The translations under genes were made by a program, and so were the position numbers. DNA of 64,000 bases, taken from the NCBI GenBank assembly GCA_039028615.1, contig JBCCHT010000019.1:152267-216266 (forward strand), read 5' to 3'. The notes below the pieces were generated by a model that was not told the origin of the DNA, ran no database searches, and saw only the letters and a list, made by a program, of their open reading frames with translations. Below, one piece after another: positions 1 to 64,000 of this stretch; within the stretch, counting starts at the first letter, position 1; each line of letters opens with the position of its first letter. This DNA is from Myxococcota bacterium. Its GTDB lineage: Bacteria; Myxococcota_A; Polyangia; Nannocystales; Nannocystaceae.

Positions 1-852
1 GCGGGCATCCCCGCGAAGGTGGCCGGCGTGGACGAGGTCCTGCTGCTCACCCCGCGAGCCACCGACGTCGTCCTCTTGGCGGCCGAGATGGCCGGGATCG
101 ATCGCATCTTCGAGGTCGGTGGGGCCCAAGCCATCGCCGCGGCTGCGCTCGGCACCGACACCATCCCGCGCGTCGACAAGATCGTGGGACCGGGCAACGC
201 CTACGTCACCGCCGCCAAGCGCCAGGTCTTCGGCCTCTGCGACATCGATGGCATCGCCGGGCCCAGCGAGATCCTGGTGGTCGCGGACGACAGCGCCGAC
301 CCGGCCCTGGTCGCAGCCGACCTCATCAGCCAGGCGGAGCACGATCGGCTCGCGTGTGCGGTGCTCGTGACCGACCACCCGCCGCTGGTCGACGCCACCG
401 ATCGGGCCCTGACCGAGCAGCTCGCCGACCTGCCGCGCACCGACATCGCCACCGAAGCGCTCACCGAGCACGGCGCGGCGGTGATCGTGGCCGACCGCGA
501 GGCCATGGCCCGCGCCGCCGACGAGTATGCGCCCGAGCACCTCGAGCTGTTGGTGCGCGAGCCCGATGCGATGGCCGAAGGCCTGCGGGGCGCGGGGGCG
601 ATCTTCGTCGGTCCGTGGACGCCCGAGGCCGCGGGGGACTACACCGCGGGACCCAGCCACGTTTTGCCCACCGCGGGCGCGGCCCGCTTCGGCTCTCCGC
701 TGGGCGTGTGGGACTTCGTCAAGCACACCAGCGTGCTGGCCCTCGACGAGGCCGCGCTGCGGGCCCAAGCCGAGGCCATCGTCACCCTGGCCCGCGCCGA
801 AGGCCTCGAAGGCCACGCCCGCGCCGTCGAGCGCCGACTCGACCGCAAGTGA
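1..852 (+). CDS. hisD: Histidinol dehydrogenase (5' truncated by window edge)
   Basis: Frame open from base 1; motifs [37 protein letters not shown]; followed by hisC. Confidence 0.97.
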
Positions 853-859
853 GGGGATC

Positions 860-1972
860 ATGAGCGATACCAACGATCTTCCCTGGGCCTCGCACTTGCG
901 CTCCACGCTGGGTGCGCTGTCGATCTACGACGTCGCGCCCGCCGACGCCTCCAAGGCGCGGTTGCACGCCAACGAGTGCCCAGAGCCCTGGCCGGCCGAG
1001 GTCATGGAGGCCGCAGGCCAGCGCCTCGCCGAGCTCGAGCTCGGCCGCTATCCCGACACGTCGGGCCGACGACTGCGGGCCCTGCTCGGCCGGCGCCACG
1101 GCTGCGACCCCGAGCGCGTGGTGCTGGGCAACGGCAGCGACGAGATCATCTTCTTGCTGCTGATGGCCTTGTCCTCGCCCGAGCGCCCAGGGGTCATCGT
1201 GACGCCGGCCCCGACCTTCGTGATGTACGGCCACACCGCGAAGGTCCTCGGCATGGAGCTGCGCGAGGTCCTGCTCACCGAAGACCTCGAGCTGCCCGGA
1301 GCCGAGCTCGACGAGGCCCTCCGCGGCGCGACCATCTGCTTCTTCGCCCGGCCCAACAACCCCACGGGCAACCTGTGGGACGAGGCTCGCATCCGTCGGC
1401 TCATCGCCGATCACCCCGACGTCATCTTCGTGATCGACGAGGCTTACACCGCCTATGCCCCCGAGGGCAGCTCGATGTGGTCGCCGGACGGGCCGAGCAA
1501 CCAAGTCCACATGGGCACCTTGTCCAAGGTGGGCCTGGCCGCGCTACGCCTGGGCTACTGCATCGCCCATCCCGCCCTGGCCCACGCCATGAATACGGTG
1601 CGGCACCCCTACAACGTGTCGCAGACCAGCCTGAGCCTGGCCGAGCTGGTGCTCGATCGCTTCGACGACGCGCAGAAGGCCATGGTGGCTCGAGCGCGCG
1701 ACAATCGGGCCCGGCTCGCCGAGATTCTCGGTCGGATCCCCGGCGCCGAGGTGCTGCCCTCGGCCGCCAACCTCGTGCTCGTGCGCCTGGCCGAAGACGG
1801 CCACGCCCCTGCCCTGCGCGCCTACCTGGCCGAGCACGGCGTGCTGGTCAAAGACGTCAGCGGTCAGCCGCGTCTACAACGATGTCTGCGCGTGAGCGTC
1901 GGGACCGAGCCCGAGCTGCAGCGACTCGCCCGGGCCCTCGACGGTTGGAAGGGCCCCGCGGCGGCGGAGTGA
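860..1972 (+). CDS. hisC: Histidinol-phosphate aminotransferase
   Basis: ATG 860 after GAGGGG; LHANECP, GNGSDE, PNNPTG, DEAY, TLSK (PLP lysine), RLGY; adjacent to hisD. Confidence 0.93.
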   Translation: MSDTNDLPWASHLRSTLGALSIYDVAPADASKARLHANECPEPWPAEVMEAAGQRLAELELGRYPDTSGRRLRALLGRRHGCDPERVVLGNGSDEIIFLLLMALSSPERPGVIVTPAPTFVMYGHTAKVLGMELREVLLTEDLELPGAELDEALRGATICFFARPNNPTGNLWDEARIRRLIADHPDVIFVIDEAYTAYAPEGSSMWSPDGPSNQVHMGTLSKVGLAALRLGYCIAHPALAHAMNTVRHPYNVSQTSLSLAELVLDRFDDAQKAMVARARDNRARLAEILGRIPGAEVLPSAANLVLVRLAEDGHAPALRAYLAEHGVLVKDVSGQPRLQRCLRVSVGTEPELQRLARALDGWKGPAAAE

Positions 1973-1994
1973 TCCGCCGCCCCGCCGTGGGCGC

Positions 1995-2255
1995 TCAGGC
2001 GTCGGTGTCGAGCGAGTCGACCAGCGCGATGTAGGCCTGCTTGGCGTCGTCCTGAGAGGTGCCTTTGCGCTTCTCCCAGGCGTCCCACTTGGCCCGGCCG
2101 CGAATGTTGGTCATGCCGGGGCGCTTGCCCTGCACGTCACCCTCGGAGCCTTGCTTGTACAGGGCGTACAGGTCCAACAGGGTGCCGTTGGGTGGCCGTT
2201 GGTCCAGAAGCTGCACCCGCTCGGCTGCGTACTTGAAGTCGTCGTCGAGGCTCAT
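1995..2255 (-). CDS. Acyl-CoA-binding protein (ACBP family)
   Basis: LDLYALYKQGSEGD, RAKWDAW, AKQAYI signature; ATG 2255. Confidence 0.93.
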   Translation of the reverse strand: MSLDDDFKYAAERVQLLDQRPPNGTLLDLYALYKQGSEGDVQGKRPGMTNIRGRAKWDAWEKRKGTSQDDAKQAYIALVDSLDTDA

Positions 2256-2341
2256 ATCCGAAGGTCCCTTCCCTTGGAGGCAGGTGTACACCGCGGGGCC
2301 GCTCGATTGGAAGAACGATCTCGGTGCGATAAACCTCTCGG

Positions 2342-3409
2342 GTGGACCACAAGAAGGGCTTGCCCCAAGAGCGGGCGGACCAGCTGCTGGTCAACGCGGC
2401 GCAGGGTCCCGGGTGGGCGCTGTGCATCGGCGCGGGGACCTCGCTGCCGATCTTCCCCGACTGGAACCGACTCGTACGCAACCTCATCGCACGCATCCAC
2501 CCCGATCGAGCCGACGAACTCGCCAAGACCCTGAGTGCGGGCTTCGCCCCCGACTCGCTGATCCAGGCGGCGTCGATCTTGAACGAGGGGGGCCCCGAGC
2601 GCTTCGCCGCGCTCCTCACCGACGAGCTGTATCGAGACTTTCTCGATCACTTCGGGGAGGCCGAGCGCCAGCTGGTGGTCACCGCGCTGGCGGCCACGCG
2701 CCCCGGCGATCTCAGCTCCAAGAAGTGGACGCAGTTCTCGGACTTGCTGACCAAGCACTGGGGCGACGCCATGTCGTGCCTGGCCATCGCGCCCGTGATC
2801 AGCCGAGTGCTGGGTACGTCGCTGTCGCCATCGAGCATCCTGTCGTTCAACGCCGAGCCGCTGCTCTTCGCCGCCATCAATGCCCATCAGGCGAGCGCCG
2901 ATCCGGCCGCTCCCCAGCGCATCGACCGGGTGGTCCGCGGCATCTCCAATCGCAACGTGGGGCGCGTCCCCTACGTGTTCTGTCACGGCTTGCTGCCCGT
3001 GCCCGACACCCACGCGTCACCGCTGAGCAGCTCGCCGGACACGCTCGTGTTCTCGGAGTCGGCCTATCTGCAGCTGGCCGCCAACCTTTACTCGTGGCAG
3101 GCCCACGCGTTCCTCGAGACCTGCGCCTCGCGGCGGGTCGTGTTCGTGGGGCTATCGCTCACCGACGCCAACATGCGCCGATGGCTGTCGTGGGTGCACG
3201 ACAGCCGACTCGATGAACTTCGCCGCATCGACAGCCCCGCGAAGAGCTCGACCCAACACTTGTGGTTGAACTGTGCCCCGAACGACCCCGAGCTTCGCAA
3301 GTGGATCGAAGCGAGCGTCGCTCACCTCGGGGTGAGACTGGTGTGGCTGAACGGGTGGGACCAAGTGGGGCTCGTGCTAGCGCGGATGCTCAACCTCCCG
3401 TCGAGCTGA
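2342..3409 (+). CDS. SIR2-like domain protein (possible NADase effector)
   Basis: IGAGTS...FPDW, SFNAE, FCHG, LVFSESAY, VFVGLSLTDANMRRWL, as in SIR2_2-type proteins. Confidence 0.8.
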   Translation: MDHKKGLPQERADQLLVNAAQGPGWALCIGAGTSLPIFPDWNRLVRNLIARIHPDRADELAKTLSAGFAPDSLIQAASILNEGGPERFAALLTDELYRDFLDHFGEAERQLVVTALAATRPGDLSSKKWTQFSDLLTKHWGDAMSCLAIAPVISRVLGTSLSPSSILSFNAEPLLFAAINAHQASADPAAPQRIDRVVRGISNRNVGRVPYVFCHGLLPVPDTHASPLSSSPDTLVFSESAYLQLAANLYSWQAHAFLETCASRRVVFVGLSLTDANMRRWLSWVHDSRLDELRRIDSPAKSSTQHLWLNCAPNDPELRKWIEASVAHLGVRLVWLNGWDQVGLVLARMLNLPSS

Positions 3410-3518
3410 CCGCAGCACCCTCCACAAACGACGATGCGTTCCGGCCATGGACGCAGCTCGCTGACCGTCGATGGACATCGACGAGCACTGAGCCGAGTGC
3501 ATGACCGGAACGCATCGC

Positions 3519-3620
3519 GCGGTGAGTCGTGCTCGGGTCGCGGAGTTGAACCGCTGAGCTTTAGCCCACAGGCCGAAGGCCTGCTGCCCTACCCAGGCTG
3601 CCCTAGCCACGACTCACCGC
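3519..3620 (-). ncRNA. Candidate tRNA-like structured RNA (non-canonical cloverleaf)
   Basis: Perfect 13-bp terminal inverted repeat (3519-3531/3608-3620) enclosing four hairpins in D / anticodon / variable / T order; T-arm GCGG-TTCAACT-CCGC. Confidence 0.55.
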
Positions 3621-4171
3621 CGTGCCGTCGCAAACCGATTCCACCGACCATGCCGGGGGTGTTGCGTATCGAAGGTCGTGATGAATCGGTTCGTTGTTGG
3701 TCTTCACGTTTCCCATGAGGGGATCACTGTGCTTTCTGGTCCAAATGGACCGCTGAGTTCGCAGGTTCCGGGCGTCGCCCGGAGGTCTGTGCAAGTCCAG
3801 TAGATTCATGGTTGGGTTCTTCTAACGGGTTAAGACGTCGGAAATCGTTAATCGGTTCCCTCACATCCGTTTTTTAACCATTGGAAGATCTTCAACAATT
3901 TGCTTGGTCCCCCTGATGCATAGGCAATGGTAACCCCGACATCCGGCCAACCGGATGCATTGAAAGTTCACCCTACAGGGGGCCCAGGGCCCACACAGGT
4001 CAGTTTACGCCCGACGAACTCCTCTTTGCCGTACTCCTCCTCGTTGGCTGGTTGCACAGGATGCACGGCGACCGAGAAATTTTTACATAGCGGTCGCGCT
4101 CGACCTGTCGTTTCAGCCCAATCACCCAAAACGATCGGCGAAGGGCCCATCGCCCCCGCGAGTTCGTTCGA

Positions 4172-5311
4172 TCAACCGGGGTGGAGCAGGCCTTCGCCCA
4201 TGTGGACGAGGTCTTCGAGGGTCGACGGCGGAGGGTCACGGCGTTCGACGACGGCGACGGGAACCTGCGGGTAGCGCTGCCGCAGGTGCTCGAGGATCCG
4301 TTGGCCACGGTCGGCTTGTCGGCGGGCGCCGTCGTAGGCCGACCGCAGAGCACCCATGGCCGCGTCGGCTTCGGCCTCTCCCACGTGGGCGACCACCGTG
4401 GGTCGCACCTGCGCGTCGACGGGAGCCTCGGGCAAGGTGGGCAGCACGCGATTGAGCACGATGCCGTCGACGTTGAGCCCTCGCTCGGCGATGACATCGA
4501 TGAAGCCCTCGGCCTCGCGCGCGGAGAAGTCGGTGGCCGCGGTCGCGAACACGGCCCCGGTCTCCTTGGAGCGCATCAGCGTGGCCACATCGCCCGCCCG
4601 ACGACGGAACTCGCCGAGCACGGCGGAGAACTCCTTGAGGAAGGCCCCCAGCTCGCCGATGAAGGAGCCGCCGCCCATCGACTCGAGGGTCTTGAGCAGC
4701 ACGCCGCCGCCCAGCCCCATGAGCTTGAGGCCGAGGCGTCCGGTCCCGGCGAGGAAGCGCCCGGCCGGGTTGTTGATGAGCTCCTCGATCCGGGAGGGCG
4801 CGTCGATGAAGTCGAGCGCGTTGGCGGTGGGCGGGGTATCGAGCACGATGAGGTCGTAGCGCCCCTCGGCGTGCAGCATGTGGACGCGGGCGGTGGCCGC
4901 AAACTCGAGCGCCCCACCCAGGTGCTGCACCGTCGCCTGGTAGATGGGGTTGGCGAGCATGCGCGCGGCGGCGGCGGTGTCCTTGGAGTAGGCCCGTACG
5001 ATCTCGTCGAACACGCGCTGGGTGTCGAGCATCAGGCAATCGAGCGAGATGCCCCCGGGCGCCTGCACGGGCACGATGCTCCCCGCGGCGCTGCCTTGGG
5101 CCGGATCGAGCCCCAGCGCCTGCGCCAGGCGGCGGGACGGATCGATGGTCAACACGAGCACCCGTCGGCCCCCCGATGCAGCGGCCAGACCGAGCGCCGC
5201 CGCCACCGTGGTCTTCCCCACGCCGCCCGGTCCCATGCACAGCAGGACCCTGCGCTGGGGGGAGATCTGGAGCCGATGCCCGGCGTTGCTCACAGCCGCG
5301 GCTTTTACCAC
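4172..5311 (-). CDS. ArsA/Get3-like anion-transporting ATPase family protein (start uncertain)
   Basis: GPGGVGKTT Walker A, TIDPSRRLAQALG, YDLIVLDTPPT. Confidence 0.9.
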   Translation of the reverse strand: MVKAAAVSNAGHRLQISPQRRVLLCMGPGGVGKTTVAAALGLAAASGGRRVLVLTIDPSRRLAQALGLDPAQGSAAGSIVPVQAPGGISLDCLMLDTQRVFDEIVRAYSKDTAAAARMLANPIYQATVQHLGGALEFAATARVHMLHAEGRYDLIVLDTPPTANALDFIDAPSRIEELINNPAGRFLAGTGRLGLKLMGLGGGVLLKTLESMGGGSFIGELGAFLKEFSAVLGEFRRRAGDVATLMRSKETGAVFATAATDFSAREAEGFIDVIAERGLNVDGIVLNRVLPTLPEAPVDAQVRPTVVAHVGEAEADAAMGALRSAYDGARRQADRGQRILEHLRQRYPQVPVAVVERRDPPPSTLEDLVHMGEGLLHPG

Positions 5312-5351
5312 GAGTCCCGCCCCGGCGAGGGCTCTGGTACGCTCCGCCGCA

Positions 5352-5894
5352 GTGGGGCGCGCACAGCGTTACGAAGTCGTCGTCGAGGGTCATCCCCATG
5401 CGGTCAGCGTGGAGCTGGACAGTGCGGGTCAGCCCGTGCGGGTGCAGGTCGGTGACACGAGCTGCGCAGTCGCGCTCGGAGCCGACGACGCGATCGTGGT
5501 CCGCCCCGACACGGGCGACAGCGCACAGCACGTGGTGCACTTGAGCCCCGGGGGCCGACCGACGCAAGCGATCGTCTCGGGCGACCTGCTCGGGCTCGAG
5601 GTCCGCAGCGCCCAAGAAGCCGCCCTCGAGGCTGCGCTCGCGGCCGCGGGCGGAGGCGCGGGCGGAGGCTCCATCGAGGCGCCCATGCCCGGACGCGTGG
5701 TCCGAATCCTGGTCACCGAAGGTCAGGAGATCGACGCCAACGCGCCGCTGCTGATCGTCGAGGCCATGAAGATGGAAAACGAGGTCCGCAGTCCCATCGC
5801 GGGCATCGTTCGCACCATCGCCGTCGAAGAAGGCCAGGCCGTGGACGCCGGCCAGCTGCTGTGCGAGCTGAGTCAGCCCGAGGCTTCGAGCTGA
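5352..5894 (+). CDS. Biotin carboxyl carrier domain protein
   Basis: APMPGRVV and EAMKMENE biotinylation motif; GTG start 5352 inferred. Confidence 0.9.
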   Translation: MGRAQRYEVVVEGHPHAVSVELDSAGQPVRVQVGDTSCAVALGADDAIVVRPDTGDSAQHVVHLSPGGRPTQAIVSGDLLGLEVRSAQEAALEAALAAAGGGAGGGSIEAPMPGRVVRILVTEGQEIDANAPLLIVEAMKMENEVRSPIAGIVRTIAVEEGQAVDAGQLLCELSQPEASS

Positions 5895-6841
5895 GCCAGT
5901 AGCTGCTCCAGCGCGGGACGGTCGCACACGCCGTCCCAGCACCAGGGCATGGTCAGCAACGATCCCGCCGCGCCTTGGCGCGCCGCGTCTTCGTCGACCC
6001 ACTGCTGCACCACCTCGCGATGACGACGGCTGGTGCGTGCGATGGAAGAGGTCGTGGAGAGCATGCCGGCTACCGCTGCACCGCCCGCGGAGTCGGCCGC
6101 GGGTGCGGACAGCTCGGGTACATCGGGCGGCCACATGCCGTTGACCACGATGGTCTCGATCGCGATGTTCCGGTCGCGGCGCAGCGCCGCCCCCAGCTCG
6201 CCCAGCTCGGTCAGCGGCCAGCGCTCGGGCAAGCCGACCAGCACCGCTTCGGTGGCCTGCGGATCGGTGAGCGTCTCGATCATCAGCCGCGCCTCGCTGG
6301 GCAGGGGCCCGGCCGGGATGGCATCGATGATCGCCTGCGGCACGCCGACGGTGTAGAGCAGGTGCCCGGTCGCGGGCCCGTCGAAGATCACGGTGTCGAA
6401 GGCATCGCCGCGGGCGGCCTCGTGCCACGCCTTGCCGAACACGGCGAAGTCGTCGAGCCCGGGGATCGCCTGAAGCAGACGACGCACGATGCGATTGTCG
6501 AAGACGGCGGCCGACACGCGCTCACTGCGCACGATCATCGCCCCGTACTCGCGTAAACACACACGAGGCACGAGCCGCTGGATGTGCAGCCCGCCGCCGA
6601 CGGCGTGGACCGTGTCGGGCAACGACGGTGCACCGAGCATCCAGCCCAAGCGGTCGTCGTGCCCGGTGGTCGCGACCAACACTCGACGCCCGCGAGCGGC
6701 GAGGGCCAACCCCAGCAAAGCGGCCACCGTGGTCCGACCCACGCCCCCCTTGCCGCTGACCACGATCAGGCGACGCGTCGCGAGACGGTCGAAGGTCGCG
6801 GCGGGTGAGGCCGCCCCGACGGCCCGGCCAGGCGTGGACAT
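5873..6841 (-). CDS. ArsA/Get3-like ATPase family protein (second paralog)
   Basis: SGKGGVGRTT, AIPGLDD, FDGPATGH, LPERWP. Confidence 0.88.
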   Translation of the reverse strand: MSTPGRAVGAASPAATFDRLATRRLIVVSGKGGVGRTTVAALLGLALAARGRRVLVATTGHDDRLGWMLGAPSLPDTVHAVGGGLHIQRLVPRVCLREYGAMIVRSERVSAAVFDNRIVRRLLQAIPGLDDFAVFGKAWHEAARGDAFDTVIFDGPATGHLLYTVGVPQAIIDAIPAGPLPSEARLMIETLTDPQATEAVLVGLPERWPLTELGELGAALRRDRNIAIETIVVNGMWPPDVPELSAPAADSAGGAAVAGMLSTTSSIARTSRRHREVVQQWVDEDAARQGAAGSLLTMPWCWDGVCDRPALEQLLAQLEASG

Positions 6842-6976
6842 GGGCGGGAGCCTGGCATAGGCGCGCGTTCACGCCAACCGCCGAGACGACGGACCGCGCA
6901 CAAAGCGCGGCACGCGAAGGCTCGGGGCCCCTTGCGGCAGGAGCCCGGGCGATACACAAATCACTCCGGCGACGTC

Positions 6977-7747
6977 GTGGCGATCCATATCCATAGCAAG
7001 AGCGAGCTCGAGAAGATGCGTGCATCCGGGCGTCTGGCGGCCCGGGTCCTCGACTTCATCGAGCCCTATGTCAAACCGGGGGTCACCACCGACGAGCTCG
7101 ATCGCCGCTGCGCCGACTTCACGCGCGAGCACGATGCGATCTCCGCCCCGCTGAACTACAAGGGCTTCCCCAAGTCGATCTGCACCTCGATCAACGAGGT
7201 CGTGTGTCACGGGATCCCCAGCTCGCGGACCCTCCAAGAGGGCGACATCATCAACATCGACATCACCACCATCCTCGATGGCTTCCACGGGGATACGTCG
7301 GAGATGTTCGAGGTCGGTGAGGTGAGCGACAAGGCCAAGAAGCTCATCGACACCGCGCGCCGCTCGATGTGGCTGGGCATCAAAGAGGTCGCGGCCGGCA
7401 AGCGCGTCGGCGACATCGGGGCCGCCATCCAGGCCTTCGCCCGCGACGAGCGAGGCTACGGCGTGGTCGAGGCGTTTTGTGGGCACGGCATCGGCCGGGT
7501 CTTCCACACCGCCCCGCAGATCGCCCACACCGGTCGCCGGGGCACGGGCAAGCGCATGAAGGCCGGCATGACCTTCACCATCGAGCCCATGATCAACGAA
7601 GGCACGCACGAGTGCCGCGTCCTCGAAGACGGCTGGACCGCCGTCACCCGCGACGGGGGCCTGTCCGCGCAGACCGAGCACACCATCGCCGTCACCGACA
7701 ACGGCTACGAAGTGCTCACCATGCGTGACAACGCCTTCTCCCTGTAG
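6977..7747 (+). CDS. map: Type I methionine aminopeptidase
   Basis: FPKSICTSINEVVCHGIP, GFHGDTS, GHGIGRVFH, FTIEPMIN, SAQTEHT. Confidence 0.97.
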   Translation: MAIHIHSKSELEKMRASGRLAARVLDFIEPYVKPGVTTDELDRRCADFTREHDAISAPLNYKGFPKSICTSINEVVCHGIPSSRTLQEGDIINIDITTILDGFHGDTSEMFEVGEVSDKAKKLIDTARRSMWLGIKEVAAGKRVGDIGAAIQAFARDERGYGVVEAFCGHGIGRVFHTAPQIAHTGRRGTGKRMKAGMTFTIEPMINEGTHECRVLEDGWTAVTRDGGLSAQTEHTIAVTDNGYEVLTMRDNAFSL

Positions 7748-7807
7748 CCCCTGCGGCGGGTGCCGCGACCCGTGGTGCGCCCCACCCCGACTGGGTAGGA
7801 TTTGCGC

Positions 7808-9805
7808 ATGGTCACCCTGCGCAGCTCCTGCCCGCTCGACTGCCCGGATGCATGCAGCCTGAAGGTCACCGTCGACGGGGGCCGCGTGCTCCGTCTCGAT
7901 GGCGACGAGCGCAACCCGCTGACCCAGGGCTTCATCTGCGCCAAGGTGCGCAACTACGCCGCCCACGTCTCGTGCCCGGAGCGCTTGCACTCCCCGCTGG
8001 TCCGCACCGGGGCCAAGGGCGCGGGTGAGTTTCGCGAGGCGAGCTGGGACGAAGCCCTCGACCGCATCGCAGACGCGATGCGGCAGGCCCGAGACACGCA
8101 CGGCGGCGAGTCGATCCTCCCGGTCTGCTACGGCGGCAGCAACGGCCTGCTCACCCAAGACGCGACCGATGCCCGGCTCTTCCATCGCCTGGGCGCGAGC
8201 AACCTGGCCAAGACCGTCTGCGCGGCGCCCTCGAGCGCGGCCTATGCCGGCCTGTACTCGCGCATGCCGGGCGTGGCCCTGACCGCCTATCGACACGCGA
8301 AGCTGATCGTCCTGTGGGGGGTCAACCCGTCGGCCACGGGCATTCACCTCGTGCCCATCGTGCGCAAGGCCCAAGCGGCGGGGGCCAAGCTGGTGGTCGT
8401 CGACCCGCGCCAGACTCCGCTGGCCAAGCAGGCGGACCTGCACCTCGCCGTCCGTCCCGGCACCGATCTCGTGGTCGCGCTGGGCGTCATCGACTGGCTG
8501 TTCACCCACGGCCACGCCGACGAACAGGGGCTGGCCATGCACGCGCGCGGGGTGGAGACGCTGCGCAAGCGAGCGGCGGCGTGGCCCCTGGCCAAAGCCG
8601 CGGTAGAGGCCGGCGTCGAGCTCCCGCGGCTCGAGCGCTTCGCGAAGATGTACGCCGAGACTCGCCCGGCCGTCATTCGCTGCGGCTGGGGACCCGAGCG
8701 TAATCGCAACGGCGGCTCGGCGACGGCGGCCATCATCGCGTTGCCCGCGGTGGCCGGTCACTTCGGCGTGCTGGGCGGAGGCTTCACCACGAGCAACTCG
8801 TCGACGATCCAACTCGACGGAGACCTGGCCGCAGCCGCGCCCGCGCCCAAGACCCGCACCATCAACCTCAACCAGGTGGGCCGGGCCTTGCTCGAGGCCC
8901 AGCCTCCGATCAAGGTCGCGTTCTCGTACAACTGCAACCCGCTGGCCACGCTGCCCGACCAAGAGCGCATGCGTCGGGGCCTGCTCCGCGACGACCTGTT
9001 CACCGTCGTGTTCGATCAGGTCATGACCGACACCGCCCTGTATGCCGACGTGGTGTTGCCCGCGACCACCTTCCTCGAGCACCACGAGCTCGCGCGCTCC
9101 TACGGGGCGATGGTCGTGCACCGCAGCGCGCCCGTGCTGGAACCGCAGGGTCAGGCGCGGCCGAACTGGCAGGTGTTCGAGGCGCTGTGCGACCGGCTCG
9201 ATCTCAGCCGCCCCGACGATCCCCGCGGACCCGAGGCGATGGCCGCTGCGATCATGAACGGCAGCCCCGATGGCCCCGCGGTGGCGGGTGCCCTCGACCG
9301 CGACGGTGTGGTCACCCCGCCGGTCGGACCCGAGCCGATTCAGCTCGGTAATGTGTGGCCCCGAACCCCCGATCGCAAGATCGACCTGTGCCCGGCCGCG
9401 CTCGATGCCGAAGCCCCCGCCGGTCTGTATGCCTACCAAGGCGATCCCGCGACCTCGCAGTACCCCCTGGCCCTCATCTCCCCCGCCGTGCGCCAGACGG
9501 TGAGCTCGACCTTCGCTCAGCTCCTGCGCGACCCGGCAACCTTGTTGCTGCACCCGCAAGACGCGTCCGCTCGCGGAATCGCGGACGGGGACGATGTTCG
9601 GGTGTTCAACCCGCTGGGCGAGGTCCACTGCCGTGCCCGCTCCAGCACCGATCTGCGACCCGGCGTGGCGATGCTGCCCAAGGGGCTGTGGGCTCGCCAC
9701 ACGCATAACGGCGCGACCGCCAACGCGCTCGCCCCCGACACCCTGGCCGACCTCGGCGGAGGCGCCACGTTCAACGACGCCCGGGTGCAAGTCGCCCGAG
9801 CCTGA
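7808..9805 (+). CDS. Molybdopterin-dependent oxidoreductase (DMSO reductase superfamily)
   Basis: N-terminal CPLDCPDAC...C Fe-S motif, VVVDPR, RPGTD, ADVVLPATTFLE, C-terminal dinucleotide-binding domain. Confidence 0.92.
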   Translation: MVTLRSSCPLDCPDACSLKVTVDGGRVLRLDGDERNPLTQGFICAKVRNYAAHVSCPERLHSPLVRTGAKGAGEFREASWDEALDRIADAMRQARDTHGGESILPVCYGGSNGLLTQDATDARLFHRLGASNLAKTVCAAPSSAAYAGLYSRMPGVALTAYRHAKLIVLWGVNPSATGIHLVPIVRKAQAAGAKLVVVDPRQTPLAKQADLHLAVRPGTDLVVALGVIDWLFTHGHADEQGLAMHARGVETLRKRAAAWPLAKAAVEAGVELPRLERFAKMYAETRPAVIRCGWGPERNRNGGSATAAIIALPAVAGHFGVLGGGFTTSNSSTIQLDGDLAAAAPAPKTRTINLNQVGRALLEAQPPIKVAFSYNCNPLATLPDQERMRRGLLRDDLFTVVFDQVMTDTALYADVVLPATTFLEHHELARSYGAMVVHRSAPVLEPQGQARPNWQVFEALCDRLDLSRPDDPRGPEAMAAAIMNGSPDGPAVAGALDRDGVVTPPVGPEPIQLGNVWPRTPDRKIDLCPAALDAEAPAGLYAYQGDPATSQYPLALISPAVRQTVSSTFAQLLRDPATLLLHPQDASARGIADGDDVRVFNPLGEVHCRARSSTDLRPGVAMLPKGLWARHTHNGATANALAPDTLADLGGGATFNDARVQVARA

Positions 9806-9915
9806 CGCCGCATGGTCGGTTTCGGACATCGCGCAGCCGCGGCGCCCCATTGTGGTCGGCGCCCGCAGACCGACGAGCCATTCGCGAGCGTTGTCGCTAT
9901 CATGGTGCGTCTCGC

Positions 9916-12657
9916 ATGAGCACCGATCCCCCCAACGACTCCGAGCCCGAGTCCGAGTCCTCGGGCGCCGACCAACCCGCCGATCTGCTGCGGGTCGAAG
10001 GGTTGGTGCCGCTCCCGGTCGCGGCCGCCGTGGACGGGGGCTCCGAGGACGAAGACGAGGACGAGTACTCGGGCGGCTACGGGGTCGAGGCGCTGCCGCG
10101 AGGCACTCAGCTCGGCCGCTACGTGCTGCTGGGTCGCGTTGCCGGGCGCGAAGGCGCGGTGGTCTACGGGGCCTACGATCCCGAAGAAGACCGCAAGGTC
10201 CTGCTCAAGCTCTTCGACCCGGGGGGTGACGACGACGACGAGGACGCGGCCCAGGCGGTGCGGCTCGAGCTCGCCCGCCAAGCGCAAGGCGTCGCCAAGG
10301 TCTCGCACCCCTGCGTCGAGCAGATCCACGAGGTCGGCGTCTACGACCACTGGGTCTTCCTCGCCACCGAGTTCGTCGACGGCCTCAACGTACGCCAATG
10401 GATGGAGGTCCGCGACGACCCCTTCCCCTGGCCCGAGGTGCTGCGAGTGTTCCGCGAGGCGGGCCGAGGCCTCGCCGCGGCACACAAGCAACGCATCGTG
10501 CACCGCGACTTCCGTCCCTCCAACGTCCTCATGGGCAAGGAGGGCCGCCTCGTCGTCATCGACTTCGGTCTCGCGCCCGAGGTCGAAGAAGAAGACGACG
10601 ACATCGAGGTCTCCGCGCTGCGCGAGTCGCTGTCCGGGGCCGCGCTCGAGGACACCCAGCCCGGCCCGGCCGGCATGGCGGGCACCCCCGCCTATATGGC
10701 GCCCGAGCAGCACCTCACCGGGCAGGCCGACGCTCGCTCCGACCAGTTCAGCTTCTGCGTCGCGATGTACGAAGCGCTCTACGGCGAGCGTCCGTTCTCC
10801 GGCAACCGCCCTCGCGCCATCGCGCTCGAGGCGGCCAAGCACAAGGTGCGGCCCGCTCCGCCCGACTCCAACGTCCCCGCCTGGCTGCGCGCCATCGTGA
10901 TTCGCGGCCTGAGCCCGCGCCCCAAAGATCGATTCCCCACCATGGAGGCGCTGCTGCGCGAGCTGGCGCGAGACCCCTCGGCCCGGCGTCGCCGCTGGCT
11001 GTGGGGCGCCGCGGGAGCGGCCGGCATGATGGGCGTCATCGGCCTCACCGCGTGGGCCTTCGAGGCCGACCAAAACGCCTGCGACGACACCAGCAGCGCC
11101 CTGGCCGAGGTGTGGACCATCGAGCGACGCGAGGCGCTGGGCGAGGTGTTCACCGCCACCGAGCGGCAGTGGGCCGAGCCGACCTGGCGCTACACCGAGT
11201 CCAAGCTCGACGCGTGGTCGAGCGTATGGGCCGACTATAGCCGCTTGGCCTGCCAGGCCACCCGGGTGTGGGGCGACGCGGCCGAGAAGACCTACGAGCT
11301 GCGGGTCGCCTGCCTCGACCGTCACCTCACCGAGTTCGATGCCACCCTCGAGGCACTCGCCGAGGTCGACGGACCCATGCTCGACCGCGCCCATGCGCTG
11401 GCCCAGCGCCTGCCCGATCCGCGGCGATGTACCGACACCAGCGCGCTGTTCGTGCTCGGTCAGCCCCCCGAGGACAGCCGCGAGCAGATCGACGGCCTGC
11501 ATCGCCAGATGGCCGGGCTCGAGGCGCGCTTGGTCCTCGGCCAGGCCGGCGCGGTGTCGCACGAGATCGGCGGCCTTCTACCCGAGGCCGACGCCACCGA
11601 AAACGACGCCCTCATCGCACGCGGACACTTGCTGCGGGGGCGAGCCGAGCTGGCCAAGGGCAACCCCGAAGCCGAGGCCCTGCTGCACGGCGCGGCCCAA
11701 GAGGCCCTGCGTGCGGGCGACACCAGCCTCGCCGCCATCGCGTGGCGCGGTCGCGTGGATGCCTTGTTGCAGCGAGACCGGGCGGCCGAAGCAGGCGCGC
11801 TGGTCGACTACATCGACGCAGTGATGGCCAACAAGCGCTTCGAGTGGCTGCGCCCCGATCTCGCCATCGCGCGTGGTCGCGCCGAACTGGCCCAGGGCCG
11901 CTCCGCGGAGGCGCTCGGTCACTTCTACGCCGCCATCGAACTCGAAGAGGGCCGCAACGACGCCGATCCCTTGCGGCTATTGCCGGCGTGGCTCGGCCAG
12001 GCCGAGGTGCTCGACGCCCACGAGGACACCCAAGAGGCCATCGCGCCCATCAAGACCGCGCTCGACGTCACCCGCAACACGCTCGGGCCCCAGCACCCCG
12101 CCGCGGTCGAGCTCCTGCAGCGCCTCGGGCAGCTCCAGCAACGCGAGGGGCTGCTCACCGACGCCCGGCCGAACCTCGAGCAAGCGCTCGAGATCACCCG
12201 CATGGCCGGCAACGGCGATCCGGGGCGCATCGCCGAGCTCGAGACCTCGCTCGGCCGAATCCTGCAGACCGAAGGCGACGTCGCTTCGGCTGCGATCCAC
12301 TTCGAGCGCGCCTACGAGCTGGTGCAGGGCAAGACCCCGACCGGGGCCTCGTTCCGTGCCGGGCTCCGCGTCGCCCGGGCTCGCCTCGAGCTGCGACGCA
12401 AAGCCGAGGCCCGCACCCTGCTCGCGCAACTGCTCACGACCTACCCGCCCGGTGCTCCCATCGGACGCGACGGCCCCACCTCCTTCGAGCTCGCCCAGGC
12501 CGAGCTGCTGCTGGCCACCCTGGTGTGGGACGACGGCGAAGCCGAGCGCGCCCGCGAGCTGGCCACCCGCAGCATCGCGCGCCCCGGTGAGAGCCTCGAG
12601 CAGGGGATCCATCGCGACGAAGCGCAGCGCTGGCTCGAAGAACACCCTGCCCCATGA
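9916..12657 (+). CDS. Membrane Ser/Thr protein kinase with C-terminal TPR-like region
   Basis: HRDFRPSN, DFGLA, GTPAYMAPEQ, SDQFSFCV, TM segment after RRRRW, LGPQHP TPR-type repeats. Confidence 0.9.
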   Translation: MSTDPPNDSEPESESSGADQPADLLRVEGLVPLPVAAAVDGGSEDEDEDEYSGGYGVEALPRGTQLGRYVLLGRVAGREGAVVYGAYDPEEDRKVLLKLFDPGGDDDDEDAAQAVRLELARQAQGVAKVSHPCVEQIHEVGVYDHWVFLATEFVDGLNVRQWMEVRDDPFPWPEVLRVFREAGRGLAAAHKQRIVHRDFRPSNVLMGKEGRLVVIDFGLAPEVEEEDDDIEVSALRESLSGAALEDTQPGPAGMAGTPAYMAPEQHLTGQADARSDQFSFCVAMYEALYGERPFSGNRPRAIALEAAKHKVRPAPPDSNVPAWLRAIVIRGLSPRPKDRFPTMEALLRELARDPSARRRRWLWGAAGAAGMMGVIGLTAWAFEADQNACDDTSSALAEVWTIERREALGEVFTATERQWAEPTWRYTESKLDAWSSVWADYSRLACQATRVWGDAAEKTYELRVACLDRHLTEFDATLEALAEVDGPMLDRAHALAQRLPDPRRCTDTSALFVLGQPPEDSREQIDGLHRQMAGLEARLVLGQAGAVSHEIGGLLPEADATENDALIARGHLLRGRAELAKGNPEAEALLHGAAQEALRAGDTSLAAIAWRGRVDALLQRDRAAEAGALVDYIDAVMANKRFEWLRPDLAIARGRAELAQGRSAEALGHFYAAIELEEGRNDADPLRLLPAWLGQAEVLDAHEDTQEAIAPIKTALDVTRNTLGPQHPAAVELLQRLGQLQQREGLLTDARPNLEQALEITRMAGNGDPGRIAELETSLGRILQTEGDVASAAIHFERAYELVQGKTPTGASFRAGLRVARARLELRRKAEARTLLAQLLTTYPPGAPIGRDGPTSFELAQAELLLATLVWDDGEAERARELATRSIARPGESLEQGIHRDEAQRWLEEHPAP

Positions 12658-13823
12658 CCTCGTCTCGTCGCTGCCTCGCCACGCCCGGCTTGCTCGTCGC
12701 GCTCGGCCTGAGCCTCGCATGTGAACCTCCCGGCGCCACCGCGCCCAGTCGCGTGCCCGTGCGGCCCGACGCGGTGCTCAACGTGCCCTATCCCGTCAGC
12801 GAGCCCGAGCGCATCGAAGGGGCCGGACGCAAGACCCTCTCCGAGGCGCAGTTCGTGTTCATCAGCCTGGGCGCGCCGCCCGACGAGCGCGACCACGCCC
12901 TGCCCGAGCGCGTGGCCTCCGAGGGGCCCATGCTGCTCGCCCATCACTTCGGCCCCGTGGGCACGCACGCCACGGCCTGGCAGGAGCTTCGCCGGCTGGC
13001 CTTCGGTCGCGGCATCCCGCCGCGCGGCCAGGCGCAGCCCGTTCCCGCCGAAGAGGTCGAAGCACTCGGGTTGCAGGCGCCCGCGTCGAGCGTGTGGCTC
13101 GTCGGTCCCGACGGCAGCTGCCGCGCCGAAGTCGGGGAGCCGCTGGTCGGCGTCTACGACGGCCCCGAGGACACCGTCGCCGTGGGCTACCGCCTCGAGG
13201 GATGCTCCGGCCGACGGTGGGCCCAGGTCGGCATCATCTCCGATGGCATCCCCGTCGACTTTCGCTGGGTCCCCGCCGAGCTGTCCTCCGAGCAGATCCT
13301 CGCCTACGGCAGCGAGTGGGACGACCCGCTCCCTACCCTCGTCGACCCGCCCGCGTGGTCGCACGCGATGACGCCGGGCTTCGACCAAGTCCGCGTGCAC
13401 GAGATCCCCGACGTCTCGCCGCGCGTGCTGCAGCTGCACCGCGCCTGGACCTCCGAGCATCCCGATCGCACGGAGCGAGCATGGTGCGAGATCGAGGCCG
13501 CGTGGAGCCACACCGAAGGCTGGTACAACGGCCGATGGATCGATCCCGTGCCCTGGGTCCCCGACGCCACCGACCCCTTCCTGCTCGGCGCGTTCGTCAA
13601 CGGCGAGCAAGTCGACGCCGTGCTCTATGACGATCGCTTCGACGGCCTGGTCGTCGTGCCGCCGGGGCCGCTCGACGACATGAACGACGCGAGCGCATGG
13701 ACCCAAGTGTTCGTGCCCACCGGGCACTATCACGACGACGAGCTCACCCGTTGGGGCGTGGAGCCGGCTCGCGGGGCTCTGCCGCTGGGTCCGCGATGCG
13801 AAACCGACGGCGACTCGCCATGA
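12654..13823 (+). CDS. Hypothetical lipoprotein
   Basis: Lipobox LSLAC; ATGA overlaps with neighbours on both sides. Confidence 0.75.
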   Translation: MTSSRRCLATPGLLVALGLSLACEPPGATAPSRVPVRPDAVLNVPYPVSEPERIEGAGRKTLSEAQFVFISLGAPPDERDHALPERVASEGPMLLAHHFGPVGTHATAWQELRRLAFGRGIPPRGQAQPVPAEEVEALGLQAPASSVWLVGPDGSCRAEVGEPLVGVYDGPEDTVAVGYRLEGCSGRRWAQVGIISDGIPVDFRWVPAELSSEQILAYGSEWDDPLPTLVDPPAWSHAMTPGFDQVRVHEIPDVSPRVLQLHRAWTSEHPDRTERAWCEIEAAWSHTEGWYNGRWIDPVPWVPDATDPFLLGAFVNGEQVDAVLYDDRFDGLVVVPPGPLDDMNDASAWTQVFVPTGHYHDDELTRWGVEPARGALPLGPRCETDGDSP

Positions 13824-14539
13824 GTTCGGTCGTGGTGAGGCCAGCCGCTGCGCCCCGCTGGGGCCGTCGACGGCTGCTGTGGTCGCTCGTCGCGATGGCC
13901 GGCTGCGCGAGCGCCAAGGGCCCGCCGAAGGCCCCCGACGGCGCGGCCGAGGTCGTGCTCTCGATGCAGGGCATCGACTGCCAGAGCTGCGGACAGACGG
14001 CGGTCGAGGCCCTCACCGCCACCCCCGGGGTCTATGTCGCCTCGTTCGAGCGCGACGCGGTCGAGCTTCACGTCGCCTACGATGCCGCCCAGGTCGACCC
14101 GCCGCAGCTGCTGGCGGTCGTGCACGGGCTCGGCTACCGGGCAATACGAGGGCCGGGCCAGGGCGCCTACACCTCGGAGGTCGTCTTCGCCCCCGGGCTC
14201 GACGTCCAGCAGATTTCCACCGACGGCGAGCTGGTCGACCTCGAGGCCTTCCTCGTCCCCGGCAAGGTCACCGTCTTCGACTATCACGCCGTGTGGTGCG
14301 GGCCCTGCAAAGAGGTCGACCGCCACATGCTGGCCCTGCTCGAGCGCAACGACGACATCGCCCTGCGCAAGCTCGACGTCGTCGACTGGAGCAGCGCGCT
14401 CGCGACCAAGCACCTCGGGAAGGTGGCCACCCTGCCCTACCTCATCGTGCACGGCCGCAGCGGCAAGCCCATCGCCCAGATCGCCGGCCTCGACCTGGTC
14501 GCCCTCGACCGCGCCATCGAGCGAGGCCGTCGTCGATGA
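13820..14539 (+). CDS. Lipoprotein with heavy-metal-associated (HMA) domain fused to thioredoxin domain
   Basis: Lipobox MAGC; GIDCQSC (HMA CxxC); DYHAVWCGPCK ... LPY (thioredoxin). Confidence 0.88.
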   Translation: MSSVVVRPAAAPRWGRRRLLWSLVAMAGCASAKGPPKAPDGAAEVVLSMQGIDCQSCGQTAVEALTATPGVYVASFERDAVELHVAYDAAQVDPPQLLAVVHGLGYRAIRGPGQGAYTSEVVFAPGLDVQQISTDGELVDLEAFLVPGKVTVFDYHAVWCGPCKEVDRHMLALLERNDDIALRKLDVVDWSSALATKHLGKVATLPYLIVHGRSGKPIAQIAGLDLVALDRAIERGRRR

Positions 14540-15603
14540 GGTTCCGGCGGCTCACCTTGTCGCTCGGCTTGGCGATGGGCCTGACGGCGGCGGGCTCTCC
14601 CGACATCGCCCTGGCCGGCCCCTGAGCGGGTTGAAGCAACCCCAACCTCCCGGGTGGAGGTACGACCGCATATCAGACTCCGATGGATCGGGGCCGCCTT
14701 CGCTTCGGCGCCTCGATGCTCTACTCGTATATCAACGCCGCCCACGACGTGGACCCGGAGCAGTTCGAGCCCGGCATTCCCTTCGAGGACCAGGCGGCCG
14801 AGCATCAGCTCGGCATCAACATGCTCGAGTGGGACGTGGACGCGCAGTTCGGCGTGCACCGTCGCTTCGCCTTCGAGCTGATGCTGCCCATCCGCACCAC
14901 GATCATCGATGCGTCCTTCGCCGACGCCCAGGGTCGGCCGCTGCCAAACTTCCAGAGCATTCACCACCGCGACGAAGTCATCGCGGGCGTGGGTGACCTG
15001 ACCTTCGGCGGCCGCATCGGCCTGGTGCTCCCGGAGAACGTACCCCGCTGGACCCTGGCCCTGCGCACGGGCGTTTCGCTGCCCACGGGCAACACCGAGC
15101 CGGACCCCTTTGCCCTCGGGGCGGCCGGCCAAGAGCACCAGCACATGTTCTTCGGCTCCGGGACCGTCGATCCGCGGATCGGCTTCGACACCAACGTGGC
15201 CTTCGATCGCTGGGGCCTGGTGGGGTGGTCCCTGCTCGAGGCGCCGCTGTACTCGAACAAGCACGGCTACCGCGGCAGTACCGTCGTCGTCGGCGGCATG
15301 GGAGCGCAGTCGGGCTTCGGCCTGCAGCGCTGGTCGTTTCTCGTGCAGCCCGAGGTCTACTTCGAGACGCCCGCGCGCTGGAACGACACCCTCGCTCGCA
15401 ACAGCGGCCGTACCAGCCTCATCGCGACCGCGGGAGCCTTCTTCTTGCCGACTCCGCAGTGGCGCCTGCATGCGCTGGTCAAGGTGCCCTACGCCACCTT
15501 CGCTCGCGGCGGGCAGCTGCGCTGGCCCATCGTCGCGCTCCTGGGCTTCAGCTACACCGTCCAGGTCGGCAAGCCCGAGCGCGACGGCCATCACCACGGC
15601 TGA
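14536..15603 (+). CDS. Predicted selenoprotein (U30, U33; UxxU): outer-membrane beta-barrel transporter-like protein, 355 aa with read-through
   Basis: ATG 14536 overlaps the upstream stop; signal peptide ending ALA; in-frame TGA at 14623-14625 and 14632-14634; the frame continues without further stops into ORF 14683-15603 (GVGDL, GVSLPTG, GSGTVD, GFSYT, GHHHG). Confidence 0.82.
14645..14661 (+). promoter_or_regulatory. Candidate bacterial SECIS hairpin
   Basis: ACCTCC-CGGGT-GGAGGT, 6-bp stem with G-rich 5-nt loop; 16 nt separate the loop from the second UGA and 25 nt from the first. Confidence 0.65.
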
Positions 15604-15614
15604 CGCCGGATCGC

Positions 15615-16463
15615 TCAGGTCCCCGACACCAGGCGCTGCAGAGCGAGGGTGGCCCCGAAGGCCAGCACGGCGAAGGGGATGAGGTCGGGCCGCCCCGCGT
15701 GCGCGACGAGCAGCGCGTCGACCAGCGCGATGCCGGCAATGAGCGAGATGATGCCCGTGCGGATCGAGCCCGAAGCCCGTCCTCGCACGAGGCGAAGGCA
15801 ACGAAGCACCCACAGGCAGAAGCCTGCGAACAGGCCTTTGACCAGCATGGGCCCGAGCACCAGGCTCCAGGTCACCACCGCGGGGCTCCACAAGCCCGCC
15901 AGCGGGCCGTAGCGCACCAGGGCGTTCGTGTTCTCGTGCGCCGCGGCAAAGGTCAGCCCGAGTACGTACAGCAGCAGCACCGCCGCGCCGAGCCACACGG
16001 CGACGGGCAGCGTCCAGGTCACGGACAAGGCCGCGGTCAGGTACAGACCCACCCGGCACGCCCCCATGATCACGGGCCCGAAGGGGTTGCCCTTGTGGTT
16101 GACGTTGTAGGCGACGATGAGACCGATGGTGCCCGCAGCACCCAGCAGCGGTCCCAGGCCGAGGCTTCCCGCCACGACCAGGGCGAGCACGAAGAGCAGG
16201 CCGACCGCACGCAGGACCTCGCCGGCTCGGACCTCGCCCGAGGGGATCGGCCGCTCCGCTCGTTCCTTGGCGTCGATCTCGGCGTCGCAGTAGTCGTTGA
16301 GGAACATGCCGCCGACGTACAGCAGCGAGGCCATGAGCCCCAGCCGACCGTACACGCTGGGCGTGAGGGCTCCGCCCGCCAGCACCAGGCCCGCCAACAC
16401 GTTGCTCCACACGGTGGGGAGGTTGGACACGCGACCGAGTTTGAGCGCCGTCGAGAGTTTCAT
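15615..16463 (-). CDS. eboC: UbiA-family prenyltransferase, EboC-like
   Basis: LGRVSNLPTVWSN, GGMFLNDYCDAEIDAKERAERPIPSG, MGACR; multi-TM; ebo context. Confidence 0.88.
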   Translation of the reverse strand: MKLSTALKLGRVSNLPTVWSNVLAGLVLAGGALTPSVYGRLGLMASLLYVGGMFLNDYCDAEIDAKERAERPIPSGEVRAGEVLRAVGLLFVLALVVAGSLGLGPLLGAAGTIGLIVAYNVNHKGNPFGPVIMGACRVGLYLTAALSVTWTLPVAVWLGAAVLLLYVLGLTFAAAHENTNALVRYGPLAGLWSPAVVTWSLVLGPMLVKGLFAGFCLWVLRCLRLVRGRASGSIRTGIISLIAGIALVDALLVAHAGRPDLIPFAVLAFGATLALQRLVSGT

Positions 16464-17728
16464 GGGGTGCGGTCTTTCGAGGTCAGAGGAACGCGGCAGT
16501 GATCGAGGACCCAGCGTAGCTCCCGAGTGATGGCATCGGTCAGCGGCACGTCGCGCAGCGTGGGCGGAAGCACGCTCCACGTATAGGTCTCGACCTCCAC
16601 GTGATCGCATAGCCCCGCGCCGAGGACCTCGTGCAGCAGCGCCTCGAGCACGCCGTCGGTATTGCGAAAGGGCGGGATCTCGGACTGGAAGACGGGCACG
16701 TGGTAGTGCACGCGCCAGCTTTGCGCGGGGCACTCGCCCGCCGCGTGAGCGGCCATGGCCTGCGGTAGGTCGAGGAAGCGGCGGAGCGAAGCTCCCTGCT
16801 CCGAAGTCTCGTCGAGTCGGGCGACGACCTGATGGAGGTAGACGTCCTCCGCGAACGCCTTCAGGTGCTCGAGCGCCGACGCGTCGACCGGCTCGATGTG
16901 GAGCCCGGTCGTGGCCTGGAGCTTCGCCACCCGCACGCCCGCCGCACGCAGGGCCGCGACGCTCCGCGCAGGGTCTTCGTACTCGACCGCGGCATGGCAG
17001 GTATCGAGGCACAGGCCCAGGTGGTAGCGCAGCGCCTCCTCGGCTTTCGACGGGCTCAGCCCGGTGAGCGCCACCATGCGCCGCGTGGCCTCGGCCGACC
17101 ACAGGCGTGCCTCGAAGAACGCAATGGCCTCGGCGGTGGTCTCGAGCATGCACTCGGGCTCGGGCTCGAGGGCCAACGCGATGTCGACCCCGCGCTCTTC
17201 GGCGTGGCGCCACAGCATCGCCGCGGTCCGCAGCAGGTGCTCGACGAGTGCATCCGGGGGCGCCGACGGGTCGTAGCCCTCACTCCGCGGACCGACGAGC
17301 GGCCGAAAGCCTCCTGGGACCGTGCTGATCGAGCCTCGGACCCCCGCGGGCAACAGCCGGGCGAGGATCGTGGCGAGCACCTCGGTATAGCGAAGCCGCT
17401 CGGCCGTGCTCCAGTCGGGCTGGTAGACCGACTCTTTGACCGGCTGCGCGTGGAAATCCCCGTGCGGGAACCCGTTGAGCGTGAACACGTAGAGCCCGCG
17501 CTCGTCGAGAGCATCGGCGAACGCATCGAGTCCCCCGGGTGCGGCCATGAGTTCATCCGCCGCGCGGGCGGACAACCGCAGGCCGATGCCGAAGGGGGCA
17601 TCGGGACTGAGCGCCGCCTTCACGGTGGGCGCATGCGTCAGCACGTTATCGCGGGTCTCCGCCCAGCTCTCCCCCGGGTGGATGTTGCTGCAGTACGTCA
17701 GGTGTACTGCGCCATCGAGAATGCGCAT
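16460..17728 (-). CDS. eboE: EboE (xylose-isomerase-like TIM barrel)
   Basis: LTYCSNIHPGESW, FTLNGFPHGDFH, LEPEPEC, YLHQV, WRVHYHVP, EVETYTWSVLP. Confidence 0.93.
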   Translation of the reverse strand: MRILDGAVHLTYCSNIHPGESWAETRDNVLTHAPTVKAALSPDAPFGIGLRLSARAADELMAAPGGLDAFADALDERGLYVFTLNGFPHGDFHAQPVKESVYQPDWSTAERLRYTEVLATILARLLPAGVRGSISTVPGGFRPLVGPRSEGYDPSAPPDALVEHLLRTAAMLWRHAEERGVDIALALEPEPECMLETTAEAIAFFEARLWSAEATRRMVALTGLSPSKAEEALRYHLGLCLDTCHAAVEYEDPARSVAALRAAGVRVAKLQATTGLHIEPVDASALEHLKAFAEDVYLHQVVARLDETSEQGASLRRFLDLPQAMAAHAAGECPAQSWRVHYHVPVFQSEIPPFRNTDGVLEALLHEVLGAGLCDHVEVETYTWSVLPPTLRDVPLTDAITRELRWVLDHCRVPLTSKDRTP

Positions 17729-17730
17729 GG

Positions 17731-18921
17731 TCAGCCCGCGCGCGCGTGGGTCGGAATGGACTCGACGACCGAGGTCATGAGCGCATGGTCGATCTCGTGG
17801 ATCTCGAAGCCCTGGCCGAGCCCCTCGAGCAAGGTCAGGGTCAGCTCGCCCCCCAGGTGCTCGCGAAACTCCTCGAGACCCACGAGCAGCTCGAGCTCCC
17901 CCTTGGGCGCGCGCCTCAGCTGCGCTTCGTGCCACGTGGGCAGGCCCAGCGCGACCAGCAGGCTCTCGATGCGCTGCGCGGCCTCGGCGTCGAGCCGACC
18001 GATCTCGACCGAGTAACGGCTGTCGATGGTGATGCCGATGGACACCGCCTCGCCGTGACGCAAGCCGTGCCCGCTGAGCACCTCGAGCTTGTGCGCCGAC
18101 CAGTGGCCAAAATCCAGGGGCCGCGCGCTGCCGTTTTCGAATGGGTCCCCACCGTCGCGAATGTGCTCGAGGTGGAGCTCGGCACAGCGGCGGATCATGT
18201 AGGCGGTGGCATCGGGCTCACCCACGCGCAGGTCGTGAGCGTGGGCCTCCATCCACTCGAAGAACGCGACGTCCTTGATCAGCGCGACTTTCACCGCCTC
18301 GGCCATTCCCGCCAAGCGGTCGCGCTCGCTGAGGCTGAACACGAAGTCGAGATCGTTGATGACCGCCGACGGCGGCGCAAAGGTCCCCAACGCGTTCTTG
18401 TGACCGAACGCATTGATGCCGTTCTTCACGCCGACCCCGGCATCGTTTTGCGCGAGCACCGTAGTCGGCAATCGCACGACTCGAATGCCGCGGTGCGCCA
18501 GTGCTGCCGCATAGCCCGCCGCGTCGAGCACCGCGCCTCCACCGATGATCATCACCGTGCAGTGGCGATCGAGATGGGCGGCAAAAAACGCCGCCTGCAG
18601 CTCGTGGATCAACGCGGGATCGTTCTTCGCCGCCTCGCCTCCGACCAAGGATCGCGGGGGCGCGGCGAGCTCGAGCACATCGGCGTGATGGTCGAAATAC
18701 GCCTGGATTCGGGCATTCAGCTCGGGCCAGGCCTCGAGCACCCCGCTGTCGACGACCACGAAGACCCGACACTTGCGGCCCTCGGACGACCCCGCTTGCT
18801 CGACCAGGGTCGTGCGCAGCACGAGGTCGTGGGGGGCCAACACGCCGCGGGTGAACACCACCGGGTAGTCGAACACCACCCCTACGCGTTGCGCCCAACG
18901 GTGGGTCACGGCCCCGCCCAT
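17731..18921 (-). CDS. eboD: 3-dehydroquinate synthase-like sugar-phosphate cyclase EboD (start uncertain)
   Basis: GGEAAKN, GGGAVLD, PTTVLAQNDAGVGVKNG, RPLDFGHWSAHKLE, HGEAV. Confidence 0.9.
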   Translation of the reverse strand: MGGAVTHRWAQRVGVVFDYPVVFTRGVLAPHDLVLRTTLVEQAGSSEGRKCRVFVVVDSGVLEAWPELNARIQAYFDHHADVLELAAPPRSLVGGEAAKNDPALIHELQAAFFAAHLDRHCTVMIIGGGAVLDAAGYAAALAHRGIRVVRLPTTVLAQNDAGVGVKNGINAFGHKNALGTFAPPSAVINDLDFVFSLSERDRLAGMAEAVKVALIKDVAFFEWMEAHAHDLRVGEPDATAYMIRRCAELHLEHIRDGGDPFENGSARPLDFGHWSAHKLEVLSGHGLRHGEAVSIGITIDSRYSVEIGRLDAEAAQRIESLLVALGLPTWHEAQLRRAPKGELELLVGLEEFREHLGGELTLTLLEGLGQGFEIHEIDHALMTSVVESIPTHARAG

Positions 18922-18972
18922 GTGCCCGTCCATCGCGGCGGATGGTAGCTCAGGCCCAAGCAGTGGTCCACA

Positions 18973-19407
18973 ATGCCCGCCATGGACCCGAGCGAGCAGA
19001 ACCAATCGCAACGATGGCTACAGCGCTTCCTCGAAGAACACCAAGCGGTGGCGGGCACGGTCCATCGACTCGACCGACAAACCCAGGATTTGCACCTCGA
19101 AGCCGCGGTCAACATCCCCCCCAAGGTGCAGGACGCGACCCGGGTGATTCCCCGAGGCAAAGGCATGGCGGGTCTCGCACTCGAGCGCCATCGCCCCGTG
19201 TCCACCTGCAACCTCGCGACCGACGAAGGCAACCCCGACGTGCGCCCCGGGGCACGCGCGGTGGAAGCCGCGGCCGCAATCGCGCTGCCCGTCGATGACG
19301 ACGCGGGTCAGGTGCGGGCCGTGGTGGGCATCGCCTACGCGAGCGAGCGGCCGATCGACGACGCTCTGCTCGCTCCGCTGCAGGCCGCGGTCACCACCCT
19401 GCCCTAG
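18973..19407 (+). CDS. Stand-alone GAF-domain protein
   Basis: IPRGKGMAGLA, TCNL, VRPGA, AIALPV ... AVVGIA GAF pattern. Confidence 0.8.
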   Translation: MPAMDPSEQNQSQRWLQRFLEEHQAVAGTVHRLDRQTQDLHLEAAVNIPPKVQDATRVIPRGKGMAGLALERHRPVSTCNLATDEGNPDVRPGARAVEAAAAIALPVDDDAGQVRAVVGIAYASERPIDDALLAPLQAAVTTLP

Positions 19408-20114
19408 GACTTCGACAGACCGAGCACGTACTGCAGGTCGTCGGAGAGCGCCCGACCGGCCGCGGTGCGCTCGCTGGCGTAGCCCCGAGCCATCCGTTCG
19501 AGCTCGGCGCCATGACGCTGCTCGATGCCCACGATCTCGCGCGCGGGCGCCCCGATGAACAACGCCTTGAGCACCATCTGGTTGAAGCTCGCCTCGGAGA
19601 AGTGCTCGGCCGGATACGGGTTTTTTGTGGCCAAGGCCGAGAACACCGACACCGCGTTGGTGCGACAGGCATCGACCGCGAGGTCGACGAAGCGTTCGGG
19701 TCCCGGCAAGTAGCTCAGGCTGCGCAGGAGGCTCTCCTGCTCGCTCAGCTCGCCGCTGCGGAACAGACGCGTGACCAGCCCCACGTGCTCGTCACTCGAG
19801 AGCGTATCGAGCTGCGCGTGGAGCAAGGCCAGTCGCGCGAGGTCGAACGCGCGCCAGCTCGGCACGGCCATGGCGTCCGGCAACCCATGCGCCGCGGCAG
19901 CCTCGGCATCGATCTCGATCGACGTCGCGCCCGTCTTGCGGCGCGCCCGGGCAAAGACGATCCGCAGCGTACGCTCCTGGGGGCTGCCCTCGGTGGGCCC
20001 GTCGTCGCCGAAGCTCGGGAGGGTCTCGTCGAGCCAGGTCTTGGCCGGCTGTAGGCCCTGCCCTTCCAGCAATGCGAGCACACCGACGACCAGCGGGGTC
20101 CGAGGGGAGACCAT
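19404..20114 (-). CDS. eboA: EboA domain protein
   Basis: GELSEQESLLRSL, ACRTN, NPYPAEHF, FNQMVLKALF, YASERTAAGR. Confidence 0.9.
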   Translation of the reverse strand: MVSPRTPLVVGVLALLEGQGLQPAKTWLDETLPSFGDDGPTEGSPQERTLRIVFARARRKTGATSIEIDAEAAAAHGLPDAMAVPSWRAFDLARLALLHAQLDTLSSDEHVGLVTRLFRSGELSEQESLLRSLSYLPGPERFVDLAVDACRTNAVSVFSALATKNPYPAEHFSEASFNQMVLKALFIGAPAREIVGIEQRHGAELERMARGYASERTAAGRALSDDLQYVLGLSKS

Positions 20115-20140
20115 CGCGGCGACGCTATCACAGCCCCGCG

Positions 20141-20776
20141 TCAGGCCTCGTCAGCGCCGGACTCGAACCGACGGCCCCACACCCACGCCAAACCGGCGAG
20201 CCCGAGCACCGCGCCGAAGATCAACAACGAGTCGTCGAACGACACGCCCCAGGCTCCGACCAACGCGAACGCCACCGCCGCCGGGATCGACCCCACTGCG
20301 CTCGCGACGAGCATCTTGGTCCACCCGAACGATGAAGTCCCGGCGAGAATGGCTACGCTTTCGGCGACGATGGGCACGGGTCGCGTCGCGATGATGGCGA
20401 CCATGCCCCAGCGCTGCAACAACGCGTCGGCGCGGGCGCGCTGCTGCTCGGTCACCAGACGATCCAGCCACCGTCCCCCGCGGCGACCGATGCCGAAGCC
20501 GACGGCCGCCGCCGCCACGCTCCCCACCAGCGACAACGCAGCGCCGAGCACCGCACCGAAGAGCACCCCGTGGGCGATCATGATCACGGAGGCGGGCACG
20601 GGGATCAGCACGTCGGCGACGAGCAAGCCGACGCCCACCAACGCCGCGAGTACGCCTCCCCCCGACATCGCCTGGTTGGGGTCTCGCAATACCGAAATGT
20701 CGAAGGCTTCGACCGCACCGAAGAGGGCCAAGAAGAACATCGCCATCCCGGCGAAGATCCCGACGTAGCGCCCCAT
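20141..20776 (-). CDS. DedA/VTT (SNARE-associated) membrane protein
   Basis: ADVLIPVPAS, GSVAAAAVGFGIGR, RWGMVAIIATRPVP; multi-TM. Confidence 0.85.
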   Translation of the reverse strand: MGRYVGIFAGMAMFFLALFGAVEAFDISVLRDPNQAMSGGGVLAALVGVGLLVADVLIPVPASVIMIAHGVLFGAVLGAALSLVGSVAAAAVGFGIGRRGGRWLDRLVTEQQRARADALLQRWGMVAIIATRPVPIVAESVAILAGTSSFGWTKMLVASAVGSIPAAVAFALVGAWGVSFDDSLLIFGAVLGLAGLAWVWGRRFESGADEA

Positions 20777-20854
20777 GCGGGCGGACCATAGCACCTCCCC
20801 TGCTTCGACCTGCGTGCTACGGTGCCGCCCGAACTTCGCGCCCGAGACGCTCCG

Positions 20855-21766
20855 ATGCCGCTTTTCGATCCTCATATCCACATGACCTCCCGGACCACCG
20901 ACGACTACGAGGCCATGGCGGCGGCCGGGATCGCGGCCATCGTCGAGCCGGCGTTCTGGCTCGGTCAGCCGCGGACCCACGTCGGCTCCTTCGAGGACTA
21001 CTTCCTGTCCCTGCTCGGCTGGGAACGCTTCCGCGCCAGCCAGTTCGGCATTCGCCACTTCTGCACGATGGGGCTCAACCCCAAAGAGGCCAACAACGAG
21101 GCCTTGGCCAAGGGGGTCATGGATCTCCTGCCTCTGTACCTCGAAAAGGAAGGCGTGGTCGCGGTCGGAGAGATTGGCTACGACGACATGAGCGACGCGG
21201 AGCACGAGCTGTTCGCGGCGCAGGTTCGGCTGGCGGTGGAGTTCGAGCTCCCGGTCCTCATCCACACCCCGCACCGAGACAAGCACGCGGGCACGCTTCG
21301 CACCCTCGAGCTCATGCGCGAGCTGGGCTTTCCCCCTGAACTCACCCTCGTCGATCACAACACCGAAGAGACCCTCGGCGCCGTGCTCGAGTCGGGGTGC
21401 TGGGCGGGGCACTCCATCTATCCCGAGACCAAGATGGACGAGCACCGCATGGTCGCGCTGGTCCAGAAGTACGGACCCGAGCGCATCCTGGTCAACAGCG
21501 CGGCCGACTGGGGCGTCAGCGATCCACTCAAGGTGCCCAAGACCGCCGCCGCCATGCGCGAGGCGGGCATCTCCGAGGCCGCCATCGAGCAGATCTGCTG
21601 GAACAACCCAGTGCGGTTCTTCGCCCAGAGCGGCCGGCTCGATCTCGAAGAGGTCGACACCGCGCTGAGCGTCGATCAGCGCGAGCTGTGGCAGGGCAAC
21701 TCCGTGCTCCGCGGGCAGTCGCCGCGCATCGACGAAGGGGACTCGGGCGCAGGAAACCCGGCATGA
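20855..21766 (+). CDS. eboB: TatD-family hydrolase EboB
   Basis: FDPHIHMTSRTTDDY, EPAFWLGQPR, GEIGYD, IHTPHRDK, NSAADWG. Confidence 0.92.
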   Translation: MPLFDPHIHMTSRTTDDYEAMAAAGIAAIVEPAFWLGQPRTHVGSFEDYFLSLLGWERFRASQFGIRHFCTMGLNPKEANNEALAKGVMDLLPLYLEKEGVVAVGEIGYDDMSDAEHELFAAQVRLAVEFELPVLIHTPHRDKHAGTLRTLELMRELGFPPELTLVDHNTEETLGAVLESGCWAGHSIYPETKMDEHRMVALVQKYGPERILVNSAADWGVSDPLKVPKTAAAMREAGISEAAIEQICWNNPVRFFAQSGRLDLEEVDTALSVDQRELWQGNSVLRGQSPRIDEGDSGAGNPA

Positions 21767-23166
21767 ACCGAACGGTCGTCCTCGACGTCGTCGGCCTCAC
21801 CCCCAGCCTGCTCGGCCCCGACACGCCCCGCCTGCAGCAGTTTGCCGAGCGGGGCACCCTGCGACCGATCCAGACGATCACCCCGGCCGTCACCTGCTCG
21901 GTGCAGTCGACCTTCGTGACCGGGGCGCTGCCGCGCGAGCACGGCTGCGTCGCCAACGGCTGGTACTTCCGCGATCTGGCCCAGGTGTGGCTGTGGCGTC
22001 AGGCCAACGCGCTGGTCGGCGGCAACAAGCTGTGGGATCTGGCCCGCGCTCGCGACGATCGCTTCCGCTGCGCCAAGTTGTTCTGGTGGTACAACATGTA
22101 CGCGGACGTGGACTGGGCCGTGACCCCACGTCCGATCTACCGGGCCAACGGGCGCAAGCACCCCGACGTGCACACCAGCCCGGTCGGGCTGCGTGAGCGG
22201 CTCGATGGCGAGCTGGGCACCTTCCCCCTGTTCAACTTCTGGGGACCGAACGCCAACATCACCTCCTCGCAGTGGATCGCCGACTGTGCCTCGCTCATGG
22301 AGCGCTGGCACGAGCCCACGCTGAGCTTGGTCTACCTGCCGCACCTGGACTACGCCCTGCAGAAGTACGGGCCGGGTGCCCCCGAGAGCCGAGCCGCCCT
22401 GCGCGAGATCGATACGCTCTGCGGAGAGCTCATCGAGCGCTTCGAGGCGGCCGGGCTTCGCATCGTCGTGCTGTCCGAGTACGGCATCACCCCCGTCACC
22501 GGGCCCGTCCACATCAATCGAGCCCTGCGCGAGGCCGGCCTGCTCGGCTGGCGCGAAGAGATGGGCGAGGAGCACTTCGACGCGGGCGCGTCACAGGCCT
22601 TCGCGGTGGCGGACCATCAGATCGCCCACGTCTACGTGCGAGACCCGGGTCAGATCGCCGAGGTCAAAGCGCTGCTCGAGAAGCTCGATGGCGTGGACGA
22701 AGTCCTCGATCGGGAGTCCATGGCGGCCTACGGCCTCGACCATCCACGCTCGGGCGAGCTGGTGGCCTTGAGCAAGCCCGAGCGCTGGTTCTCCTACTAC
22801 TACTGGCTCGACGACGCGCGCGCCCCCGACTACGCCCGCACCGTCGACATCCATCGCAAGCCGGGCTACGACCCCGCCGAGCTGTTCCTCGACCCGCAGT
22901 TGCGCGCCCCCATGCTGCGCATCGGGTCGTATCTGCTGCGCACCAAGGTCCTGGGCCAGCGCGCCCTGCTCGACGTCATTCCGCTCGACGGCAGCCTCGT
23001 CCGCGGCTCCCATGGCCGGGTCACCGCGAGCGCCGAAGACGGGCCGCTGTTCATCACCAACGCCCCGGAACAGCTCCGCGACGCCAATGGTGCCCTGCTC
23101 GGCGACAGCCAGAGCCTCGAGGCCACGGCCGTACAGGGGGTGCTCCTGCGTCACCTCTTCGACTGA
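21763..23166 (+). CDS. eboF: Alkaline phosphatase/nucleotide pyrophosphatase family protein EboF
   Basis: PAVTCSVQST, YLPHLDY, AVADHQIAHVYV, VDIHRKPGYDPAEL, GSHG; ATGA overlap with eboB. Confidence 0.9.
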   Translation: MNRTVVLDVVGLTPSLLGPDTPRLQQFAERGTLRPIQTITPAVTCSVQSTFVTGALPREHGCVANGWYFRDLAQVWLWRQANALVGGNKLWDLARARDDRFRCAKLFWWYNMYADVDWAVTPRPIYRANGRKHPDVHTSPVGLRERLDGELGTFPLFNFWGPNANITSSQWIADCASLMERWHEPTLSLVYLPHLDYALQKYGPGAPESRAALREIDTLCGELIERFEAAGLRIVVLSEYGITPVTGPVHINRALREAGLLGWREEMGEEHFDAGASQAFAVADHQIAHVYVRDPGQIAEVKALLEKLDGVDEVLDRESMAAYGLDHPRSGELVALSKPERWFSYYYWLDDARAPDYARTVDIHRKPGYDPAELFLDPQLRAPMLRIGSYLLRTKVLGQRALLDVIPLDGSLVRGSHGRVTASAEDGPLFITNAPEQLRDANGALLGDSQSLEATAVQGVLLRHLFD

Positions 23167-23174
23167 CGCCGCCC

Positions 23175-23702
23175 TCAGTTCTCGGGCAGGCCGGCGTCGA
23201 TCCAGTCGACCAGCATCTGGCGCTCTTCGTCCGTCGGCAAGGTCGCGCCAACGGGGAACTGGCCGGCCGGGGGCTCGCCCGCGCAGTTGTCGAGCATCGA
23301 GCCCACGGGGGCCGTGCCGCAGCGAATGCTCGCGGCCTCGGACTCGACGACCGACAGCATCGTGTAGTCGCGCAGAGCGTCACCTGCCCCGTGGCACTCC
23401 CAGCAGTAGCTCTCGAAGAAGCTCTCCGCGAAGTTGTCCCAGGTCGGCGCGGCCGCTCCGGTCTCGCCGCTCGAGTCGGCCGCGGTGGAGCTGCCGTCGA
23501 GCGTGTCGGAGCTGGAGCCAGTGGCCGACGTGGTGCTCGTGGCCGCGCCGGAAGACTCCTCCCCCGCGCCCCCGGAGCTGGAGGTCGCGCCCGTGTCCGC
23601 CGCCGTCGTCGAGCCGCCCGCGGTCGTCGTGGTGTCTCCGCTGCCATCATCACCACAGGCGACGGCGAGGACCAGGACACAGCTCAACGTTAGTCTCTGC
23701 AT
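23175..23702 (-). CDS. Lipoprotein with Ser/Thr-rich linker and c-type heme motif
   Basis: Lipobox AVAC; YCWECHG (CxxCH); C-terminal LPTDEERQMLVDWIDAG. Confidence 0.75.
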   Translation of the reverse strand: MQRLTLSCVLVLAVACGDDGSGDTTTTAGGSTTAADTGATSSSGGAGEESSGAATSTTSATGSSSDTLDGSSTAADSSGETGAAAPTWDNFAESFFESYCWECHGAGDALRDYTMLSVVESEAASIRCGTAPVGSMLDNCAGEPPAGQFPVGATLPTDEERQMLVDWIDAGLPEN

Positions 23703-23762
23703 GACGGGCACCCTACGTGCTGGCGTCGGGGGCTGTCACCTCTCGCGACGAAACGAGGGGCG

Positions 23763-23796
23763 CCCGCGGGCCCAGGCCGAAGCCCGAGCCCGCGGG
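23763..23796 (-). terminator. GC-rich hairpin with C(UUCG)G tetraloop downstream of the minus-strand gene
   Basis: Minus strand CCCGCGGGCTCGGGC-TTCG-GCCTGGGCCCGCGGG (15 bp including G-U pairs); no clear U-tract. Confidence 0.55.
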
Positions 23797-23816
23797 AGGT
23801 TGGGGATGGGGGTGCG

Positions 23817-24179
23817 TTATTCGGCTGCCTTGGCGTCGCCGCCCTCGGGAGCCTTCGCTTCGGCTGCCTTGGCGTCGCCGGCCTCGGGAGCCTTCGCTTC
23901 GGCTGCCTTGGCGTCGCCGCCCTCGGGAGCCTTTGCCTCGCTCGGTTTGGCATCGCCCGGCTTGGCTTCGCCCTCGGGAGCCTTGGCGTCACCGCCATCG
24001 GCTTTCGCTTCGCCGCCGGCCGCCTTGGCGTCACCCGGTTTGGCCGCGGCCTTCTTGCCGTCGTCCGTCTTGGCCTTCGCGCCCTTGGTCGCCTTGTCGG
24101 GAGCATCCGCGCACCCGGTCATGGACGCGGTGGTGGCGAGACAGAGGGTCATGAGGATGGTGGGGATTCGGTGCTTCAT
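23817..24179 (-). CDS. Small low-complexity Ala/Lys/Glu/Gly-rich lipoprotein
   Basis: Lipobox MTGC; repeats AKAPEGGDAKAAE; GAGG upstream of the ATG. Confidence 0.75.
   Translation of the reverse strand: MKHRIPTILMTLCLATTASMTGCADAPDKATKGAKAKTDDGKKAAAKPGDAKAAGGEAKADGGDAKAPEGEAKPGDAKPSEAKAPEGGDAKAAEAKAPEAGDAKAAEAKAPEGGDAKAAE
23820..23936. repeat. Three tandem 39-bp coding repeats
   Basis: TTCGGCTGCCTTGGCGTCGCCG(C/G)CCTCGGGAGCCTT(C/T)GC at 23820, 23859 and 23898. Confidence 0.92.
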
Positions 24180-24427
24180 GGTGGACCTCAGTGGGTGTGT
24201 CTTCACCATGAGCCGCCCGTGCCCGCGCTGCCGTCATGAGCCCTCCACCGTTTCGTCATGAAAGCATCACGGCCCGATCGTCGATTCGAGGCCGTCTGCA
24301 GGCTCTGTGGAGAAACAAGAGAGACATCTCACCCATTCAGTGAGACAATTCCGCACAACCGCGATGCCCAGTGGCCAAGCCATGGATGCGGAACTACGGC
24401 CACTGCGTGGTCGGGGGTGGAGTGAAG

Positions 24428-25354
24428 ATGAGCGCGTACTCGTTGTTTGGCCTGGTCGCACTGACGATGAGCGTGGCCGCGTGCGCGGTCGGACCCAACG
24501 ATCCGATCCCAGACTTCGGCCAAGACGGCGAGTCCCAGGGCGTGGGCACGGGCAGCGCGAGTGAGCCGAGCGACGACACCGCGGGCACGGCCGACGACGG
24601 AAGCGGGAGCGATGAGACCGGGGGTGACGAGACCGGCGACGGCACGAGCGACGGCGAGTCGGACGGAGCCTGCGGCGACGGGGTCATCGAAGCCGACGAG
24701 CAATGCGACGGCACCGAGCTCGGCACCATGACCTGCGACAGCCTCGGCTTCGACGGCGGCTCGCTGTCGTGTACGGACACCTGCGAGTACGACACCAGCG
24801 CCTGTGGGGGCGACGGACCCGTGTGCGGGGACGGCAGCACCAACGGCACCGAGGACTGCGACGGCACCGACCTGGGCAGCAACACGTGCACCGCCATGGG
24901 CTTCGAAGGCGGCACGCTGGGCTGCAACGGCGACTGCACCTTCGACACCTCCGGCTGCACCAACGATGGGCCGGGCTGCGGCAACGGGAGCGTCGACGTC
25001 GGGGAACAATGCGATGGCCTCGACCTGGCGGGGCAGACCTGCATCAGCCAGGGCTTTGCCGGCGGTGGCATCCTGCTGTGCGACGCCAGCTGCAGCTTCG
25101 ACACCTCGAACTGCATGGGCGGCGGCGGAGGGGCCTGCACCTTCGATGCGGACTGTGGCGGCGCGCAGTACTGCGAGGACGGCACCTGCTACGACGGAGT
25201 CGTGGGCGACCCCTGCACCTTCGACTCGGACTGCATGTCGGACATCTGCCTGACCTTCGATGACGTGTGCAGCGACGGCAACGCGGGCGATCCATGCACC
25301 TTCAACAGCGAGTGCATGAGCGGCTCCTGTGGCGTCGCCGACGTGTGTGACTGA
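24428..25354 (+). CDS. Cys-rich lipoprotein with myxobacterial CG(D/N)G...E.CDG repeats
   Basis: Lipobox VAAC; three CG(D/N)G-x5-E-x-CDG-x-(D/E)L repeats, then three CTF(D/N)x(D/E)C repeats. Confidence 0.85.
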   Translation: MSAYSLFGLVALTMSVAACAVGPNDPIPDFGQDGESQGVGTGSASEPSDDTAGTADDGSGSDETGGDETGDGTSDGESDGACGDGVIEADEQCDGTELGTMTCDSLGFDGGSLSCTDTCEYDTSACGGDGPVCGDGSTNGTEDCDGTDLGSNTCTAMGFEGGTLGCNGDCTFDTSGCTNDGPGCGNGSVDVGEQCDGLDLAGQTCISQGFAGGGILLCDASCSFDTSNCMGGGGGACTFDADCGGAQYCEDGTCYDGVVGDPCTFDSDCMSDICLTFDDVCSDGNAGDPCTFNSECMSGSCGVADVCD

Positions 25355-25453
25355 CCCCCTCCGACGATTTTCTCCACGAGGGGCGTAATCTCGTCACATC
25401 TGGATCATTATCCAGGCAGAAGCTCGGCTTCGCCTGACTACTTAGATTTCGAG

Positions 25454-26917
25454 ATGATTGGATTCGACCGAATACTCGTGTGGGCAATCGTGGGATGGGT
25501 CTCGGCGACCGGGTGCGGGCCGTCCACGGGCGCTCCCCCACCGCAGACCTGTGGCGGCGACGATCCGGTCAAACTCGTCGATCTTCCCCCCGACACCGGG
25601 TGGCGAACCCTGGCTGCCTCCACCGAACAATTCGTCATGGAACGATGGGTCCTCGAGCAAGAGGACCAGACCGCCACGCAGCAGGCGTTCGTACTCGAGG
25701 CATGCGGCGAGTCGGTGGTCGAGCTGTCCGCAGCCACCACGGCTCCCACGGAGCACTTCGGGGTCGCTGGACCGTGGCCTCTCGCGGTGGACATCGAGGA
25801 TGGCAGCGCACGTTGGCTCGACCCCACGGGCACTGCGCCCAGCCATCCCGTCTTCCCCTCCACCATCAGCTGCGTTCAGGAGGTCGCGGGGGGCTTGGCG
25901 GCCTTGGGCTCGGACGGCACGGTGTGGTTCCACCCCGACCCAGCCGAGCCTTCGCTTGATGCGGTACCCGTCATCACTGGCGTTCGGCGGCCCGACTGGC
26001 CCCGGATCCCGCTCGGCGACTTCACCCGCTGCGAACTCCTCGATGCCGACATCCCTGTCGCCGATGCCGATGGCGATGCCCTCCTCGTCATGCTCGACGA
26101 GGGCCCGCTCGTGCGGGTCACCGTGCCCACCGGAGAGCAAGAGACCATCATCGATGGACCCGTCAGCCAGTTCATGAGCATGGACGACCCGCGCTACATC
26201 CTGTGGCGCGGAGGCTCCGAGCTCGATCCGGACTCCGACTGCTGCACCGTGCGCGCGCGCGACCGCGAGACGGGCGAGGACATCTCCGTCGGTGGTGACC
26301 TTTTCCCCGTCAACTCGGGGGCGTACTGGGTGAGTTCATTGCAGTGGGGCCCCACCTTCGAAAACCAAGGCACCGTGTTCACCCACGCCGCGACCGGTGC
26401 GACCGTCCGTGTGGATGGGTGGTGGACGCCCGAGGCCGTGCTGTCCGACACTCAGTTGTTGGTCGCACCCGTCGACGAACTCGGCACCGCCATCGTCGAC
26501 CTGACCACGGGCGTCGTCGGGCCCTCGCCTCTGCCCGCTCCCCCCCTTTACCTCGAGCCCACCTACCCTGACGGTGTCACCGGGCTCGAGCTCGTCGGCG
26601 ATGCCGAGAGCGGCCGACTCCACTTCCTGCCCTTCGACGGCAGCCCCGCTCGAGTCCTGGCCGAAAACGTCGGCGACGACTTCGTCCGTACTCAGACCGG
26701 CACGCTCGTCTACGTGGACCGCGTTTCACCCGCCGACACCTACGGACCCCTGGTGATGGTCACGCGCGCCGGAGAGCGCACCGTCATCCACGACCACGCC
26801 AGCTCGCCCTGGGTGCCGTTCCACGGCGAAGCGCGCGAGCGCAACGAGGTCCTGTTCGTCCGGCAGGATCCACAGACTGGCGACCGCTCGTTGTGGCGCT
26901 ACGTCTTGCCCGAGTAG
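25454..26917 (+). CDS. Hypothetical lipoprotein, possibly beta-propeller
   Basis: 487-aa ORF, ATGC lipobox-like sequence, beta-strand-rich composition. Confidence 0.7.
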   Translation: MIGFDRILVWAIVGWVSATGCGPSTGAPPPQTCGGDDPVKLVDLPPDTGWRTLAASTEQFVMERWVLEQEDQTATQQAFVLEACGESVVELSAATTAPTEHFGVAGPWPLAVDIEDGSARWLDPTGTAPSHPVFPSTISCVQEVAGGLAALGSDGTVWFHPDPAEPSLDAVPVITGVRRPDWPRIPLGDFTRCELLDADIPVADADGDALLVMLDEGPLVRVTVPTGEQETIIDGPVSQFMSMDDPRYILWRGGSELDPDSDCCTVRARDRETGEDISVGGDLFPVNSGAYWVSSLQWGPTFENQGTVFTHAATGATVRVDGWWTPEAVLSDTQLLVAPVDELGTAIVDLTTGVVGPSPLPAPPLYLEPTYPDGVTGLELVGDAESGRLHFLPFDGSPARVLAENVGDDFVRTQTGTLVYVDRVSPADTYGPLVMVTRAGERTVIHDHASSPWVPFHGEARERNEVLFVRQDPQTGDRSLWRYVLPE

Positions 26918-26921
26918 CTCG

Positions 26922-27380
26922 CTAGCGGGCGAGTTGCTGCACCACCGCCAGCGCCTCGGGGATGTGCTTCTTCGCACGCAGCTGCGAGGAGAACACGTGG
27001 CGCACCACGCCGCTGCGGTCGATCACGAACGTCACGCGCCCGGGCAACAGCCCCAGCGTTCGCTTCACGCCGAAGATCTTGGTCAGCTTGCCGTCACGGT
27101 CGCTCAACAGCGGAAAGGGCAGGCGATGGTGCTTGGCGAAGCTGCGGTGGCTGTCGTCGGAATCCGGGCTCACGCCCACCACTCGCGCTCCCGCGTCGCT
27201 GAAGCTGGAGAACTCGTCGCGAAACAGACACGCCTCGGCGGTGCATCCCGGGGTCTCGTCGGCGGGATAGAAGTACAGCACCAGGACCTGCTCGAGTTCA
27301 CACGCACCCAACTCGACGATCTCGCCGTCGTGGGCCGTGGCTTTGAAAGCAGGAACTCGATCTCCAACGCGCAGAGGCAC
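26922..27380 (-). CDS. bcp: Peroxiredoxin (BCP/PrxQ)
   Basis: LYFYPADETPGCTAEAC, GVSPD, FPLLSD, RVTFVID. Confidence 0.93.
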   Translation of the reverse strand: MPLRVGDRVPAFKATAHDGEIVELGACELEQVLVLYFYPADETPGCTAEACLFRDEFSSFSDAGARVVGVSPDSDDSHRSFAKHHRLPFPLLSDRDGKLTKIFGVKRTLGLLPGRVTFVIDRSGVVRHVFSSQLRAKKHIPEALAVVQQLAR

Positions 27381-27623
27381 GCCCCGGAGGTAGCAAATCC
27401 AGCGCCTGCGACAAACGATCGCAGCGAAAAAACGGCGTCCGCGGCATTCCCGGGCGAATTGCAGCGCCGTTTGAGAATCATCCGCTCAACAAACGTGGGC
27501 GGGCGTAACGGTTTTGCCTGCCGTGGATATGCCCTGGTGCCGGACGGTCCGCCTCGCCGCTCCTCTGACACACCTGCCTACATCTCCCGACGTAGGCCTC
27601 ACTCCCAGCCCCGCGTGGTCCCC

Positions 27624-28973
<1,350 letters not shown>

Positions 28974-28975
28974 GC

Positions 28976-29773
28976 TCAGCCGCGCCCGTACAGCTCCGCG
29001 ATCGCGGTCCGGTCATCCTCGGTCCAGTGCGAGGTCGGGTGGGTCTCCGAGATCTGCGAGTTCATCACCGAGGGCGCCGTGCCTTCGGTCGGGGTGCCCG
29101 GGATGTGATGGGCTCCGATCGGGCAGCGGGCCTCGCTTCGCTCCTTCCAGTCGGTGTGGCGCAGCCCCATCGCGTGGCCGATCTCGTGCATGTACGTCGC
29201 CACCGTGAACTCGCGAAGCGCTTCATTGTCGGCATCGAAATCCTCGTTGCGCGTGCCGATGACGATGACCGGCCCGGGTAGCCCGTTGGCATCGGGCCAG
29301 GTCGCATACGCCTCGTCGGTGAACTCCTCGAGCTCCACCAAAATTTCCGCGTCGCACCGCTGCGGCGTGGGCGTATCCGTGGCGACGAATCGGTAGCGAA
29401 GCGAAAGCGCGTTCCATCGCAGCAGCGCCGTATCGAGCGTCGCCCGCAGCTTCGGAAAACCCGTCGCGATCTGCCACGTCACGATGCAGATGGTCGCGTC
29501 ATCGCTCAGTCGAACCAGGTTCTCCGCCCGATAGTGGCGAAAGCGGGGGCCGTCCAACGCCCGGGACGCCTCTAGCCCCATGACGATATCCCCTTGGACG
29601 ACCACCCGCTCTCCCACTACTGCCATGTCGTGCATCGAGTACCCCGCCCCTAGCAGGTTCTCGACGATCTCCTCGAGTTCCGCCTCGCTGGCTGGTGCCC
29701 CCACGCACCCGGCCATCGCCGTTGCGACGACGAGACAGTGAACTCGAGCAGGCACGAACCATGAGTGCCACAA
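28976..29773 (-). CDS. Zinc metallopeptidase lipoprotein, M57-like (true start probably downstream of 29773)
   Basis: HEIGHAMGLRHTDW, HIPGTP, SVMNS Met-turn, VVQGDI propeptide, MAGC lipobox. Confidence 0.85.
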   Translation of the reverse strand: MWHSWFVPARVHCLVVATAMAGCVGAPASEAELEEIVENLLGAGYSMHDMAVVGERVVVQGDIVMGLEASRALDGPRFRHYRAENLVRLSDDATICIVTWQIATGFPKLRATLDTALLRWNALSLRYRFVATDTPTPQRCDAEILVELEEFTDEAYATWPDANGLPGPVIVIGTRNEDFDADNEALREFTVATYMHEIGHAMGLRHTDWKERSEARCPIGAHHIPGTPTEGTAPSVMNSQISETHPTSHWTEDDRTAIAELYGRG

Positions 29774-31080
29774 CGGAAACGGATCTATTCACCCTCAGGC
29801 GCGTCATCGACACCTTCGACCCTTGGCCGCGGGACGAACATCGGTGGATACCCCCTGTCGTGGTCCCCACTGACGACGCCGTAACGAGCCCTCTGCGCCG
29901 ACGCAGATCGAGCCTCGCCGCCTGGGCCTTGGCCCTCTCGGCGTTCGCCGTGCTGGGGATTCGAGAGTTCACCGGTCACTCGGGCTCGCTCGCGGGGCAC
30001 CCGTTCGCCGCGCAGGGCGAGGCCTGTCGCGGCCTCGCCCGCACGGCCGTCATCCCCGCTCCGCCCGCCGCACCACCGTCCATGCCTCCCGTGGCCGCCG
30101 CCCCCGAGCGTGAAGACGACGGCCCCGCGTTCACCCGCTACGGCAACTTCGCCATCACCCACGAGCGCTTTCGTTCGCGTGGCAATCGCAACGAGATCAT
30201 CGAGCGCATCGTGGGGCCCGGCTACCGACACGCCGACTGGCGCGACGTCCTCACCGTGCCGGGTGACGGTGGAGGGCTGCTGGACGTCGTCGAGTTCATG
30301 GAGCGGCTACACATCGGCCCCGGAAAGCAGACACCCCTGGTGACGCTGCGCGGCAAAGAGACCCGCTGGGATCGCAAGCGCAAGACGACGCGAGATTTCT
30401 TCGTCATGGGGCTGAGCGGAAAGAAGACCCGGCACGGAGACGTCGAGGCCGACTACCGCAAGCTGATCGCGGTGGGGTCATGGCAAGGGCGACGCCCCCT
30501 GCTGGCCGTCCGCAAGACCCCGCCGCTCGACTACTTCGAGGGTTTTCGCCGCCGTCGGCTCCCCCGCGGCTGGGAGGCGGACAACGGCAGCCAACACCCC
30601 TGCAAGATCTTCGTCGAGTCGAGGCACCTCACCCTCGATCTCCACCCCAACGCCGGAGGTTATGTCAGCGGCGGCGTGTTCACCGACGTCGATCTGCCCG
30701 TCTCCAACGACACGGTGATCGGCTTCGACATGTTCACGCTGACCTCGTCGATCGATCCCACGCAGCGTACGAGCGACGAGCAGCGCGTAGGCTCGACCAT
30801 CACCCTCGACCTCGTGCTCCAAGACGGCCGCACGGTGCAGACCAGCTATGCCTACGGCTTCTACCTGGAGCGCGGCTTCACCGAGCGCCCCGGCTGGAAG
30901 CAGGTCCAGCGTCACCAACCCCGCATGGTGTGGCAGCGCGGGCTCCGTCACCGCATCCGCGACACGTGGCCCGATGCCGTCGCGCTGCGCCGCATCGCCT
31001 TCCATGGCTACGGCAAGCGCTACGAGGTGAGCCTCGACAACCTCATGGTGTTCGAGCTCCCCGCCGGCTGGGCGCTATGA
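29761..31080 (+). CDS. Hypothetical membrane-anchored protein
   Basis: Long ORF with one TM segment (LAAWALALSAFAVLGI), a Pro-rich linker and a globular C-terminus. Confidence 0.65.
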   Translation: MSATTETDLFTLRRVIDTFDPWPRDEHRWIPPVVVPTDDAVTSPLRRRRSSLAAWALALSAFAVLGIREFTGHSGSLAGHPFAAQGEACRGLARTAVIPAPPAAPPSMPPVAAAPEREDDGPAFTRYGNFAITHERFRSRGNRNEIIERIVGPGYRHADWRDVLTVPGDGGGLLDVVEFMERLHIGPGKQTPLVTLRGKETRWDRKRKTTRDFFVMGLSGKKTRHGDVEADYRKLIAVGSWQGRRPLLAVRKTPPLDYFEGFRRRRLPRGWEADNGSQHPCKIFVESRHLTLDLHPNAGGYVSGGVFTDVDLPVSNDTVIGFDMFTLTSSIDPTQRTSDEQRVGSTITLDLVLQDGRTVQTSYAYGFYLERGFTERPGWKQVQRHQPRMVWQRGLRHRIRDTWPDAVALRRIAFHGYGKRYEVSLDNLMVFELPAGWAL

Positions 31081-31082
31081 GC

Positions 31083-33857
31083 CTACTTGCGCCACGTGAC
31101 CTGCACGGTGGCCTTCGCCCCCTCGGGCGCGCCTTCGCCGGGCGCCTGCACCTCGAACGAAAAACCCAGGTCGGGCACGGCCGCGCTGGTGAAGGGTAGG
31201 TGCTCGTTCATGGTGGGCTGACCGTCGTCGAAGCGGGTCTTGGCCGCAGACTCGACCTCGCCCTTCTTCACGAGCGCACCATCGACGACCTCGAACCACT
31301 CCATCGCGGCCGGGAACGGCTCATGTGAAAATGGAGCGTCCTGGGTCTGCATGTAGCGAAAGGTCGAGGGGCGGAGGCGGAACTTGCCCGCACGCTGGTC
31401 GAACATCTCGCCCGCCCGCGCCCAGCGGGCGCGCTCGGGACCCGGCAGGAAGTCGTCGATCTCGTAGCCGTAGCGCAGGGGCTTGCCGTCCACGAGCAAG
31501 GCACGGGCCGGCGGCGTCTCGCCGGAACAGCCCGGCTCCCCCTTGGGCGGGAAGTCGGCCGGGTAGTACTCGGGGCTGCGCACGAAGCAGACGGTCTTGG
31601 CAAAGGCCGCCCGGAGCTTGGCCTGGTCCTCGTCGGCGACCGCGTAGCGGGTGTCGTTGGCGGCCGCGCTCCCCTGGAACCAGGCGGAGAACTCGGGCAC
31701 CTCGATCTCGTTGGGGTTGGCGTCGACGACCAGCAGCGAGCCCTTCCCCGGGCCGTTGTCTGCCGGGTCGTTTTGGCTCCACGCGTACTCGCCGTCGAAG
31801 TACCACAGCACGACTCCCGGTCGGGGTCGGCGCACCATCGCTCGCATCGTGCCGTCGGTGGGCGAGGCAAAGAAGCGATGACTGGTGCGCGCCAGGGTTC
31901 GATCGTAGCGGTCTTCGCCCGAGGCCGCGGTCGGGTCGCGATACTCGAGCACGTAGTAATGCGGCACCAGTAGCTCCTGCTTGGCCGGGCTCCGCGAGAA
32001 GCCATCGAGCACCCACGACTCGGCGTCCGACTCGAAGTCGAAGGCCCCCTCACGCCCGGTGACGGTCACGTTGTCGACCACCAGCCCGCGCATGACCGCC
32101 GCCATGTCGGTGAAGTAGCGCAGCCGGATCTTGGCCTGCGTGCCCCGCAGCGAGGACAGATCGAACTTCACCTTCACCCAGCTCGGCTGGAGGCAGGGCA
32201 GCGTCTTGCCCACCCGCTCGTCGGCGGGAGGCAAGGCCTGGCTGGGATCGCAAGAGGAACGGCTCTCGTTCTTGCCATCACCGTCGAGGTCACCCGACAG
32301 CCCGGTGAACCCGGGGAGCGTGGTCTTGCCGTCGTGCCCGTGCTTGGCGGGCATGTGCGCCCGGTCGGTGGGCAACAAGCGGGTCCAGGTGACGCCATCG
32401 TCGGTGGTGGCCTCGACGTAGGCGAAGTCCCAGCCCGCTTCGATCTCCCACCACGCATCGAATTCGAGGGTCAGCGGCCCCTCGGGGGCCTCGGTGAAAT
32501 CCACGGGCAGCGTGGCGGTGCGCCGCATCTCGTTGCCCTGCCCGCTGTACAGCGCCAGCGTCCCCGACGGATAGGGCTCGAGCGCGATCGTGCGGCGCTT
32601 GGGTGGCAGCACCACCATCGCGGCCCGATTGGCGTCCGCGCCCGTCACCCCATCGAGCGCGACCAAGTCCACCGCCGCCTCGCGTTCGCCTCCGGCCGAC
32701 GGGTGCCGCAGCACGGTGGGCTCGAGCCACCCCAGCTGCATCCGCGACCAGGCCGACAGGCTCTGCGGGGAAGTCGACGCCGTGCTCGACATCAGCTCCC
32801 ACGCCCCGGTGGAGTTGGTGGTCTTCTTGGCGTAGACGTCGGGCAGGCCGATGGAGTGGCCGAACTCGTGCACGAAGGTATCGATGCTCGTGTACTCCGA
32901 CTGCATGTTGTAGTCGCGAGCCCACAGCGTCTCGGTAATGGGCGCCCCGCCGCGGCGGTTGTCGCCCTTGGGCAGGTCTGGGCCCAGCCCCTCGCGCCGC
33001 TGGATCATGAAGCGATGCGGCCATAGTCGCTCGGCGCACTCTCGCTGCCGCGGCGTGAGCGTGGCGAGCACCTTCGGCGTCGCGTCTTGCACGAGCACCT
33101 TGTCCAGCTCGTTGAGCCGCTGGCAGCTCGATTGCCCGGCCCCGGCGTAGATCAGCACGAAGTGGTCGATGTAGCCGTCCGCTTCGTCGAGTTCACCGTC
33201 CCCGTCGTGATCGTTGGGATCCCAGCGATCGTAGTCGCCCCACGAAAGATCGGGATGCGCTGCGCCGAGCTGGCCGAGCGCCTCCTCGACCATGCCCTCG
33301 GTGTCGTGGTCGCTCCGCCACTCGCCGCCCTCGGGCTTGTGCGGCGCGCCGTAGGCCGCACGCGGCTTGGACAGGGTCACGGGCGGGAGCACCTTACCCA
33401 GCACGTGGTACTTCCCGCCGCTCTGATCCGCGTAGTAGTGGGACAGCGTATCGCGACGCTCGAAGGTCGGGTCGAAGAGCATCTGCTGGTAGAAGTCGGC
33501 CAGCTGCTCGCCTTGCTCGGGCGTGTCCGCGAAGCGGTCGAAGTGCTTGTCGGGGAAGTCGACCAACACCACCAACAGCTGGTGAGGGCGCTCCTTCGTC
33601 GCACGCGGCGAAGGGGCGGAGTCCCAGTTGGTGACCGGGTTCCCCAGCTCGGAGAAGCGCAGATCGGCGAGCGCCTCGACCAGCGTCCCCTCGGGGGTCG
33701 TCGGCTTCGCCTTGGGCTCGACTCCCGGTTTCGCCGCCGCGGCCGGCTTGGCCGGCCCTTGCTTCTTCGCGTTGGCGTCCGAAGTTCCCTTGGACCCCGA
33801 GCAGCCGGCCAGACCGACGAGCAACAGGGGGAGCAACAGCCGGCTCGAGTTCGACAT
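31083..33857 (-). CDS. Immune inhibitor A (M6 family) metallopeptidase lipoprotein
   Basis: LAGC lipobox; LVVLVDFPD, DGYIDHFVLIYAG, HEFGHSIGLPD, WELMS, WWEIEAGWDFAYVE. Confidence 0.9.
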   Translation of the reverse strand: MSNSSRLLLPLLLVGLAGCSGSKGTSDANAKKQGPAKPAAAAKPGVEPKAKPTTPEGTLVEALADLRFSELGNPVTNWDSAPSPRATKERPHQLLVVLVDFPDKHFDRFADTPEQGEQLADFYQQMLFDPTFERRDTLSHYYADQSGGKYHVLGKVLPPVTLSKPRAAYGAPHKPEGGEWRSDHDTEGMVEEALGQLGAAHPDLSWGDYDRWDPNDHDGDGELDEADGYIDHFVLIYAGAGQSSCQRLNELDKVLVQDATPKVLATLTPRQRECAERLWPHRFMIQRREGLGPDLPKGDNRRGGAPITETLWARDYNMQSEYTSIDTFVHEFGHSIGLPDVYAKKTTNSTGAWELMSSTASTSPQSLSAWSRMQLGWLEPTVLRHPSAGGEREAAVDLVALDGVTGADANRAAMVVLPPKRRTIALEPYPSGTLALYSGQGNEMRRTATLPVDFTEAPEGPLTLEFDAWWEIEAGWDFAYVEATTDDGVTWTRLLPTDRAHMPAKHGHDGKTTLPGFTGLSGDLDGDGKNESRSSCDPSQALPPADERVGKTLPCLQPSWVKVKFDLSSLRGTQAKIRLRYFTDMAAVMRGLVVDNVTVTGREGAFDFESDAESWVLDGFSRSPAKQELLVPHYYVLEYRDPTAASGEDRYDRTLARTSHRFFASPTDGTMRAMVRRPRPGVVLWYFDGEYAWSQNDPADNGPGKGSLLVVDANPNEIEVPEFSAWFQGSAAANDTRYAVADEDQAKLRAAFAKTVCFVRSPEYYPADFPPKGEPGCSGETPPARALLVDGKPLRYGYEIDDFLPGPERARWARAGEMFDQRAGKFRLRPSTFRYMQTQDAPFSHEPFPAAMEWFEVVDGALVKKGEVESAAKTRFDDGQPTMNEHLPFTSAAVPDLGFSFEVQAPGEGAPEGAKATVQVTWRK

Positions 33858-33907
33858 GGCGTCGATCTATCACAAGATCGACGCCCGGCGTCGGCCCGGG
33901 CCGGGGC

Positions 33908-35014
33908 TCACTTGCCGCCGACGTGGTCCATGCTCGCGGCGACGAGCTTCTCGAGCTTGTCCTCGTTGGTGCGGAAGCGGGTGGCCTTCATCTTGGTCAT
34001 GAAGTGCCTCACCGCGGGCGCGTAACGGCTGCTGGCGTGGTCCTTCAGGAAGCGCTCGTAGGACGCTCGGTACTCCGGCGTGACCAGGCAGGGGGGTCGC
34101 TCGAAGTCACGCAGGCAGATCTCGAGATAGGTCCGCGCCATCACGTCGGCGCTGGACTTGGCGTCGCTGGACCACACCGGATCGGACTTGCTGCTTACCG
34201 CCTCCCACTTGATCACCGCCTCGGCGACCTCGTCGGCGTTGCCCACGAACCCCGGCTCGTCCCAGGCGTCGTCGACCTTGTCCGCCTCCCAGGCCTTCGC
34301 GGTGTAGAAGGCCTTGGCCTGCGGCGACAGCCCCGGGGCCATCGCGGTCACGAACCAGGCGTGGTCGAGCTCGAGGTCGTACTCGCCCTCGCCCAGGTAG
34401 GCCACCCGCAGCCCCAGCGACTCGAAGAGCTTCACCTTGTCGCGAGCGCCATCGGTCATCTCGTCGTCGAGGCAGTTCTTGCTCATGAAGCAGATGGCGG
34501 GCTGGATGTCCGGCGAGTCGTACTCCCCGTGGGTCAGCTGCGGGAGGTTGCCTTTCCAGAACTCGAGCAGCGCCTCGATGGCCTTGCGACGGGTGGCCTC
34601 GTCGATCTTCGCCCCCGGCTTGCCGAAGGTGGCGTTGAACATCGCCATCGCCTTGGCCGATTTGTCCGGATTGGCGAAGTCGAGCTTGCGGATCTCCTCC
34701 ACGAAGGACTCGGGAGGCACGCCGGGCCCAGCATCGGCGCTCGGACTCGCGTCGGCGTCCGCCTTGGCATCCGCGTCCGCCTTGCCCTTGGCGTCATCGG
34801 CTTTGCCCTTGGCATCCGCGTCCGCCTTGTTCTTCGCATCCGTCGCCTTGGCGGCGTCGCCTTCCTTCTTCGCATCGGCGTCGGCCTTGCCCTTCGTCTG
34901 CGCCTTCGCTTCCGCCGTAGCGTCCGCTTTGGCCTTCGTTTCCTTCTTGGGATCGCTCGAAGCCGAATCGCAGGCCACGAGAAGAGCGATGGGGACGAGA
35001 TACTTCTTGAGCAT
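33908..35014 (-). CDS. Hypothetical lipoprotein with KADADAK-rich N-terminal linker
   Basis: MLKKYLVPIALLVAC lipobox; low-complexity linker followed by a helical domain. Confidence 0.78.
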   Translation of the reverse strand: MLKKYLVPIALLVACDSASSDPKKETKAKADATAEAKAQTKGKADADAKKEGDAAKATDAKNKADADAKGKADDAKGKADADAKADADASPSADAGPGVPPESFVEEIRKLDFANPDKSAKAMAMFNATFGKPGAKIDEATRRKAIEALLEFWKGNLPQLTHGEYDSPDIQPAICFMSKNCLDDEMTDGARDKVKLFESLGLRVAYLGEGEYDLELDHAWFVTAMAPGLSPQAKAFYTAKAWEADKVDDAWDEPGFVGNADEVAEAVIKWEAVSSKSDPVWSSDAKSSADVMARTYLEICLRDFERPPCLVTPEYRASYERFLKDHASSRYAPAVRHFMTKMKATRFRTNEDKLEKLVAASMDHVGGK

Positions 35015-35468
35015 GGCGAAACTCGGGTCTGGGAAGAGGGTATGTCGTAGCGCCCGCCCTTCATTCACTCGCCGGCCCCGAAAATCGTGAGCATACTCCG
35101 TCGGGCTCGCAGGGGCGGCTCCCTCGTCGCGACGGCGCCCGCTCGCCTTAATCTTCACCTGTTTTTTCGCGAGACAGACGAGAGCGTCACCGTCGCGCTC
35201 GGCCGGAGCCATACGTCGGCATCGCGCCGTCACAGGCTGTCGACAGCCTTCACCCGGCTTTGATGCGCTAGGTGGCCGTCTTGACGGGGTGACGGCCGCT
35301 GATAGTTTGGCGTTCGTCGTGAAAACTCGATCGCCCGCATGCCGCGGGTGAAGGCAATGTGCCAGTCCGTCGCACGTAGAGGCATGACCACCACCGTGGT
35401 TCATGCGCTGCGTGTTTGCGGGGGTACGAGCCAGTCACGGCACTTCGCACGAACGAGGAAGCATCAGG

Positions 35469-36227
35469 ATGAAGCACTACCACGCTCTTTTCATTGCACT
35501 TGCCGTGAGCGGCGGATGTACGGCCGAACCGGCGGGTCCCGAGGACCTGCGGGATCTCGAAGTCGACGCCACGGGCACGGTCGACCTCATCGACGACCTC
35601 GACGAGCTCGATGAAGACACGCCCGAAGCCCCGATGGAGGCGGCGGACGAGCTCTCCGACGAAACACGAGCCGTCGCGGGCGACTTCAACCTCCAGGCGC
35701 ACCTGCAGGGCGGCGGAGACTGGGCCCTCATCTCGTGGGAGACGCCCCAGCACTACAACCACACCATTTGCTGGAAAGAAGCCGACGAGCCCGGCCGGCC
35801 CTGTACCCACAACCAGGTGCCGATCCACTCGAGTGACCCGAACTACCTTCCCGATACCGAAACGCGGCTGTGGGGGTTTTACGATCTCGAATGCGACACC
35901 GAGTACATGCTCCGGGTCAAGCGCAGCTTGCTGAACTACGACACGATCACGTTCAGCACGCCGGAGTGCACCTGCGAGCCCGAGGAGCACTGCCCCTATG
36001 GCGGTTGGTTCGACGGCGCGAACTGTAGCTTCGGTGAGGCCCCCGCGGGCACCACCGCCTTCGTCTACGCGGGCAGCTACTACCATACGCCACGCCCGTC
36101 GTGGCCCTTCTGCCCGATCTCCGGCTCGACCTTCGACACCGTCAACTGCCGAGTGCGACCGGTGCCCGCCGGAGCCAACCCGTTCATCAATGCCAACCAT
36201 TGGTACTACTCGTCGGAGTGCGAGTAG
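35469..36227 (+). CDS. Hypothetical Cys-containing lipoprotein
   Basis: GAGG upstream; SGGC lipobox; FnIII-like middle segment; two C-P-x-G-x-x-FD-x-x-NC repeats. Confidence 0.75.
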   Translation: MKHYHALFIALAVSGGCTAEPAGPEDLRDLEVDATGTVDLIDDLDELDEDTPEAPMEAADELSDETRAVAGDFNLQAHLQGGGDWALISWETPQHYNHTICWKEADEPGRPCTHNQVPIHSSDPNYLPDTETRLWGFYDLECDTEYMLRVKRSLLNYDTITFSTPECTCEPEEHCPYGGWFDGANCSFGEAPAGTTAFVYAGSYYHTPRPSWPFCPISGSTFDTVNCRVRPVPAGANPFINANHWYYSSECE

Positions 36228-36622
36228 GCCCGCGCTGACGCGCACGTGAGCGCGGCGTCATGATGAACGCCGACGCGACGGGGACCGCCGGAGCCAACAC
36301 GAGCGACGGTGGTCCCCGTGATCGCGCGCGCACACGTCTACCGTGCAGTAATTGCTGCGCATCATTGTCGGCGTCTTTGCGCGTGGTCCCGACGGCCAGC
36401 GTCGACATGGGTAGAGCCCATCCTCGGACCGCATGGTTGTCGATCCGGTGAACTGCGTCATTGCCCCGAGAAAACGCGTATCCATGACGCAATGGCCCAT
36501 CGAGGACCTGCCCGACATCAAGCGTGGAGCAACGGATCGTTCGACTCGATCCGTGACTTTTCCATCGATGTGGAGATTTTTCCGAACTGTAAGGACTGTT
36601 CGATCCGCGGAAAGACCCGACC

Positions 36623-37840
36623 GTGGATGCACGGACGATCGTCACTGCGGGCCTGCTTTGCCTCACCGGGGCTTGCCAGTATCAGCTCGCCGACAATGGA
36701 CCCGGCTGGGGCACGGATGCCGTCGACGACGGCACCGAGCCCACGTCCGCGGGCGAGACCGACGATGCGCTCGACTCCAGTGACGACGACGGCGACGACG
36801 GGCTGAAGCTCGACGTCGGAGACGGCCAAGGAGGTGGCGCCGACGATGGAGGCGGCAACCACTATTGCGACGACGTCATCCCCACGCCGGTCTCCTGCGA
36901 CTCGCAGGACGACGACCCGCTGCACGCCATTGGAGTCAATTGCGACGAAGACGACGGAGTGCTCGCCGACGGCGGATTCACGGGCAACGACCAGGCCCTG
37001 ATGGTGCTGGCGGGCACGCTGGGCAACGACACGTACCCGCCCCAAGAGGGCAACAAGGTCATCGTGTTGTCGACCGGTGTCGCCAGTCAGATCACCGCGA
37101 CCCCGGCCGAGCTGGCCGCGCTGGCTCCCGAGTGCGAGGCCTTCGATGGCGTGGCAGCCGACTGCCCGTCGACCGAGCTTCCCGGCTTCGACTACCAGGA
37201 CTTGCCCGCGCCGCTGGACGTGAACCCGGTCGACCCGACCATGGCCAGCGACTGCAACGACGACCCCGGTCTCATCGCCAGCGGAGACTGCTCCAACACC
37301 CTGTGGGACCAGTGGCAGGCAGCCGGAGGCGGCATGCCCGGGATCCCCGGCGAACCCGGCCTGGGAGTGTCCACCGCCAACGACTACGCCGAGGTTCGCC
37401 TGGACATCAGCGTCCCCGCCGACAAGCACGGGCTCGGCTTCGACTTCGCGTTCATGTCGGTCGAATACCCCAACTACTACCAGTCATCGTTCAACGACAT
37501 GTTCGTGGCCTGGGCCGAGTCGGAGCACTGGACGGGCAACATCTCGTTCGATGAAGAGGGCAGCCCGATCACCGTCAATGCCGGGTTCCTCGACTACAAA
37601 GACGCGCCCAACACCTACGACTGTGCCGATTGCACTGCGCCCGAGCTGCACGACTTTGCGATGCAGGGCCATGGCGGCACGAAGTGGCTCACCAGCAGCA
37701 CCGAGGTCGAGCCGGGCGAAGACATGACCCTGATCTTCGCCGTCTTCGACCTCAGCGACGGGATCTTGGACTCGCTGGTCCTGCTCGACAACGTGCGGTG
37801 GACCTGCGGCGGTCCTCCCTCGACCACACCGGTCGGTTGA
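36623..37840 (+). CDS. Lipoprotein with choice-of-anchor L-like domain
   Basis: TGAC lipobox; VLSTG, FDFAFMSVEYPNY..SSFNDMF, VEPGE, FDLSDGILDSLVLLDN. Confidence 0.75.
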   Translation: MDARTIVTAGLLCLTGACQYQLADNGPGWGTDAVDDGTEPTSAGETDDALDSSDDDGDDGLKLDVGDGQGGGADDGGGNHYCDDVIPTPVSCDSQDDDPLHAIGVNCDEDDGVLADGGFTGNDQALMVLAGTLGNDTYPPQEGNKVIVLSTGVASQITATPAELAALAPECEAFDGVAADCPSTELPGFDYQDLPAPLDVNPVDPTMASDCNDDPGLIASGDCSNTLWDQWQAAGGGMPGIPGEPGLGVSTANDYAEVRLDISVPADKHGLGFDFAFMSVEYPNYYQSSFNDMFVAWAESEHWTGNISFDEEGSPITVNAGFLDYKDAPNTYDCADCTAPELHDFAMQGHGGTKWLTSSTEVEPGEDMTLIFAVFDLSDGILDSLVLLDNVRWTCGGPPSTTPVG

Positions 37841-38034
37841 TTTTTCCACGGGGTGCCCTCTCATCCAACCAATCCGCATCCAACTCCCCCCGAGGGGGCA
37901 CCCCGCGGATCTCTTTTCCTTCACCAAGTGCATTGGGGGCAATGCGCTGGTCCAGTCACCGTCGGGCTCGATGCGCCCGACGGTGGCCGGACACTCTTTC
38001 CTTCCTCGAAAACCAGTAGCTCCAAAGGACCGTC

Positions 38035-39468
38035 ATGGATCGTACTCGCCTTCGAATCTTCACCACCCTCGCCGCGGCCGGCTTCGCTCTCGTACCCCTG
38101 GTCTCGCAGGCAGCCGTGCCCGAGGCCGTGCCGGATACCGACGATCCGACGCCCATCTTCGGTGGCGACGACGTGCAGTCCTGCGGCTGGCCGACCACCG
38201 TGTCGATGCAGGGCGAGTGTACGGGCACCCTGGTGCACCCCCAGCTGGTCATCTACGCCGCGCACTGCGGCACCAACTACAGCAGCGTCGAGTTCGGCGA
38301 GCAGATTACCCCGGGCCACGCCCGCTCGGTGCCCACCGAGCGCTGCGAGGCCTATCCCTCGTTCGAGCTGGGCGCAGGCACCGACTGGGCGTTCTGCGTC
38401 CTGCAAGAACCCCAAAACGACATCGCCATCACCCCGCCGCTGATGGGCTGCGAGGTCGACGTGCTCCAGCCCGGCACCGAGGTCACCATCGTGGGCTACG
38501 GCCAGTCCGAGAACGGGTACGGCGACAAGAAAGAGGTCACCACGCAGTTCAACCAGTTCGAGGGCAACGAGGCGTTCATCGGCGGCGGCGGCGAAGACTC
38601 CTGCGGCGGCGACTCGGGCGGTCCGGTCTACGTCCGCATGCCCGACGGCGGTAGCTGGCGCGCCTTCGGCATCACCTCCTACGGCTCCGAGTGTGGCTCG
38701 GGCGGCTACTACTCGCTGATGCACACGGGCATGGATTGGTTCGAGACCCAGTCCGGCATCGACCTGACCCCGTGCCACGACGCCCAAGGCAATTGGGATC
38801 CAACGCCCGACTGCACCGGCTTTCCCATGGCCCCCGGCACCTCCGGCGGCAGCTGGAACGACGGCTGTGCCCCCGGCGACCTCAGCGGTCCCGAGAGCAC
38901 CTGCGGCGCGCCCTTCGACACCTCGAGCGACATGGACCCGCCGATCGTCACGTTCGTCAGCCCCGCCGACGAGGCGCGCTTCGACAGCGATCCGGGCAGC
39001 GGCACCGCCTCCGTGATGGTGGAGATCAGCGCCGACGACGGCGACGGCTTCGGCGTCGACACGGTGGAGCTGCTCGTGGACGGGATGAGCATCGACGGCG
39101 GCGTCTCCCAGTCCGCGCCGCATACCTACACCCTCAGCCTTCCCCCCGGAGCCTACGCTCTGGACGCGATCGCGGTGGATCAGGCGGGCAACGAAGGCGA
39201 GGCCGAGACCCTCTATATCGGGGTCGACATGGACGCCGAGCCCTCCGGTGACGAAGGGTCTGGCGATGGCGTGGAGACGGCCGACGGCACCGCCGGCGAC
39301 GATCTTCCCGGAGGGACCGCCGGCGACGACGGGGCGAGCTCGGGCGAGACCGCGGGTGGAGTCGATGGCGGCGATGATGGCTGTGGATGTCGTTCCGCCA
39401 GCCCCAGTCCGTGGTCGGCGATGTTCGGCCTCTTCGGTCTGATGGCGTTGCGTCGACGTCGTCGGTAG
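38035..39468 (+). CDS. Trypsin-like S1 serine protease with Ig-like domain and MYXO-CTERM tail
   Basis: AAHC, TDWAFC, DSCGGDSGGP; C-terminal GCGC-hydrophobic-RRRRR; AAGGA RBS. Confidence 0.92.
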   Translation: MDRTRLRIFTTLAAAGFALVPLVSQAAVPEAVPDTDDPTPIFGGDDVQSCGWPTTVSMQGECTGTLVHPQLVIYAAHCGTNYSSVEFGEQITPGHARSVPTERCEAYPSFELGAGTDWAFCVLQEPQNDIAITPPLMGCEVDVLQPGTEVTIVGYGQSENGYGDKKEVTTQFNQFEGNEAFIGGGGEDSCGGDSGGPVYVRMPDGGSWRAFGITSYGSECGSGGYYSLMHTGMDWFETQSGIDLTPCHDAQGNWDPTPDCTGFPMAPGTSGGSWNDGCAPGDLSGPESTCGAPFDTSSDMDPPIVTFVSPADEARFDSDPGSGTASVMVEISADDGDGFGVDTVELLVDGMSIDGGVSQSAPHTYTLSLPPGAYALDAIAVDQAGNEGEAETLYIGVDMDAEPSGDEGSGDGVETADGTAGDDLPGGTAGDDGASSGETAGGVDGGDDGCGCRSASPSPWSAMFGLFGLMALRRRRR

Positions 39469-39753
39469 ACGCTGACAACCAAAGTGCGAGCGCGTGTTCG
39501 CAGGTCACCACCTGCAGACACGCGCTCGTTTCGATTCCGGCATCGTTCGATCCGCTCGATGCAACGAAGCGCAGGGGATACGCCCACCGGGCAATCCCGG
39601 ACACGAGGAGAACGCGCAAATCGAATTGGAAGACTTGGGGTTCGTGAGTTCAGTTACCTCCTCACAAACCGGATTTTGTTAGGGTCGGCAACGAACATGA
39701 GCAGCCTTGTAGGGAATGAAGGATTGGCAGTGTCACCGCATTCAGCAAGCGTA

Positions 39754-41211
39754 ATGTCCCACGCCCGCGTTCGTCCCCTCGCTGCCCTGACCACCCTGGT
39801 CGCGGCCGGCACTCTTTTGCTGCTCCCGGAGATCGCATCGGCGTCGACCGACGAAGCGGTACCGCCCGACGACGACTCCACCGAAGTGTACGGAGGAGAC
39901 TTCGTGCAGGACTGCGGCTGGCCGACCACCGTGTCGATGGAAGGCTCGTGCACGGGCACGTTGATTCACCCGCAGGTGGTCATCTACGCGGCGCACTGTG
40001 GCGGCAGCTACGGCAGTGTGCAGTTCGGCGAGCAGATCAGCCCCGGACACTCGCGCACGGTGCCGACGCAATACTGCTCGACCTATCCCGGCGGGTATCA
40101 GCCCGGCGCAGGCACGGACTGGGCCTTTTGTGTCCTCGCCGAACCGCAGAACGACATCGCGATCGTCCCTCCATTGATGGGGTGCGAGGTCGACGTTCTG
40201 CAATCGGGATACCCGGTCACCGTCGTCGGCTTCGGCCAAGCGGAGACGGGCTACGGCGACAAGAAAGAGGTCACCACCGGCTTCGGCTACATCCAGGGCC
40301 AAGAGGCGTTCTTGGGGGGCAACGGCGAAGACGCCTGTGGCGGTGACTCGGGTGGTCCCGTCTACGTGCAAATGCCCGACGACGGAAGCTGGCGCGTCTT
40401 CGGCATCACCTCCTACGGATCCTCGAGCTGCACCCAAGGTGGCTTCTACTCGATGATGCACTTCGGCATGGAGTGGTTCGAGTCCGAGAGTGGCTTCGAC
40501 CTCACCCCGTGCACCGACTCCCAGGGCAATTGGCAGCCCAACCCGGAGTGCCAACAGTTCCCGATGAACCCGGGCTACTCGGGTGGTGCGTGGAACAACG
40601 GCTGTGAGCCGGGCGAGCTGAGCGGACCCGAGACCACCTGCGGCGGTCCCTTCAATCCCGACGGCGACCCCGATCCGCCCATCATCACCTTCCTCAACCC
40701 GGCCCAGCAATCGCGCTTCGACAGCGATCCCGCGACGGGCTCGGCCGCGGTCACCATCGACATCAGCGCCGACGACGGCATGGGCTACGGGGTGGACAGC
40801 GTCGAGCTGTTGATCAACGGCGAGGCCGTGCCGGGCGGGCTGCTCGACAACGGCCCCTATACCTACAACCTGGCGTTGCCTCCGGGGCAGTTCAGCTTCG
40901 ACGCGATCGGCACCGACTACTCGGGCAACGTGGGCATGGCCGAGACGCTGTACATCGGCGTCGACATGGACGCCGAGGAGCCCCCGCCCAGCGGTGAAGG
41001 CGACGGCTCGGGCGGCGTGGACTCGGCCGACGGCACCGGGGGCGACGATCTCCCCGGCGGTACGGGAGACGGCTTCGACTCTGACGACGGCACCGCAGGT
41101 GGGGTCGACGGCGGGGCCGAAGGCTGCGGCTGCAACACCAACGACACCGGGCCTACGCCGCTGTTGCTGGGCCTGCTCGGCCTCGTAGCGCTCCGTCGTC
41201 GTCGCGACTGA
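39754..41211 (+). CDS. Trypsin-like S1 serine protease with MYXO-CTERM tail (paralog of the preceding gene)
   Basis: AAHC, DACGGDSGGP, GCGC...LLGLVALRRRRD; colinear with 38035-39468. Confidence 0.92.
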   Translation: MSHARVRPLAALTTLVAAGTLLLLPEIASASTDEAVPPDDDSTEVYGGDFVQDCGWPTTVSMEGSCTGTLIHPQVVIYAAHCGGSYGSVQFGEQISPGHSRTVPTQYCSTYPGGYQPGAGTDWAFCVLAEPQNDIAIVPPLMGCEVDVLQSGYPVTVVGFGQAETGYGDKKEVTTGFGYIQGQEAFLGGNGEDACGGDSGGPVYVQMPDDGSWRVFGITSYGSSSCTQGGFYSMMHFGMEWFESESGFDLTPCTDSQGNWQPNPECQQFPMNPGYSGGAWNNGCEPGELSGPETTCGGPFNPDGDPDPPIITFLNPAQQSRFDSDPATGSAAVTIDISADDGMGYGVDSVELLINGEAVPGGLLDNGPYTYNLALPPGQFSFDAIGTDYSGNVGMAETLYIGVDMDAEEPPPSGEGDGSGGVDSADGTGGDDLPGGTGDGFDSDDGTAGGVDGGAEGCGCNTNDTGPTPLLLGLLGLVALRRRRD

Positions 41212-41230
41212 CCCGAACGCTCGCGTCCCT

Positions 41231-41770
41231 TCAATCGCCGAGTGCCTGGATCAGGTGCTCGGCGATTGTGCGATCGGGGCTCCGCTGCGCGTCATGCTTG
41301 CGGCGAAACTCGATCCACCGCTCGGCCCACTTCGCCTGTGGCTCGAGGATGAGGTCGGCGTCGATGTCCGCCATCGACCGGAAGTTGAGCTCACAACAAC
41401 GAACCTCCTGCGGCCGGTCCGGGTGCCACAGGGGGATCCCATACTTGCGACAGATCCGGGGGCGAAACTCGTAGAGCCCGCAGCGACCGTCCTCGTCGAG
41501 CACGGGGCACGGCACGCGCTCGTCGGGGCGATACGCCTGCGCCTTGGCCAAGATCTGGGCCCGACGCGGCTCGGGTAGCGTGGCCAGGCCCTCGCGCAGC
41601 AGCTCGCCCTCGGGCCCCGAGACGCGGAAGGTTTGATGGCAGCAGCCGCTACAGCCCGGACCACACTGCACTTGCTCGGGGTAGCGCTGCATGACGGGGC
41701 GAACCCCGTCGTCGATGAGCCGCAGGTGCCGACGCAGGTGCGCCCGACGCTCCTCGCGGTCGTCGCTCAC
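41231..41770 (-). CDS. YkgJ-family (CxxCxxCC) Fe-S/zinc cluster protein
   Basis: CGPGCSGCC, CPVLDEDGRCGLYEFRPRICR; GTGA overlap with the upstream gene. Confidence 0.87.
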   Translation of the reverse strand: MSDDREERRAHLRRHLRLIDDGVRPVMQRYPEQVQCGPGCSGCCHQTFRVSGPEGELLREGLATLPEPRRAQILAKAQAYRPDERVPCPVLDEDGRCGLYEFRPRICRKYGIPLWHPDRPQEVRCCELNFRSMADIDADLILEPQAKWAERWIEFRRKHDAQRSPDRTIAEHLIQALGD

Positions 41771-42738
41771 GGCAGGTGCACGCTGGGCTCGAGCTGCCAG
41801 ACCGCTTCGTACTCTTCGGCCTCGACCGCGGCGACGATCTCTTCGGCCACCGCCGGCATGTCGTCCACCGAGCGCGGCCCGCCCTGATAAAAGAAGTGCT
41901 CCTGCCCCTGCTTGTCGGTCTCGTACCAGCTGTCGAGGTCGTCGACGCACAGGATGTGGCCCATCTTCCAGCGCGCGAGCAGGTTGGCCACGCTGATGTC
42001 GTCGCTGAAGCTCTCTTGCAGGTGGCCGATGCGGCGCGCCTCTTCGCTGATCTCGTCGAGGCGATTGGCGACCACCAGGGGCAAATCACCCGAGACCGAC
42101 AGCGACTCGAGGTCGTAGCGGTTGCCCCAGTGTCGTCCGTTGATGAACACGTAGGGCGGCACCATCACTCCGGTGAGCTTGGCGAGCTGCCGTGCCGTCT
42201 GCGGCTCGCGGCGCAGATCGTTGTGCCGCACCTCGGCCTCGATGGTCTCGAGGATGGTCTCGATCGCTGCCACGTCCTCGGCCTCGTCAGGGGTCGCATA
42301 GACCACCACCAAACGGTCCTCGGGCTTGAGCCCGGTCTCGGCCTTCTGCTTGACCCGCTGCAGGACCGAGCGCGGATCTTCGCGGCGCGGAGGCGAGCCC
42401 GTCGCCTGGGTCGGCGCTTGCTCCACCGCGGGCTCGGGAGCGGCCTTTTCGGGCTCGGCGGAAGCCGCTTCGGGCTCGGCGGAAGCCGCTTCGGTCTCGA
42501 CGGCGGCGGGCACCTCGTCGCTCTCTTTGGGGGCGTCCGCGGGGGCCTCGGCCTCGGGCGCTGCATCCGAAGACGCCTGCGGCTCCTCTTCCCCCGTCAC
42601 GTAGTGGATCACCTCAGCCAACGGCGCCGGGGCATGGGCGGCGACGCTGCGTCCGAACTTCCGGCCCGCATCCAGCACGTCGTCGGGAAGGTGGTCTTCG
42701 GCCGCCCGCTTCGCACGATCGAGTAAATCCTTGAACAT
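41767..42738 (-). CDS. Protein with glutaredoxin-like domain lacking CxxC
   Basis: VVVYAT...LAKLTGVMVPPYVFINGRHWG pattern; acidic Ala/Pro linker. Confidence 0.7.
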   Translation of the reverse strand: MFKDLLDRAKRAAEDHLPDDVLDAGRKFGRSVAAHAPAPLAEVIHYVTGEEEPQASSDAAPEAEAPADAPKESDEVPAAVETEAASAEPEAASAEPEKAAPEPAVEQAPTQATGSPPRREDPRSVLQRVKQKAETGLKPEDRLVVVYATPDEAEDVAAIETILETIEAEVRHNDLRREPQTARQLAKLTGVMVPPYVFINGRHWGNRYDLESLSVSGDLPLVVANRLDEISEEARRIGHLQESFSDDISVANLLARWKMGHILCVDDLDSWYETDKQGQEHFFYQGGPRSVDDMPAVAEEIVAAVEAEEYEAVWQLEPSVHLP

Positions 42739-43106
42739 GTCCCTTGGCTCTCCTGCTCGCACGCCCGTCCGGTCGAGCTGCGGGAGCATAACAGCGGGTT
42801 CATGGGCCCCATCAATCGGCGACAGCTGGTCTTGTAGGGGGTTTTACGGGGGTCATCGCGACGAAGCTCACGATGCGTCGCCGGGGCGTTTTTCCCGCCC
42901 CGCCACCCGCGAGTCAGGGAAACCGTCGACCGCCCGGACCAATGCGGAGCCCGATGATCGAAGGACCCGGCCCAGCGTGGTCGGCTCGTTTCAACGTGGT
43001 TGCGGGGCCTCCCCCACGCGCCACATCGGAACCCCGACGGTGGGCTCCTCGGGTGGCTGCAACCCCTGGCGGCGCTACGCTGAAGTCATAGCTGAGTAGG
43101 ACGCTC

Positions 43107-43748
43107 ATGACTTCATCGATCGAGACGGCCACCGTGCCGTGGTTTCCCGGGCGAGCCACGACGACTCGCCTGCTCGAGACCGTCACCGAGCAATGGTGGG
43201 GGTTTCGACCCAACCTCCTGCCGCACATCGTGGAGGAAAAGGGCTCGCTGAGCGTTCTTTTGTGGACGCTTCGCACGATGCCCCGCTACGAGCGCATTCG
43301 AGAGCACTGGGGCCCCGTTCGCCTCCACCTCATCGCCACCACCATCTCCATCCTCGACAGATGTGCCTACTGCACCCACGGCCACGCCATGGCGCTGCAG
43401 TTGCACTACCTCCTCCGCTTCGACCACCTGTTCCCGCTCGACGAAGCGACCATCTCGGGCCTGCGCGCCAACGACGACTTCACCATCATCACCGCGCTGG
43501 AGCTCGTGCTGATCGGGCTCGACCTCGAGTCCGAAGTCGCCTTGCTCCATCGCACCGCCGAGCTCCGCGACGGCGCCACTCCGCACAGCGCCGACGACCA
43601 CCGCATCTGCCAGCTCATCGAGATGCTGGGCTTCCTCGGCTCGTGTGCCACCCGAAGCAACGTCGCCATCGACGAAGCCCACGACCCGATCAACGAGAAC
43701 ACCGCCATTCGCCGCCGCTACGCCGACCTGCGCGCCGCCGAGGGCTAG
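43107..43748 (+). CDS. AhpD/carboxymuconolactone decarboxylase-like protein
   Basis: HLIATTISILDRCAYCTHGH (CxxCxxxH). Confidence 0.7.
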   Translation: MTSSIETATVPWFPGRATTTRLLETVTEQWWGFRPNLLPHIVEEKGSLSVLLWTLRTMPRYERIREHWGPVRLHLIATTISILDRCAYCTHGHAMALQLHYLLRFDHLFPLDEATISGLRANDDFTIITALELVLIGLDLESEVALLHRTAELRDGATPHSADDHRICQLIEMLGFLGSCATRSNVAIDEAHDPINENTAIRRRYADLRAAEG

Positions 43749-43788
43749 ATCCCCGAGCGCCCGGCGGGGCCTGTGGCACACTGCGCTC

Positions 43789-44808
43789 GTGTCCCGTCGG
43801 CGATTTCGAGGCAGAGCGATCGCGACCGCAGTCGAGACCGCGGCCCGCGGCTTGTCCACGCTGGGCCGGCTGCACCCCAAAGCACGTCGTTCCTCGCATG
43901 GGGTGGAGGTCATCGCCGACCTCCCCTATGGCCAGGACCATCGAGCCCAGCGCCTCGATGTCTATCGCCCAGTTCGCAAGCCCGGGCCGTGGCCGGTCGT
44001 GTTCTACGTGCACGGGGGCGGCTTTTCGATCCTCTCCAAGGACACCCACTGGGCGATGGCGCTGTCGTTCGCCAGGCGCGGCTATCTGGTCGTCAACGTC
44101 GACTATCGCCTCGCCCCCAAGCATCGCTTTCCCCTCCCGATCCAAGACGTGATGCTCGCCTACGCGTGGATGCTCGACCACGTGGCGGAGTACGGGGGTG
44201 ACGACGGGCAGATCGTGCTCGCGGGCGAGTCCGCCGGGGCCAACCTCGTGCTCACGAGCACCCTCGCCACCATGCACGAACGCCCCGAGCCGTGGGCGCG
44301 CGTGCTCTTCGACCGCGGTCGCGTGCCCGATGCGGTGCTGCCCGCGTGCGGCATCCTCCAGGTCACCAACATCGAGCGCTTCGCCCACGGCGACGACACG
44401 CCCAATGCGTTCATCATGCAGCGGATCGTCGGCGTGGGGCGGTCGTATCTCGGCGCTGCCGCCATGCGCCCGCGGGACCCCGAGCCGGGGCCGCTCGACC
44501 TGGCCGATCCGCTGGTGTGGATCGAACGCGGCGACGCCAGCTCTCGCCCCATGCCCCCGGTCTTCGCTCCGGTCGGCGGTGCAGACCCGATCCTCGCGGA
44601 CACCGTCCGGCTGCATCAGGCACTGCGCGCCCAGGGCTCCCGCTGCGAGGCGCCCATCTATCCCGACGCTCGCCATGCCTTCCACGCGCTCGTGTGGCGC
44701 TCGCAGGCCCGGCAGTGCTGGCGAGACACCCACGTGTTCCTGGCCGACGTGCTCCAGCCCGACCGCGCCCCCGCGAGCTCGGGCGGGGGCTATAGTCCGT
44801 CGCGGTGA
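43789..44808 (+). CDS. Alpha/beta hydrolase (HSL-family esterase/lipase; start uncertain)
   Basis: HGGGF, VDYRLAP, GESAG, DPIL, HAF. Confidence 0.9.
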   Translation: MSRRRFRGRAIATAVETAARGLSTLGRLHPKARRSSHGVEVIADLPYGQDHRAQRLDVYRPVRKPGPWPVVFYVHGGGFSILSKDTHWAMALSFARRGYLVVNVDYRLAPKHRFPLPIQDVMLAYAWMLDHVAEYGGDDGQIVLAGESAGANLVLTSTLATMHERPEPWARVLFDRGRVPDAVLPACGILQVTNIERFAHGDDTPNAFIMQRIVGVGRSYLGAAAMRPRDPEPGPLDLADPLVWIERGDASSRPMPPVFAPVGGADPILADTVRLHQALRAQGSRCEAPIYPDARHAFHALVWRSQARQCWRDTHVFLADVLQPDRAPASSGGGYSPSR

Positions 44809-46883
44809 GCACCGAGCCCGAGACCTCCGCGTCCCTGCCCCCGCTCGACGAGGCGCTCCGGGAGCGCTTCGGCTTCGATGCCTTTCGGCCGGGCCAGCGG
44901 GAGGCGATCGAGCTCCTCATGCGGGAGCGCAGGCTGCTGTGCATCCAGCCCACCGGACACGGCAAGTCGCTGCTCTACCAGCTTCCCGCCTCCTTGCTGC
45001 CGGGGGTCACCGTCGTCATCTCCCCGCTGCTCGCCCTGATGCGGGACCAGGTGGGCCAGCTTCGCGCCCGCTTTGGCATCGAGGCCGCGTCCATCAACTC
45101 CGACCAGACCGAGGACGAGAACGCACAGACCGTGGAAGCCGCGCACGAAGGGCGACTGAAGATCCTCTTCGTCGCCCCGGAGAAGCTCGACAACCTGGCC
45201 GAGTTTCGCTTCCTGCTCTCGCTGCCGGTCTCCCTGCTGGTCATCGACGAGGCCCACTGCATCTCCACCTGGGGTCACGACTTTCGCCCCTCGTATCGCC
45301 GCATCCTCGACGCAGTCGGCCGCTTCGCAGAGCAGAACTCGGACCTGCGAGTCCTGGCCCTCACCGCGACCGCCGATGCGCGCACCGAGCAGGACATCGC
45401 CCAGCTGCTGAGCGCGGACGAGCGCCCCTTGGCCGTGCATCGGCAGGGCATGGACCGGCCCAACCTCTCGCTGGGCCTCCGACCCGTGCGGGGCCTCGCC
45501 GCCAAGCTCGAGGCGCTGTGGGCCGTGCTCCGCGAGGTCGAAGGCTGTGCGGTGCTGTACTGCGCAACCCGAGATCAGACCGAGATCGTGGCCGGCTATC
45601 TCGCGGCCAACGACCTGCCCGTGGTGGCCTATCACGCGGGCCTCGAGCCCACACGCAAGCGCGCGCTCCAAGAGGCGTTCAGCTCGGGCGAGGTCTCGAT
45701 GATCGCGGCCACCAACGCGCTGGGCATGGGCATCGACAAGCCGGACATTCGCTTCATCGCCCACGTCGACGTGCCCGGCTCGATCACCGCCTACTACCAG
45801 GAGGTCGGTCGCGCGGGTCGAGACGGTGAACCCGCGACGGGGGTGCTGCTCTTCGACCCCGCCGACCAAGACGTGCAGCGCTACTTCATCCGCTCGGCCC
45901 AGCCCTCGCTCGAGGACTTCGCCACGGTCCGAGAGGTCATCGCGGGGGCCAGCGAGCCCCCCGGGCTCATGGCCATCAAGTCGCGCTCCGGCCTGCACCC
46001 CACCCGGGTGACGGTGGTCCTCGCGGAACTCATCGAGCAGGGCTTCGTCGAGAAGATCTTGATGGGGCGCAAGCAGTGCTACGTGCCCACCGACGAGGAG
46101 GGGCAGCCCGATCTCGATCGCTACCGTCGGCAGCTGGAGGTCCGCAATGCCGAGCTCGATGCCATGCTCGCCTACGGCCGTGGCCAACCTCCGTGCTTGA
46201 TGCAGGCGCTGCGCCGGGCGCTGGGCGACGACGATGCGGGCCCCTGCGGTCGTTGCGATCGCTGCATGCCTCGCCCCGAGGTCGAGGCGCCGAAGCCCCC
46301 CGTCTCGGCCGAGGCATGGCTCGACTCTCGCACCATTCCCGTGGCCGGGTTTCGCTCGCCCAAGGTCGCCTCCGGCCTCGCGCTGCTCGACGGCCCCATG
46401 CGCGGCCGTCTCTTTGCCGAGTTCATGCGGGGCCGCGCCAAGGGCCAGATGCCTCCGCCGCGCCTGCTCGAGCTGCTCGAGCACGCCGTGGACACGCTGC
46501 GAGAGGAGCACGACTTCGGGTGTGTGGTCACCATCCCCTCGCGCACCTGGGAGCGCCGCCTCGACGTGGGCGAGCACATCGCTCGCCACCTGGGCGTGCC
46601 GCTGGTCGAAGCGCTCCACTACGACCCGGCCCCGAAGGCTCGACAGGGCGAGCTGCACAACAACGATCAGCGTCGAGACAACGTGCGGGGCTGCTTGTCC
46701 CCCGACTACGACGCCGACCTGCCCGCGGGCGCGATGTTGCTCGTCGACGACTACCTCGGCTCCCGCGCCACGCTCAAAGAGGCCGCCACCGTGCTTCGAA
46801 AGTCACTCCAGTGGGAGCCCGACATCGTGCCGCTGTTGGTCGCGCGCGTGCGATGGAAGCTCGGCACCTCGGGCATGCTCTAG
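44805..46883 (+). CDS. RecQ-family helicase with C-terminal phosphoribosyltransferase-like domain
   Basis: PTGHGKS, DEAHCISTWGHDFRP, ATNALGMGIDK, QEVGRAGRDG, CGRCDRC; C-terminal LLVDDYLGSRATL. Confidence 0.92.
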   Translation: MSTEPETSASLPPLDEALRERFGFDAFRPGQREAIELLMRERRLLCIQPTGHGKSLLYQLPASLLPGVTVVISPLLALMRDQVGQLRARFGIEAASINSDQTEDENAQTVEAAHEGRLKILFVAPEKLDNLAEFRFLLSLPVSLLVIDEAHCISTWGHDFRPSYRRILDAVGRFAEQNSDLRVLALTATADARTEQDIAQLLSADERPLAVHRQGMDRPNLSLGLRPVRGLAAKLEALWAVLREVEGCAVLYCATRDQTEIVAGYLAANDLPVVAYHAGLEPTRKRALQEAFSSGEVSMIAATNALGMGIDKPDIRFIAHVDVPGSITAYYQEVGRAGRDGEPATGVLLFDPADQDVQRYFIRSAQPSLEDFATVREVIAGASEPPGLMAIKSRSGLHPTRVTVVLAELIEQGFVEKILMGRKQCYVPTDEEGQPDLDRYRRQLEVRNAELDAMLAYGRGQPPCLMQALRRALGDDDAGPCGRCDRCMPRPEVEAPKPPVSAEAWLDSRTIPVAGFRSPKVASGLALLDGPMRGRLFAEFMRGRAKGQMPPPRLLELLEHAVDTLREEHDFGCVVTIPSRTWERRLDVGEHIARHLGVPLVEALHYDPAPKARQGELHNNDQRRDNVRGCLSPDYDADLPAGAMLLVDDYLGSRATLKEAATVLRKSLQWEPDIVPLLVARVRWKLGTSGML

Positions 46884-47027
46884 CCCGCGCGTGAAATGTG
46901 AGGCCGGGTCGCGAGCAATGCGATGACCGAATCCGTGCACTGTGATCCACGCCTCATGGGGTGAGTCTCGATCGACATGCCCTACGTGGTTTGCTCTGTG
47001 GTTGGCGTGCCACGTTTAGCGGCGACC

Positions 47028-48368
47028 ATGTTGAACTACGACTCGACCCCCCCGCGCCATTCCAAGCTTCCTCGACTGTCTGGATTGACCCTAGGCCTCG
47101 GGCTGCTGACCGGAGCCCTCGCGGGCACGCTCCAAGGCTGCGACGAGAGCCCCGTGGGCAACATCGCCGAGCAGTGCGGACTGGACATCAACTGCGAGGC
47201 GGGCGGCGTACTCGAGGGCAACGCCAGCGTATCGGGCATCGCGTCCATCGACTCGTTCTTCGGCGCCGTGATCGACGTCAACGCGAGGATCGGCCAGGTC
47301 GAGGGCACCATTCGCACCGAGCTCGATGCCATTGCCGTGTCGGTGGGCCTCGAGCCAGGGGCGGCCGGAGCCGACATCCGAGCCGCCATCGAGGGCCGCA
47401 TCTCCGCCGCGGTGAGCGGGGGGCTGACGATCGCGGCCGAGCCCGCCCGCTGCGAGGCCTCGGTCGAAGTCGTCGCCGCGGCCGCGGCCGAGTGTGATGC
47501 GTCCGTCGATCCGGGCGAGGTCAGCTTCGCGTGCGAAGGTTCGTGCGAGGTCGAGGCGGGCGTGGCCGTCGACTGCGGAGCCGAGGCCGAGCTGCACTGC
47601 ACCGCCCAGGCCCCCAACGTTCGCTGCGAAGGCATGTGCGAGGGCACCTGCGAGGCGGAGACGGCCGGCGAAGGGGTCGTGTGCGAGGGCAGCTGCCGCG
47701 GTGGCTGCGTGGGCGAGTGTGCGGTCGAGAATGCGGACGGGACCTGCAACGGCCTGTGCGAAGGCACCTGCACCGGCTCCTGCGAGCTCGACGTCGCCGC
47801 CTCGTGTGACGGTAACTGCCAGGGCACCTGCGACTTCGTGCCCCCGGAGGCCAGCTGTGACGCCAGCGCTCAGGCGCGGTGCGAGGCCGAGGCCGGCGGC
47901 TCGGTGCAGTGCGAAGCGGGCTGTTCGGGCAGCGCCGAGCCTCCCTCGGTGACGGCCGAGTGTGAAGCGAGCGTGGAAGCCAAGGCCTCGGCCAGCGTCG
48001 AGTGCACGCCGCCCTCGGTGGCCATCACGTGGAACTGGAGCGCGGAGCTCGAGGGTGACCTCCAGGCCCAGGCCGAGTTCCGGGCGTGGATCAACGGCTT
48101 CCGCGGCCACTACTCGGCCATCCTCGCCGCCCGGGCTCAGGGTGACCTGCTCGTCGAGGCAGGCCAGGGTCTCATCGATGCTTCGGGCACCGCCGTCACC
48201 GATGCCGCGGCCGAGCTGCAGGCCGACGCCAACCTGCGCGCATCGATCGGCGCCGCGTGTGCCATCGGCGAGCTGCCGGTCGCGGCCGAGGTCGTCACCA
48301 ATTCGGTCGGACGACTGAGCGCGTCGGTCTCGGCCGCCGCCGAGATCACCGCGGCCGTGGGCGGCTAG
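47028..48368 (+). CDS. Cys-rich myxobacterial lipoprotein (CEG.C repeats)
   Basis: LQGC lipobox; many C-x-G-x-C repeats flanked by helical regions. Confidence 0.8.
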   Translation: MLNYDSTPPRHSKLPRLSGLTLGLGLLTGALAGTLQGCDESPVGNIAEQCGLDINCEAGGVLEGNASVSGIASIDSFFGAVIDVNARIGQVEGTIRTELDAIAVSVGLEPGAAGADIRAAIEGRISAAVSGGLTIAAEPARCEASVEVVAAAAAECDASVDPGEVSFACEGSCEVEAGVAVDCGAEAELHCTAQAPNVRCEGMCEGTCEAETAGEGVVCEGSCRGGCVGECAVENADGTCNGLCEGTCTGSCELDVAASCDGNCQGTCDFVPPEASCDASAQARCEAEAGGSVQCEAGCSGSAEPPSVTAECEASVEAKASASVECTPPSVAITWNWSAELEGDLQAQAEFRAWINGFRGHYSAILAARAQGDLLVEAGQGLIDASGTAVTDAAAELQADANLRASIGAACAIGELPVAAEVVTNSVGRLSASVSAAAEITAAVGG

Positions 48369-48396
48369 TCGCCGCTCGTCTCGCGAGAACATCGAT

Positions 48397-48432
48397 CGGG
48401 CGCCATGCTTCCCCGCGGAGGCATGGCGCCCG
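48397..48432. terminator. GC-rich 16-bp hairpin after the Cys-rich gene
   Basis: CGGGCGCCATGCTTCC-CCGC-GGAGGCATGGCGCCCG; no U-tract. Confidence 0.5.
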
Positions 48433-48549
48433 CCGTCGTGTGCAGGCCTGCATGTCCGGCGTCCCCTGAGGCCATGGCTCCGAGATCGGGACGGCCCGAT
48501 GCGAACGCAGGAGGCGAACTGCCCGGGTCGAGTCGGGCACCATGATGGC

Positions 48550-49206
48550 ATGACCCGTGTGCGCCTGCCCCTTGTCCTGTGCTCGACCCTCCTGCTCGTT
48601 CCGCTCGCGTGCGGTGACGATGCCGGAACCCCGACCGACGATGACGACGCCTTCGGCGGCACGACCGTCTCGCTGCCCACGACCGGAGATGTCGTCGGGA
48701 CCACGTCCGGCGACTCGACGGGCGACCCCGAGGACACCGACATCCCGCCCGGCGACAGCAGCGGAGAGAACGACACGAGTGGCGGTGCCGGGGGATGTGC
48801 CGGGTCGGGAACCGTCACAGTTGGCGCTTCTTCGATCCTCGATCAATTCGGACATCTTCTGTTCCTCAACCTCTTCGTCAACGGGATGGCGATGGACGGC
48901 AGCGGAATGGAAGAGGTGACGATGACGGTGGAAGGCGACCAGATCGGCTTCTCCGTGGCGGCACGCGACATGGGCAGCGGATCCGGGCACGGCGGCGTCA
49001 GCGAGGTCAGCGGCACGCTGAACCGAGCCGATTGCACATTCGACGTATCTGGCGAAGTCCCCTTCATGAGCGACAATGGTGACTTCGGAATGGTCACTTC
49101 GGCGTGGACGGGAACGGCGATTGTCGATTCCATTCGGGCGACGTTCAGCCTCAGCGGCGGCAACATTCCGAGTGGTCCGATCGAGTTCGAAGTCGAGCTG
49201 CAATAG
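48550..49206 (+). CDS. Hypothetical lipoprotein
   Basis: PLAC lipobox; Thr/Gly/Asp linker; beta-rich C-terminus. Confidence 0.72.
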   Translation: MTRVRLPLVLCSTLLLVPLACGDDAGTPTDDDDAFGGTTVSLPTTGDVVGTTSGDSTGDPEDTDIPPGDSSGENDTSGGAGGCAGSGTVTVGASSILDQFGHLLFLNLFVNGMAMDGSGMEEVTMTVEGDQIGFSVAARDMGSGSGHGGVSEVSGTLNRADCTFDVSGEVPFMSDNGDFGMVTSAWTGTAIVDSIRATFSLSGGNIPSGPIEFEVELQ

Positions 49207-49269
49207 AACTCGGCGCGGAGATTTTCTCCAGACGCGACGCCCGAGGCGTGCTACATCAAGCGCCGCCTG

Positions 49270-50484
49270 ATGAGCGTCGCAATCGCACTGAGCCTGGCAC
49301 TGAGCTCCGGCATCGGAACCGAGGCCGAGCCCGACACCGCCGCCCAGCTCTTCACGGACAATGAGCCGCCCGCCGCGGCGGAGCCCATCCCTGCGCCCGC
49401 TGCCCGCCAACCCGACTCCTCCAAGCCACCGGCCCGCGTCCGCGCCTCCGCCACCGAGGGCTTCCGCCTCGAGTCCGCCGACGGTCGCTTTGGCTTCTCG
49501 CTGGGCATGCTGGGTCAGCTCGTGTTTTCCGTCGAGCAACAGCAACCCGACGGCCCGGCCGAGCCCCGCTTCGCGCTGCCCTGGGCGCGCCTGATGTTCC
49601 AAGGCAACCTGTGGGGCAACCGCGTCCATTGGCAGGTGCAGCCCGAGTTTTCCGGCAACACGCGGCTGCTCGATGCCCGGGCCATCGTCCGCATCCACCC
49701 CGCCTTCCAGATCCTCGCTGGCCAGTACCGGCCGTGGCTCAACCGGGGCTTTCGCATCAACCTGCCGCTGCTGGTCCTGCCCGACCGCGGCCCGGTGCAC
49801 GACACGTTCCGGGTCGACCGCGACATCGGGGTCACCGTCTTCGGTCGCCCCTTCGAAGGCCGGCTCGAGTACTACCTCGGCGTGATGAACGGCGAAGGCG
49901 TGTTCGGCCAGTTCGACGAACGCAACCCGCAGCCGCTGGTCACCGCCCGCGTGGTGGCAGCGCCGCTGGGTGCGGTCTCGTACTCGCAGACCATCGCGGC
50001 CGAGAGCGACGAGGACCTGCCCTTCCGCTTCGCGATCTCGGCCAATGCCGCCACCAACGAGGTGACGCAGGCCCAGACCACCACCGACCCCACCACGGGC
50101 GAGGTGATCCCCGCCCCCAGCATCGACGTGCGAACGGTCCACGCCGGGGGCGACGTGAAGCTCCAAGGCTGGCGCCTGGTGGCCGAGGGCGAAGGGTTCT
50201 GGCGGCGCGGAGAGACGGCCGCCGGGGTCCAGAGCGAGGCCTGGGGTGCCTACGGGCACCTGTCCATCGTCGCCGTACGACGTCGGCTGCTACCGGGCCT
50301 GCGCGCGGGCGTGATGCGAGCCGAAGGAGAGGCCGCCGCCCACATCCCCATCGAGCCGGGCATGGCGGTGTTCTTCGTGGGCAACCACGCCAAGCTGAGC
50401 CTGCGGTACCGCTGCGACCTCGATACGGCCGGACAGGGCTGCCTCAGCCAGGGCGGCGACATCGCGGCCCAGCTGTGGTTCTGA
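49270..50484 (+). CDS. Outer-membrane porin (OprO/OprP-like)
   Basis: GFRLESADGRF, ARLMFQG, LLDA, GQYR, DRDIGV, YYLGVMNGEG, C-terminal QLWF. Confidence 0.82.
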   Translation: MSVAIALSLALSSGIGTEAEPDTAAQLFTDNEPPAAAEPIPAPAARQPDSSKPPARVRASATEGFRLESADGRFGFSLGMLGQLVFSVEQQQPDGPAEPRFALPWARLMFQGNLWGNRVHWQVQPEFSGNTRLLDARAIVRIHPAFQILAGQYRPWLNRGFRINLPLLVLPDRGPVHDTFRVDRDIGVTVFGRPFEGRLEYYLGVMNGEGVFGQFDERNPQPLVTARVVAAPLGAVSYSQTIAAESDEDLPFRFAISANAATNEVTQAQTTTDPTTGEVIPAPSIDVRTVHAGGDVKLQGWRLVAEGEGFWRRGETAAGVQSEAWGAYGHLSIVAVRRRLLPGLRAGVMRAEGEAAAHIPIEPGMAVFFVGNHAKLSLRYRCDLDTAGQGCLSQGGDIAAQLWF

Positions 50485-50548
50485 ACGCCGCGGGCTGAAA
50501 TCAGCGGTGCCGGGCGGACGATCGACCGCGCGGGCACCCGAGAGTTTT

Positions 50549-51349
50549 TTAGAGTCCGGCGAGCGACTCGCCGGTCGACCGCTGCGGGGGCGGAGGCGGT
50601 GCGGCTCGACGCGCGCCCGAGCCCTCGGCATCGCCGTCGCCCACCACTCGCAGGGGCAAGGGCTCGAGGTCGTCGTCGTCGAGCTCTGCCAGCTCGAGCT
50701 CGTCGACCTCGTCGATCGCTTCTTCTTCCTCGGGCGGTTTGATGTCGGCGAGCGCCTTCACCTGCGTGTCGCGCTCGGGCTCTTCGTCGTCGTCTTCGAT
50801 CGGAGCCTGAGCCTGAACGGGAGCTTGAACCTGACGCGCCTGCGCCGGAGGTTGCTCGACCGCGGGGGTCTCGGGCTGGGGGCTGGCGGCCGCAGGTGCC
50901 GGGGGCAGAGCATCCAGCTCTTCGGCGATCTCCCGACGCATGGCCGCGATGTCGGCCAGCTCGCGCTCGAGCGTCTTGCCCGCGCGCTCCGCCTTGCGAT
51001 GGCTGTCGATGACGTCCTCGCGGGCCTGCTTCGCGCCATCGATGTCGCGCTGCAGCATCTCCTCCTGCTCTTTGAGGCCCTCGCGCTCGGCTTGGAGCTC
51101 GAGCAGCTTCACCCACAGAGCAGCTTTCTTCGACTCGAGCTCCGCCTTGCGGACCTCTTGCCGACATTCCTTCTCTTCGACCCGAGCAAGGTTGGATTCG
51201 AGAGCTTCGAGCACCTCGTCGTTGCTCAGGACTTCGCGCTCGAGGCCCGAGAGCCTCTCATCGAGAGCGTCGAGCCGTGCATTGAGTGTTTCCCGCTTGG
51301 CTTCCGTTTGATCCCGTTGAGCGCTGTGATCGTCGAGCACGTCCGTCAC
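50549..51349 (-). CDS. Hypothetical coiled-coil protein with acidic tail (start uncertain)
   Basis: Heptad-like E/L/K/R-rich N-terminal half; GGAGAGG purine tract near the GTG candidates. Confidence 0.65.
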   Translation of the reverse strand: MTDVLDDHSAQRDQTEAKRETLNARLDALDERLSGLEREVLSNDEVLEALESNLARVEEKECRQEVRKAELESKKAALWVKLLELQAEREGLKEQEEMLQRDIDGAKQAREDVIDSHRKAERAGKTLERELADIAAMRREIAEELDALPPAPAAASPQPETPAVEQPPAQARQVQAPVQAQAPIEDDDEEPERDTQVKALADIKPPEEEEAIDEVDELELAELDDDDLEPLPLRVVGDGDAEGSGARRAAPPPPPQRSTGESLAGL

Positions 51350-51734
51350 CTCTCCCCATCCTACCGCTGCACAGTGTAGTGGCGGGTGCGCACGCGGATT
51401 GGTGAAAAAAACTGCAAAAGCAGGCTCCATTTTTGTCGTTCCGAGACAGGCTGGATTGACCTCGAATTGCCGTCAGGGATGCCCCGAGGGCCCCAAAGCG
51501 GCCCGTGCTGGGACGAATCGTCCCAACCGACCCCGAGAACCGACAATCGAGTGGCAGATCGATGTGCCGATAGAGTCAGCGACCCAACACTCGACGCATT
51601 GACGATTGGCTCCTGAATTCCGCCGATTTTGGGCAAGCGTCAGTAGCGCTTCCGTTCGAAGGTCGACGATGCGAGCTGACGCGTGGCGACCAACCTTCCG
51701 CGACCCGTCCGGCTTTGGCATCGTTCGCGCCACC

Positions 51735-52046
51735 ATGGCGGCCGACGAAAAGACGATGTTCGAGATCTTCCAGGAGACGGACTACAACCGTTCGTTCCAC
51801 GCCATTTTTTATACGGACCTCGACGAGCACGTACGCGAGAACGAGATCGCCAAGGCCGCTGCCGGAGAGACCGTGTTCTCGGGCTTCGTCGCCGACGAGA
51901 GCAAGGAGAGCGCGCGCGAGGAGATCGAGCGCATCGTCGACGAGCTCAACGACATGGACGAAGAAGAAGCCGGCATGCCCAAGCTGGAGATCGAGCGACG
52001 CCTCGCAGCGTTCCTCGTGCCTGGCCCGGGCGAAGCCCAGCACTGA
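51735..52046 (+). CDS. Small acidic hypothetical protein
   Basis: Typical GC3-biased codons; FEIFQE...FYTDLDE. Confidence 0.7.
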   Translation: MAADEKTMFEIFQETDYNRSFHAIFYTDLDEHVRENEIAKAAAGETVFSGFVADESKESAREEIERIVDELNDMDEEEAGMPKLEIERRLAAFLVPGPGEAQH

Positions 52047-52061
52047 GTGCGGCGGCCTTCG

Positions 52062-52865
52062 CTACTTGAACAGACCGCGCAAGAAGAAGGCCATCAGCTC
52101 GTCGGCCAGCATCGTGGGGTCTTGGAACGACTCGCGGGGGCCGGGCGGCAGCTCGCCCGCATCGGCCATGAGCATGCGACTGAGGGTCTCTCGCAGGCCG
52201 CCGAGCGACGCGGCCGCGACGATGTGAATGTCGCATGCGCGCAGCAGGCCGAGCGATTGGCCCACGCGCAGCGCGTCCTGGACCATCTGCAGGACTTGTT
52301 CGAAGAACTCTTCGACCTTGGAGCCCGACTCTTCGTCGAAGCCGATGGGGTGCCGCAAGATGATCGTGGCCACGTCGTCGCGGGCCAAGACCGTGGTCAC
52401 GACGCGCCGGAAGTTGGCGTGCAACTGATCGAGCGGCTCGGGTGAGCCGGGGGCCAGCGAGATGCGCCGCACCTGCCCGCGGAGGGCCTGCAGGAAGTCG
52501 GCGACCAGCTCACCGAACAGCTCCTGCTTGCTGTTGAAGTACAGGTAGAAGGTGCCGCGAGCGATCCGGGCTTCATCGATGATGTCGTGCACCGACGCCT
52601 GGTGATAGCCCTTCTCGCGAAAGACTCGCATCGCCGCTTCGAGGATCGCTTGCCGACGCTCGATGCGGCGTCGCTCCGCCCGAGCCGCGCGACCGTCGAC
52701 GGCCCCGCGGGGCGCGGGGGACTCTTCGGCACCGCTGGTCTCGCTCGGTTCGGCGACCGGTTCGGCGGCCTTCGTGGACGGGTCTGACGTCGGCTCGGAC
52801 GAGGGCGGGGAGTCGCGATCGGGCACGGGCGCCGCGAGTGTACCTGCTCGTCGGGCACCCGGCAT
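52062..52865 (-). CDS. TetR/AcrR family transcriptional regulator (start uncertain)
   Basis: ILEAAMRVFREKGYHQASVHDIIDEARIARGTFYLYFNSKQELF. Confidence 0.93.
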   Translation of the reverse strand: MPGARRAGTLAAPVPDRDSPPSSEPTSDPSTKAAEPVAEPSETSGAEESPAPRGAVDGRAARAERRRIERRQAILEAAMRVFREKGYHQASVHDIIDEARIARGTFYLYFNSKQELFGELVADFLQALRGQVRRISLAPGSPEPLDQLHANFRRVVTTVLARDDVATIILRHPIGFDEESGSKVEEFFEQVLQMVQDALRVGQSLGLLRACDIHIVAAASLGGLRETLSRMLMADAGELPPGPRESFQDPTMLADELMAFFLRGLFK

Positions 52866-52956
52866 CGCGCGCGTGATCGCGACCGGAGGTTTTGTGGGTC
52901 CCCGTCGTGATCCGGTGCGGAGTCCTCGGGAACCTGATTCAGCGAACGAGGAATTC

Positions 52957-54783
52957 ATGATGAAGACCCACACTCCGCTCGGCCGCCGTGCGCTGGTCGC
53001 TCTGTGCTACGGAGCGGCCCTCGGCTGCGCGCCCGAGGCCGCCATCGAATCCGAGCCCGAGCGCGAACAGACGCGCGAAGAGGGCCGAGATCTGCCTGCC
53101 CATGCCCTCGCAGCCGAATCGGCCCCGCCGTCGATTTCGTTGCAACCGGGTTGCACGACCGCGTCGTGCTGCCCCGCCGGCATGCCCGTGCTCCAGGGCA
53201 CCAGTGCCGACGACGCGCTGGCGGGTGGTGGTTCTTCGCAGTGCCTGGTCGGGCTGGGCGGCAACGACACGGTGTCGATGGGCACCGCGGGTGACTTCGT
53301 CGTCGCGGGGGACGGCGACGACACGGTGTCGGGGGGCACCGGTCAAGACGTCGTGCACGGCGGCCCCGGGAGCGACACGCTCTTTGGCGGCAGCCAGGCC
53401 GACACGCTCTTTGGAGACGAGGGCGACGACTCGCTGACCGGCAACGGCGGCGCAGACTCGCTCCACGGGGGAGAGGGAAGCGACGTGCTCTCGGGGAAGG
53501 GGGGCGCGGACACGCTCTCGGGTGGCCCCGGCGACGACCGGTTGGTGGGCGGCGGGGGGGCCGACCACCTGACCGGCGGCGCCGGGGTCGACACGATCCT
53601 CGGCGGCAACGGCAACGACGTGATCGTGATCGGGGCGCCCTGCGAGGCGGGCCGCGGCGAGTTCATCGATGGCGGTTCAGGCACCGACACCATTCGAAGC
53701 CCGCTGACCTCGACCGAGCTCGACGCCCTCGGGGTGCGGGTGAGCAACGTCGAGAACTTCGAGCTGATTGCGCTCTCCACCGAGCAGTGCGTGGACACCA
53801 ACGACCTGTTCGGTGCGACGCTGGTGCCCACGAGCGACACGCTCTTCGGGCAGGTCGTGTTCAGCGACACCGCGGGCCTGCTCGCGACCACGTCGGGGTC
53901 GATCGAGGCGATTTCCGCGACCGGGTCCACGCTGGCGGTCGAGACCGCGCCCACGCGTAGCCTCGATCCCCTGGGCACCGGCTTCGTCGTAGGTGACGGC
54001 TCGAGCCTGACCGCCTTCGATGCCAACGGCACCTTGCGCTTCGAGTTCCGGGCTAGCCGCGACGACAACTATGCCCAGGTCTTCCCCGGCGGCGATCACA
54101 TGTACGTGGGGCTCATCGAGCGCACGCACGAGGTCGCGTTCGTGGAGGGCTTCGAGATCTTCGACGACACGGGTGAGCTGCGCTCCTCGGTCACCACTCC
54201 GGGGCTGGAGGTCACCCAGCTCGGAGAGGACTACGTCCTGTTCACCGACGACACCCACCTGCGGAAATTCGACCTCGATGGCGTCGAGCAGTGGGCCACG
54301 CCCGCATCGCTGCGGACCTTTGCCGCCACGACCTCGGGGCCGACCCGCGTGGTGGGCATCGAGCGGGAGACCGGCACGACCCTGCATCACTACGAGGAGT
54401 CGACCTTGGTCGGCACGAGCCAGGTCCCGGGCGGCGTCTGGAACCTGGCCATGGCCCCGGGCGGGCACTACTCCGCCGCAAACACGGCGGATGCCCTGTA
54501 CGTCTTCCACGACGGGCAGACCCACGCGACCCGCGGCTTGCCGCTCGCCTACGGCAAGGCCCTGAGCATCAACGACCTGGGCGAGGTGCTCGTCTCGGGC
54601 AACGACGACGACGGCTTTGGTCAGGTGCTGCTCATCGGACCGGCCGGCAACATCCTGTGGCAGCAATCGCTGGCGGTGGACCGCAGCGCGTGGCGACCGG
54701 CGGCCGCCTTCGACTCCACGGGGGACAACTTCACCGTCAACACTTCCGCGGGGCTCAACGGCTACGCGATCGTCAGGAACTGA
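52957..54783 (+). CDS. Lipoprotein with RTX-type Ca-binding nonapeptide repeats and C-terminal propeller-like domain
   Basis: GAGG RBS; ALGC lipobox; more than ten GGxGxDxL repeats. Confidence 0.85.
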   Translation: MMKTHTPLGRRALVALCYGAALGCAPEAAIESEPEREQTREEGRDLPAHALAAESAPPSISLQPGCTTASCCPAGMPVLQGTSADDALAGGGSSQCLVGLGGNDTVSMGTAGDFVVAGDGDDTVSGGTGQDVVHGGPGSDTLFGGSQADTLFGDEGDDSLTGNGGADSLHGGEGSDVLSGKGGADTLSGGPGDDRLVGGGGADHLTGGAGVDTILGGNGNDVIVIGAPCEAGRGEFIDGGSGTDTIRSPLTSTELDALGVRVSNVENFELIALSTEQCVDTNDLFGATLVPTSDTLFGQVVFSDTAGLLATTSGSIEAISATGSTLAVETAPTRSLDPLGTGFVVGDGSSLTAFDANGTLRFEFRASRDDNYAQVFPGGDHMYVGLIERTHEVAFVEGFEIFDDTGELRSSVTTPGLEVTQLGEDYVLFTDDTHLRKFDLDGVEQWATPASLRTFAATTSGPTRVVGIERETGTTLHHYEESTLVGTSQVPGGVWNLAMAPGGHYSAANTADALYVFHDGQTHATRGLPLAYGKALSINDLGEVLVSGNDDDGFGQVLLIGPAGNILWQQSLAVDRSAWRPAAAFDSTGDNFTVNTSAGLNGYAIVRN

Positions 54784-54787
54784 GCCC

Positions 54788-57088
54788 ATGCGTACCTCCA
54801 ACCGTCTACTGAGCGGCTCGAGCATCCTCGGGCTGTCCCTGCTCGCGACCGCCACGGCCCGCCCGGCCGAGGCCGCCTGCCCTCCTCCTCCCGACCTGCC
54901 CTGCGAGCTGCAAGTCCCGCCGGGGCCGGCGCCCGATGCCTCGCCGCTGGCCGACGATGCGCTGTCGACCTGGCCGGTTCATGCCCGAGACGAGAACGTC
55001 GACGACTGCCAGGGCCCGCCGATCACCGCCATCTGGAACAGCTTCGGTGAGTATCAGGACCACGTCCCCGACTACGGGCATACCGGGATCGACATTCGCT
55101 CCAATCCCGCGGGGGGTGGTGACCTCGTCGTGGCCGCGGCGGATGCCGACATCTGGGCGGTCGCCACCTTCAACCAGGACGTGTGCACGCACGGCTACGC
55201 CTGCCGCATCTACGCCAAGAGCTTTCCGTCGCAGGACCACATCTACTACTACGCCCACCTGCGGCTCGATGAGACCTCGCCGGTCGACGTCTCGACGCGG
55301 GACGCCATCATCGAGGCCCTGAGCAACAACGTGAGCGCCGACGTGGTGCCGGGGAGTCGACCGCTGTGCGAAGGCCGAACCCTCGCCCAGATCGGCCCCT
55401 TCGTCCATGACCGCTCGCACCTGCACTTTTCGATCTTCGACGTCGCCGACAACTACAACGGCGTCAACCCGATCACCGTCATCGACGAGCCCTTCGTCGA
55501 CGACCAGGCGCCCCTCATCGAGGAGTTCGCGTTCGCCACCTGCACCGAGGCCGCCAACACCAGCTGTCAGGCCCTCGACGTCACCGAAGGCTGCAACTTC
55601 GGCAACGACCCCCTGACCGGCACGGTGGATCTCGTCGTGCGCACGCGCGACACCCTCAACGAGGAGCCCGACGGCATCCTGGCCGGCGGCACGGAGTCGG
55701 TCGGCGTTCATCGAGCGGCCTACCGGGTGCGTCGCATGCCCGACGGCAACGAAAACGACGGCACGCTCTTCGGCGGGACTTGGTACGAGTTCGATCGCCT
55801 GCCCTTCGAGTGCCGGGGCGAGGACGTCTCGGGGTGCACGGACGACCCCGATCACGCCGCCGACATCGACCAGGACGACTTCCTCGACCTGGTCGACTAT
55901 CCCTTCACCGGCCCCGAGCTGGGCATCACCTTCTTCGGCTACTTCTTCTCGGTCGCGGGCGCCTTCAATTCCGTCAGCGACTTCGAGCCGGGCGACGTCG
56001 AGGCCCACTACAACATCCCCAATCGCCAGTGGGGCCTGTCGGGCTCGTGGGACACCACCCAGAGCCCCGATGGCCTGTACCAGGTCAGCGTCTACGTGTG
56101 GGACGAGGCGGGGAACTACGACTGGGAAGACCACTACGTCGTCGTCAAGAACGACCCCGGGCCGCTGCCGGCCACGGCCGACGTCATGCTCCGCGACCAC
56201 GTCGAGGACACGGGGGCCTCGCCCTCCAACCCCAACGGGGAGAAGCACTGGCGGAGCACGGACATCAAGGTGGTCAGCGCGGGCTCCGACGTGCCCCCTG
56301 CCAACGACGCCTGGTGGGACGACTGGGGCCCCGTGGACCTGAACGCGGGCTCCGACTACGAGGTCTACCTGCGGGTGCGCAACCTCGGCTGCGAGAACGC
56401 CACCAACGTGTCGGGCCAGGTCGCCTTCGCCACGCCCAGCATGTGGAACGACGAGTGGGAGGAGATCGGTCCTCCGGGCGGCGTGGACTTGGGCATGGCG
56501 CTCGGCTCCGGCCAAGCCGCGGTGCTCGGTCCCTTCCCGTGGACGCCGGGAGCCGCCGACGCGGGGCACAAGTGCATCAAGGCCGTGCTCGATGCCGACG
56601 GTGACCCGGCGCAGGCTTCACTGGGTGAGATCGCCGCCGGACATGTGCAGTCCGACAACAACATCGGGCAGCTCAACGTGAAGATCTTCAACGAGCAACC
56701 GGACATGGGCTTCGGCTTCGCCAACCCCACGACCCTCACGCAACCCATCGCGCTCGAGGTGGACGCCAGCGGCTTCCCCCTCGCCGAGTCGGGCTCACTG
56801 GTCCGCCTGCAGGTCGACTACCACCCCGCGCTGGCGGCCGCCTGGGCGGGGGTCGACGGCACCACGCTCGTCGACGACGGCACCACGCTGACCCTGGACT
56901 TCCACCAGGCCCGGGTCACGATGCCACCGGCCTCGGTGCCGGCCGCGACGTACCTCGACGCCAACGCCACGCTCATCTTGCCCGCGGGCATCGACATCGG
57001 GATCTACGACGTCGACTTCTTCGAGACGGTCGACGGGGTGGTCGCGGGCGGCATGACCGTCACCGCCCACAACATCGTGCCGCAGTAG
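54788..57088 (+). CDS. Secreted M23-family metallopeptidase-domain protein with Ig/CARDB-like C-terminal region
   Basis: Signal peptide ending AEA; HTGID (HxxxD), YYYAHL, HLHF (HxH). Confidence 0.8.
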   Translation: MRTSNRLLSGSSILGLSLLATATARPAEAACPPPPDLPCELQVPPGPAPDASPLADDALSTWPVHARDENVDDCQGPPITAIWNSFGEYQDHVPDYGHTGIDIRSNPAGGGDLVVAAADADIWAVATFNQDVCTHGYACRIYAKSFPSQDHIYYYAHLRLDETSPVDVSTRDAIIEALSNNVSADVVPGSRPLCEGRTLAQIGPFVHDRSHLHFSIFDVADNYNGVNPITVIDEPFVDDQAPLIEEFAFATCTEAANTSCQALDVTEGCNFGNDPLTGTVDLVVRTRDTLNEEPDGILAGGTESVGVHRAAYRVRRMPDGNENDGTLFGGTWYEFDRLPFECRGEDVSGCTDDPDHAADIDQDDFLDLVDYPFTGPELGITFFGYFFSVAGAFNSVSDFEPGDVEAHYNIPNRQWGLSGSWDTTQSPDGLYQVSVYVWDEAGNYDWEDHYVVVKNDPGPLPATADVMLRDHVEDTGASPSNPNGEKHWRSTDIKVVSAGSDVPPANDAWWDDWGPVDLNAGSDYEVYLRVRNLGCENATNVSGQVAFATPSMWNDEWEEIGPPGGVDLGMALGSGQAAVLGPFPWTPGAADAGHKCIKAVLDADGDPAQASLGEIAAGHVQSDNNIGQLNVKIFNEQPDMGFGFANPTTLTQPIALEVDASGFPLAESGSLVRLQVDYHPALAAAWAGVDGTTLVDDGTTLTLDFHQARVTMPPASVPAATYLDANATLILPAGIDIGIYDVDFFETVDGVVAGGMTVTAHNIVPQ

Positions 57089-57096
57089 TCGTAAAC

Positions 57097-57126
57097 GACG
57101 CCGCGGACCGAGAGGCCCGCGGCGTC
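57097..57126. terminator. Hairpin between convergent genes
   Basis: GACGCCGCGG / CCGCGGCGTC 10-bp stem capped by CC-GAGA-GG. Confidence 0.55.
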
Positions 57127-57149
57127 AGTCGTACGCATCGACCCCGGGG

Positions 57150-58127
57150 TCAGCAGCCGACCGCTTCGCAGCTGCCTCCGGGGTTTTGCACGGGAGGCGC
57201 GGTCGCGGCGGCCCCTGAGCACTGCGCCACGCAGGAGCCGACGCCGCAGTTCTGGGTCGCGTTGTTGCACATCTCGAAGGCGTTGCCGCAGGTCAGCCCG
57301 CAGGTGCCTCCGCCGCACTCGAGGTTCAAGTCGCGACACGCCCCGGTCGAAGTCTGGCAGTCGACGTTGCACGCGTGCTGCCCTCCCGGGCAGTTCACCG
57401 TCATGTTGAAGCACGCCTCGAACTGCGTGCAGGTCACCGAGCAGGGCGCGTCGGCGGGGCAGTTGATCACCGAGTTGCGACACGAATCGGTCGACGTACA
57501 GGTGATGTCGCAGGAGTTACCGGGCGGGCAGTTGATGGTCGCGCCCATGCAGCTCTGGAAGCCGGAGCACTGCGCTTCGCAGTTGCGATCGACGGCACAG
57601 TCGATCGTCTGCCCCTGGCACTCCTGACTCATGTTGCACTGCGCCGCACAAGCGCCGCCGATGTCGGCCAGCATGCCGCAGGCCCCCGCGCCATCGGGCG
57701 GAACCGGCAGATTCGGCATGCAGTCGGCGAACCCGGTGTCGGTCGAGCCGAGTCCACCGTCCTCGCTCGACTCCCCGCCTTCCATCATGCCGGGACCGGT
57801 CGACGTCTCTCCCCCCGCACCCATGGTCGTGCCGCCCGGACCCGAGTCCCCGGTATCGCCCGAGTCCATGGCGTTCGTCGTCGCCGGGCCGGTCGTCTGC
57901 GTGGTGTTCGTGGTCTGAGTCGTGTTGGTGGTGTTCGTCGTTCCGTTGCTCGTGCCCGGCGAGCTGTCGAGCGAGTCGTTCCCGTCGGACCCCGAGCTCG
58001 TCGAGGTCTGAGGCGACGGCGGCATCTCGTTACCCGAGTCGACAAAAGGGTTGAAATCCTCTGCGCCGCCGCCACACCCAGCGAGCAGCAACAACGCCCC
58101 CAATAACCTCGATCCCACCCCTTGCAT
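57150..58127 (-). CDS. Cys-rich lipoprotein with Thr-rich linker
   Basis: LAGC lipobox; repeated C-x-x-x-C...C-x3-T/V-I/V-N-C-P units. Confidence 0.8.
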   Translation of the reverse strand: MQGVGSRLLGALLLLAGCGGGAEDFNPFVDSGNEMPPSPQTSTSSGSDGNDSLDSSPGTSNGTTNTTNTTQTTNTTQTTGPATTNAMDSGDTGDSGPGGTTMGAGGETSTGPGMMEGGESSEDGGLGSTDTGFADCMPNLPVPPDGAGACGMLADIGGACAAQCNMSQECQGQTIDCAVDRNCEAQCSGFQSCMGATINCPPGNSCDITCTSTDSCRNSVINCPADAPCSVTCTQFEACFNMTVNCPGGQHACNVDCQTSTGACRDLNLECGGGTCGLTCGNAFEMCNNATQNCGVGSCVAQCSGAAATAPPVQNPGGSCEAVGC

Positions 58128-58276
58128 CGAAACTACCGTAACGGGAACGTGCCACCGGGCTCAAGCACGAGAATGCGGCGATCGACCGACGAATGAGCGG
58201 AACAGATTGTTCCGTCCGAGGCCAAGAAGAATCGGTCATCGATTGGAGAGATTTTCGACGACCCGCTTTGGACCGC

Positions 58277-59719
58277 TCAGATGCTGCAGTCCGGCTCGTA
58301 GTCGGGGGTGGCCCAGCGGATGGCCTCGGGAACGTCGGCCACGGGCTTGCTCGTGCCCGGCGGATAGCGAAGCACCACGCCTTCGGTGTCGAAGTACACC
58401 GATCCATCGGGTCCCAGCCCGGCCCCCGCGTGGGCCGGGGCCTGCGACAGGCGGGTCAGCTCTCCGCGGTCGAGGTCGAGTCGATCGAGCACGTGCTCGG
58501 CAAAGCCCTCCCCGTCTCCACAGCCCACGTCGTCGGTCAGGATCATCAGCCAGCGTCCGTCGGGGCTGCGCTCGACTGTGGTGTGCCCGAACTCGTGCCC
58601 TTCGCCGAGCTTCCACGACTCGCGCTGCCCGGCCACGCGAAGCGTTCGGCCCGTGATGGACACCCCGGCGGGCGGGGGTCGATCCACCCACATACCGCCC
58701 CGATCGACGACGATGTGGGCCCGGTCGGGGTCGATCGGCTTCGCCTCCACCCGGACGCCATCGGCGTCCACCGCCAGGCTGCGCGTGTCGGCGGGGTTGT
58801 ACATGAGCTCGTCGAGGGTGACGCGGGCCCCGTCCCCCTCGAGCGCGGCCCGAACCGCGCTGCGCAGCTCGTCGGTCTGAGGTCGAACGTCGACGTTGCG
58901 CGCGTGCACCAAGGGTCGCCCCGACGCGTCGAGCGGGAACACGTCGACGTCGAGGCGTCGCGCCTGCACCACCCACATGTCCTGCATCTTCAGGTCGCCC
59001 GCCAAGACCAGCACTCGACCGGCCTCGCGATCGACCAGCCCGCCCAAGGCCCCACGCACCCGGGGCGTGATCGGCACGAAGCGCCGGGTCTGGGGATCGA
59101 ACACGCCCAGGCGAAGGTCTCGATGGGGCGCGCGTAGCTGGTGGTCTTCGTCGCGCAAGGGACGGGGCCGGTAGGTCATCGCCAGGATTCCGCGCGCGAT
59201 CGCGTCGGCGTACGCGGCCTGGATCTGCGGTAGGCGAGCGGCGAGCCGACGTCCGGCCTCCGACTCGCGGATCGCCGCGAGATCTTCATCGTCGTGCCAG
59301 CGCGGCAAGAAGGTGGGCAGGTCGGAGCGGAGCAAGATCTCGAGCTCGGAGACGACCGGCTCTCCGTTGCCCAGCCGCGCCCGCGCACATGCTCGGTTGT
59401 ATCGAGCCCACGCATGGTCGGGCTGCAGCTGCAGCGCCCGGTCGAAGCCGGCCAGCGCCTCGGCATAGCGACCGGCCCGATGATGCGCCAGCGCCTGACG
59501 GTTCGCACGAGACGCTTCCGCCCGAGGCCGAGCAGGGATCGAGTCCCAGCCCACCACCGAAGACGCATCGTCGGGCTCGGCCGTGGACGGTGCCGTCGAC
59601 GTCGGCGGCGTCGCTTGGGCGACCGGCGTCCGTTTGCGATCGCGATCCCGGGGGTCGGGCGTCGAGCACGAGCCACCGACGATGGCGACGAGCACGGCGA
59701 CGATGACCCGGGGGTGCAT
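58277..59719 (-). CDS. TPR-containing lipoprotein
   Basis: GGSC lipobox; GRYAEALAGFDRALQLQPDHAWARYNRACA TPR. Confidence 0.78.
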   Translation of the reverse strand: MHPRVIVAVLVAIVGGSCSTPDPRDRDRKRTPVAQATPPTSTAPSTAEPDDASSVVGWDSIPARPRAEASRANRQALAHHRAGRYAEALAGFDRALQLQPDHAWARYNRACARARLGNGEPVVSELEILLRSDLPTFLPRWHDDEDLAAIRESEAGRRLAARLPQIQAAYADAIARGILAMTYRPRPLRDEDHQLRAPHRDLRLGVFDPQTRRFVPITPRVRGALGGLVDREAGRVLVLAGDLKMQDMWVVQARRLDVDVFPLDASGRPLVHARNVDVRPQTDELRSAVRAALEGDGARVTLDELMYNPADTRSLAVDADGVRVEAKPIDPDRAHIVVDRGGMWVDRPPPAGVSITGRTLRVAGQRESWKLGEGHEFGHTTVERSPDGRWLMILTDDVGCGDGEGFAEHVLDRLDLDRGELTRLSQAPAHAGAGLGPDGSVYFDTEGVVLRYPPGTSKPVADVPEAIRWATPDYEPDCSI

Positions 59720-59787
59720 GGCCGCGTCACAGTAGCAACTGCGCCATGGCGGCCCCAACGGCGGCGGGACCTACGACCCGTCGAGAG

Positions 59788-60396
59788 CTACGCAGCGGCG
59801 GCGACCCAGGTGGGCGCATCGCAGAAGGTCAGCATCTGCTCGCGCATCATCAGCTTGGCCCGATGCAGCTGGGTCTTGACCGTGCCGAGCGGCATGCCCA
59901 AGGACTGCGCGATGTCGCGGTAGGGCACGTGACCCATGAAGTGCATGACGATGACCTCGCGGTAGCGCTCGGGCAGCTCGGCGACGAGCATGGCCAGGTC
60001 GCGGCGCAAGTCGGCACGGCGAGCGCTGTGCTCGTCCTCGGGCGCGGCCTCGGTGAGCTCGAACTCGTCGGGGAGCGCGGCCGGCTGCCGCACGCGATTG
60101 CGATGGTTGAGGTAGACGAAGTACGCGATGCGATGCACCCAAGTGGTGAAGCGCGAGCGCCCCTCGAACCCGGACAGGCCGCGATACGCCCGCAAGAAGG
60201 CCTCCTGGGTGAGGTCGTCGGTGAGGGTGCGATTGCCTCGGGTCAGGCGCAGCAGCAGCGCGCGAATCTTGCCCTGGTGCCGCCGCACCAGCTCGCCGAA
60301 GGCGGCGGGATTGTTGCCCGCGGCGGCCCAGCTCGTGAGCTCGGCGTCCGTCGCTTCGCGAAGGTCACTGGGGTTGCTGCGCGTCGCCTCGGTCAT
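59788..60396 (-). CDS. ECF-family RNA polymerase sigma factor
   Basis: AFGELVRRHQ, DDLTQEAFLRAY, FTTWVHRIA, LPERYR, GTVKTQLHRA. Confidence 0.93.
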   Translation of the reverse strand: MTEATRSNPSDLREATDAELTSWAAAGNNPAAFGELVRRHQGKIRALLLRLTRGNRTLTDDLTQEAFLRAYRGLSGFEGRSRFTTWVHRIAYFVYLNHRNRVRQPAALPDEFELTEAAPEDEHSARRADLRRDLAMLVAELPERYREVIVMHFMGHVPYRDIAQSLGMPLGTVKTQLHRAKLMMREQMLTFCDAPTWVAAAA

Positions 60397-60531
60397 CGTT
60401 GGGGGCAGTACCCGGCCCCCGAAAATCAATTGCACCCAATCTCAAAAAAACCTCGAACGCCCCTCCACACGGGTTCCAGACCCGATCGGCGTGGTATGGT
60501 CCCACCCTCTCGCACCCCCAGGAGGACCTGA

Positions 60532-61206
60532 ATGTTCGCGCCGATACGCGTTTGGCAGTTCGCAGGGGCTCTCGTGGCCCTGACCCTCGCTTGTGACAGC
60601 AAGGAACCCTCGATGTCCAAGGCGGCCGAGCAGGCCGAGAAGAAGGACGCCGAAGAAAAGAAAGCCAAGGAGGAAGCCGACAAGAAGCTCACCGAGCAGG
60701 CCAAGGCCGCCAAGGCGGGCAAAGTCGAAAACCCCTGGAAGTTCGAGGAGGTCAAAAAATCCCTGATCCCCGGGACCGTGCTCGACTACGAGATGACCGG
60801 CACCGACATCAAGGGCAAGCCGGTCGAGGATCGCCTGCACGCGCAGGTCGTGAGCCAGAGCGATCTCGACATCAAGATCCTCGAGTACAAGATGAGCGTC
60901 TCCGGCAACCCCGCCGTCACCCAGCCGCAGGGTCATCCCTGGGCCGCGGTCAGCCCGTTCTTCTGGGTCGAGCAGAGCGAGATCGAGTACTCGCGCCGCG
61001 AGAAGGTCGAAGTCCCCGCCGGCTCGTTCGACTGCGTGGTGGCCGACATCAAGGGCTACTTCGGCAAGCACCTCACGGTGTGGATGATCGCCGACAAGCC
61101 CGGCATCTACGCGCAGGTGGTCGAGCACCCCAACTTCAAGAGCGCCGAAGAGGGCGACACCACCGAGATCAACTACAAGCTGGCGTCCATCACCCACAAG
61201 AACTGA
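60532..61206 (+). CDS. Hypothetical lipoprotein
   Basis: AGGAGG RBS; TLAC lipobox; VEVPAGSFDC motif. Confidence 0.8.
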   Translation: MFAPIRVWQFAGALVALTLACDSKEPSMSKAAEQAEKKDAEEKKAKEEADKKLTEQAKAAKAGKVENPWKFEEVKKSLIPGTVLDYEMTGTDIKGKPVEDRLHAQVVSQSDLDIKILEYKMSVSGNPAVTQPQGHPWAAVSPFFWVEQSEIEYSRREKVEVPAGSFDCVVADIKGYFGKHLTVWMIADKPGIYAQVVEHPNFKSAEEGDTTEINYKLASITHKN

Positions 61207-61225
61207 GCGCCACGCACCAACCAAA

Positions 61226-61261
61226 AACGAACGCCAGGGCCCGCGGGCTCTGGCGTTCGTT
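61226..61261. terminator. Intrinsic terminator between convergent genes, probably bidirectional
   Basis: 16-bp stem AACGAACGCCAGGGCC-CGCG-GGCTCTGGCGTTCGTT with an adjacent A5 tract (U-tract on minus strand). Confidence 0.75.
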
Positions 61262-61284
61262 CGTTGAAGGGTCGGCGCGGCGGG

Positions 61285-61995
61285 CTACTTGCCCAGCTTG
61301 CGGCTGTACTTGGCCACCGCCTCGATCTCTTCCGGGGTCAGCTTGGTCTTGAAGGCCTTCATCTTCGTGCCCGACTTGCCGTTGGTGATGATCTCCACCA
61401 CCTTGGCCTGCGACCACTTGGCCTTCCAGCCCGGCTTGGTCCAATCCTCGATCTCGTGCTTCTCGCCGAGCTTGGTGTCGGCCTTGCCCGAGACACCGTG
61501 ACAGGCCTTGCACTTCTTGAGGTACACCGCCTTGGCATCGATCGCGGGGCCAGCCGGCGCCTTGGGCTCGGCCTTGGGCTCCGCTTTCGGCTCCGCCTTC
61601 GGGGGAGTCTTGGGAGAAGCCTTCGGCTCGGCCTTGGGAGGGGCCTTCTGCTCGGGAGTATCGGCTTTGGCGTCGTCCGCATTCGCGTCGGCGGCCGCGG
61701 CATCGGCTGCCTTCGCGTCATCGGCCGCCTTCGCCTCGTCGGCCGCCTTGGCGTCATCGGCTGCCTTCGCCTCGTCGGCTGCCTTCGCGTCATCGGCCGC
61801 CTTCGCCTCGTCGGCCGCCTTGGCGTCGACCTTCGCGTCGGCCTTGCCCTTGTCGTCGGCCTTGCCCTTGTCGTCGGCCTTGACCTTGTCGCCGGCCTTC
61901 GCCTTGGTGTCGTCCTTGGGGGCATCGCAGCCGGTGGCCAGTACGCTGCCCAGCAGCACGGGGAGGATTCCAGAATAAATCGATCGCAGCAGCAA
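61285..61995 (-). CDS. c-type cytochrome lipoprotein with repetitive linker
   Basis: ATGC lipobox; CKACHG heme motif; distal Met in TKMKAF; LTPEEIEAV. Confidence 0.88.
   Translation of the reverse strand: MLLRSIYSGILPVLLGSVLATGCDAPKDDTKAKAGDKVKADDKGKADDKGKADAKVDAKAADEAKAADDAKAADEAKAADDAKAADEAKAADDAKAADAAAADANADDAKADTPEQKAPPKAEPKASPKTPPKAEPKAEPKAEPKAPAGPAIDAKAVYLKKCKACHGVSGKADTKLGEKHEIEDWTKPGWKAKWSQAKVVEIITNGKSGTKMKAFKTKLTPEEIEAVAKYSRKLGK
61700..61822. repeat. 18-bp coding tandem repeats (AKAADD/E), about 7 copies
   Basis: Protein reads AKAADEAKAADD repeatedly; boundaries approximate. Confidence 0.8.
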
Positions 61996-62272
61996 CGTGA
62001 GTCTCCTTGCGGCGAGGCAAACGCTACACGACTCGCCTCCGTATCACCAAACACGCCCGGACCCCCGGTTGTGGTCTATCGCGAAGCGGCAACGCGATGC
62101 CCGGTCGCCGCCGCGCGCGACAGTCACGAGGAGCGCGAGAAGGTCGAAAACGGCGCCTTTTCCTCGCTGCGGGCCGTGGGTGTGCGCTGATGCCATTGCC
62201 CGAGGCGCCAGCCCTCGGTAGCGTGCGCGCCAGCCATCGCCTCCCGCGGTGGCGCGAAACCCGAGCCCGTCG

Positions 62273-63415
62273 ATGTCCGAGTCGGCCACCAACCCCTCAT
62301 CGCTTGCTCCACAAACCGTGGCGCTGGCCAAGACGCCCGAAGAGCTCACGCTACAGCCCGTCGAAGGACTGGCCCGGTGGCTTGGCCGCACGCTGCACGG
62401 CTTCGTCTTCCGCTTCGTGAGCATGATCGAGCAGCCCACGGAGAACATGTCGGGGCCGCTGTCGCCGGTCGACGGCTACTTCCGCCGCGACCGCCACCGA
62501 CACCCTCGCGTCGACCCAGAGACCTACGCGCTGCGCGTCACCGGGGTGAAGAACCCGCGCAGCTTCACCCTCGCCGAGCTCCGCGCCCTCCCCCAAGAGG
62601 AGCGGGTCCTGGTGATGGAGTGTGCGGGCAATGGCAACCACCTGATGGGCTCGGCCGGTCTCGTGGGCCAGGCTCGCTGGTCCGGGCCCTCGCTCGCCAC
62701 CGTGCTCGAGGCCTGCGGCGGCGTGGGCGAGTCCACGCACTTCGCCTTCCACGGCCTCGATCCCATCCCGCTCATTCGCAAGGGCTATCACTATGGCCTC
62801 TCCGTCGAAGAGCTGACCCGCGCCAACGCCCTGCTCGCGCTCGAGATGAACGGCGAGCCCCTGCCCCGCCCGCGCGGCTTCCCCCTGCGCATGGTGGTGC
62901 CCGGCATCTACTCGATGTCCCACATCAAGTGGCTGGGGCACATCGAGGGCAAGACCGAGCCCCACATGGGCATCCACAACCGCTTGGTCTTCACCAACAA
63001 GGAGAAGCGCGACGGCAAGTGGGTCCGGGTGCAGGCGCGATGGATCGGCCTCAAGTCGATGATCACCCGCTGCCAGCGCACCGACGACGGCTGGCGCATG
63101 ACCGGCTGGGCCTGGGGCGGCGGTGAGAGCATCGATCGCGTCGAGATCACCACCGACGGCGGCGACACCTGGGAGCAGGCTACCGTGCACCCGCCCGGCG
63201 AGTACTTCGACGGACAGGTGCCGCCCGAGCACCTCCAGCACGCCTGGTCGGTCTTCGAGTTCCACTGGCGAGGCCCCGCCCCCGGACGCTACCTGGTGAC
63301 CAGCCGGGCCTTCAGCGAGACCGGCGAGGCGCAGCCGATGGAAGAGGACCCCAACGTGCACGGGCACTTCAACCAGACGCGGGTGAAGTGGCGGCGCGTG
63401 AAGGTTCCGGGCTAG
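62273..63415 (+). CDS. Sulfite oxidase-family molybdopterin oxidoreductase
   Basis: MECAGN (Mo-ligating Cys), MNGEPLP..RGFPLRMVVPG, IKWL, GWAWGG, VEITTDGG.TW. Confidence 0.9.
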   Translation: MSESATNPSSLAPQTVALAKTPEELTLQPVEGLARWLGRTLHGFVFRFVSMIEQPTENMSGPLSPVDGYFRRDRHRHPRVDPETYALRVTGVKNPRSFTLAELRALPQEERVLVMECAGNGNHLMGSAGLVGQARWSGPSLATVLEACGGVGESTHFAFHGLDPIPLIRKGYHYGLSVEELTRANALLALEMNGEPLPRPRGFPLRMVVPGIYSMSHIKWLGHIEGKTEPHMGIHNRLVFTNKEKRDGKWVRVQARWIGLKSMITRCQRTDDGWRMTGWAWGGGESIDRVEITTDGGDTWEQATVHPPGEYFDGQVPPEHLQHAWSVFEFHWRGPAPGRYLVTSRAFSETGEAQPMEEDPNVHGHFNQTRVKWRRVKVPG

Positions 63416-63599
63416 GGCCTGGGCCCAGGCGGCGGAGCAGCCTGATAGCACTAACACCAGCCGAAACCCGGCCAAATAGTACAGGCGCCGGACAACAACA
63501 GGATGGAAGCCGAGCCAGCTATGAAGCAGTGCCTGGAATTATCGACGCAGAACTAAGAATAGGGAGAGCAGCCCGCACGACGATCCATCATCAGCAAAT

Positions 63600-63737
63600 T
63601 TACCCCTTTGAAGAAGGCACCGCTAGAACTTCGCAGGCGCGCGCCATACTGGTGAGAACCTGCTCCGCGGACTTGGTCCACACGAAGGGCATGGGCTCAT
63701 CATTTTGGGCTTCCAAAAAGGGCGCGGGTGCTTCGGT
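63600..63737 (-). pseudogene. C-terminal remnant of an IS630-family transposase
   Basis: Minus frame reads TEAPAPFLEAQNDEPMPFVWTKSAEQVLTSMARACEVL...stop, matching the IS630 C-terminal P-K-P-F-V-W-T-K motif. Confidence 0.75.
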
Positions 63738-64000
63738 TACTCCCAGTGCCCAATTGAGAAGTCATTGAGGGTGTGATCTAAGACAGGCGTGTCAGATCCT
63801 CTACCCATCGAGCTACGAGAGCGTGCGGTCCGAGCCTACGAGAACGACGAGGGCTCGTACGCGGTCATCGCGGAGCGATTCCAGATCTCGGTGAGGTCCC
63901 TGATTCGGTGGGTCGCTCGCTTTCGAGAAACGGGCTCGGTCACGCCTTACCCCAAGGGCGGCGGCAATTTCTCGAAGGTCGACATCGAAGCCATGAACCA
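63738..64000 (+). mobile_element. Left end of an IS630-family insertion sequence (truncated by window edge)
   Basis: TA at 63738-63739 followed by a lower-GC end sequence and a transposase start; the exact end cannot be confirmed without the right inverted repeat. Confidence 0.72.
63789..64000 (+). CDS. IS630-family transposase N-terminal HTH (partial; absent from the ORF track)
   Basis: GTG 63789: MSDPLPIELRERAVRAYENDEGSYAVIAERFQISVRSLIRWVARFRETGSVTPYPKGGG. Confidence 0.85.
   Translation, partial: MSDPLPIELRERAVRAYENDEGSYAVIAERFQISVRSLIRWVARFRETGSVTPYPKGGGNFSKVDIEAMN

Follow-up and report, generated by a model that had tools for sequence, protein, structure and literature searches.

Genetic organization of the locus

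The window, a 64,000-nucleotide stretch of a Nannocystaceae genome (Myxococcota; 12.3 Mb, 68% GC), carries on its forward strand a gene (14536..15603) that encodes 355 residues when TGA is read as U: a signal peptide, an arm with a UxxU motif, a predicted 12-stranded barrel of the COG4313 fold and a short His tail. The predicted Sec-pathway signal peptide (14536..14616, 27 residues) shows a basic start, a hydrophobic core and an ALA cleavage motif, and is followed by GP-U30-AG-U33. The first in-frame UGA, putative Sec30, is located at 14623..14625 and the second, putative Sec33, at 14632..14634; they belong to the N-terminal arm (14617..14694), i.e., mature residues 1–26, ahead of strand 1. 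The stop codon lies at 15601–15603.

The ATG at 14536 shares the sequence ATGA with the TGA stop of an upstream gene on the same strand (13820..14539; the start codon is uncertain and could be at 13697, 13796 or 13820). This gene encodes a probable lipoprotein with a lipobox-like Cys (13904), an HMA domain with a CQSC motif (13979–13990) and a thioredoxin domain with a WCGPC motif (14294–14308); it matches Pfam PF00403 and PF00085 over their cut-offs. Farther upstream is a 389-aa lipoprotein-like ORF (12654–13823) that matches neither Pfam nor NCBIfam. On the other side, a cluster convergent on the barrel gene (15615–23166) encodes UbiA, DHQ-synthase-like, TatD and phosphodiesterase proteins; it resembles the eboA-F cluster and is not conserved beside homologs of the barrel gene.

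The sequence-only reading had proposed that the ATG at 14536, overlapping the upstream stop, begins a signal peptide joined in frame to an ORF at 14683, with UGAs at codons 30 and 33 and a GHHHG end. All of this proved correct on re-translation: the 306-aa ORF (translation table 11) that starts at 14683 is in the frame of this ATG, and the protein ends in GHHHG. The predicted signal peptide agrees with a heuristic based on hydrophobicity and AxA, which finds a hydrophobic stretch before the motif in 84/84 loci and a strict AxA within the last eight residues in 64/84 (no control set). The expectation that standard gene callers would truncate such genes also held, as the 120 database matches listed all cover at most 87% of the query and none has a CxxC in its first 80 residues. 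The earlier reading did not include the SECIS-like hairpin, the cluster of conserved His or the coupled partner gene with its metal and thioredoxin domains.

Among named homologs, the closest are those of Paraliomyxa miuraensis, a cultured bacterium whose gene (L019) is of the UxxU type, and of Nannocystaceae MAGs. No second paralog of the barrel was found in the window's genome, a search of a plasmid collection gave no match and a promoter and terminator scan at the locus gave nothing above shuffles. The one public sequencing run that contains this stretch yields a contig identical over 13700–15700; this identity is not independent, since the run may be the window's own source. No RNA run is listed as containing the stretch.

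Conservation of the motif and link to the Sec machinery

At the DNA level, a homolog is present in 12 of the 73 genomes of the family and in 62 of the 401 sampled genomes of the phylum (the window's genome being included in both counts). Classification was possible for 70 loci, which come from 69 genomes and comprise 56 UxxU, three CxxU, 11 CxxC and no UxxC. The first position is thus TGA in 56/70 loci and Cys in 14/70, and the second TGA in 59/70 and Cys in 11/70. This count leaves out G176 (contig edge), G184 (a fragment in which no motif was found), G327 (UxxxU), G095 (CGTCGCG N-terminus) and the duplicate or fragment loci L019–L022, L030, L036 and L040. Fifteen further UxxU loci were obtained by a pattern search of metagenomes; as they were selected on motif and hairpin, they were kept out of the motif and SECIS counts, and 14 of them (one being a duplicate) were used for neighbourhood counts only.

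The proposal that homologs carry Cys or Sec at positions 30 and 33 is confirmed by the CxxC, CxxU and UxxU loci. Each of the 11 other genomes of the family with the gene has TGA-x-x-TGA in this position, and the pair aligns with CxxC in relatives; the two in-frame TGAs are therefore not due to chance. A CxxC within the first 80 residues was found in 12/264 database proteins. Three homologs (P0229, P0230 and P0248) carry a single-Cys motif, ATCSNP, instead of CxxC.

As looked for following the sequence-only reading, the window's genome encodes the Sec machinery, with selA, selB and selD over curated cut-offs and a tRNA-Sec with a UCA anticodon. A selA match is found in 57 of the 58 U-bearing genomes (one of them, in G388, partial) vs none of the 11 CxxC genomes, the base rate over cut-off being 244/401 in the phylum sample. 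The sole U-bearing genome without a selA match, G033, is 71% complete and has a selD with an in-frame TGA. Neither selB nor selD was found over cut-off in the 11 CxxC genomes, which are 84–97% complete. Where a genome lacks the Sec machinery, its relative of the barrel has CxxC instead. A quick tree from which the motif was left out groups 10 of the 11 CxxC genomes in a single clade and places G198 elsewhere, so the co-distribution with selA rests on about two independent events; over all 92 rows of this tree, the CxxC label requires three to six changes.

Taken as a whole, the comparison of these loci indicates that both UGAs are very probably recoded as Sec and that the gene would encode a di-selenoprotein. 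A pseudogene, a sequencing error or a genetic code in which UGA means Trp is barely credible: the only support for any of them is the two stops themselves, while the TGAs persist in many families, line up with Cys and not with Trp, and co-occur with the Sec machinery and a covarying hairpin.

A distant barrel, L112 (G095:C84), has the CGTCGCG N-terminus and comes from a genome without a selA match, which suggests that a broader superfamily with Cys-rich plugs exists.

SECIS-like hairpin and probable decoding of the two UGAs

A 17-nt SECIS-like hairpin, ACCTCC-CGGGT-GGAGGT (14645..14661, forward strand), begins at nucleotide 11 after the second UGA and has its loop G at nucleotide 18. Its position and size are those of the SECIS of Escherichia coli, for which an 11-nt spacing and a 17-nt minimal stem-loop are given in the available part of PMC11431864. 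A rule requiring at least five pairs, a loop start at nucleotides 17–19 and a G in the first two loop positions is satisfied by 58/59 U-loci, 1/11 Cys loci and 7156/228656 genomic TGAs (3.1%); 58/59 is a fitted figure, as the rule was set after the family had been seen. Among 57 distinct U-type sequences, 78% of the cells are paired and 17 double-sided changes occur (0/500 shuffles); slid controls gave 40–62% of paired cells, and one slide reached 15 double-sided cells. Taken by itself, the stability of the hairpin does not reach significance (z −0.04 to 0.6); the evidence for it consists of position, conservation and covariation.

None of the 56 UxxU loci has a separate hairpin at canonical spacing for the first UGA. 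Most likely, one downstream SECIS serves both UGAs; its loop G follows the second UGA by 18 nt and the first by 27 nt. In the distant homolog L110 (G327:C15), the motif is UxxxU (USGGU) and the hairpin loop is still 18 nt after the second UGA, which fits a flexible reading from one SECIS. In the same way, a single downstream SECIS was proposed for the UXXU hydrogenases, a Cys-inserting tRNA being raised as an alternative (PMC13582414, seen in part). Transposed to the barrel, this alternative would imply that the first UGA is read inefficiently or as Cys by a tRNA of the SelC*/tRNA-ReC type, giving mostly a CxxU product or a selenium-dependent brake. The restriction of canonical spacing to the second UGA would fit this proposal, as would the occurrence of three CxxU and no UxxC loci and the enrichment of tRNA-ReC in genomes with UXXU hydrogenases (same partial source). 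It is nevertheless very unlikely: the window's genome has a single canonical tRNA-Sec and a single SelB above cut-off, with no evident SelC*, the first TGA persists in 56 loci, even where identity falls to about 25%, and the UxxxU variant with its hairpin fixed to the second UGA fits the one-SECIS reading. In view of the 11-nt spacing rule (PMC11431864, in its available part), the natural series UxxU, CxxU, CxxC and UxxxU offers a way to study the decoding of two UGAs by a single bacterial SECIS.

When the whole genome is scanned for open TGAs with a hairpin behind them, the second UGA of the barrel gene ranks 71st of 6790. FdhA, DsbA-like, Prx-like and AhpD-like candidates, named from their motifs, rank high, with a loop G at nucleotides 18–19. 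Many such candidates share the SECIS spacing of the barrel gene (FdhA, DsbA-like, several Prx/TlpA-like and AhpD-like; contigs C36, C68, C14, C1, C50, C42, C5, C21 and C33 of the window's genome, G000), and together they would make a large selenoproteome for a myxobacterium. Several other TGAs rank high in the scan, for example C12:129314 and one on the minus strand of C11. The genome also carries extra atypical tRNA-Cys(GCA) genes (G000:C9:257702–257778 and C27:171633–171707), among four predicted.

Predicted barrel fold, N-terminal arm and conserved histidines

Two AlphaFold2 models, with Sec replaced by Cys, give a 12-stranded barrel (pLDDT 92, pTM 0.88). The best structural match is Pput2725 (4rl8; Z 24.7, rmsd 2.8 over 252 aligned residues, 10% identity), followed by FapF (Z 24.1, rmsd 2.7 over 249 residues); autotransporters score below both (Z at most 18.8 with the first model and 19.6 with the second). 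The match to PF13557 is marginal (23.6 and 25.3 bits vs a cut-off of 22), and 24 of the 140 aligned members match this profile at E<=0.01. The assignment to COG4313/Phenol_MetA_deg-type outer-membrane barrels made in the sequence-only reading agrees with both the profile and the predicted structure. According to these models and to the predicted signal peptide, the product is an exported, 12-stranded outer-membrane barrel of the COG4313 type with an N-terminal arm that may lie in its lumen.

Residues 13/14–26 of the arm superimpose on the luminal plug of Pput2725, the alignment beginning at residue 1–2 of that protein. The first ten residues are modelled with a pLDDT of 57–58, a confidence that was not raised by an alignment restricted to full-length sequences. 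The second model superimposes from residue 1 on the pre-cleavage EspP autotransporter (3slt; Z 19.6, rmsd 3.5 over 253 residues), hinting that the arm may run up the barrel lumen.

Six conserved His (mature residues 43, 63, 116, 117, 174 and 176; 14743..15144, forward strand) are located in or at three long loops. Each of them is His in 124–129 of the 134–138 rows of alignment A1 that have a residue at this position. From standard barrel topology, we infer that these loops are extracellular. At least five of the six His are kept in 55 of the 59 barrels with a thioredoxin partner vs 8 of the 20 without, six of the twelve losses corresponding to a single clade. Sixteen of the 81 locus-derived barrels have at most four of these His yet keep the motif.

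Comparison with known proteins

The new barrel shares the fold of Pput2725 (PDB 4RL8; PF13557, Phenol_MetA_deg) but has an arm of about 26 residues instead of about 14. In that protein, the lumen is closed off by a plug of roughly the first 14 residues, and an uptake of hydrophobic molecules via a lateral exit was proposed (PMC4493636, in the sections available). The UxxU/CxxC motif, the six conserved His and the thioredoxin/metal-domain partner are features of the new barrel, and the word 'cysteine' does not appear in the available text on Pput2725 (PMC4493636). FapF (PDB 5O65), a secretion barrel for functional amyloid, also has the same fold and is the only profile match among solved sequences (E about 0.005); however, no fap genes are conserved near the new barrel and FapF is not a listed selenoprotein.

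SELENOL forms a diselenide and carries its UxxU within a thioredoxin/Prx fold. By contrast, the motif described here lies on an arm ahead of a beta-barrel. None of the catalogued UxxU proteins (NF041115 metal-binding, FmdB-family and Prx-like proteins, group 4 [NiFeSe] hydrogenases and SELENOL) is an outer-membrane barrel. NF041115 (cut-off 95 bits) does not match the barrel; the HMA domain of the partner scores 31.8 bits against it, with Cys and not Sec. Outer-membrane barrels with Sec have been predicted, namely a TonB-dependent receptor of the FCYXU type (NF049945) and the MtrB/PioB barrel GSU2204 (NF041027) (PMC13188914, available part). They nevertheless belong to different families and have one Sec each, and neither profile matches any of the 140 aligned members at E<=0.01. 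Sec is extremely uncommon in transporters according to the available part of a preprint (Haft, bioRxiv 10.1101/2022.07.06.499078). The same text describes the ABC permease selenoprotein SaoP, in which, much as could be the case here, two Sec were suggested to act as a gate or binding site for a substrate that contains metal. Unlike the new barrel, SaoP is a permease of the inner membrane; it is found in anaerobic Firmicutes, has a single Sec in each subunit and adopts an unrelated fold.

From the lists checked, this is an uncatalogued selenoprotein family. It is not among the 119 prokaryotic selenoprotein families listed in 2026 (PMC13188914, Table 1; paper seen in part), nor does it appear in the accessible text and supplements of the deep-Sep study PMC12013277. 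No NCBIfam family matches the protein at E<=0.1, and no NCBIfam model represents the family (140 aligned members, E<=0.01). The available parts of the other literature (including PMC9312934, PMC2398784, PMC5877670, PMC10455571 and the Haft preprint) contain no description of it; subscription papers or bioRxiv supplements could hold one. The family would be a widespread addition to known selenoproteins, held in databases mostly as truncated hypothetical proteins that lack both the export signal and the active motif. The lists checked contain no outer-membrane channel with a Sec pair on its plug either. With this family, metal or redox traffic becomes a candidate role for COG4313-fold barrels.

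The thioredoxin/metal-domain partner

A gene with a thioredoxin domain is the only conserved neighbour of the barrel. It is found in 61/84 loci, upstream in 56 and as a C-terminal fusion, mostly after a His-rich linker, in five; it is absent within the flank read in 20/84 loci, and three have too little flank. These numbers include two manual corrections (L078, fused; L043, none). Start and stop codons of the barrel gene and of the upstream partner overlap in 50/56 cases. The N-terminal domain of the 56 upstream partners is of the HMA type in 38, another Cys/His-rich domain in 13, and absent or unclear in five (one being cut by a contig end). The 13 partners with the other domain, an ESQCxxCH type that no Pfam profile matches, are those of all 11 CxxC loci and of two UxxU loci. 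This domain, which replaces HMA, reads CxHxVPxxxCxxCxP...WCxxHxxPESQCxxCH and occurs in the upstream genes at L070–L072, L075–L077, L083, L085, L090, L091, L093, L099 and L104.

No operon is common to the 21 wider loci. Pfam matches of 196 ORF stretches (188 from these loci and eight from the window) include no mer, cop or czc operon, but only one multicopper oxidase and one DsbD; for the wider loci, the scan covered 188 of the 236 called ORF stretches, long ones being cut to 420 aa. The window's genome has a DsbD-type gene.

Proposed role

A role in the handling of metals or electrons at the cell surface is probable for this family. The reading favoured here, a soft-metal channel maintained by thioredoxin, has about an even chance of being correct. 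Barrel and partner would form a two-part envelope module for the handling of soft metals (Cu(I) most likely; Ag, Hg or Zn conceivable), whose functioning can be viewed as follows. The His-rich outer loops would gather a metal ion, and the selenolate pair on the arm would bind and gate it. The periplasmic HMA domain, or the His-rich linker in fused forms, would then take over the ion. The thioredoxin domain, fed by DsbD, would re-reduce the diselenide or disulfide formed in the oxidising envelope. This model is favoured because two independent accessory features, the His loops and the exchangeable metal-type domains, point to metal, and the thioredoxin partner suggests that a dithiol or diselenol has to be maintained under oxidising conditions. 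Against it, the ORF stretches scanned show no mer, cop or czc operon, 20/84 loci lack a partner within the flank read, 16/81 barrels keep the motif with at most four of the His, five partners have no recognisable metal domain, and the characterised relatives are tied to hydrophobic solutes (Pput2725, in the paper cited above) or to amyloid export (FapF), not to metals. Moreover, if the UxxU is at the outer mouth, a position modelled with a pLDDT of 57–58, a periplasmic thioredoxin would reach it only if the arm moves.

The constancy of the thioredoxin, which is the most constant partner and is kept both without HMA and in fusions, would also suit a redox relay that crosses the outer membrane without heme. 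In it, the thioredoxin would reduce the arm diselenide from the periplasm, and arm selenolates at the outer mouth would reduce outside substrates such as disulfides, polysulfide, Cu(II) or Se oxyanions. The superposition of the second model, from residue 1, on the lumen-spanning helix of pre-cleavage autotransporters (3slt) agrees with this, as the location of this helix would put the motif near the outer mouth. However, the pLDDT of the arm is 57–58, and neither the HMA-type domain of 38/56 partners nor the His loops are needed for a pure relay. We know of no precedent for it and consider it rather unlikely. A combined scheme seems comparably tentative: a cytochrome-free conduit in which a lumen-threading diselenide arm, reduced from the periplasm, would pass electrons to the surface or take metal from it, both Sec being inserted from one SECIS at two spacings.

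The nearest structures, Pput2725 and FapF, would fit a redox-gated channel for an organic or peptide substrate, as in FapF or other COG4313 members; the diselenide would open or shut the plug and metal binding would be secondary. Uptake of hydrophobic molecules through a plugged barrel was indeed proposed for Pput2725 (PMC4493636, accessible sections). Such a channel is unlikely here, as no catabolic or amyloid genes are conserved nearby and the sole conserved neighbour is the metal-domain/thioredoxin gene.

Compared with these readings and with the favoured soft-metal channel, a selenium uptake channel supplying Sec synthesis appears highly improbable, although no specific high-affinity selenium transporter is known according to the available part of PMC13188914 and sel genes lie close to the barrel in 2/21 wider loci. 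Intact CxxC versions with partners exist in 11 genomes without a selA, selB or selD match, and an importer that requires selenium for its own making would be self-limiting. Furthermore, the two sel-linked loci come from one family. Both contain barrel–thioredoxin fusion genes: selA-selB adjoins L133 (G364), and a Sec-type selD is located a few kb from the fusion gene of L115 (G369).
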